The notes under the pieces are model-generated. The model was not told the DNA's origin. It saw only the letters and a list, made by a program, of their open reading frames with translations, and did not search any database. A stretch of DNA of 64,000 bases, taken from positions 4,836,001-4,900,000 of the forward strand of contig OZ193910.1 of NCBI GenBank assembly GCA_964276515.1, in the 5' to 3' direction. Position 1 is the stretch's first letter. The number at the start of each line of letters is the position of its first letter. The DNA comes from Gordius albopunctatus (lineage: Eukaryota). The position numbers were made by a program, and so were the translations under genes. This document shows positions 1 through 64,000 of this stretch, one piece after another.

Positions 1-3000
1 GAAGGTAAGGGACAGATGTCGAGGCAAAAGTTGATGGAAAAGTTGCAAAGTAAATTTTAAACCGTCGTCCATTGAAAATTTTCAATTCCTCATTATATGT
101 GAAAAATATTTTTTCCAATTTTTCAACGTTTAAACATTATGAGGATGTTTGCATAAATACATATGAAATGTAGCTTTCCTGCCTCCGAACATTATGCTGC
201 CGCCTAAACGCTTGCAAAAACTCCTGTCTCAGGCACTGGAATTGCAAAAACAACGCTGCCCCTACCACAACTCGGCCCCCTTTCAAACATCCCTCTCACC
301 CGACCCATCCAACAGCACCGCCATCACTATTAACAATCCATATTTTTCAGGTCATTTATACACACACATACACTCCACGTTTTAGTAACGAATACTCTCC
401 CCTAAAAACACTCGATTTAATCTGGATTACAGTTGACGAACAGTTCCTAAGTTTCGACTCACTCACAAAACGACCCAAATTCTTCTTAGGGCGTGTCTTC
501 TTAATACGCCATTTTGAATCTATTATATGAAAAAAGCGAATGCATGTTAAAACATAGCCGCGTCTTAATACGAACTTCACGCCATTTTCTCATTTTTGCC
601 CTGTGTTTTTTTGGTTGACGAAACAAAAATATTTATCCTTTAATTGTGCTTACTAATGCATAATCACATAGTAACTAAACTTAAATTGTCGATTCCACGA
701 CATGTAAATCGCATATTTGAAATCGTGTCATAACCATTGCGTCGTATAAGTGTTTGCAAAGGCTTTACCTAAGCCAAACTTAGGCACCTCCATATTTGTG
801 TTCTTAAATCTTCCTTTATACTGCACGGTGCCACGACTCTTAATGTTCTCTCTTTAGATTAAAAACCAATAATTGCGGGTACGGACGGGCTTTTGAAGTA
901 AAAAAATTTACAGTTCCGGGCTCGGGGCGGTCAAAAATGGAGCACCGGACTAAAGCCTATTATAAAATAAATGGGGTCCTTGATTTCTTTGAATGCCTAG
1001 GTTTTTAGTGAATGAATGGAGCGTTGTATCAACTTTCATAACTTGTATATATAATTGTCATTTTTCGGCTTTTTAACAATGATAGGATCTCACAAGCACG
1101 ATAACATTGTCTCAACTTCAACTCCGGCCACACCCCACGCCCCATCCAACAACGGCGTGTTCAACGGCAAGAGTAGTTTTGATTTTGAAGGTAATGCTTC
1201 AATACTTCTGTCTAATTCGGACCTTAGTTAAGACTAGTTTGACAATAGAGGGCAGTCAACTAAACTTTAACCATTTTCATGCCAGCTAAAGGAAATCATA
1301 AATTACGTAATTCGCTCCTTCCTCGCTTGCACACCACCAAAGCAGCGTTGTATTAGAATGAATGAAGTCCATTCCCATAAACTGTTTGTCACGCTTGGTC
1401 GTCAGCTTCTTTAGAGACTCATTGGATTAGGGGTGACTCTCGGCTATCCCCCATGTCTGACACCCGTGTTGACGATGTGCAAAAATTTTGCAAGAAAGGG
1501 GGGCGTAAGCGAGTTTAAAGCGCGAGCTCTGGTTTAGAAAACAAAGCCTATATCACTCCCCCCAACCCCCTCCCCCCCTCCATTCATTCATTATTGGCTT
1601 GTGCGCTGCTTCTAATTCAAACATAGCTAGATTTTAGTTCAAAACTCATTAGATCCTTTCTTAGCCATTCTACGGAATCGATGCTGATTCATATCAAAAT
1701 TATTATTTTAATCACCCTCCCGACCATTTATATGATAATTAGGTGATAGATGGGCGATAATCCTTGATATCAACTTTGCATGTTAATTTTTGTTTGATTT
1801 GTAACCTTAGGGTATCCAGATGTGTCGATCAATTCCGGTTACACCGGGAATCCATTAATTCGTGCCCAATCCGCAGCCTCCTCTTCCACTACCTTCAACT
1901 ATTGCTCTCAGCCCTCTTTGCTCATCGATCACCAATGTTCCAGGTTAATTCTATACTTTTGCCTATGGAGGTGGCCAGGAGGGGCAGGGAGGGGTGGCTG
2001 CCCCCCCCCCCCACTAAATCCAAACATTTGTTGAAATTTATTAAAAGTATGGATAAATTTTATAAAATGTTCATTTCGCCCCTGCCTAAATCATTATTTC
2101 CCCCCCCCCTCGCTAATCCCAATGCTGGCTAGGCCCGTGCTTTTGCCCCTTTACTCCTGCCAAATTCATTTTTAACGTTTTAATGCTTGAAAATCGCTTT
2201 AAATCCTCCTGCAAATTGTGAATAAAACTTTGTTCCAAAAATCAAATTTTAAAATCGTAAAACGGGATATTAATAGATTGATAAGGATTTTGAATTGATT
2301 TTCGATCATTTTGCAAATACACATATAAGCTTCACTTTTTTATACGAGTACGAGTCATTAATTTTCTGACGCTTTTGCATTGTGTGTAAAGGGAAACGTT
2401 TCCTCACGAGATCCAACAAGTTTTGAGCGATCACATCGATGAGGTTTGGTTTTGTCGCTTTTCCCACGACGGCGCATACCTCGCCACCGGTTCCAAAGAT
2501 TCCACCGTTGTCATTTGGCACGTCAACATGGTATAAAAATGCCTATGATTATTACTTCATTCCCATTTACCATGTATACCACCTCTTTCCTCTACTAATT
2601 TGTGGTAAACCATCAATATCGTAAAGATGTATTCTTAAAAATACTTAATTCTATTCATTATGAACAATATGCTTCGCGAGGATCCTCTTTGTTTTGCCAA
2701 GTATGGCCCTCATGGGATTCTTTTTTGGTCTATGCTTTAACCAAATTGTTAGTACATTATATTAAGCCTTTTATAACTCTCAGTCTATTGAAATTTTATT
2801 TTATTTAGCGCAGCGTAGCGTTCGCACAGTTTTCCCTAATTTTGCTTATATTTTGAATTTGACCGCTGCTTTTAAAGGAAACTCACCAAATAACCAAGAA
2901 ACACACGCTGCAAGGCCATTCCTACGGCGTGTCCTACCTCTCTTGGAGCCCGGACGACAGCATGCTATTAGCTTGCGGGCCCGACGACTGCCCCGAAGTT

Positions 3001-6000
3001 TGGCTTTGGATTGTTGAAGTACATTTTAATCGCAGGAATTTTTGTAGTGAAGTTGTTGCGGCATTTTACGCCTGCTGAGTTGTTGGATATTGTTAGCCTT
3101 TTAAATGTACAAATTGTTTTGAAACAAAAATTAGTATAGGGAAAATTTTATCTTGATTCCAAAATTTAGAAGTGTTTTTCCTTATAGGTTAATCTTTTTA
3201 GATTTAATGTTACCATGCCATGAATTTTTGGCTGAGAAATTCTTTAAGTTTAATCTTAAATCTGTGTTTTAAGCCTAGAACATGTGTAAGGTATGTTAAT
3301 GTTGTCGTATCCAGTTGTAATGAATGATATTTCCAAAACTACAACTATATGCTATTTTAATTAAAAACCGACTGCGTATGATTTATTTTTTGTGCTGCTT
3401 CAAATATATCTCCCTAAGCAATTTCGCAACCGTTTTATATCTGATTTAAATGGCGAATGATCTGTGATACTTTTTATAAAATGCATTTTATGATGTGTTA
3501 GTCTGGAGAATTACGGGTTAAAATGCGTCATTCCCCTGATGACAGTCTCACCAGCGCCACTTGGCACAAAGACGGAAAAAGATTTGCGACGGGCGGAACT
3601 AGGGGGCAATTTTACCTTTGCGTTAGTGAAATTATTCTTTGAAAAATAAATAATTATCTACAACCTATATACCCTCGAATTTGGCTCATTCAATTTATAT
3701 AACTTGGTTATGAAAAGGCTGATCTTTTAAAATCTCACATTTTGAGTGGGAAATAAAAAAGAAGTATTTGTTTAGTCAGTGACTACTAAAACAAAATATT
3801 TGCTTTCCAATATTTTAAATAATGCCGCGTCAATACTTTCTACCGTTATAATTAAAATGATCTTTTTCCCATGAATTAACCTCAAAATTATCATTTTAAA
3901 GCGTTTTATCTCCAACATAATTTTTGTGACATTTATGTAGGATATAAACGGAAACATTCTGGAATCTTGGGAGGGCGTACGGGTTCAGTGTATATGGGCA
4001 CTTCACGACAACAAAACCATTTTGGCGTCGGATACGCACCACCGCATCAGGGCATACAACTTCGAAGACCTCAAAGATAAAACTTTGTAATTCAACATAT
4101 AGCTTGATACTTTCACATCTGTGTGTGTGTGTGTTTTGCTGACATCCATTAGGTATTTATTATTTTATTTTTCCTAAGAGCACGAACCTAGATAGTATGG
4201 GATTTGGTTTCTCCAAGATCCTCATTAACCTTCCTAAATAGGTTTTACCCATAATTAAGCAAAGTTTAAGTTTTATCATTTATTTTAAATCCATTATAGG
4301 CTAACTATTTTTATTTTAACTATATTCCTATTTTGCCCATATTAACTTTAATCGGCTCAAATAGTTAGCCGCGCCAACCTGATACTCAATTTCATCGGGC
4401 AAAGCTTTTAGTTATAATTGTCGATTTACAAATACTATTTGGCCTTAATTCAAATATTAGTCTCTATTGTAATTTAAATAGTTTTATATTTTAAAAGCTT
4501 TTAAGCTTTTGTAATATAGTCAACTGCTTAAATTCTTATGTGGGACTGACTTTTTTGCACCCTAGCTCTATTACTTTTCAAGCAAACTTGTTCAATTATA
4601 GCTTATTCCTTTGTTTTTTAAACCTGTATTCTTGTATTATGTACATGAAATATTTCCTAACCAATTATTCATATTTGATTAGAAACTATTTATTTGCCTT
4701 GTTGATTTCCCCAAAATTATTTTGTTTTACTATTTGGGTGTTTAGAATTCAGGAAGATCACCCCATCATGTCTTTCATATGCAGCGACGATGACAGACTC
4801 GCCTTGCTCAACGTAGCCACTCAAGTAATATCCGCCGTCTCTCTCGATCTCTCTATTTAAGGCTTAAGCTGATATTATAATTATTGTATGTATCATAATA
4901 GAAATATAAGCGCCTAGTCAATACCATTATAAACGTTTTCCTAACCATCTTTAAGTGATGATTAAATATGGAAATAAACATTGGGAATACCTTTTAAAAG
5001 AGGTTGTGATTAGTCTATTAGTTTATGATACATTGAAGTTAAGTTAAAATGAGCTTTCGTGTAATATCACTTCAAATTTATTAAATTTTTAATTATTATC
5101 ATGTCACTGGGAATAGGGAGTTCACCTTTGGGATCTCGAAGACAAGATTTTAATTAAGAAGTTTCAGGGCGTAACTCAAGGTTTTTACACCATCCACTCG
5201 TGTTTCGGGGGCGCCAACATGGATTTCATCTCGAGCGGGAGCGAGGGTAATGACCACTCTTAACACTCATTTACCTATTTATGTAAAGGCTATGGAATAT
5301 TGGCTACCTATTTTGAATCACAAAATGGTTTATCAAGTTTTTCTCTATTCTTTAATTTATTGTATTGCGATTCTATGATTAAACAGAGGAATTTTTAGGA
5401 ATATACCCTAAGTGCTTTCTATAACCGATTTTAGCTTAGTCTTCATAGACGAAAGATTTAAGTCAAATCTCATTAATAACGGTTGAAATCATTGCACTTT
5501 TTGTAATTATAAAAATGTGTGAAATTTATTTTGATTACAAGGATTTATATATATTAACTTGACAAGCCAATTTATCCCCTTAGCGTTGTCACGGTTTATT
5601 CATAAGTTTGCAAGCGAGAAAATTGCTGTACTGTTATGATTCTATTCGATTAAATCCCTTTAAAATACTAAAGACTCGTTTGACGTCCCGCATATTTATT
5701 TAAACTTCCATTTAAATTCATCCCTTAGCTATATCGAATATAATTTAGCTTAAGGAAAGGCATAACATTTCACCTCAAGGAATAGTTCGACATTTTTTTC
5801 AGAAAATATCAGTTGTAAAATATAGTAATTTCGAAAGTTTTAAAATTGACATTCATCAGGAGAACCATAATTACTTGCAAATTTATCGGTGGTTATGTTA
5901 ATGAGATGAAAACACTTTGATTCTGTTTATATGAAAGCATTGTATATAGACAACAAGGTTTACATATGGCACCTGTCGAAGGAAAAGCCGATAGCTTGTT

Positions 6001-6334
6001 TGATCGGGCACACTAGGACGGTCAATTGCGTGGCTTGGAACCCGGTATTGCAAAATATGGTAGCGAGCGCTTCTGACGATAGCACCATTCGTGTTTGGGG
6101 TCCGTCCGAACCCTATCGCGTTTACAGGGGTACATACCTTCGATTAACAACACATTTTCAGCTAGAATTTGGGCTTAAGTTACCTTTCCTGTCTATTAAT
6201 GTTGGAGTATTGTAGAAACTTGCTCTATTTTCCTGTGATATAAGAAAAGGGGGCATAATTCTATATGTTTTATTCATTTTCTTACCGATATTTTAATGTA
6301 GTTTTCGTTTATTGTAGAAAGAGGCGATCCTTAA
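1..6334 (+). CDS. WDR26: WD repeat-containing protein 26 (CTLH/GID complex subunit), 5'-partial. Exons approx. <1-49, 174-350, 1811-1943, 2392-2530, 2878-3018, 3502-3621, 3941-4086, 4746-4824, 5117-5246, 5950-6129, 6318-6334
   Basis: Spliced translation gives [94 protein letters not shown] and [19 protein letters not shown], matching WDR26 motifs. GT-AG junctions are in consistent phase. Candidate AATAAA at 7107-7112. Confidence 0.95.
1964..2139. mobile_element. hAT-type MITE (CATGGGCGTAGCCAG-like TIR family) in a WDR26 intron
   Basis: Degenerate TIRs, internal G/C homopolymer tracts, perfect 8-bp TSD CTTTTGCC (1956-1963 / 2140-2147). Confidence 0.75.
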
Positions 6335-8301
6335 AAGGCAAACCAGGCGAATGAACATCTATATATTCTTAGTCACACCCTCACAACTTATTTGTTAAAA
6401 CTTCATATATCTCTCTTACTATTTATAACCCTCAATTCTTTTAACGAGTAAATTTGGATAGCCACGGTCCTCTAAAATTTCATTAGACCCACCTCAGAGC
6501 GCGTATGGCATCCATCTGTATCAGCTTCGTCATTTCGTAGTGTACAGCTTAGTTTGTCCCCCTCTTTAACTACTTGGCTCGATATGTGCTAGGGATTTAT
6601 TTGGTTATATGGTACATGTGAGGTGTGCGCCCAGTTCAAAATTTTCGAGGATTCAACGAATTATAAATAACTGGCGCAACTATAGCTTATAAATGAACAC
6701 CTCTCTCCTTTTTTGATAGTCTCTTTCTCTCCTCCCTCTTGTTTCAATCGTATGACTGCGAGTTTATTTTGTGAATCAGGGGCAATTGTCACCTCTAATG
6801 ATGTGAATGAATGATGAATTTGATGGAAATGAGTAACATTCTGTAATAACTATATTCCGTTTCTTTTGAAATGTGTCGTTTTTACTGGCTTATCTCTGAT
6901 GACATAAATATATCAAGACAGCACTCACCTCTCTCTCTCTTCGCGCACCTTTAAATCCTCTTAGTTTGCCCCCCCCCCTTTTTTTTCTTTTCACACAATT
7001 TTCATTCATTCACCACCGTTGATGATTATTATTTAATATATTAATTTTTTTCGATGTTTGTATAATGATTTACAACGTGTTACCACCAATCAAAAAATTA
7101 TACCTTAATAAAGTGTATTCCATTTTACTTGTGTGTAATTATTGCCGTATTTTTACTTTAGTTGGGATGCTTAAGTATATTCCATATTTTGTTTGTCAAG
7201 TCAATTTAGTGTTTATTTATGTTAGAATCTGACGCAAAAGAACTTTAACCTTACCGTTTATTATTTTTTATTTGACTCAAAAAACATTGAATTATAATCT
7301 ATCTTATAAAATATATAGGTTTAAACAGCACACTGTGTGCCTGCTACTCGGTGCACGAGGCAGTAAAGTGGCATATAAAAATGCTTGAGAGGCAGAGTTG
7401 AACCAGCAAAACCTGTTCAAGCATTGAGCAGATTGCCCGAGCAGAAACTCGATCAGATAGCAGATTTATTAGAAGCAGGCGCGCGTAGCCAGTATTTTCT
7501 CTGCGGGGGGGGGGGAATTTCCAAAAATTGTTCATAACTTTTTTATTTCAACATCAAAATTATAAAATCTGATATAAAACATAAAGAAAGTAATTATAAA
7601 TAATTTTCTTTTTCCCAGCGTCATCTGGTGATGGCAATTTCAGAGCTCTCTTAAGGTAACGTGCTACTACTTAAGTCCTCACTTTCAAAATGAGGTTATA
7701 TCAATTTGAAGGACCTAATTGGTGTGCTCGATATATTGATTGACTCTTCTACATTAACAATAAAAGAAGATTTTTTACAGTTTGTTCCAGTTTGTACGAC
7801 TATAAGAGGGCTAGGCGACTTAATTATAAAGAGCATAAAAGATCTCAATATAAATTTGTTAAGAGGCCAGGGATATGATGGAGCCAACCATATGAGTTGA
7901 AATGTTGTCAGAAATGGAAGATAAACCAAATAAGGAGAAATTGAAGCAAGCTGGTATGATCACGATGTTGCAACAGAAGTTGCAACTTTAAAGCACCTAG
8001 ATCTTTAGCAAGTTAGACAGTTAGCAGAAACTTTAGTAATAGTATAGTTGTATGATTTTGAACTTAGAAACCTCGATATGAAAATAAAAAGAACATTTTT
8101 TGGAGAAGAAACAAGTTTTGGCAAATTTTTAAATAATATTACCTCTGAATTCTCTGATTGTTTTGCCAGAAACGCGAATGAAAATAAATTATAGAAGGAT
8201 TTCGTCCAAAGAATCCCTTGGACGCCCTATCAGATATAAAATATTTTAATCTTTGCCCAACATCACAACTCTTCTTTACCTATTAGTATTTATATTAGAA
8301 A

Positions 8302-11300
8302 TCTTCTTCTTCTTTATCAGTTATTTGTTCCCACATTGGTGGGGTTTGTTTTGATGAGTCTCTTCCATCTTGACCGGGTTAGTGCCATGTCTTGAAGAAT
8401 CTCTTTAGTTTCCATAACTTTATCGACTTGCCCTTTCCACGTCACACGGGGTCGTCCTCTTCCTCTCTTCCCCGGTATTTTCATGTCTAGTACTTTTCGA
8501 TTTACGTCATCCGGGTCCCTTCTTAGTATATGCCCATACCACCTTAGCCGATTTTCGTTAATCATCTCCGCCATAGGTTGAATACCCATTTTTGTCATGA
8601 GAAAGTCATTCGTCATATGGTCGAGCTTAGTATACCCCAAGCTCCACCGTATCATTCTCATCTCCGTGGCTTGTAATAGCTTTCCTTCCGTGGTGTTTAA
8701 TGCCCATGTTTCACTTCCATAGAGTAACACCGGTCTTACGATGGATTTGTAAGCTTTGCTCTTCAACCATATTGGCATTTTATTGTCGCACATTACACCG
8801 GATATACTTCGCCATTTAAGCCATACTTTTTGAATCCGGGCATTGATTTCAGTTGCGCAACCTCCCTCTTGATGTAGCATAGAGCCGAGGTAATTAAACC
8901 TGTCTACTTTTGGGTACTTTAGGTGGTCATCCAGCGATGGGGTGCTTGTACCGTTCATTTCCATGTATACCGTTTTTTGATCGTTGACCTTTAAACCATA
9001 TCCAGCTAAGCGCTTTGACCACTTTTCTGCTTCTTCGAATACCTTCTCCCTTGTTTCCTCGCATATTACTATATCATCGGCATATAGCATACACCATGGC
9101 GATGGCTTTTGAAAGTCCCTCGTTATCGTGTCTATAATTATATTAAATAAAAAGGGACTTAAAGCAGAGCCTTGATGTAATCCAATATTAACCCGAAAAG
9201 GTTTAGAGTCTCCAACTGTCGTCCTAACGCAAGAGTTTGAGGCTTCATAGATATTTTTCATAAGCCGTATATATGCGTCAGGGATATTTTGTTTCCTCAG
9301 GCACCACCATATTAAATCGCGGGGGACCGTCTCATAAGCTTTCTCCAAGTCGATAAAAACCATATGTAGGTCTTTCCTCTTTTCACCATACTTATCCATC
9401 ATTTGTCTTAGGGCGAAGATTGGGTCGATTGTGGATTTGCCGGCCACGAATCCGAATTGATTAGCCGATATTTCCAACCTCTTTTTTCAGCCTTGTTACT
9501 ATGATCCTTTCCAAAAGCTTCAAGGAGTGGCAAGTTAGCTTGATACCTCTGTAATTGCCGCAGTCCTGAGGGTCTCCTTTTCCTTTGAATAAGGGTATAA
9601 TCGTGCTTGCTCTCCATTGATTAGGGATTCGCTCTTCTACCAATATCTTGTTAAGGAGGTTCGTCATGGTGGTGACTCCTTCTTCACGACATCCGAGCAA
9701 TGCTTCCATAGGTATTCCATCTGGGCCATTTGCTTTTCCTTTTTGCATCTTGTTCATTTGTGTCCTAACTTCATCCTTCTGAAAGAGTTCGACCATACTT
9801 ATATTTGGCTCAATTTCGGGAAGCGAATCCTTGTCATTTGCAATATTCATAAGTTTCCTTAAATATCCTTTCCACCTTTCCATCACTTCCTTCGGCTTGA
9901 ATAAGGTTTGACCCTTCTCGCTTTTGACTATTTTAAGAACTCCGACATCTTGACTTTTCTTCTCCCTTATCTTGGCCAATTTGTACATAAGCCTATCGCC
10001 TCCTTTATGATCCAGTTTGTTTGCCATCTCGGTGTACGCAGCATTCTTCGCTTTTGCAACGGCCTTTTTTGCGGCCCTCTTTGCGTCCCTGTACTCTTGA
10101 TAATCCTCCGACATTTTTGATTTATGCCACCATCTATATAGATTTTTCTTTATTTCGATGAAATCTTTAACCGATTGATCCCACCACCATAGTTCCCTAT
10201 TCATAGCTTTGCCTCCTTTGGTCTGTCCTAGAACACGAATCGCTGTTTCCTTAATGTCCTTAGATAGCGTTTCCCAATCTTCGTCTACGTCCCTTTGCAA
10301 CTTCCTTGCACCCAAGAGTGAGGAGGCTTTTTGATGGTATTCTTCGTTCGTCGACGTATTCTTTAGCCTTTCGTATCGAATTCGAGGTTCATATACCTTT
10401 CTTCTTTCGGGAAATACTCTTCTGTCAAGATCCATAACAAGTGGACGATGTTGCCTGGCGATTTCTTCTACCGGTATTACTTTGCAATCTTTGATACTCC
10501 ATAAGTCCTTTCGCCGTATAAGCAAATAGTCGATTTGACTAAAATGCTTCCCACTTCTATAGGTCACAATATGATCTTCGCGCTTTTGAAAATAGGTGTT
10601 AACGATCGCCATGTCATATGCTTGGGATACTTGGAGAAGTTTTTCCCCTTCTTTGTTCTTCAGACCATGCCCATAGCCTCCATGATTGCGTTCATACCCG
10701 AGGCGATCTTTCCCTGCGTGAGCGTTGAAATCGGCCCCAATAATTAGCCTTTCTTCCTGTCGGATTCCTTGTATTTCCTTTTCCAATGATTCGAAGAATA
10801 TGTCTTTCTCTGATTCCGAACACCCAATTTGGGGAGCATACGCGCACATAACGGTTAGGAGGCCCTCTTGATCCGCAATCTTCACCCACATTAGCCTGTC
10901 GGAACAACGTTTGACTTCCACCACCTTGTCCTTGAACGATTCGCTTAGAACAATACCGACCCCGTTTCTACGATTTGGTGACCCACTGTAGAAAAGCTTG
11001 TATCCTTCTCCTAATTCCCGAGCTTTCGTTCCGTTCCACCTCGTCTCTTGTAGGCAGGCGATGTTTACCTTTCTTCTTTTTAACATCTGTGCGACCTCGA
11101 TGCTCTTCCCCGTCAACGTTCCCACATTCCAGCACGAAATTCGCATTCTTTCCACAACTAGTTTCCTTAACCGCCTTCGTTGTGAGTTGGGCAGTAACCC
11201 TAGTGTATTTTTCACATTGCACGGGCGGGGTATGCAGTGCGCGTCGTTTGTGGAGGACGCCCTAGCCTTTTCTTGTAAAATCTCGTTTGAAACTATCATA

Positions 11301-11392
11301 AATTCTGGAGTTAATTTTTATAGCCGGTTTCCGACCTGACGCCAACCCTCCACTTTTTGCACACGGACTTGGGACCGTCGTAGGTAGTGTTT
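8302..11392 (-). mobile_element. Near full-length RTE-clade non-LTR retrotransposon (APE endonuclease + RT), single ORF broken by one frameshift at ~9476-9487
   Basis: ORFs 9461-11299 (WNVGTL, CLQETRW, GADFNAH, SQIDYLL, NYRGIKL) and 8317-9477 (QFGF, FIDLEKAY, GLHQGSALSPFLF, LYADD, RLRWYGH..R, RGRGRP). (GAA)n 3' tail near 8302-8313. Approx. 14-bp TSD ATTTCT[T/A]ATATAAA (minus sense) at both ends. Confidence 0.95.
11341..11392 (-). ncRNA. Twister ribozyme core (3' cleavage product) at the RTE 5' end
   Basis: Minus strand reads AACACUACCUACGACGGUCCCAAGUCCGUGUGCAAAAAGUGGAGGGUUGGC. This is colinear with the P1-type twister pattern (U|AACACUGCC..CCGGUCCCAAGCCCGG..AGUGGAGGG), with compensatory changes. 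Confidence 0.85.
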
Positions 11393-12588
11393 TTTATATA
11401 AGAAATACTATGTCAAAAAATAGATGAAATGGATTGGCCCTTTTTTATACCAATTTTATTTCAACATTAAAATTAAATAAAGAAAGTCATTATAAAATAA
11501 TTTTATATTTTCTTTTTCCCAGCGAAAATATCTCAAGAACTTCATCTGGTGTGGGGGCTAATTCCCGATGAATCGGTAAAAGGGCCAATCCATTTAATAT
11601 ACGTTTTAAGCCTCCTCAACGTTGAGAAACTTCTTTCATTGGTGCATGAAGTGACGATGATACAATTAAAGACTTCTAAGGAAATAATATTTGGAAATTT
11701 GGCAAAACTTGTTTCTTGTTCAAAAACCGTTCATTGAGTTGTATAATGAACATATCGAGCAAAGGTATAAAAATAGTGATTTTTTAATAATCCTCAATGG
11801 ATTCAGTTAAAATATTGCTTCGACAAGTTTTTTTCTTTGCATATCGAGGTTTCTTAAGGTCAAAATTAAACAAATTAGCCTTAGCTTCGACTACTAAAAA
11901 AATTTCCCGAAACTCTTCAGCTTCGGCTAACTGTGTGACTTGCTGAAGATCTAGGTCATTTTTTGCAATTGCTTGCATAATATGGACGTATAGCCAAAGA
12001 GTTTATTTAGGCATAGAAGGGAAATAAATTCACATTGTCGTAATGCAGTGAGCAAAGTTGCAGCTTATTTTGCAACATCGTGATCATACCATGTAGATAT
12101 CTTTTCCAATGCTGGATATATGGCATCTTGAAGCAAAATGTATGTGGAAACAGCTTCGTGCCGTGATGCCCAACGCACTTCAATTTCTCCTTATTTGGTT
12201 TATCTTCCATTTCTGACAACATTTCAATTAAAACTTCATGACGTTTAGAATATTTAAACAAATCATATACTTTGGAAACAATACCCATGAAATTCCGTAT
12301 AGTAGGAAGGGTACAGCTACAGGCATCTGAAAGTGCCAAATTAAATGAATACGAAGCACAATGTACATACAATGCCGTTGGGTATGTTTTCAAAATATAG
12401 GCCTGGACGCCGTTGAATTTTCCACTCATATTTCTGGCCCCATCATATCCCTGACCTCTTAACAAATTTATCCTTATATTGAGATTTTTTATGCTCTTTA
12501 TAATTAAGTCGCCTAGCCCCCTTCCAGTCGTATCACAAACTGGCACAAACTGTAAAAAATCTTCTTTTATTGTTAATGTAGAAGAGTC

Positions 12589-13691
12589 TTTCGGGATTGT
12601 TTTATTAAATATCAAAATACAAGAGCAAGTGTCTTTTGAGAATAATAAGTGCGTTTATATAATCGCGCATTAATTGAATAAACAATTAAATTTAGTGTTG
12701 TCTCCGCGAGGTATAAATAAATCAATTTAGTGGTGTCTCCGCCAGGTATGCTTGATTGGTCAATTAACGTCGTGAAGTAGTAAGGTAATGTAAATGAGAC
12801 AATTAAGTCAATTGACGCAACAAATAGTCTCCTTCGTAGACGTGGAGCGTTACTTAAAATTGAAAAAAAATTTTATTTTGGTTGATGTAAAGTATGTGTA
12901 AAGGATGTTCGTACTACCAGCCAGTTTTGTCTCCGCCTACCGTGGTTGTTAGTGAGGTGACCGAGGTGTGAGTTGCGTGTATGTTGTTGTGATGCTATCC
13001 AATATATTAATAAGATCCATGCCGCGGGCAGAGGTATCTATAGTGGAATTGCAATCGGTCATCAACTAAACCGGTAAGCGATGGTGAGAACGTTGGTAGT
13101 AGGTGTCATTGTTTTGCCGAACGTAGTCTTTGCTCGTTGCAAGAGGCCATGTAGTGTTGATGTTGAGATGGGTTTTGTGATTAGGGCCATGCGCAGCAGT
13201 GGACGGGCGTTCGGCAGACGTTGTTGTTATCTATGTAGAGGTGTAGTAGAACATCATGTTTTTCTTCGTAGAAACACACAGGTAGGTAGGCAACTTGTCA
13301 CAGCAGTCGGACACGTATTGCTAGAGGTGTTAAGAGGTTGAAGTTTTGTTGCAGCTCGATCGTGGATGCTGGATTGCCAAAAATAGTGCCTAATATGGGC
13401 GTATTCAGGGGGAGTTTTTAAAAAAAAATATATGGCTCCCCCGAACGGGGTCACCAAGTTCGGGATTGTTTTATTAAATATCAAAATACAAGAGCAAGTG
13501 TCTTTTGAGAATAATAAGTGCGTTTATATAATCGCGCATTAATTGAATAAACAATTAAATTTAGTGTTGTCTCCGCGAGGTATAAATAAATCAATTTAGT
13601 GGTGTCTCCGCCAGGTATGCTTGATTGGTCAATTAACGTCGTGAAGTAGTAAGGTAATGTAAATGAGACAATTAAGTCAATTGACGCAACA
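12589..13691 (-). mobile_element. Non-autonomous miniature LTR retroelement (TRIM-like) inserted in the hAT transposase
   Basis: Two ~232-bp direct repeats (12590-12822, 13459-13691) that look identical by eye and start TGT on the minus strand. PBS TGGTGACCCCG (13446-13456), complementary to the tRNA-Trp 3' end. Short purine tract GAAGGAGA before the 3' LTR. The ~636-bp interior has no recognisable ORF. The uninterrupted site is visible in the paralogous copy at ~7730-7760. Confidence 0.85.
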
Positions 13692-14851
13692 TGTCAATCA
13701 ATATATCGAGCACACAGGGACATTTGTTGCATCCCTGATATATCAGTAGATTCATCACAAAGAATTGTGAAGAAGGGAGATTTGTTTATTTGATTGACTA
13801 TTTTTTGAACAATTAGGTCATTACAAATTGATATAACCTCATTTTGAAAGTGAGGACTTAAGTAGAGGGCATTTTGGGGGGAATTTTTCAAATAATCAGA
13901 AAGTAGTGGGTCACCATTGGCACGGTACCTTAAAATAGCCCTAAAATTGCCATCTTATTATCATGCACATCTAAATCAAGTGCCCCAGAATCTTTGTGGC
14001 CTCTTAATACCAATCCTTAAATGCCCAAGGTCAAACTCGCTTCAATAATTGGAGCTATCTTTATCTGATTTTCTTGAGCCTGAATTTTTCTTTGTGTATC
14101 CAACTGATTACTGATGCAAAGTTTTTTCCCGCTTCTAATTAGTGTTAATGATATAATTGTTTCCAATGAATGAACGGGATATAGATTCTTTTGGTGGATA
14201 TTAGAACATTCATTAGCATCTTTCCATCTTCGAAATGGTTCAGTAACTATAGCCTTTAGCTTTTGATTTCCATATCTTCCACCAAATCTTGGACCAAAGA
14301 GCACACATGTTTTACAAAATGCCCCATTTTCTTTTGGGGAATATGCAAGCCAACTCCATTTCTCGAACCAGGAGTGTTGAAAAGCATCCCGAGGAAAATG
14401 TAACGACATGGGAGGTTGGTAAATCTTATCATGTGTTGATAGCTTATCATCTTCCTCAATATTTTCATTATTTAAATATAAAAATATGTCATAAGGGAAT
14501 GCGTCACTTGAATCTAAAATAATTAATTTTATTAAAAAAATTAAATTAGAAAATCAATTCTACATTAATTTAAAGAATATGTGTAATTAAAACTTATGCC
14601 TTTTGCTTTGGTTAATATAGGTATAGGTAAAATTTCTGTATCTTTTTTTGATAATTTTTGGCTATCCTTTATAAAATACATGAATAATTTAATATTATAA
14701 CAAATTACTAGATGTGGAAGGGCAAGGGTTGGATGATTTGATGGGAAAAAAATCGTAAATAAGTTTACGTTTAATATCGCAAAAGGAAAACAATTAATAG
14801 TCCTTTTGTCGAAATTTGATTCAAAAATAAAAAAAAGTATATATCGGTATA

Positions 14852-15725
14852 TCTTATATATAAAAATGAAACTATGTGTGTATGTCGCCACTAATTTCGG
14901 AAAACTACCAAACCGATTTTACTCAAAATTTCACAATTTATTTCTGACACTCCGGAGCATGTTTTAAGATTTGTTCGAGCCAAATCGGTCCAGTAGTTTT
15001 CGAGATTTTTGTTTTATACGTTTTGACGTTTAATAGAATGTCAATCAAACGCAACCTCATGACGTACTGCGTATCTATCGTGTTCTTTGAAAATTTGAAT
15101 ATACAGTTCTTTAATAAAAGTGTATCACTTCACTTATAGTATTTTCTAGACCGTCATGCGTGTAGATAGTGTAGTCTGATAAATGTAAGCATGTGCCGCG
15201 GAAAATGGAAACTTTTTACGATTTGAAACATTAAATCAAAGTCATTTTTTGCTTATTTTTCACGTCAATTATTATTATTATAGGACGGTCGTGTCCCCTC
15301 CTGCGTGGCTAAATAAATTAAAAAATTTCATTTTGTTCTTTTTTGCGCGTTAAATAAGGAGAAAAATGAAAATACTTTTTACAAAGTGCCAATAAATGTT
15401 GATATATCTCAGTTCTTCGGACATTATTAAGTTCAGAATTAAAAGTTTTATTCAGAAACAAATAATTATGATATTGTTTCTTAATTACAAAAAAATATAA
15501 AAAATTGCTTGAAGGCCCTGGCGGCCAACGATTTTTCACTTTGGGGGGGGGGGGCATGGGGCCAGGTTTTATCTCTTGGGTGGGTCTGGGCCTTGTACCC
15601 TCTTTAACTATTTGTTTGAAAATTATCAAACTTTATTTTTACTTCAATAACCGCTTTATCATCATGTATGCCCTAAAATTCCAACATAATTTAATACACC
15701 CGGGTAAATGGAAAAACAACGTTTT
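14852..15725 (+). mobile_element. Non-autonomous Helitron, 3'-truncated copy
   Basis: Starts A|TCTTATATATAAAAATGAA and aligns with the complete copy at 40602-41406, but lacks the terminal hairpin and CTAG. Confidence 0.8.
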
Positions 15726-16759
15726 ATTTAATAAATTGTATTGCATATCAATTAATAAGTGTCTTACTTGGTCAGTTACGTTGCACAACTATAAAATATA
15801 AACATTAGATCTAAAATATTTTTTTTCATAAGAAATCTCCGGGGGAGGGAATAATTTCCCGTTTTCCCCTCCGTCATTTACGGCACTGATTAAAAGCAAT
15901 TGCTACCTGCTCATCATATAATATATCATAAATAAATTAAGAAGTTGTGCTATGCGCGCTTATTGAAAAGTGCATGCTCGGGCAAAGCACACAGTGAGGG
16001 TTCTCACGCGAGCAATTCAACAACTCTAATCTTTATTTAGCAAGCTAAATATCTCTAAAGTATGCATTTTCCCTTTCCTCATATCCCATTTTAAGAATAT
16101 GGTTAGGGGAATCGGCCTTAAAGTAAGGGTCGGTCATCCTCCACATCATTACTAGTATGGCAAGTTTATAATTCTAAGTATATAATATTAACTTGATTAA
16201 TATATTAAAGAGATTGAAATTATACATTCTCTGTAACGCAGTTTATCGATCCTTTTAGACCTATAAAAATTTTTGACCTTAAGGAATTGTGTTATATAGG
16301 GCTCATTGGCATCATGTTAAATTAAATTAAGATTTTTAACAATGTTTTATACGTGTATCGCGTAAAAAATAATTGAACGTTTTTTTAATTTTTTATGTCC
16401 ACAAAATAATTCAACTTCTATTAAACGGCCTAAATTTTTGATGTATTATACAAATTTTAGGTGGACGACAACTGATTTTACGTTTTTAAGTAGGATTACC
16501 CAAAACTCAGCGACGGCTAATCAATTCTTATAAATTATTATAGAATCTTGTATTGTAAATTTTACAAATAGAATGTGGAGGATAGCTAAATATTATGGTT
16601 GGTCAAATAAAGGGACATAAGCGACGAAACAAATCTAATCAATAAACTCGGCAAAAATTATTTCAATTAACCTATTTAAAGGGCAAATTTATTGTTGCAT
16701 TTCGGTTGTCAAATATTTAATAAAATTTAGTAGCGCACATAATGAATGTTAGGTCATGG

Positions 16760-18323
16760 TTACAATTTTAATAAGTCCCGAAAGAGTGTTATGAGCATGG
16801 ATGCACCGGGTCTTTCGGCGGGAATTTGATGCCAACAAGATGTCATTAGGGATTTGAATGCATTGACTTTGGAAGTTAATTTTGCACATCGAGGCCTTAG
16901 TTCGTTTTTAACAACGTTGTACAAAACGAAATCTTTTTCCCGATTTTTGTATGGTATTTCTTTGTATAACATGTGCCACATAGTTATACCCAAAGAATAA
17001 ATATCTGCTTTGTACGTTGGGTTTTCTCCTTTAATCAACTCTGGACACATGTATTGCCAAGTACCACAATTGTTCGTAATATTTGGGTGGATTTTTTTGG
17101 ATAAAATAAGTGCGTCGCTAGTATTAATGGAGCACCCAAAATCACCTAAAAGATTGAAATTTAAAATTTGGGCTCTAAACAACTATTTTTGCCGGTAATA
17201 GCCGAGCCGAATGGTTTGAAAAATAAAATACTTCACAAAAACATCGAAAATGTAAACAAAATCAATATAAAAATGAAATTATTTTTAATATCTTAAATAT
17301 CAGAAATTCCTAGAACAACATTTTATTAATGTTTTTGACTCAGTCGGCTTTTAAATACTACATTTTCGCTACCCGACCCCGCCTTTGCAGATCGATAATA
17401 TACCTCAGGTGGGAAAAGATAAGAGAGATATTATTACCTAATTTTAGAGTCCCACCGGGACTTTTGAGAATATTTTTAGGTTTTACATCCATATGAATAA
17501 TACCATTTTTATGGCAATAATCCAGGGCGGATGCGAGTTGCAAAGTAGACCCGTACAAAAAAGTTACGGAGTCACTGACGTCTTTTTTGCACCCATGATC
17601 ACCTACGAAATCGTGGAGCGTTTCACTCCCACCATATTCCATGTAAATTGACATTTTGGATGAAAGTTCACCCATTTTACAAATTTTAATCGCGAAAGTT
17701 CTAATTATATTAGGATGCTTTAGTTGGAAAGCGTTCATTTCGTTGTTGTAAGAATTACAGTCAGAAACCGCGTTACTTTTAAATTTCAACCTTTTCAAGG
17801 CATATATTTTGGAGTTCTTTACCTTAGCTACTACTGTACTCGAAATTCCACGGCCCAAAAAATAACTGCGAGTTTTATCGATTGGATTCTTCCCTGATTT
17901 ATCATTAATTGTTATGAGGGGTAAAGTGAGATTCGCTTTAGGACTGTCTTGACCTTTATGAGGGCTAGGAATTAGTGAAAATAGTGAACTTTGTGGTGAA
18001 CATAGTGCATTGGTTTTAGAGTTATCACTCGATGATAAACTTAAATTGAAATTGGCATATTGCGGTGACGTTGATTTAATTGCCAATAAACCTAAATGAT
18101 TTTTACTTCCATATGAACCGATGAGTTTGTTATTGTAAGATGTGGGAGAATTTTTCTTTAGAGCATCCGAATAAGGTGGTGAATCAGAGAAGGATTTTAT
18201 AGGACTAAGTAAATTTAGTTTATCCGGCGACAAGTATTTGGGCAAATGGTTATATAAAGGTCTCCTGTTAGGGGTACTTGAAATTATATTTTGTAAAATT
18301 AATAATTTGGATTTATGAGACAT
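16760..18323 (-). CDS. MOS: Mos-like serine/threonine kinase; exons 18323-17438 and 17145-16760
   Basis: Motifs ALK, NE..AFQLKHPNII, IYMEYGG, QLASALDYCH..GIIHMDVKPKNIL, KLG|DFGCS, GTWQYMCPELIKGE.PT.KADIYSLGITMW. KLGDFGCS and the GE.PT.KADIYS.GIT.W block are typical of Mos. GT-AG intron 17437-17146 in phase 1. The start codon is the first in-frame ATG and is uncertain. Confidence 0.85.
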
Positions 18324-19291
18324 TAAAACTTTTGATAACAACGACTCTGACTGGATGAGCAGTTACTAACATGAGTTAATGAAAAGCCTTCGGCATTAAG
18401 TAATCCTCTAGTCGTTTTTAGAATCGCAGGCAATTGATACGATAATTTATTTCTATGTTCCTGTGTACTTTTTGAATGTCATAACGGCTTTCAATACCAA
18501 ATATATTGTTATTTAGATAATTCACCAACTTTCTACTATAATAATTTAAAATTGTATTTTTGCGCCATTTAAAAAACGATTTTTAAAATTTTTTATGGTT
18601 TATGATTATTTTTCTTAATTTCATTTTTTTCCAAAATATTTTGCAATATATCTATAATTAACTTATTGCTAATTTTAAAACTGTTTAAACGTTTTATTGA
18701 ACTTTATTTTTTCATTTTTTATCGGATGCTATTTATGTGAACAGTAAGAAAATCAAAACAGCACGATAAAATGTGCTTAACTTAATGATTTATTTAAATG
18801 CGCAGTAAATTATTTTAAAATGCACAGTTAATTAACAATAAATGTTATCATCAAAATTGCAGAAAAATAGTACACAATGCGTTGATAAGCAGTCGTCAGT
18901 CTAGTCTATGATTACTAGATGCACAGATAAGTGAACCACAGCAGGATTGCGTCATGTATAGGAAAGGATAGAATAAGCCATATACATGGGCTAGACAGGA
19001 TTTAGATTTGGGGGGGGGGCAAAAATTATGTATTAATTTTAGGAATAGGAAATAAATGATGACTGCACAAACACAATCGCAACTAGTAATCTAATCTCAA
19101 ATTTAAATTTACCAAAATAATTTAAATTTTAAATTTGTGTGTAAATTTTCTAATAATTATCTGTATTAATTTGAGTTAAGTTCAGATAGGGAGGGGGGGG
19201 CAAAACATATATATTTTTTTTAATTTTTAAGGGTTTTTGTATAGAGAATTGTTTTTTACAAATTGGGGGGGGGGGCTGGCTACGCCCATAA

Positions 19292-20065
19292 TCATGTAGC
19301 TTCATTGCTGCTTATGTATCTTCCAGCCGAATACTGTGCAATTTCATCGATGTGAAGGCTCGCTATATTCGCAGAAACCACACTACCTTTGTTAACGTAC
19401 TCACAAATCTATTTGATAAATTAAACCGAGTTACAATATTCAAGGTTAATGTGGTGTGCTTTGTACAATTTTAATAGCAAAGAACCACTTCTGTGCAAAA
19501 TGTAATATGTGCAAAATGTAATATAGGCAAGGGTTAGGGTTATATTTAGTGATTTATTTGATAATATGTATTTATTTATAAAATTGTACTATACATTTTG
19601 ATATAACTTATTTTGTTTCAATTAACAATTATAGTATCCTTTTATTACGTAGTTTTTTAGTACATATTACATATATATGAATATGCGTGAAAACCGGTCT
19701 CAATTTCTAAAATGCGAATATTACATTATTAGATTTTGCACATATTAGATTTTGCACCAGATTCCCAGAGACTACACCCAGCAACGCACAGCGCTAAATA
19801 TCTCTTGCTTAACAATGAAGTTTCTGTAGGAAAACACATGCTGTGATGTCTTGAGTATCGACTTGTACTTAGCCATAAAATAAGAGCTCTTGCATGTAAA
19901 TGTAATGAATAGGTCTGGACGACCGTAGTTAAGAACATACGCAATTGTCCGGCAGCGTATTAATGCATATGACGCGGACCCTGTATTAGCGTCATTAAGA
20001 ACTGCATCTGGCAAATAAACGTATTCTTCTGAGCAAAGTTTGGTCTGATTCAAAGGGATGAAGTG
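19292..20065 (-). mobile_element. Helitron Rep (HUH) domain remnant, interrupted by a MITE
   Basis: Degenerate AYVLNYGRPDLFITFTC and, beyond the MITE, HINLEYCNSV..IK.IC.YVNKGS..DEIAQY.AGRYISSNEA, with stops and frameshifts. Confidence 0.8.
19486..19764. mobile_element. ~279-bp MITE (copy 1)
   Basis: TIR-like ends built from TGCAAAATGTAATATG repeats and an internal GGGTTAGGGTT. It is the reverse complement of 21999-22277. Confidence 0.75.
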
Positions 20066-20072
20066 CAGGCAT

Positions 20073-21500
20073 TCAGACCAGAGGTCAGATTTGTTGGGAA
20101 TTTTCTGCCCGAACCCGGCCCGATTCAATTTTTTAACTTCATTGCCCACCCGAACCCATCTAAGTGTCCGCCGGGGCCCGCCCGAATGGTTAAAGCTGCC
20201 CGAATTGCCCGGCCGGAAATATTAAATTTGCCCATTAGTCCCGAATTTATGAGGTCCCAAAAAGAAGTCGTAGTAGTTTAAATTTTTCTGCCCGAACCCG
20301 GCCCAGTCCAAATCTTTAACTAAATTGCCCGCCTGAACCCTTCTAAGTGTCGGCTCAGCCATGCCCAAACCATTAGAGCTGTCCGGCCTTATTAATAAAA
20401 TTTTCCCGGTAGACCCGAAATTATACAATCCCAAAATCTTTCAACCACTATTACAAAATAAACATTAAATTAATGGCACATTGATCCAAACAAAGATGAC
20501 AATATTTTATTATTCATAATTATTATGTAAAAATAACAAATAGTCGACAATTTCCGGGGATAATCTTGTGCTTCTTTCCTCTATTAATCTTCCTGCGATA
20601 GAAAAACTTCTTTCACTAGCAGCACTCATCGCCGGGATGGCAAAGAGTATTTTTGTAAACCTTGCTAATTTAGGATACCTAAAATAGTTATAATTTTTAA
20701 TAACTTTAATGTGACTTGTTTGCATTATTTTTCCACTATGTTTTTTTAGTTGTTAAAAAAATTAAATGAATTAAAATTATGCGCATTGTTAGAAAATGGC
20801 ATGAGTCTTTGTTTTAAGTCTAGACGGCACACATGTGTAGTGTATTGCGAACAATGAAATGGCTTTGGCTACATAAATATAAATAATACAATCCTTTCCA
20901 TAATGGAGTAGGGCAAAGATTTAACTGAACGCGATAAAAATGTAATAAAATAATTTACTACCAGAGAGTAAAATGGTTTCTTCCATAGTATTAGATTAGA
21001 GTAGCAGTTTACATTGGTGTAGCCAGCATTAAAATTAGAGGGGGGCAATAAGGATTTAGGGAGGGGCAAAATGATAATTTTTTGAAAATTTAGCCATAAT
21101 TTTAATAAATTTTTGAATTTAGAGGGGGGCAGCTGCCCCTTCCTGCCCCCCCCTTGTCTACGCCCATGGCAGTTTAAATCGTTGTGATTATATTCTTTTA
21201 TAATATAATCTAAAAATTAAAAATTTTGGATCTTGAGACAAACCAGTTAAACTAATTTATTCGAAATGAAATTTAATTTTGAAGAAATTGAAATTAGGAC
21301 ATTATATAAACGTACAATGAAGATTTAAGCGATGGAAAAAAATCTAGTCAAATTTATTATGGCCCAAAATTGTTTATAAGCGAATTTTTATTTTTTCAGG
21401 GAAAATTAATTTGATCAAATTTTAGGCATGCCCGAATCTTATCAGCGTGCCCGCCCGAAAATTAAAATTTAAGGCAGTTGCCCGGCCCTTCTGGTCTCTG
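20073..21500 (-). mobile_element. Internally deleted hAT element with GCCCG-rich subterminal repeats
   Basis: hAT C-terminal dimerisation motif YPKLA..FAIPAMSAASERSFSIAG..RSTRLSPEIVDYLLFLH at 20510-20725. Arrays of GCCCGAA at both ends. Boundaries are approximate. Confidence 0.7.
21012..21168. mobile_element. hAT-type MITE (CATGGGCGTAGCCAG family)
   Basis: TIRs CATTGGTGTAGCCA / TGTCTACGCCCATG, perfect 8-bp TSD GCAGTTTA. Confidence 0.85.
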
Positions 21501-21998
21501 ATTCGGACGTTCCGATTTAATTTAGGGATATATATCTACGATTTATTGTTAAAATAACACTAGTCGACAAAGAATGGTCTTGTGTATTATAATCAAGCGG
21601 GAAACGGTCAAAATATTCTGATAGAGTTTCTGTTTTTCGTTTTTTCCTATACGTCATGTTTTTGAAATATTTCAATTCAAAGTTGCGAAAATGACCGTTT
21701 TTGGCCCTTTTTGACGCTCTATAGGGCGAAATTGAATAGATAAAAAAATTTTAACCTCTAAGTGGTAGAGTAGAACCAACTTAGGGTAAAACATTGAAGA
21801 ATCATTTTTTCCCTATTGCTTTTACTTTTTCCAATATATCGAATATTCGATTAGTCCCTATGCGAAGCGGCATCCTTTGAGCCTCCCTCCCTCTCTATCT
21901 AATTGGGGTTATAATACTATACCCTCACCAATGCATGTGATTGATGGATGATGTGTGGTGTGTAAGAGTAGTGGCGTAATACGAGCTATTACTATTAC

Positions 21999-22277
21999 GA
22001 ATTTGGTGCAAAATGTAATATGTGCAAAATCTAATAATGTAATATTCGCATTTTAGAAATTGAGACCGGTTTTCACGCATATTCATACGCATGTAATATG
22101 TACTAAAAAACTACGTAATAAAAGGATACTATAAATGTTAATTGAAACAAAATAAGTTATATCAAAATGTATAATACTATTTTATAAATAAATACATATT
22201 ATCAAATAAATCACTAAATCTAACCCTAACCCTTGCCTATATTACATTTTGCACATATTACATTTTGCACAGAAGTG
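21999..22277. mobile_element. ~279-bp MITE (copy 2, inverted relative to copy 1)
   Basis: Same family as 19486-19764, perfect 8-bp TSD ACTATTAC. Confidence 0.8.
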
Positions 22278-22742
22278 ACTATTACTACTACTACGCCTCT
22301 CATCCTCCCTCCTTCCCTAATCCCTACTATCAATCTCCCCTTTCGTAAGTTAAGTAAAGGATTTTTAACCCCTTATATAAATATTAATTTCGTTTTAATA
22401 ACTACATTTTTTTAAAACTAATAAAGCTTAATTTCTAAATAATTTTGTATGATACAAATGGGCGTAGCCAGGTTTTGGATTAAAGTGGGGGGGGGGGACG
22501 AAAATGTTTTAAGTTTAATTAGGGAAATTTTTTTTAATTTTTAAGGGTTTTTGTATTAAATTTTTTTTTGTCATTTAGGGGGGGGGGGGTACCTTCTAAT
22601 ATGCCAAATACAGCTAAAATTAGTTTAGTCCCATTTTAAGGTTTGTAGCAATAAGTCGGCCAGAGGCGTAGCTAAATGACGAAAGAACAATTTTCCAATG
22701 CAAAAATCCTTGAAAATTAAAAATCCTCCCTATATATCAAAA

Positions 22743-22801
22743 ATGGAGGAGAGGTATAGGGGATTCTGGAATACCTCTATGATGGCCGATTATATTTGGA
22801 C
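22743..22801 (+). mobile_element. Short DNA-transposase C-terminal remnant (probably Chapaev-type)
   Basis: MEERYRGFWNTSMMADYIW resembles the ME.RYQG.W...MMADYCW transposase motif. It is cut off by the hAT insertion at 22802. Family assignment is from recall only. Confidence 0.45.
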
Positions 22802-23223
22802 TAGAGATCTGCAACGGGCCGTTTTTAGAAGGTCGGCCCGCCCGTACCCATTTTCAAAACTTCAAGGCCCGTCCGAGCCCGACCGTAATTTTTTTTCGAC
22901 ACTTCAGGCCCGTCCGTAAATTCTTTAGGCCCGTAAATTTTTTAGACACGTTCGTACCTGGTTATAAAATGTCAGGCCCGCGCTAGCCCGTTCCAAATTT
23001 TTAAAATTAACTCCGCGCCCGACACAATTCATCAAAAATTTCACAAAATTTAATTATATTTTTGACATATTCATAAAAACATATAATTATCATATTAAAA
23101 TAATAAATCATCAATTATTTCTGCCGTTAACACTTAAAATATTTCAATATAGTATAGTACTACCATTAAATTAATAAAAAAAATTACATGAGAATATTCG
23201 ATTTTCAACAATTTACTTTTATT

Positions 23224-24252
23224 TAGTGCTGTAAAAGAACGCGTTCAAATTTTATGAACGCCTTCATGAACGGCGTTCTTTTGTTTTTTGGTGAACTTTG
23301 AACGTGAATGCGTTCCTTTTTTGATGAACGCGTTCGAATTTAACGTTCGTTCAATTTTAAAAACTCTTTTTTGTTTTTATTTATTTGAAAATTAATGTCA
23401 ATCCGAATTTTTAACAAAAAAAGTATTATATTTTTTAATCAGCTGTTTTTCCTGTTTCCTATTACCAATTCCGAAATACTTTTAACATACTATAACGTGC
23501 AAAAGAAGATAAGATTAAAGTTAATTAGTTTGATATTATTAATTATAGTTTAATTTATAGGTTAATATGGAAAATCATAATATTATATCGTCGTCATCTT
23601 CAGATTCTGAATATTCAAAATCAGCAGATCAATTGAAATTGCCATGGCCAAAATATGAAAAATATTTTTCACTCGTTTCATATAAAAGATCAAATTCAAT
23701 AATTAAAATGAACCTATAAAGAATAAACTTTTAGTGTTATTGGAAAAAGGGATGGAAACCCCTAGAATTGATAATGAAAGAGCTGTCAATTCCGAGATAT
23801 TATTTTTTTGGCGAGGAAGTAGAGGGCGCATTGGAGGATGATATCTTGTTGCAATTTTTTGAAGCGAGGGACAAAACATTAAAAGTTTTTAATAAATTTC
23901 CTCCTTTAAAAAATTTGTTTATTAAGTATAACAGTGGAGCAGGTTTTTAGTATAGCTAATGCTGTATTAACTGCCAAGCGTTCCTGCTTATCAGAAGACA
24001 ATTTTGAAAAACAATTATTATTAAAAATAAATAAGAAAATAGATTATATTGATTTATAATTATATTGTCGAAAAAAAAACTATTATTTTTTATCATGTCT
24101 ATTTATTGTATTAAAAAATATAAAACATTTATTTATATTAAATTAAACTTTAAAAAAATGTATCATAAAATTTTGAACGAACGTGAACGCGTTCCTTTTC
24201 TTTTTAGACGAACGTGAACGCGTTCGATTTTTTACAAATGTTTACAGCACTA
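23224..24252 (+). mobile_element. Internally deleted hAT (Ac/hobo-like) transposon
   Basis: TIRs TAGTGCTGTAAA / TTTACAGCACTA, perfect 8-bp TSD CTTTTATT, GAACGCGTTC subterminal palindromes. Retains an N-terminal piece (LPWPKYEKYF) and a C-terminal piece (FPPLKNLFIKYN..KRSCLSEDNFEKQLLLK.N) of the transposase. Confidence 0.88.
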
Positions 24253-24286
24253 CTTTTATTTGATTAATTTAAGTTTATACACCTAA

Positions 24287-24569
24287 GGGCTTGTCTTAAT
24301 ATCGGATTCAGATTCAAATGGCGCGAATTCATCTTTATCAAATATCCTATGATTCAATTTCATGTGTCAGACTCGGTTTTAATGATTAATATTTTGTTTT
24401 TTGATATTTAAATCCCTTTTTTTATTTCTTTCAACTCTTGAGATTAATCGCTCTTATATTATGCGTCCGAAATGTAAATCTACTGTGAATTCGAAATTAA
24501 GACACGGCTATGTTATAACCCGTATGACGGTATTTGCTGCGCAGCAAAATCCGATATTAAGACAAGCCC
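24287..24569. mobile_element. PIF/Harbinger (Tourist-like) MITE
   Basis: Perfect 22-bp TIR GGGCTTGTCTTAATATCGGATT and a 3-bp TAA TSD. Confidence 0.88.
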
Positions 24570-26228
24570 TAAGAAGCTCAGTATTACCATTTAAAATACA
24601 CTAATAAAATTACATGAGAATATTCAACTTTCAATAAGCAGTTTATATTAATTTGATTAATTTATATAAGTTAATACACCTAAATTTTAGATTAGAACAA
24701 AAATATATATTAAATTATATGGCCCTAATAATAATTATGCCAGTAAAATTTACGATAAAATTAAACACAAAAATATTTGTGCATTGTGAGTAAGTAATTG
24801 AACTTGAATATACGAAGCTAAAATCTTAAATTATAACGAAAATCTATAACAAATAGAATAAAAATGTTTTAAAGTCCAATTTAGCACTTGAAAAAGGAAT
24901 GAATTTTACAGGATATACCAAAATTAGAGGTTAACAAAATAAAGCAATTAATAATGTATATATTTAATAAAAATATTATTTATATAATTGCCTGACTTTT
25001 GTAATTCCATGACCGTTTATATAATCTCTGGCCCGTTAAAAAAATTTCAGGCCCGCCTGAGCCCGTTCCATTAATTGTTAAGCCCGTCCGGGCCCGTTAA
25101 AGTTTTTATGATACAAAGCCCGTCCGTACCCGTGCGCGGGTCTGCCCGTGCACATCTCTAATTTGAACAACGTTAAACATAACACGGTTCAACAAGAATT
25201 AACCGGCAAACTGTTTGGATATTCTGGTAGTTTTTCACGGTGAACACAAATATGTTTTTAGTTTTTTCCCTATAGGTCAAATTTTTAAATATTCGCTGTC
25301 AAAGTTGCCAAAAACGCGATTTTAGCGTTTTTCAAACGTCAATAACTAGCAAATTAATGGGTACAAATTTTGTTTGATAGATTTAATACGTAGATATATG
25401 GGAGAGGAATGTATTCACAATTTTTTTATCCTAGCACATTAGCTTTTTAAATTATATACAAAATTAACTATCCCTATCTTTTACATTGACAAATTACACC
25501 AGAGTTGACGTCGCCCTCCCTTCTCTTCAACACTGGGGGGAATTAAGATATGCTTGAATAACAGAGGATTTATAATGCTATTACTCATTAACATTTTCAT
25601 ATTATCAATTATAGCAATTGAGGCATTTCATGGAATATAAAGAAATTTAACTTAATGGATTGGCAATTTGTTTAACTTGTAAATATTCACTTAAAACCAT
25701 TTTCGAGCCTTATAAAAAAATAGAAAGTTTTTTTACAATTTTTTGTTAATTCAAGTATTTTATCGATTTATCTTATTATTATCCAATTTTATTTATGTTG
25801 ACCTGTGTAATAAAAGAAACTTAGAAAATATTCAATTCGAAATCCAGAGGTTAAGCTTCATGCCTAATCAAACGTAAAAAACTAACATTATCACAGACCA
25901 CTTTTTAGGTTAAATTTAGGTTCTAGATAACACTAAACAGAGCTAATTTTTAAGTTTTATTTGTTATTCTGATTAAGCAATTTTCAAAGATAAGAAAAAT
26001 TATGAAGTTATAAACAAATTTACATTTAAAATTAAAGGTTTACGAATAGGTTGTAGTGTAATGGTTAGAAAGCGCAAACAATAGATATTTGTATAATAAA
26101 GATATATAATAATTTGGTCAAAACAAATCAAAACATTTAAAAGTTAAGGGAAAATGAATTTTGCATTACAAATCATTAATGAAAGGGAGAAAGAGAACAT
26201 AGGTACATCTTCAAAACCATTCTCCGAC

Positions 26229-34862
<8,634 letters not shown>

Positions 34863-49134: not shown

Positions 49135-51466
49135 CTAGCTGTGCCCGGCCAAGCGTTGCTTTGGCTTTAGTCCTTAATTAGCTAAATGGGTCAATCGTTT
49201 ATGATATAAAAAAATATAGGAAAAGGCATACTTATTCATAATTAAATAGATTTGTAATAGTTTAAAATTTGTGAATTTTATATATTGAAAAGTGCGATAT
49301 TAACAATAATATGCATAGTTGGGTAACAAAAATTTATAAACCACTGCACTGGTGTATAAAAGTTAGATATAATGTTCGACAATGTATAGAAAATAGTTTA
49401 TTACAGCGTTCATAGTAGTGTAATGTCATAGCCTAAAATCTATAGTATCAAAATGAAGAGATATCAAAAGATCCCCTTCAAATTTGGTTAAATGAAGGCT
49501 TTTATAATATTTGGTTGGAATGAGAAATAATTAGAAATTATACAAATTTCCGCGTGTATAATGGAAGCATTGCACATCAAGCGTTTAACAGCAAGACGTA
49601 AACCATTTCAAAATTTTGGCTGACTAAAATTGCACATCGCGATACTTGGTACGACAATTTTCGAATGCAGAATATGAGGTGGCATCCCTGCCAGATCATT
49701 TTAATTGAAAGATTCGATTGCATAATTTGCGTCATCAATAATAACAGCAGTGTTAACCGACTTGTAAGTAATGGGATTACCTTGAATGTTAGACAGAATG
49801 AGATTGTTAAGCTCTTGGACGTCATTATTCTTGGGGGCGAGAATAGCCCGTTGGCGGAAGCAAAGTCGATCATGATAATGGGCGTTAATATTTGGAAACA
49901 CTTTATCAACCAAGCAGTTTAGATGGAACAAAATTGCACATGTTGGTAGGAAAAGAAATCCGTCCTGAGCATATATCAACGTGCACGGTTCCCTTCCCAA
50001 TTTCTAGCCATTAATGGGAGAATATCTCACATGCAGGATGATTTTGAAATACTACACGCATATTAGTAGTTAGATTTAATGTTTTGACATAAGGCAACAA
50101 AATAGAATATTTTAGGCAGGCATTAATTTCATGCGCAGGGGTGGATCGTAAGAGAACCGGTAAAGTTTGCCTGAAATCTCATGCAAGCAATAACCTTGCG
50201 TTACCAACAGGTTTTAGGGTTCTTTGTAAATCTTGCGATTACCGATTAGAACTTAGAGCGGTTTTTCATAAGCCATTGTGCATTCATCCCAAACGATAAG
50301 TTTGCACTTCTGTAATACGATACTCATTCCATATGTTCTGGAAATGTTGCACATTATAGTTTCACAGTAATAAGCGTTTAAAGGCAATTTTTAAGCTGAA
50401 TGAGCAGTTTTTACCGGGTAATTAAGTGACAGCCCTTCCGGAAGACGCTAGAACCACGGCTATATTAATTTGGGAACGAATAGTTGCCAGAGCAAAGTCA
50501 GTAGGAAAATTTTATCAGTTCCTCCTCAAACATCTAAGAAGAAGACTTTTCCTTAACTTTTATTGACAACAAGCAAAATCATATTGTAAAGGGGAGGGGG
50601 GGGAAACGTTTTAAGTTAAATTAGGATGGGGGGGGGAGGCAAAATAAAAATTGTTTAAATTTTTAAGGGATTTTGTATTGAATTTTTTTTGTCATTTAAG
50701 GGGGGGGGGCATAAATCCAAGGGCTATCTACCTAGACTATTGCGTTCCGCAGTTGAATGGTTGCCACGCTACCACCATCCTCTGTTAATCTTATTTTTTA
50801 TAAAGGATACCTATCACTGCCCGTAATCTAACTAATGTAGAGCAGACGTTCCGATTCAATTTTGGCTCACATATTACATTGATGGAATAATTGGCGGTAT
50901 TTTAAATATGATTTTCTTCGTGCTCTAGAAGCATTATTCTGTATGAATAATCATATATCTGCATTTCAAGTTTGTCGGTTAACGATTGTCTGCATTTATC
51001 AACTTACCGTTAAAGTAATCTTTTTTTACTTTTAATATTAATAACCTAACTTCATAAAAATAGCAAAAAAGCACGAAACGTGAGATTGTTTCTACAAGCG
51101 CGCGTTATATTTATTTAAGAAAATGGTGATGTTTTACGGTATCGAGAATATTTATTTGTTACAGGTTTATATATTGTAAAAAAACAGGCCTATTTAGGTA
51201 AAAAATTGAGACTCAAATGACAAAGCAATCGTGGAAAAGGTTTAATTAAGGTAATTAGTAGCACCATAACGATAAATAAGTATAAAAAACGTAGTATAAA
51301 TAATGCGCTAAAAAAACAGTGTTCTCACTGTCGCAGGTCGATAAAAAGTATCTATAAACCATCTAGGATGCTAAGGCAATAATCTGGCCAAATTTGGTGG
51401 CGATCGGTTGAGAACTCTAAAAGTTATTAGCGTTCAAAAAAAGGGACTTCGATTTTTATATATATA
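49135..51466 (-). mobile_element. Internally deleted Helitron with PIF1-helicase remnants
   Basis: Minus strand has a 3' hairpin GCCAAAGCAACGCTTGGC followed by CTAG|T at 49135, and a TATATATAAAAATCGAAG-type 5' start near 51466. Helicase fragments (LIVWDECTMA, RAILAPKNNDV, YKSVNT..YAIESFN). A MITE is inserted at ~50590-50730. Confidence 0.85.
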
Positions 51467-51467
51467 A

Positions 51468-52445
51468 ATTTGGTGCCAAAGTCGTGGGGATTATTTTGAT
51501 GAGTATTTTCCATCTTGACCTGGTAAGCGCCATATCGTGATTAATCTAATTTATTTTCACAACTTTGTCGACTTACCCTTTCCACGTGACACGAGGGGTC
51601 GTCCTCTTCCTCTCTTCTTCTGTACCTCCATGTACATCGATATACATCATTTTTCCCCGTTCTTAGTATATGCCCATACCACCTTAGCCGATTTTCGTTG
51701 ATCATGTCCGCCACAGATTGAATACCCAATTTTGTCATGAGAGTCATTCGTTATATGGTCGAGACCGTATCATTCTCATCTCGGTGGCGTGTAATAGCTT
51801 TTCTTTCGTGGTGTTTAATGCCCATGTTTCACTTTCACAGAGTAACACCGGTCTTGCGGGTAAGCTTTGCTCTTCAAACATATTGATATTTTCTTGTCGC
51901 ACATTGCACCGGATATACTTCGCCATTTAAGCCATCCTTGTTGAATCCGGGCATTGACTTCTGGTGCCCAACCTCCCTCTATTCAAACCTGTCTACTTTT
52001 GAATATTTTAGATGGTAATCTAGTGATGGAGTGCCTGTAATCTTCATCACCATGTATACCGTTTTTCGGTCGCTGACCTTTATCCAATATCCAGCTAAGC
52101 AGGTTGACCACTTTTAGGCTTCTTAGAATACTTTTCCTCTGTCTCTTCTCATAGTACTATAACATTGGCATCTAGCATATTGGCGATGGCTTTTGAATGT
52201 CTCTCGTTATCGTGTCCATAATTATTTTAAATAAAAAGGGATTTAAAGCAGATTCTTGATGTAATCCAATTTCAACCCGAAAAGGTTTAGAGATTCCAAC
52301 TTTCGTTCTAACGCACGAATTTGAGGCGTTAAGCCACATATATGCGTCAGGGATATTTTTATTCTCAGCGACCACCATATTAAATCGCAAGGGACCGAGT
52401 CATACGCTTTCTCCAAGTCATTCATTATAGACCATGTAGGTCTCT
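51468..52445 (-). mobile_element. 5'-truncated, decayed RTE LINE copy (same family as 8302-11392); its extreme 3' tail lies beyond the Helitron at ~49116-49134
   Basis: Colinear with 8320-9375, with substitutions and several deletions (DLEKAYDSVP, GLHQESAL, RLRWYGHILR). Tail ATCTCCGTTCTTTATCA at 49114-49130 matches ATCTTCTTCTTCTTTATCA of the full-length copy. Confidence 0.9.
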
Positions 52446-52692
52446 GAAGGGGAAGACCCAAACGGGATATTCCCCTAACTCTTGTTTTATTTTATTTTTT
52501 TCATACTACCACACATAACATAATGTATATATATATATATATTACGCGAGAAATTTTATACACTTGAGCGTCAAGGGTTCAGTAAGCACAAAAAGAAACT
52601 ATAAAGAGGTAAAAGTAGGGGGGGGGGGTCAATTATAGTAAAATTCTTAGGATCTTTTACGGTCTTTACGGTTATGCAAACCAGTTGTTGTT

Positions 52693-53822
52693 CTAAGGGT
52701 CATAAAAGTTCGAGCGTGACCACTGCACAATCCCTGCCAATTGAGCATCGTCGAAGAAGGATTTCCTTGAAGGAGCATCCGCCGGGTTAGCGTTCGTTGG
52801 CACCCATTTTTTTGTTTAATTTTCAGCATGTGATCCAGACCCATACGGTTGCAGATTTTCGTGAAGGCGAGCTCTAGATGAGGGGTGTGTGCGCTGCCTT
52901 TCTTGATGATATAGAAAGCCGTTTTACTGTCAGTGATGACCTTGGTGTTGGCGTGAGGTGTATCGAGCAGTGCCTTGATGTAAGCTAGTGGTATGGCGAC
53001 GAACTCTAATAAGTTGATGGTGGGGATGAGGTTTTGGCAGCGAAAGATAGCCAGAGCATCACCTTTGGCAATAGAGAGGACTTGTCCGCGATAAAACAAT
53101 CCAATGTGTGATGAGGAGGCATCCCCCGCTGTGAAACCAAATGTGTCGTATCTCATACGGAAGGGCGTAGAGAGGTGGCTTTGGAGAATGAGGAGTTTGC
53201 GTGTGACGCATTCTGTGTTGAACTCGATCGGTTCCGCAGACAAAAACATGTTGTACAGAGGGGATATGTATTTTGACCATTCCGTCAGCATGTACGTATA
53301 ATGCGTGAGGTTACCTAGGCACGTTTGCGCGACCAGAGGGTGCGGCCATTTGTTCTCTGCTACGAAGTGATTGATTATTTGTATTGCTGCATCTATTTTC
53401 TCCACGAATTTTCTGTTGATCTTAAGTGTGTGAGACTCGAGATTCACATTAATACCTAAGTAGTCAATGATAGTACGTGGTTCAACGGAGGATTTTTCCC
53501 TGTTGATGGATAAATTCCAGCATTTGGCAAGATAAAGGAATCTCCTAGTGTCCGCTTTAACCAGTTTTTTTGAGTCGCCGTAGATCAAGATGTCGTCCAG
53601 GTAGACGATGTATTTCGACTTGGTAACTGCCTTTTTGCATAAATCCAACATGATTTGCTGTAGTACAAATGGGGAGAAGCTCGCTCCCATAGGCAGAACC
53701 TTGTCATAAAATGAACAAGATTTTAAAGCAAATTTTTTGAAATTTCCCAAATATTTTCGTCGTTCTTTGCGGCCTTTTTGTCTAATATTTTCATCAATGT
53801 TGATCAGACATCTTTGCGACAT
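52693..53822 (-). mobile_element. Reverse transcriptase (motif B onward) + RNase H of a hepadnavirus-like / HEART-type or DIRS-related retroelement, 5'-truncated, one frameshift at 52807-52813
   Basis: KVLPMGASFSPFVLQ, YLDDILI, LSINREKS..P..IDYLG, VAQTCLGNLTHY..ISPLY, GDASSSHIG, INLLEFVA, ITDS. After a -1 shift in an A7 run, WVPTNANPADAPSR (52806-52765) and a stop at 52693-52695. The block is visibly more GC-rich than its flanks. Confidence 0.8.
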
Positions 53823-56016
53823 TGAGTCCTCAGGACCATGAAAGGAAAGTTAATACATATTGTCTTTAGTTATTGGTGGAGCTGAACCCGTTAAGTATCT
53901 TTAATGGGTCTAGCCGGGATTCGAATTGAAGGGGGATGATATGTTGGAAAATGATTTAAAGAGGGGCAACATTGGGATTTTCGTAATTTAGATTTTATGA
54001 AATACATAAAAAGATTTGGATTGGAAGGGGGGAGACAGTATTAAAAACTACCTTCGTTAAGTCTTAAAATTTAGAATGATAAATATAAGTTGGTTATAAT
54101 CTACAATGAAAAAAAACGACCAAATATAAACTTTTAGGAACAGTTAAGCAATTCTAAACCAATCTAGAAGGAAACCCATAGCTTTTACAGATTTCTTGAA
54201 CAAATGGCCACCTATGCTAGTTACCGTGATCGAAGCTAACTCAAGTTGTCCGTAAAAAATCCTCCGATCAATAATTAAAATTTTAAATAAACATGTTCAT
54301 GGTGATAATATACATGTCAGTTAACTCATGCGTTAAATCTGATATTATGAAGCATACATCTAAGCAAACCCTTAAATTGTTAAAGATATAATCTGCCTTT
54401 TGATAAAACTTTTCAATTTTCCCAAGGGACTTAGCTATCATGCAACATTAGCTTTAAAATAATCATGTGCAGTGCAATAGATCTAAGGATGAGACTTATA
54501 GCCATTTTGTCCATTACTTATAAAGCAAAAGCGTTGTTTTCATGGGCGTAGCCAGGGGGGGCAGCCCCTCCCCCCTAAATGACAAAAAAAAATTTCAATA
54601 CAAAAACCCTTAAAAATTAAAAAAATCAAGTTTTGCCCCCTTCCCTTAATTAAATTCAAACAACTTTCGCCCCCTTCCCTAATCCAAAACCTGGATACGC
54701 CCATGATTGTTTGCTTTTTGGTTCTATATCCAAGAGATTAAATTAAACTATTATACATTTTTAATAAATATTAAAATGATGAGAGAAATTACGATACATG
54801 CTATCTTTTCTGAAGAACAAGACAAATTTTGTAATTAAAATGCCTATTTTTCTTTATATAATTATTTGTAATAATCTTGCTTTTATCATAATTCTTCAAA
54901 TAAGAATGATCGTCTAAACCATATTTTGTGGTGTTTTTAATTTCTTATAATTTTGTGTCATTTATTTTTTATTTGTTTTTGAAAATTTATATTGAATATT
55001 ACCACCTAACAAAATAATGCATTCGACAAAAAATAAATAAAATTCATCTTCTATTGCATTAAACTAAGCCTAGTTTTTAAAAGGAAAGTATGGTCCATTT
55101 CAGCATATATATTTGAGACGAGTCTATATTACAATTATTATAGATGACATTTAAAATGAACTTGATAGATTTATATTAAAATTGAGATTATGTGAAAAAT
55201 TGAAATTTATGGTATATTATTTGGTAAGGTACACAATTTTAATAAGGCCCGGGGCCGGCCCGGGCGTCGCCCATACAGGTCTCTAGGTAGGACATACGGT
55301 TTATAAGATAAATATATTGCAATAAATATTCGTTATTTTTTAAAATTAATGTCCTTGGGAAAAACATGATTGATAATTAAATGCATAGCATAATCTTAGC
55401 ATATTCAAGATAAATTTTTGTGTTTCTTTCGAACTAAACCATGAATAGAAAATCAGTTTGAAAATTTTTAATTTATTAAGCGTTAAGCGGATATAAGCAG
55501 TTAATAGAATGCGATATGCTTCAAATGTTGTATAGGTAGAGCCCTGCATCCTCGGTCCGACCCCGAAACTTTTTATTAATTTTGTCCAAGCCCATTTTTT
55601 TACTCAGGCCCGACCCAAGCCCGGCTGGTCTTTTTAAGAAGTAAATTTATAAAAAAAAATTATTGACGCACCTTTAATTTAAAATAAAAATGTTTTGGCT
55701 CCTCTAAATAGCCTATTCAACAAAGAAATTAGTTAAAAGTTTAAAATAATACTTTTACCCGATTTTGCCTTGGGTCGAGTAGACCCATTAGGCCCGACCC
55801 GACCTGGTAAAACCTATAATTTTAAGAGTAGCGAAGGTAATAAAATTGAGAAGCTTTATTAATTATAAATATCATGTATAGCAAAGTTAAAAGGAAAACC
55901 GAATATCAAAAATAAGTTTAAATAAATTCGCATAACAATAAACATTTTAATAAATAAATGTAGGTGGCTTAAAAGCAGTGTCCCATATAGTTTTCGTTCA
56001 GTGCACTTGGCAGCTC

Positions 56017-59000
56017 TTAAGAGTTGGTAAATTTTGGGTCGCGTTTAGCTAGGAAAGCTTCCATTCCTTCTTTTCGATCATTCTTCCGATTAAAACAAGT
56101 GAAAAATCATGTAAAATTCAAGTTTTTCAAATAGAAGGTAATGAATGATTAAATTTTATTAAAATGCTTACGGTAGCAAATGTTGCGTAAAAGGTTTTGC
56201 GTTCAAATCGCATGCCCTCAGCAAGATTGAGTTCGTAAGCTAATAACATATTGCGTATAAAAATTAGATACGTTAATCTAAATTGCGGACTCGAGTACTA
56301 CTATCTCATATTAAATTTTGTGGATCATAGACTATTAATACAAGATGGTGGTGAAAGGCTGATTTTAAAATTTATTGAATAACTTAAACCACTTTTCGAT
56401 CTGAGCCCGGGCCTCTAAAAATAATATTTTTAAAAAAATGCCCAGCTCACCCAAAATATAAAAAAATTCAACAAATTCTTTCTCGCCAAATAAAAACTAA
56501 CATTTTATTGATTTTGACTATATAATTCAATTCACATTCGATGGTTAAAATTACTTCTTTCAAGTACAGTCCTCAATACAATTTCGTTTCAAATTTAAAT
56601 TGAGTCAGCCTAAAAAACCACAGGAGAAGTTAAATTATCCAAATTGGAGTGCTCTATCCGTACAAAACTCCGAACTAATATAATTGAGTTGAAATGCTAT
56701 AATATCTGAACTCATTATTCGTATAACTTAAAATTAAGATCAATGAAGTTAATTCTAAGCCTCTTAAATATTTTTGCAAAAAAAAGCATTGAATTTCTTA
56801 CAAAGCTAAGTTATTAATTTTTTGCGATTTTATTTAGAAACTTTGCTGCATCTGTATTTTTAACCGCAAATTCTAAGATTCATGACTTATAACTATGTAA
56901 TAGATTAAATATGAGATTACTAAACTAGATATTTATTATGACTATATTATTTAAAAAAAATGCCAAATTGGAGCTGTGTACCCTGTTAATTTATCGCAAC
57001 TAAAAACTGGCAAATCTTTAAGGGGGTAAATGTATATAGTAAATAAATATGCAAAACAATCATGTTTTATTATACAGCTAAAAAATTCATTGGGGCCAAT
57101 TTGTATCAGGTTAGATCATAGTATTCACAACAAATACCTTTATTAAAATTTATAAAGTAATTAATACATACATTATTATAATACCAAACATTAATCTCCT
57201 GTGAAATTTGGATCTCTTGATAATTAATTTGCATCTTAAATATTCTCTTTTAATAATTTATTTTTCTTTTCCTATCTCTCGAAATTTTTTTATTTTTTGG
57301 TCATAACAATAAATCAATATCATCTTTTTCCACGAGCGATTATGTGTAGAGCCTAAAAGTATTATTACTACTAATCACTGCATTTACAAATTGTGCCCAT
57401 CGGATTTTGTCTGATGATAGCAATCATCCTTAACAATATCTTGATTTGTTACCTTAAAACTTTTATAAAGATCCCGGGTGTAATGCTAAGCGATTAAACG
57501 TCGTAAGCCTCGAATCGAAAGTAGTTCGGACAAATGAGTTAGATAGATTATCAAGGCCCCCTGTTCAGACTTTTGCTGACCCATCATATTAACAACTTCG
57601 AAAGTAGATTTTCTGATTTTTCGTAATGTATGATGGCAGTAATAGTGTCGGCATTGTGCGACTCGGAATTTAAAAAGTGTCGTAAAATGACATCTATATT
57701 TCTAACAGAAATGGAGCCCAATTTTTCCGTGTGCGCATGTCAAGTAGACTGATTATTACAAAATTTCTAGATTTTAGCACAAAAAGTAAGCCGTGCTTAC
57801 TTATTTTCATCCCAAGCGGTTCTTACTGTATTTAGTGTTTGACGTGCCATAGTTAAAAAGTAATTGTAGGGAGATTATGCAATTAAATTCAAGGCAGATA
57901 ACATATTCCCGTGAAATGAGCACTTGGGGTTGGTTAATGAAGATAGAATAAAATATAACTTTAAAAGTGAAGCCAAATTTTTTACATTTTTCAAAAATTT
58001 TTGATAAAATATATAAAAATCAGTTATTTTAAAAACCGCAGCTAGAGCACTCCAATTCTCAGGTAGCAATATGTTTGATTGCTGCTCTAGCAGGTCAAGC
58101 AAAAATTCCTTTTAAAGTATATTTATAAGCTCAGTCCAAAATAATTATGAGTAAGCATAAGAGGTTGAAAAAAATATGTGCCTTGACTGATTTACATAAA
58201 AGGGGTAATCTATGCTCTGGCAGTGTTTTGGGGACATATATGACAGCATTCACGATAAATGTCTTTAAAAGGTTAAAAAATGGCTATTCTCAATATTAAT
58301 TTAATAAATTTATTGTACATTTAAGATTATAGAGCAATCACTAATATGATGATAAAGCGGTTATTGAAGTAAAAATAAAATTTAATAATTTTTAAACAAA
58401 TAGTTAAAGGGTATCCAAGACCCAGGCCCACCCAAGAGAGAAAACCTGGTCCCATGCCCCCCCCCCAAAGGGAAAAATCTTTGGCCCCCTGGCCCTTCAA
58501 GCAATTTTTTAATTTTTTGTAATTAAGAAACAATTTCATAATTATTTGTTTCTGAATAAAACTTTTAATTCTGAACTTAATAATGTCCGAAGAACTGAGA
58601 TGTATCAACATTTATTGGCACTTTGTTATTTGTTTTTTCATTTTTCTCCTTATTTAACGCGCAAAAAATAACAAAATTAGATTTTTTGATTTATTTAGCC
58701 ACGCAGGAGGAGACACGACCGTCTTATAATAATAATTGACGTAAAAAATAAGCAAAAAAATGACTTTGATTCATGGGCGTACCCGGGGGGGGCAGCCCAA
58801 CCCCCCCCCCCCTAATTTAAAAAAAAAAAATAATTTTTCAATACAAAAACCCTTAAAAATTATGTTTTACACCCCCGCCCCGGGCGGCTGCCCCCCCCCC
58901 TAATTAGTCAGGGGAGGGCAGGGAGGGCGGCTACCCCCTGCGGGTCAAAGGAAAAATTTAGGAATTTAGTAGTCGAAGACCTTTTTTTGCTCCCAGGAAA

Positions 59001-60449
59001 ATTTTTGTAGTCAAGAAAAAAATTTTTTTTAATCTGCCCCCCCCCTAATTCAAAACATGCGTGCGCCCATGCTTTGATTTAATATTTCAAATCGTAAAAA
59101 GTTTCCATTTTTCGCATGCACACACATAGTTTCAATTAGATACGCAGTAGGTCATGAGGTTGCGTTTGATTGACATTCTATTAAACGTCAAAACGTATAA
59201 AACAAACTCGAAAACTACTGGACCGATTTGGCTCGAACAAATCTTAAAACATGCTCCGGAGTGTGGGGAATAAACTGTGAATCGGTCTGGTAGTTTTTCA
59301 AAATTAGTGGCGGCATACATACATAGTTTCATTTTTATATATAAGAATTAAGGAAAGACAATTTAAAAATTACAATAAACTAAATAAAATCCAGTTTATT
59401 CTAAAAGAAATAAAATAATTTTTTTCATCTATTTTAGTCTTAAATATTTTTTAAATTTATATAAACTTATAATTTTGCTTAAATTTCAAAGAAACATTAA
59501 AAAAATTTAAAAATAGAATGTACCTGCATTGACAGCTTCCTTACACATAGACACTATAAGAGGTGAATATTTTGCAATTTTTTCTCCCAACTTTACTGCC
59601 TCTTCCACTAGTTTGTCAGGTGGAAATATTTTGCTAACAATACCTAATTTTATTAACTTGATTGCAATATATTGTGGTATCTATGCGTATATAAAGACAA
59701 ATCAAAATCATACCAATTTGTTTTGCCTCTTGAGCATTAATTGGTTCACCACTTAATACCATTTCCATTGCTACTGATTTTCCTGCAGATCTTATAAGTC
59801 TTTGACTACCACCAGCCCCTAATTTAATTTGTTAAAATTACTGTTCAGTATAAGACTTACCAGGGGTAGTTCCTAATTTAATCTCAGGTTGCCCAAACTT
59901 GGCAAGTTCACCAGCATAAATTATATCACACATCATTGCTAATTCACAACCACCTCCTAGCTACAAATGTTAAGAGATTATATAATTGTTATTGGCCTTT
60001 AATAATTAAAAAGTACTGCAAATCCATTCACAGCTGCTATTATAGGTTTTCTAACAGCATTCAAACCATCCCATTTTTCTATAAATTTTTCCTTAGTGAC
60101 TTGGGTAAATGACTTTTCACTCATTTCCTTAATATCAGCACCAGCGGCAAATGCTTTTTGACTTCCAGTTATAACTATAGCCCCAATATTAGAATCCTTA
60201 TCTAATGATTTGCACGCGTCTACAAGCTCCACAATTAATTCGTCGCACAAAGAATTTAAAGCCTTTGGTCTATTCAAAGTAATGAGGCCTACATTAGCCA
60301 TGGGCCCTCTTTTTTCCATAATAATATTATGGTAATGCATCATACCAGCTTAAAATCGATTATTAAATAAAGTCTTATTTACCAAATTTATTCAACATCT
60401 TTACATTGCTGATTAAGCCTAATTTTGAAAATAGTAGAGTACGATGCAT
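56017..60449 (-). CDS. ECHS1: Mitochondrial short-chain enoyl-CoA hydratase; exons 60449-60383, 60348-60017, 59960-59861, 59818-59714, 59643-59524, 56239-56172, 56082-56017
   Basis: [114 protein letters not shown]. Short basic N-terminal targeting-like exon. Confidence 0.95.
58345..59346 (-). mobile_element. Non-autonomous Helitron copy in an ECHS1 intron, interrupted by a hAT MITE at 58772-59071
   Basis: Reverse complement of the 40602-41406 family. The MITE is flanked by a perfect 8-bp TSD CTTTGATT, which is single-copy in the other two Helitron copies. Confidence 0.88.
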
Positions 60450-60789
60450 CAGGTGATAAATCTATGGTTAAGAATTTTTCGTCGAAAAAGATAAGTATGC
60501 ACAAATTATGTTTGTACAAAGTTATGATGAGATAAAAAGTTAGCATTTAACAAGCAGTAAGTTATAATAAACTTGCAAGGTAATATACTTTTTTGGATAA
60601 AAGTTAATTTATCGCTATATAATGAATACAATATGTGTGTAAATATTAATTATAATAAAAAATATAAAAAGAGCATTATATAAGTAATATATCTTCCTAT
60701 TTTGAAATTGGCTAGAAATCCAAAAAAGATTTAAAATTAAATTTTGCGATTAAAATTGCGATTGATTGATTTAAGAAAAAAGCGGGGGA

Positions 60790-61255
60790 ATATTGGATAG
60801 GGAGATCGTCTGCCTATTTCTTAGAGTAAAGCCAAAGCCAAGAAAATGTTGAGATAGAAATATATGACTCTAGAAGAACTTTATATTTTTTCTCGCGATC
60901 CTCAGCGACTATGGTCTTATATAAGATTGGGGGGGGGGGGGGGGGGGCAAACAAGATGATTCATGATAAATCTTATTTAAAAAAAAAGCCTTTTTCCCGT
61001 GGGACTGGTGAGGAACCGTCAGGACGTATTCGACTTTCAGGTAAAGGGTCTGACGGTTCAAGTATGGAGAAATTTGGGTTTTTTAAGGAATTGCATTGAT
61101 TTTAGACTGCGGTAAATGTCTGAATATCCAACCTGCAGCTGCAGTGTAATAGGTGGCGTGCATCTTAGTCAAGTGGCACATATGATTTAGCGTATTTGAT
61201 GCCATTTCGTAGGACTTTATTGTGTAATTGCTCGCAATCCTCTACTTGGATAGGG
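60790..61255 (-). mobile_element. Remnant of an RLE-type (CRE/NeSL-like) non-LTR retrotransposon C-terminus
   Basis: Degenerate RHLLHC, EPSDPL..RIRPDG..VP.EKG and AEDREKKYKVL..Y in order, resembling the zinc knuckle and PD-(D/E)xK restriction-like endonuclease motifs. Many disruptions. Confidence 0.55.
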
Positions 61256-61494
61256 GTGAGGGGTCAAAAAGGGAGGTGGTTAAGGAAGACTGAAAGGGAC
61301 GATGTAAGTAAAATAGGAAAAAACTATGAATAGCTTAAATGTATTTATTCTTAAATAACAAATAATTTATACAAATTTACAAATAAAGAGGGTTTTACAA
61401 AAGGAGCGGTTTGCGATGGGGGAAAGTACAACAATTAATTTTTGTTAGGGGATTTTGTTTTTGTAGCCGTTGTTTTATCCCCCTGGGGTATGGG

Positions 61495-62043
61495 TAAAGC
61501 CCTGCAAAATGAATTTTTTTCTGCCCGAGCCCGGCCCGAGCCCGACTTCTCATTTTTTATTTTGCCCGAGCCCGGCCCGAGCCCGAGCCCGACCTGATTT
61601 TTTAAATAAAATTTTTGAAAAATTAAATTTTTCAAAGTTTTTTTACCATCTAAATAAAAATGCATTAGATTGTTATTAATCGTAATTTACAACTAGTATA
61701 AGTTTTAAATTAAAAATCCATTTTAACTCGTTACAATTTATTCAGCTAATCATTTAAAGCTAAAAATTTAACTTTATAAAATATATCCAAATAAAAAACT
61801 TTTGGAAATATTTACTTGTGCTATATAATGTACGCTGTGCGAAGATATTGATTATTTAAATTCTATTTCATAAAATATTAATTTGCTTTAGTTCTATTCG
61901 GGCCGGGCTCGGGCCTCGGGTCGGGCCGCCACATCAGGCCCGACCCAAGCCCGAGGCCCGATTATTTTATAAAATTCTGCCCGGGTCCAACCCGAAACCC
62001 GATTGGGCCGGGTCGGGCTTCGGGCGGCCCGTGCAGGGCTCTA
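61495..62043. mobile_element. hAT MITE (TAGAGCCCTGCA TIR, GGCCCGA repeats)
   Basis: TIRs TAAAGCCCTGCA / TGCAGGGCTCTA, perfect 8-bp TSD GGTATGGG. Related partial copies at ~41620-42111 and ~55538-55810. Confidence 0.88.
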
Positions 62044-62339
62044 GGTATGGGCTTATCGATGGTCCGGAGATCTTCGGACAGGGCTGAGGGATTAATAGCA
62101 GATGTTAATATTTTAAAAAATTTTTATAGCATCAAACAATTTTAATTGTTCCATGTGCCTAATTTCAAATTTATTTTCATTTAAGTCCTTGATTTTTAAA
62201 TTTTTTGTACCCAATTGTTCAGTAATCACACCCAACACCCAAATTTTTTTTTACTTAAAGACTTGGTACACTAATAGTGGGCATTGTTCAGTGCTTAGTA
62301 AACTTTAAAAAATCGGGTGGGTACCTTAATTTGCAATAT

Positions 62340-64000
62340 AAAAACTCATAGCTATCCGGAGCACGATTAGGATACCCTGGTGACATATTGTGATATAGTA
62401 TTGACAGCGTCCCGTCCTTAGTTACTTTAGCTATGTTCAACCATTTTTTTAACAATATCCACATACCTTTCTACCCGCCCATTAGAGCTAGGATGGATGA
62501 TTAATTTTATAGGTTTGACAAAAATGTTTAAATTCAATGCTAACAAAAGCTTTACCATTATCCGTAACAATTATTTCTGGAAACCCGTAATTTCCTATCA
62601 ATTCCTTTAAAAATGCAATTGTTAGTTTAGTAGATAAGTTAGGTATATTTCTAAATTGCGTGCAACCGGAAAACGCATCAACTACTAAGATGTACCGCTT
62701 TTTATCTATCTCAAAGAAATTTATGTGTATACTTCCTCACGGGAATTTAGGAGGCGGCCATCTATATTTTTTATTTCTACGCGGCATCTGTGCATCAAGT
62801 TTACAAAGCTCACACTGCCTAACAAATTTTTGGATATCTTTAGTTAATTGCGGCCACCAGACTTATTTTCTTGCAAATCCTTTTATTTTAATCATTCCAC
62901 AGTGTCCCTGATGTGGTTAAGTGAATACCGATGACCATCTAATTAGATAGCAATACGATAAGTTCAAAAACTCATAGTTTGCTACACGATCTGGGCCCAA
63001 GCTTTTCTCGCTGATGCCCTGCAACACCCCAAATGACGCCAGCTACAAGTCTGGTTTCGTCATTCAGCCGTAAGATGTATTCATACGTTGTCCGGTGGCA
63101 CCACTTGCAGATAGTCGAAAATATTTTTAGCACCTCCTGACAAACCTTAACTGGTACCACTAACCTTTCATGCTTTTTAAGAACACTATTTTCTAGATAT
63201 AATTCGTTCAAAATATCTTTAAAAGGGGCGTACGTAAATTTTATCGTCTATGCCTGCGTATTACTTGCATTGACAATTTTGTTTACATCTAAAATATAGA
63301 AAGAAGTGATTACATGTCTTCCTATTATATCACAAGACAAAGGAAAATCATCCGCCTCAATGGAATCTGCGCCCAAACGCCATAGTACATCAGCCAAATG
63401 ATTATCCTCTCCCTTGCCGTATTTTAGGGTTATGGTAAAATTACATAACATTACAAGCTAACTTTGTAGCCTAGGGGACATTAGTAGGCGTTAGCCTTTT
63501 TAAATAAAGCAACATGCGGCTTATGAGGTCAATACAATACAGTAACGATTTGCCAATTAAATATTCGCGACATCACTTTAATCCATAAATCATCACTAAC
63601 GCTTCGCGTTCTATAACAGAAAATCGCACCTCAGTTTTATTTAATTTACATGAAAAATACAAAACTGGATGCTCAATTCCATCCACAACATGACATAATG
63701 CATTTCCGATACCAATATTAGACGCATCGACTCTTAAAATATGCTGTTTATTTTGGATCATAACATCTTAAAATGGGGTTTTAAGCAAGATATTAAAAAA
63801 AATTCGTTATCATTTTTACACCATTTAAATCCGATATCATTTTTTGTCAGTTCGTACAAAGGTCCGGCATTTTGGGTTTAATTATTTATAAATTTAATGC
63901 AATAATTTATTAGACCCATTGACGATAGTTTCTTTTTATTTGTAGGCAACTTAAAATTTTTATTGCTTCCATCTTGTCAAATTTTGTTTGAACATTACCA
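62340..64000 (-). mobile_element. Decayed Gypsy pol (RT thumb, RNase H, integrase), running off the window end
   Basis: VDASNIGIG..HPVLYFS.KL..E..FSVIEREAL, GEDNHLADVL.RL, HQGHCG..WWP.L..DI...V..C..C, VVDAFS, GFPEIIVTDNG, HPSSNGRVER, with many stops and frameshifts. Confidence 0.85.

Follow-up and report, generated by a model that had tools for sequence, protein, structure and literature searches.

Features of the locus

The window analysed here, i.e., a stretch of 64,000 nucleotides of Gordius albopunctatus DNA (contig OZ193910.1), carries on its minus strand all ten motifs of a reverse transcriptase (RT) plus RNase H, exactly where the first-pass annotation had placed them. The features of the locus, in the order in which the minus strand is read, are:

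53712..54540, no strand assigned: AT-rich flank (32-34% GC) adjoining the RT start
52815..53711, minus strand: latter half of the RT palm, from motif B to motif E, thumb and RNase H, 299 codons without a stop
53702-53661, minus strand: KVLPMGASFSPFVL, RT motif
53603-53592, minus strand: YLDD, RT motif
53507-53490, minus strand: INREKS, motif
53462-53454, minus strand: YLG, motif
53333-53298, minus strand: VAQTCLGNLTHY, motif
53267-53253, minus strand: ISPLY, motif holding the thumb PxY
53129-53115, minus strand: AGDAS, RNase H acidic position
53018-52995, minus strand: INLLEFVA, RNase H acidic position
52937-52926, minus strand: ITDS, RNase H acidic position
52807..52813, minus strand: frame break within a run of A's
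52693..52809, minus strand: RNase H end in the other frame, consisting of WVPTNANPADAPSR, 23 further codons and a stop
52806-52765, minus strand: WVPTNANPADAPSR, in the other frame, with the last RNase H acidic position
52551..52692, minus strand: probable non-coding 3' end containing a C-run and a single TATAAA (52560-52555)
52526..52541, no strand assigned: (TA)8 run just past the apparent 3' end
51468..52419, minus strand: RTE-type LINE remnant, 79% identical to a copy at 8323-9351

The main frame is free of stop codons over 53849-52647 of the minus strand in the list of open reading frames (ORFs), and its product matches the Pfam RVT_1 profile at E 4e-13, above the curated cut-off. Three acidic catalytic positions of the RNase H (AGDAS, INLLE, and ITDS) lie in 52815..53711 and the last one beyond the break, in a shifted frame as had been proposed; the window copy thus keeps YLDD and all four acidic positions. 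The block is also GC-richer, as first remarked from the sequence (45% over 52647-53711 vs 33% for the whole window). Having neither the RT fingers nor motif A, the copy is truncated at its 5' end; without motif A it is incapable of working alone and is a dead fragment. No methyltransferase was found after its RNase H, and PF00336 matches at E 0.17 only.

A tblastn search of the window with P0002, a protein of the horsehair worm Gordionus, gave E 9e-45. Homology to the Gordionus proteins runs from about 53711-53768, of which the part up to 53768 is a weak similarity that may belong to it, down to 52809, and resumes at 52809 in the other frame. Since the homology follows the motifs through two frames, the set of motifs is not a product of chance. 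A sequence search of the PDB returned only weak RT matches (best E 0.037), and the fold predicted for P0002 from a five-row alignment has a pLDDT of 42.

A real frame break in a chromosomal copy

We compared the locus with contigs from two sequencing runs, X1 and X2, which come from a single study and possibly cover the source sample. The contigs show 0 differences and 0 gaps across 52653-53529 (X1) and 52653-53229 (X2). The depth of the window copy equals that of the unique flanks, about 200 in one run and 500-680 in the other, and a contig at single-copy depth (53638-54593) links the RT start to the AT-rich flank. Together, the contigs without differences at flank depth and the flank junction show that the copy is chromosomal and its frame break genuine. 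The zero-difference contigs from both runs rule out an assembly slip at the break, and the junction with host sequence at single-copy depth bears out the earlier proposal that the copy is endogenised. Programmed frameshifting at the A run may be considered; against it, the Gordionus relatives that cover this region have an uninterrupted frame there, and a stable downstream fold was not found.

The same runs contain related contigs with 40-49 differences per 321-345 bases (12-14% divergent); differences in their depth between runs were no larger than the variation among repeat bins and were set aside. Another contig of 1054 bases (X1) aligns with 52551-52808 (31 differences, 7 gaps), i.e., only with the last 258 bases of the element, and beyond them runs into dissimilar sequence; it may represent a copy cut down further, a terminal repeat, or a copy of another structure.

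Flanks and genomic surroundings

Similarity to a related copy ends at 52551, which delimits the likely non-coding end. In this segment (52551..52692) the fold is not stable (z 0.68) and Rfam has no match; nor are there Rfam matches over 52400-54600, where the 5' end of the element is missing. The TATAAA is a motif expected here by chance 1.8 times per kb per strand. Runs of (TA)6 or longer occur at only two sites in the whole window, one of them being the (TA)8 at 52526-52541, which is therefore likely a target site or tail. The RTE remnant is host flank and lies outside the element. A tail made by RTE can be ruled out, because RTE in the window ends in GAA repeats, not in TA.

We found no terminal repeats or target-site duplication at the window copy, and no split direct repeats either in the interval 50-58 kb or in a blastn comparison with the window, the copy being partial. 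The AT-rich flank (53712..54540) has no RT, terminal-protein, or core similarity. The absences recorded at first pass were reproduced in the wider region: no similarity to RT motif A, terminal protein, or core was found outside the RT/RNase H in 48-58 kb. The core ORF was also sought with the plus-strand ORFs of 17 hepadnavirus genomes, which had no match in 48-58 kb; cores diverge fast. There is no long ORF or Pfam recombinase match near the element: the longest overlapping ORF on the same strand has 83 aa, and downstream lie the TA run and the LINE remnant.

The rest of the window is a mixture of host genes and repeats. A near full-length RTE-type LINE occupies 8317-11317 (minus strand) in two frames, with a GAA-repeat end, and in one bin the depth of RTE is up to ~2900 times that of single-copy sequence. 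A G-run repeat flanks the region as short, inverted copies (54548-54731 and 50650-50709); at ~1000 times single-copy depth it is a MITE- or SINE-like host repeat. Decayed transposons, all on the minus strand (12007-14553, 19772-20221, 49701-50003, and 31797-32171), are hAT-like (DUF4371), Helitron-like, or carry an integrase core (rve); some of these pieces hold what are presumably Helitron-like Rep and helicase motifs. The host genes are split by introns. They include an enoyl-CoA hydratase gene (59634-60349, minus strand; ECH_1, E 3e-29) and others that we take to be genes for a Mos-like kinase (16760-18362, minus strand) and a poly(A)-binding-type RRM protein (33889-34795, minus strand), with a presumed WD40 exon at 5910-6215 (plus strand). 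The introns and the Mos-like kinase mark the host as an animal, plausibly an invertebrate.

A dispersed family of relatives in Gordionus

The closest relatives of the window protein are in Gordionus. A protein search for matches near the query length retained 1 of 802 candidates, a Gordionus protein with 35% identity over 98% of the query. The search of the full library gave 181 matches at E <=0.001, only 3 of them below 1e-10: two are Gordionus proteins, and the third, a repetitive protein, was set aside as spurious. Most of the distant matches appear DIRS-type by their motifs. In total, Gordionus has 11 such proteins (among them XP_065317776.1, XP_065315196.1, XP_065315139.1, and CAK9296137/8.1) on five chromosome-size contigs (32-94 Mb), and they form a dispersed family; two of them, with consecutive accessions, may represent a single locus. 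The assembly is described as having five pseudochromosomes in the consulted part of its report (bioRxiv 2023.06.26.546503). The copies are 48-95% identical to P0002, and the two longest matches to the window have 34-35% identity.

These proteins, annotated as uncharacterised, share with the window copy the order LPMGAxFSP, VYLDD, thumb PxY, INxxE, TDS, and NPAD. The window copy is truncated and frameshifted, whereas the longest Gordionus members have the whole RT, including motif A, and the RNase H in a single frame, some with a tail of up to ~90 residues. In hhalign, their N-terminus corresponds to the pre-RT segment both of DIRS (96%) and of HEART-like proteins (96%) and not to the terminal protein of hepadnaviruses (0.3% against nine terminal-protein rows); nor do they match PF00242. 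Their C-termini have no methyltransferase.

Searches further afield yielded little. IMG/VR has no relatives of the window/Gordionus family, nor of two neighbouring sets. A metagenome scan (3 of 64 parts) kept 80 loci, mostly Gypsy-type by motifs, with a best identity of 30%; a GTDB scan gave one DIRS-type contig, and a further search 5 loci, of which the 2 inspected are both Gypsy. In a protein search seeded with hepadnaviruses, the 120 matches listed out of 372 are all hepadnaviruses bar one query row. We found no literature on such elements in horsehair worms, in a coverage mostly outside subscription journals, and no mention of Gordionus or Nematomorpha in the consulted part of the PMC12691608 supplements. 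As far as these literature and sequence searches reach, the element is undescribed, as had been suspected.

Profile scores and diagnostic motifs

We scored the window protein against profiles of the candidate groups, which differ in size from 2 to 22 rows. The HEART-like (122 bits) and DIRS (119 bits) profiles are first, followed by that of P0009/P0041 (72), Ngaro (45), Gypsy (45), VIPER-like (44, from 3 rows), and hepadnavirus, which is the lowest (38). The comparison by hhalign likewise gives HEART-like E 6e-53 and DIRS E 2e-49, and for the RNase H alone DIRS is better (E 6e-16 vs 3e-13 for HEART-like). A search of the Atlas with P0002, rather than with the window protein, ranks Euglenozoa clusters first (0.96) and hepadnavirus P 20th (0.93), the taxa being based on 3 members per cluster.

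Three motifs had been regarded as fitting hepadnaviruses and their allies better than Gypsy, Copia, or LINE RTs: PMG..SP, the thumb PxY, and NPADxPSR. The thumb PxY retains this value, since it is present in 3/3 rows of the window family and 7/7 hepadnavirus rows and in 0/46 other grouped rows. The other two do not, because they also occur in DIRS, and NPAD in Gypsy as well: PMGxxxSP is found in 6/7 hepadnavirus, 6/14 other methyltransferase-less, and 3/19 DIRS rows, and NPADxxSR-like ends in 7/7 hepadnavirus, 12/14 other methyltransferase-less, 2/19 DIRS, 2/3 VIPER-like, and 2/6 Gypsy rows. Three Gypsy-type pol ORFs from the scans (L020, L047, and L090) have an RNase H end, NPADGPSR, that is identical to that of duck HBV, hence this motif is not specific to hepadnaviruses. 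Conversely, YMDD with TGxxFLVxK characterises 7/7 hepadnavirus and 0/3 family rows, the window copy being without the region that would hold TGxxFLVxK. INxLE/KE occurs in 3/3 family, 11/19 DIRS, and 0/7 hepadnavirus rows.

Phylogeny of the RT and RNase H

The references comprised 17 hepadnavirus genomes, one further hepadnavirus-type protein, and unnamed matches that were assigned by their motifs to DIRS, Ngaro, VIPER-like, HEART-like, or Gypsy; published HEART, nackednavirus, and proto-nackednavirus rows are not part of the trees. Ngaro rows were labelled by the pattern SP.G.VPK..RLIHHLS. The HEART-like and VIPER-like labels were assigned by eye against supplements, the latter resting on one motif seen in a TATE supplement. 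A first tree of RT plus RNase H (FastTree) was built from 84 rows in which the RT is complete and the end of the RNase H recognisable. The main tree has 59 rows (52 of the 84, near-duplicates dropped, and 7 added), and a mixture-model tree has 38 of the 59.

The window copy and the Gordionus proteins form a clade in every tree (100/97 and 99/99). Gypsy is the outgroup at 100/100 in the 59-row tree, which rules out a Gypsy identity, and the trees agree with the first-pass annotation that this is an RT-RNase H of DIRS/VIPER/HEART/hepadnavirus type. Hepadnaviruses group with 8 environmental HEART-like rows (98/95 in the 59-row tree), and a similar clade appears under the mixture model (92/88); the window family is outside both, in a basal polytomy of the two careful trees. 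With hepadnavirus rows as its only representatives, the Blubervirales clade excludes the window family in all free trees. The FastTree (95) and a quick mixture tree (91) separate the family from DIRS/Ngaro and leave it on the side of the hepadnaviruses. The tree of the RT alone places it, weakly, at the base of HEART-like rows and hepadnaviruses (87/88), and that of thumb and RNase H groups it with hepadnaviruses, HEART-like, VIPER-like, and 3 DIRS rows (99/79). DIRS, Ngaro, and VIPER had been named as the main alternative at first pass; no RT plus RNase H tree gives a supported placement inside them, and free trees never join the family to VIPER-like, DIRS, or Ngaro rows.

We then constrained the position of the family and applied AU tests under LG+G4, with groups that were named after the trees had been seen. 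The least costly placement of all is with the three VIPER-like rows (1.9 log units, p 0.44), then with hepadnaviruses plus HEART-like rows (2.6 log units, p 0.42). Placements with hepadnaviruses alone (p 0.22), with all DIRS and Ngaro (p 0.21), and with Ngaro (p 0.11, at a cost of 36 log units) were followed by that with the 19 DIRS rows alone (p 0.042).

Nature of the element

The feature in the window is apparently a fragment of an undescribed animal retroelement lineage in the zone between DIRS, VIPER, and HEART, and on the features tested it is not a member of Blubervirales. The first description, as a hepadnavirus-like polymerase, finds partial support in the lean of the RT tree and in the thumb PxY; in the narrow sense it is not supported, given the lowest profile score and the absence of YMDD and terminal protein. 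HEART elements, reportedly described by Gong and Han in 2018, have an RT and an RNase H but neither terminal protein nor integrase nor recombinase. They are further characterised, in the part of PMC12440569 consulted, as genomic retroelements of invertebrates close to Blubervirales, with an unsettled mode of mobilisation.

We tentatively favour, while holding it somewhat short of probable, that the window has a 5'-truncated, frameshifted chromosomal copy of an integrase-less RT-RNase H element of HEART grade, shared with Gordionus. What is visible agrees with HEART: RT and RNase H, and no terminal protein, integrase, or recombinase in the parts seen. The best profile is HEART-like, the RT tree places the family, weakly, at the base of HEART-like rows plus hepadnaviruses, and the thumb PxY is shared with hepadnaviruses only. 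Copies are scarce and divergent and show no terminal structures, that of the window being at single-copy depth. Similar SP..PK..R.I.D.S and F.L..P patterns can be recognised by eye in the fingers of HEART retroelements and of the window family. On the other side, the careful trees exclude the family from the hepadnavirus and HEART-like clade, the DIRS profile is nearly equal and better on the RNase H, INxLE/KE is DIRS-like, and the Euglenozoa clusters found with P0002 hint at VIPER/TATE. The HEART of Ixodes has PFG[IL]RP and [YH][IL]DN as motifs B and C (PMC12691608, consulted part), in contrast to PMGASFSP and YLDD here.

An intact source element of this HEART-grade kind would rely on its own RT and RNase H to copy RNA into DNA, as the conservation of YLDD and of the four acidic positions suggests. 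Priming would proceed without terminal protein, since the relatives lack one and protein priming of the hepadnavirus style would be impossible. Entry into the chromosome would likely occur without an integrase of its own. The element may be small, with one main ORF, its cDNA perhaps captured by host repair or by LINE machinery, which might result in low-copy, mutually divergent, and often truncated inserts. The unnamed rows that are nearest by path in the RT tree or by profile score (P0009, P0041, and P0048) are from contigs of 2.3-3.2 kb; if whole, these could hardly accommodate separate ORFs for gag and recombinase, and they may be fragments.

A VIPER/TATE-like tyrosine-recombinase retrotransposon of animals, with gag, recombinase, and RT/RNase H, whose circular DNA integrated without target duplication, possibly at TA repeats, is a plausible, if doubtful, alternative. 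VIPER/TATE have the RT/RNase H as third ORF and split direct repeats at their ends (PMC6681497, consulted part), and VIPER is without methyltransferase (PMC4157794, consulted part). Here, too, RT/RNase H comes last and lacks a methyltransferase, the stop falling 23 codons past NPAD and the end ~150 bases on, and gag and recombinase would have been in the lost 5' part. The cheapest constrained placement is this one, the top Atlas clusters for P0002 are Euglenozoa, and the spread over five Gordionus contigs suggests efficient integration. Grouping of the VIPER RNase H with hepadnaviruses is known; the consulted part of PMC6681497 links VIPER to hepadnaviruses through the RNase H only and reports it from kinetoplastids. 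No recombinase, gag, or split repeats are seen in the window, however; the profile score is among the lower ones, free trees do not join the two, and both the VIPER-like label, given by eye from one motif, and the Atlas taxa, from 3 members per cluster, qualify the resemblance.

It is less likely that horsehair worms and this host repeatedly captured an undescribed small reverse-transcribing replicon, infectious or episomal and without terminal protein, that branches just below HEART and Blubervirales. If true, it would be a living intermediate between DIRS/VIPER and the hepatitis B-like viruses in which the thumb signature of hepadnaviruses is already present.

An endogenised fragment of a true reverse-transcribing DNA virus related to Blubervirales, with capsid and small circular genome, infecting worms or their arthropod hosts, is improbable. 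Hepadnaviridae, nackednaviruses, and proto-nackednaviruses share with the window the order RT, thumb, and RNase H, as well as PMGxxxSP, thumb PxY, and NPADxPSR (consulted parts of PMC12691608 and PMC11551314). The GC-richer, nearly intact ORF and the 12-14% divergent relatives in the same runs fit repeated capture from a diverse pool, the AU test does not reject a clade that unites the family with only the hepadnaviruses, and the TATAAA close to the 3' end is a weak further point. Yet the identity with Blubervirales is about 22-34% over short RT stretches only, and terminal protein, YMDD, TGxxFLVxK, core, and envelope were not detected here. The N-termini of the relatives are those of DIRS and HEART-like proteins, the hepadnavirus profile is the lowest, and neither a core in 48-58 kb nor a relative in IMG/VR was found.

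Still more improbable is an ordinary divergent DIRS1/PAT/Ngaro fragment from which the methyltransferase and the downstream recombinase have disappeared. The pre-RT segment, INxLE, YLDD, and the high profile scores, best on the RNase H, resemble these elements, as do most of the distant matches, apparently, by their motifs; a grouping with all DIRS and Ngaro is not rejected by the AU test, and the loss of the methyltransferase has a precedent in VIPER (PMC4157794, consulted part). In contrast to DIRS1/PAT/Ngaro, only ~150 bases follow the RNase H here, no methyltransferase (including in the Gordionus C-termini), downstream recombinase, or terminal repeats are seen, and the family is outside their clades: the 19 DIRS rows alone have AU p 0.042, Ngaro costs 36 log units, and no tree placed it there. 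Kuafuorterviruses are set apart by their description as LTR-flanked (PMC11673190, consulted part).

The window and Gordionus family adds a further animal lineage in the gap between DIRS/VIPER and hepadnaviruses. Several of its RT-RNase H copies are long and open and lie in a worm genome that is public and assembled to chromosome level; their flanks bear on whether such elements move by a tyrosine recombinase, a capsid, or neither.

Other RT-RNase H proteins

The searches also brought up unnamed proteins that are distinct from the window family. The 8 HEART-like proteins that group with hepadnaviruses at 98/95 are P0016, P0029, P0070, P0086, P0113, P0123, P0124, and P0173; P0069, P0202, and P0203 are of the same type, with ENA, Logan, and JGI as sources. 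Several have long acidic N-termini, the contigs looked up have 2.6-5.3 kb, three proteins are above the PF00336 cut-off, and 0/6 scanned match the terminal protein. They stand nearer to hepadnaviruses than the window element does and are possibly unreported replicons of HEART grade. P0176 and P0184 are environmental RT-RNase H proteins whose pre-RT motif is common with a TATE copy in a supplement, which makes them likely VIPER/TATE-like. Finally, P0229 (Logan, contig of 3018 bases) has 685 aa with terminal protein, RT, and RNase H, is 59% identical to duck HBV over RT/RNase H, and resembles by eye the endogenous bird row eJHBV (PMC12691608, consulted part).
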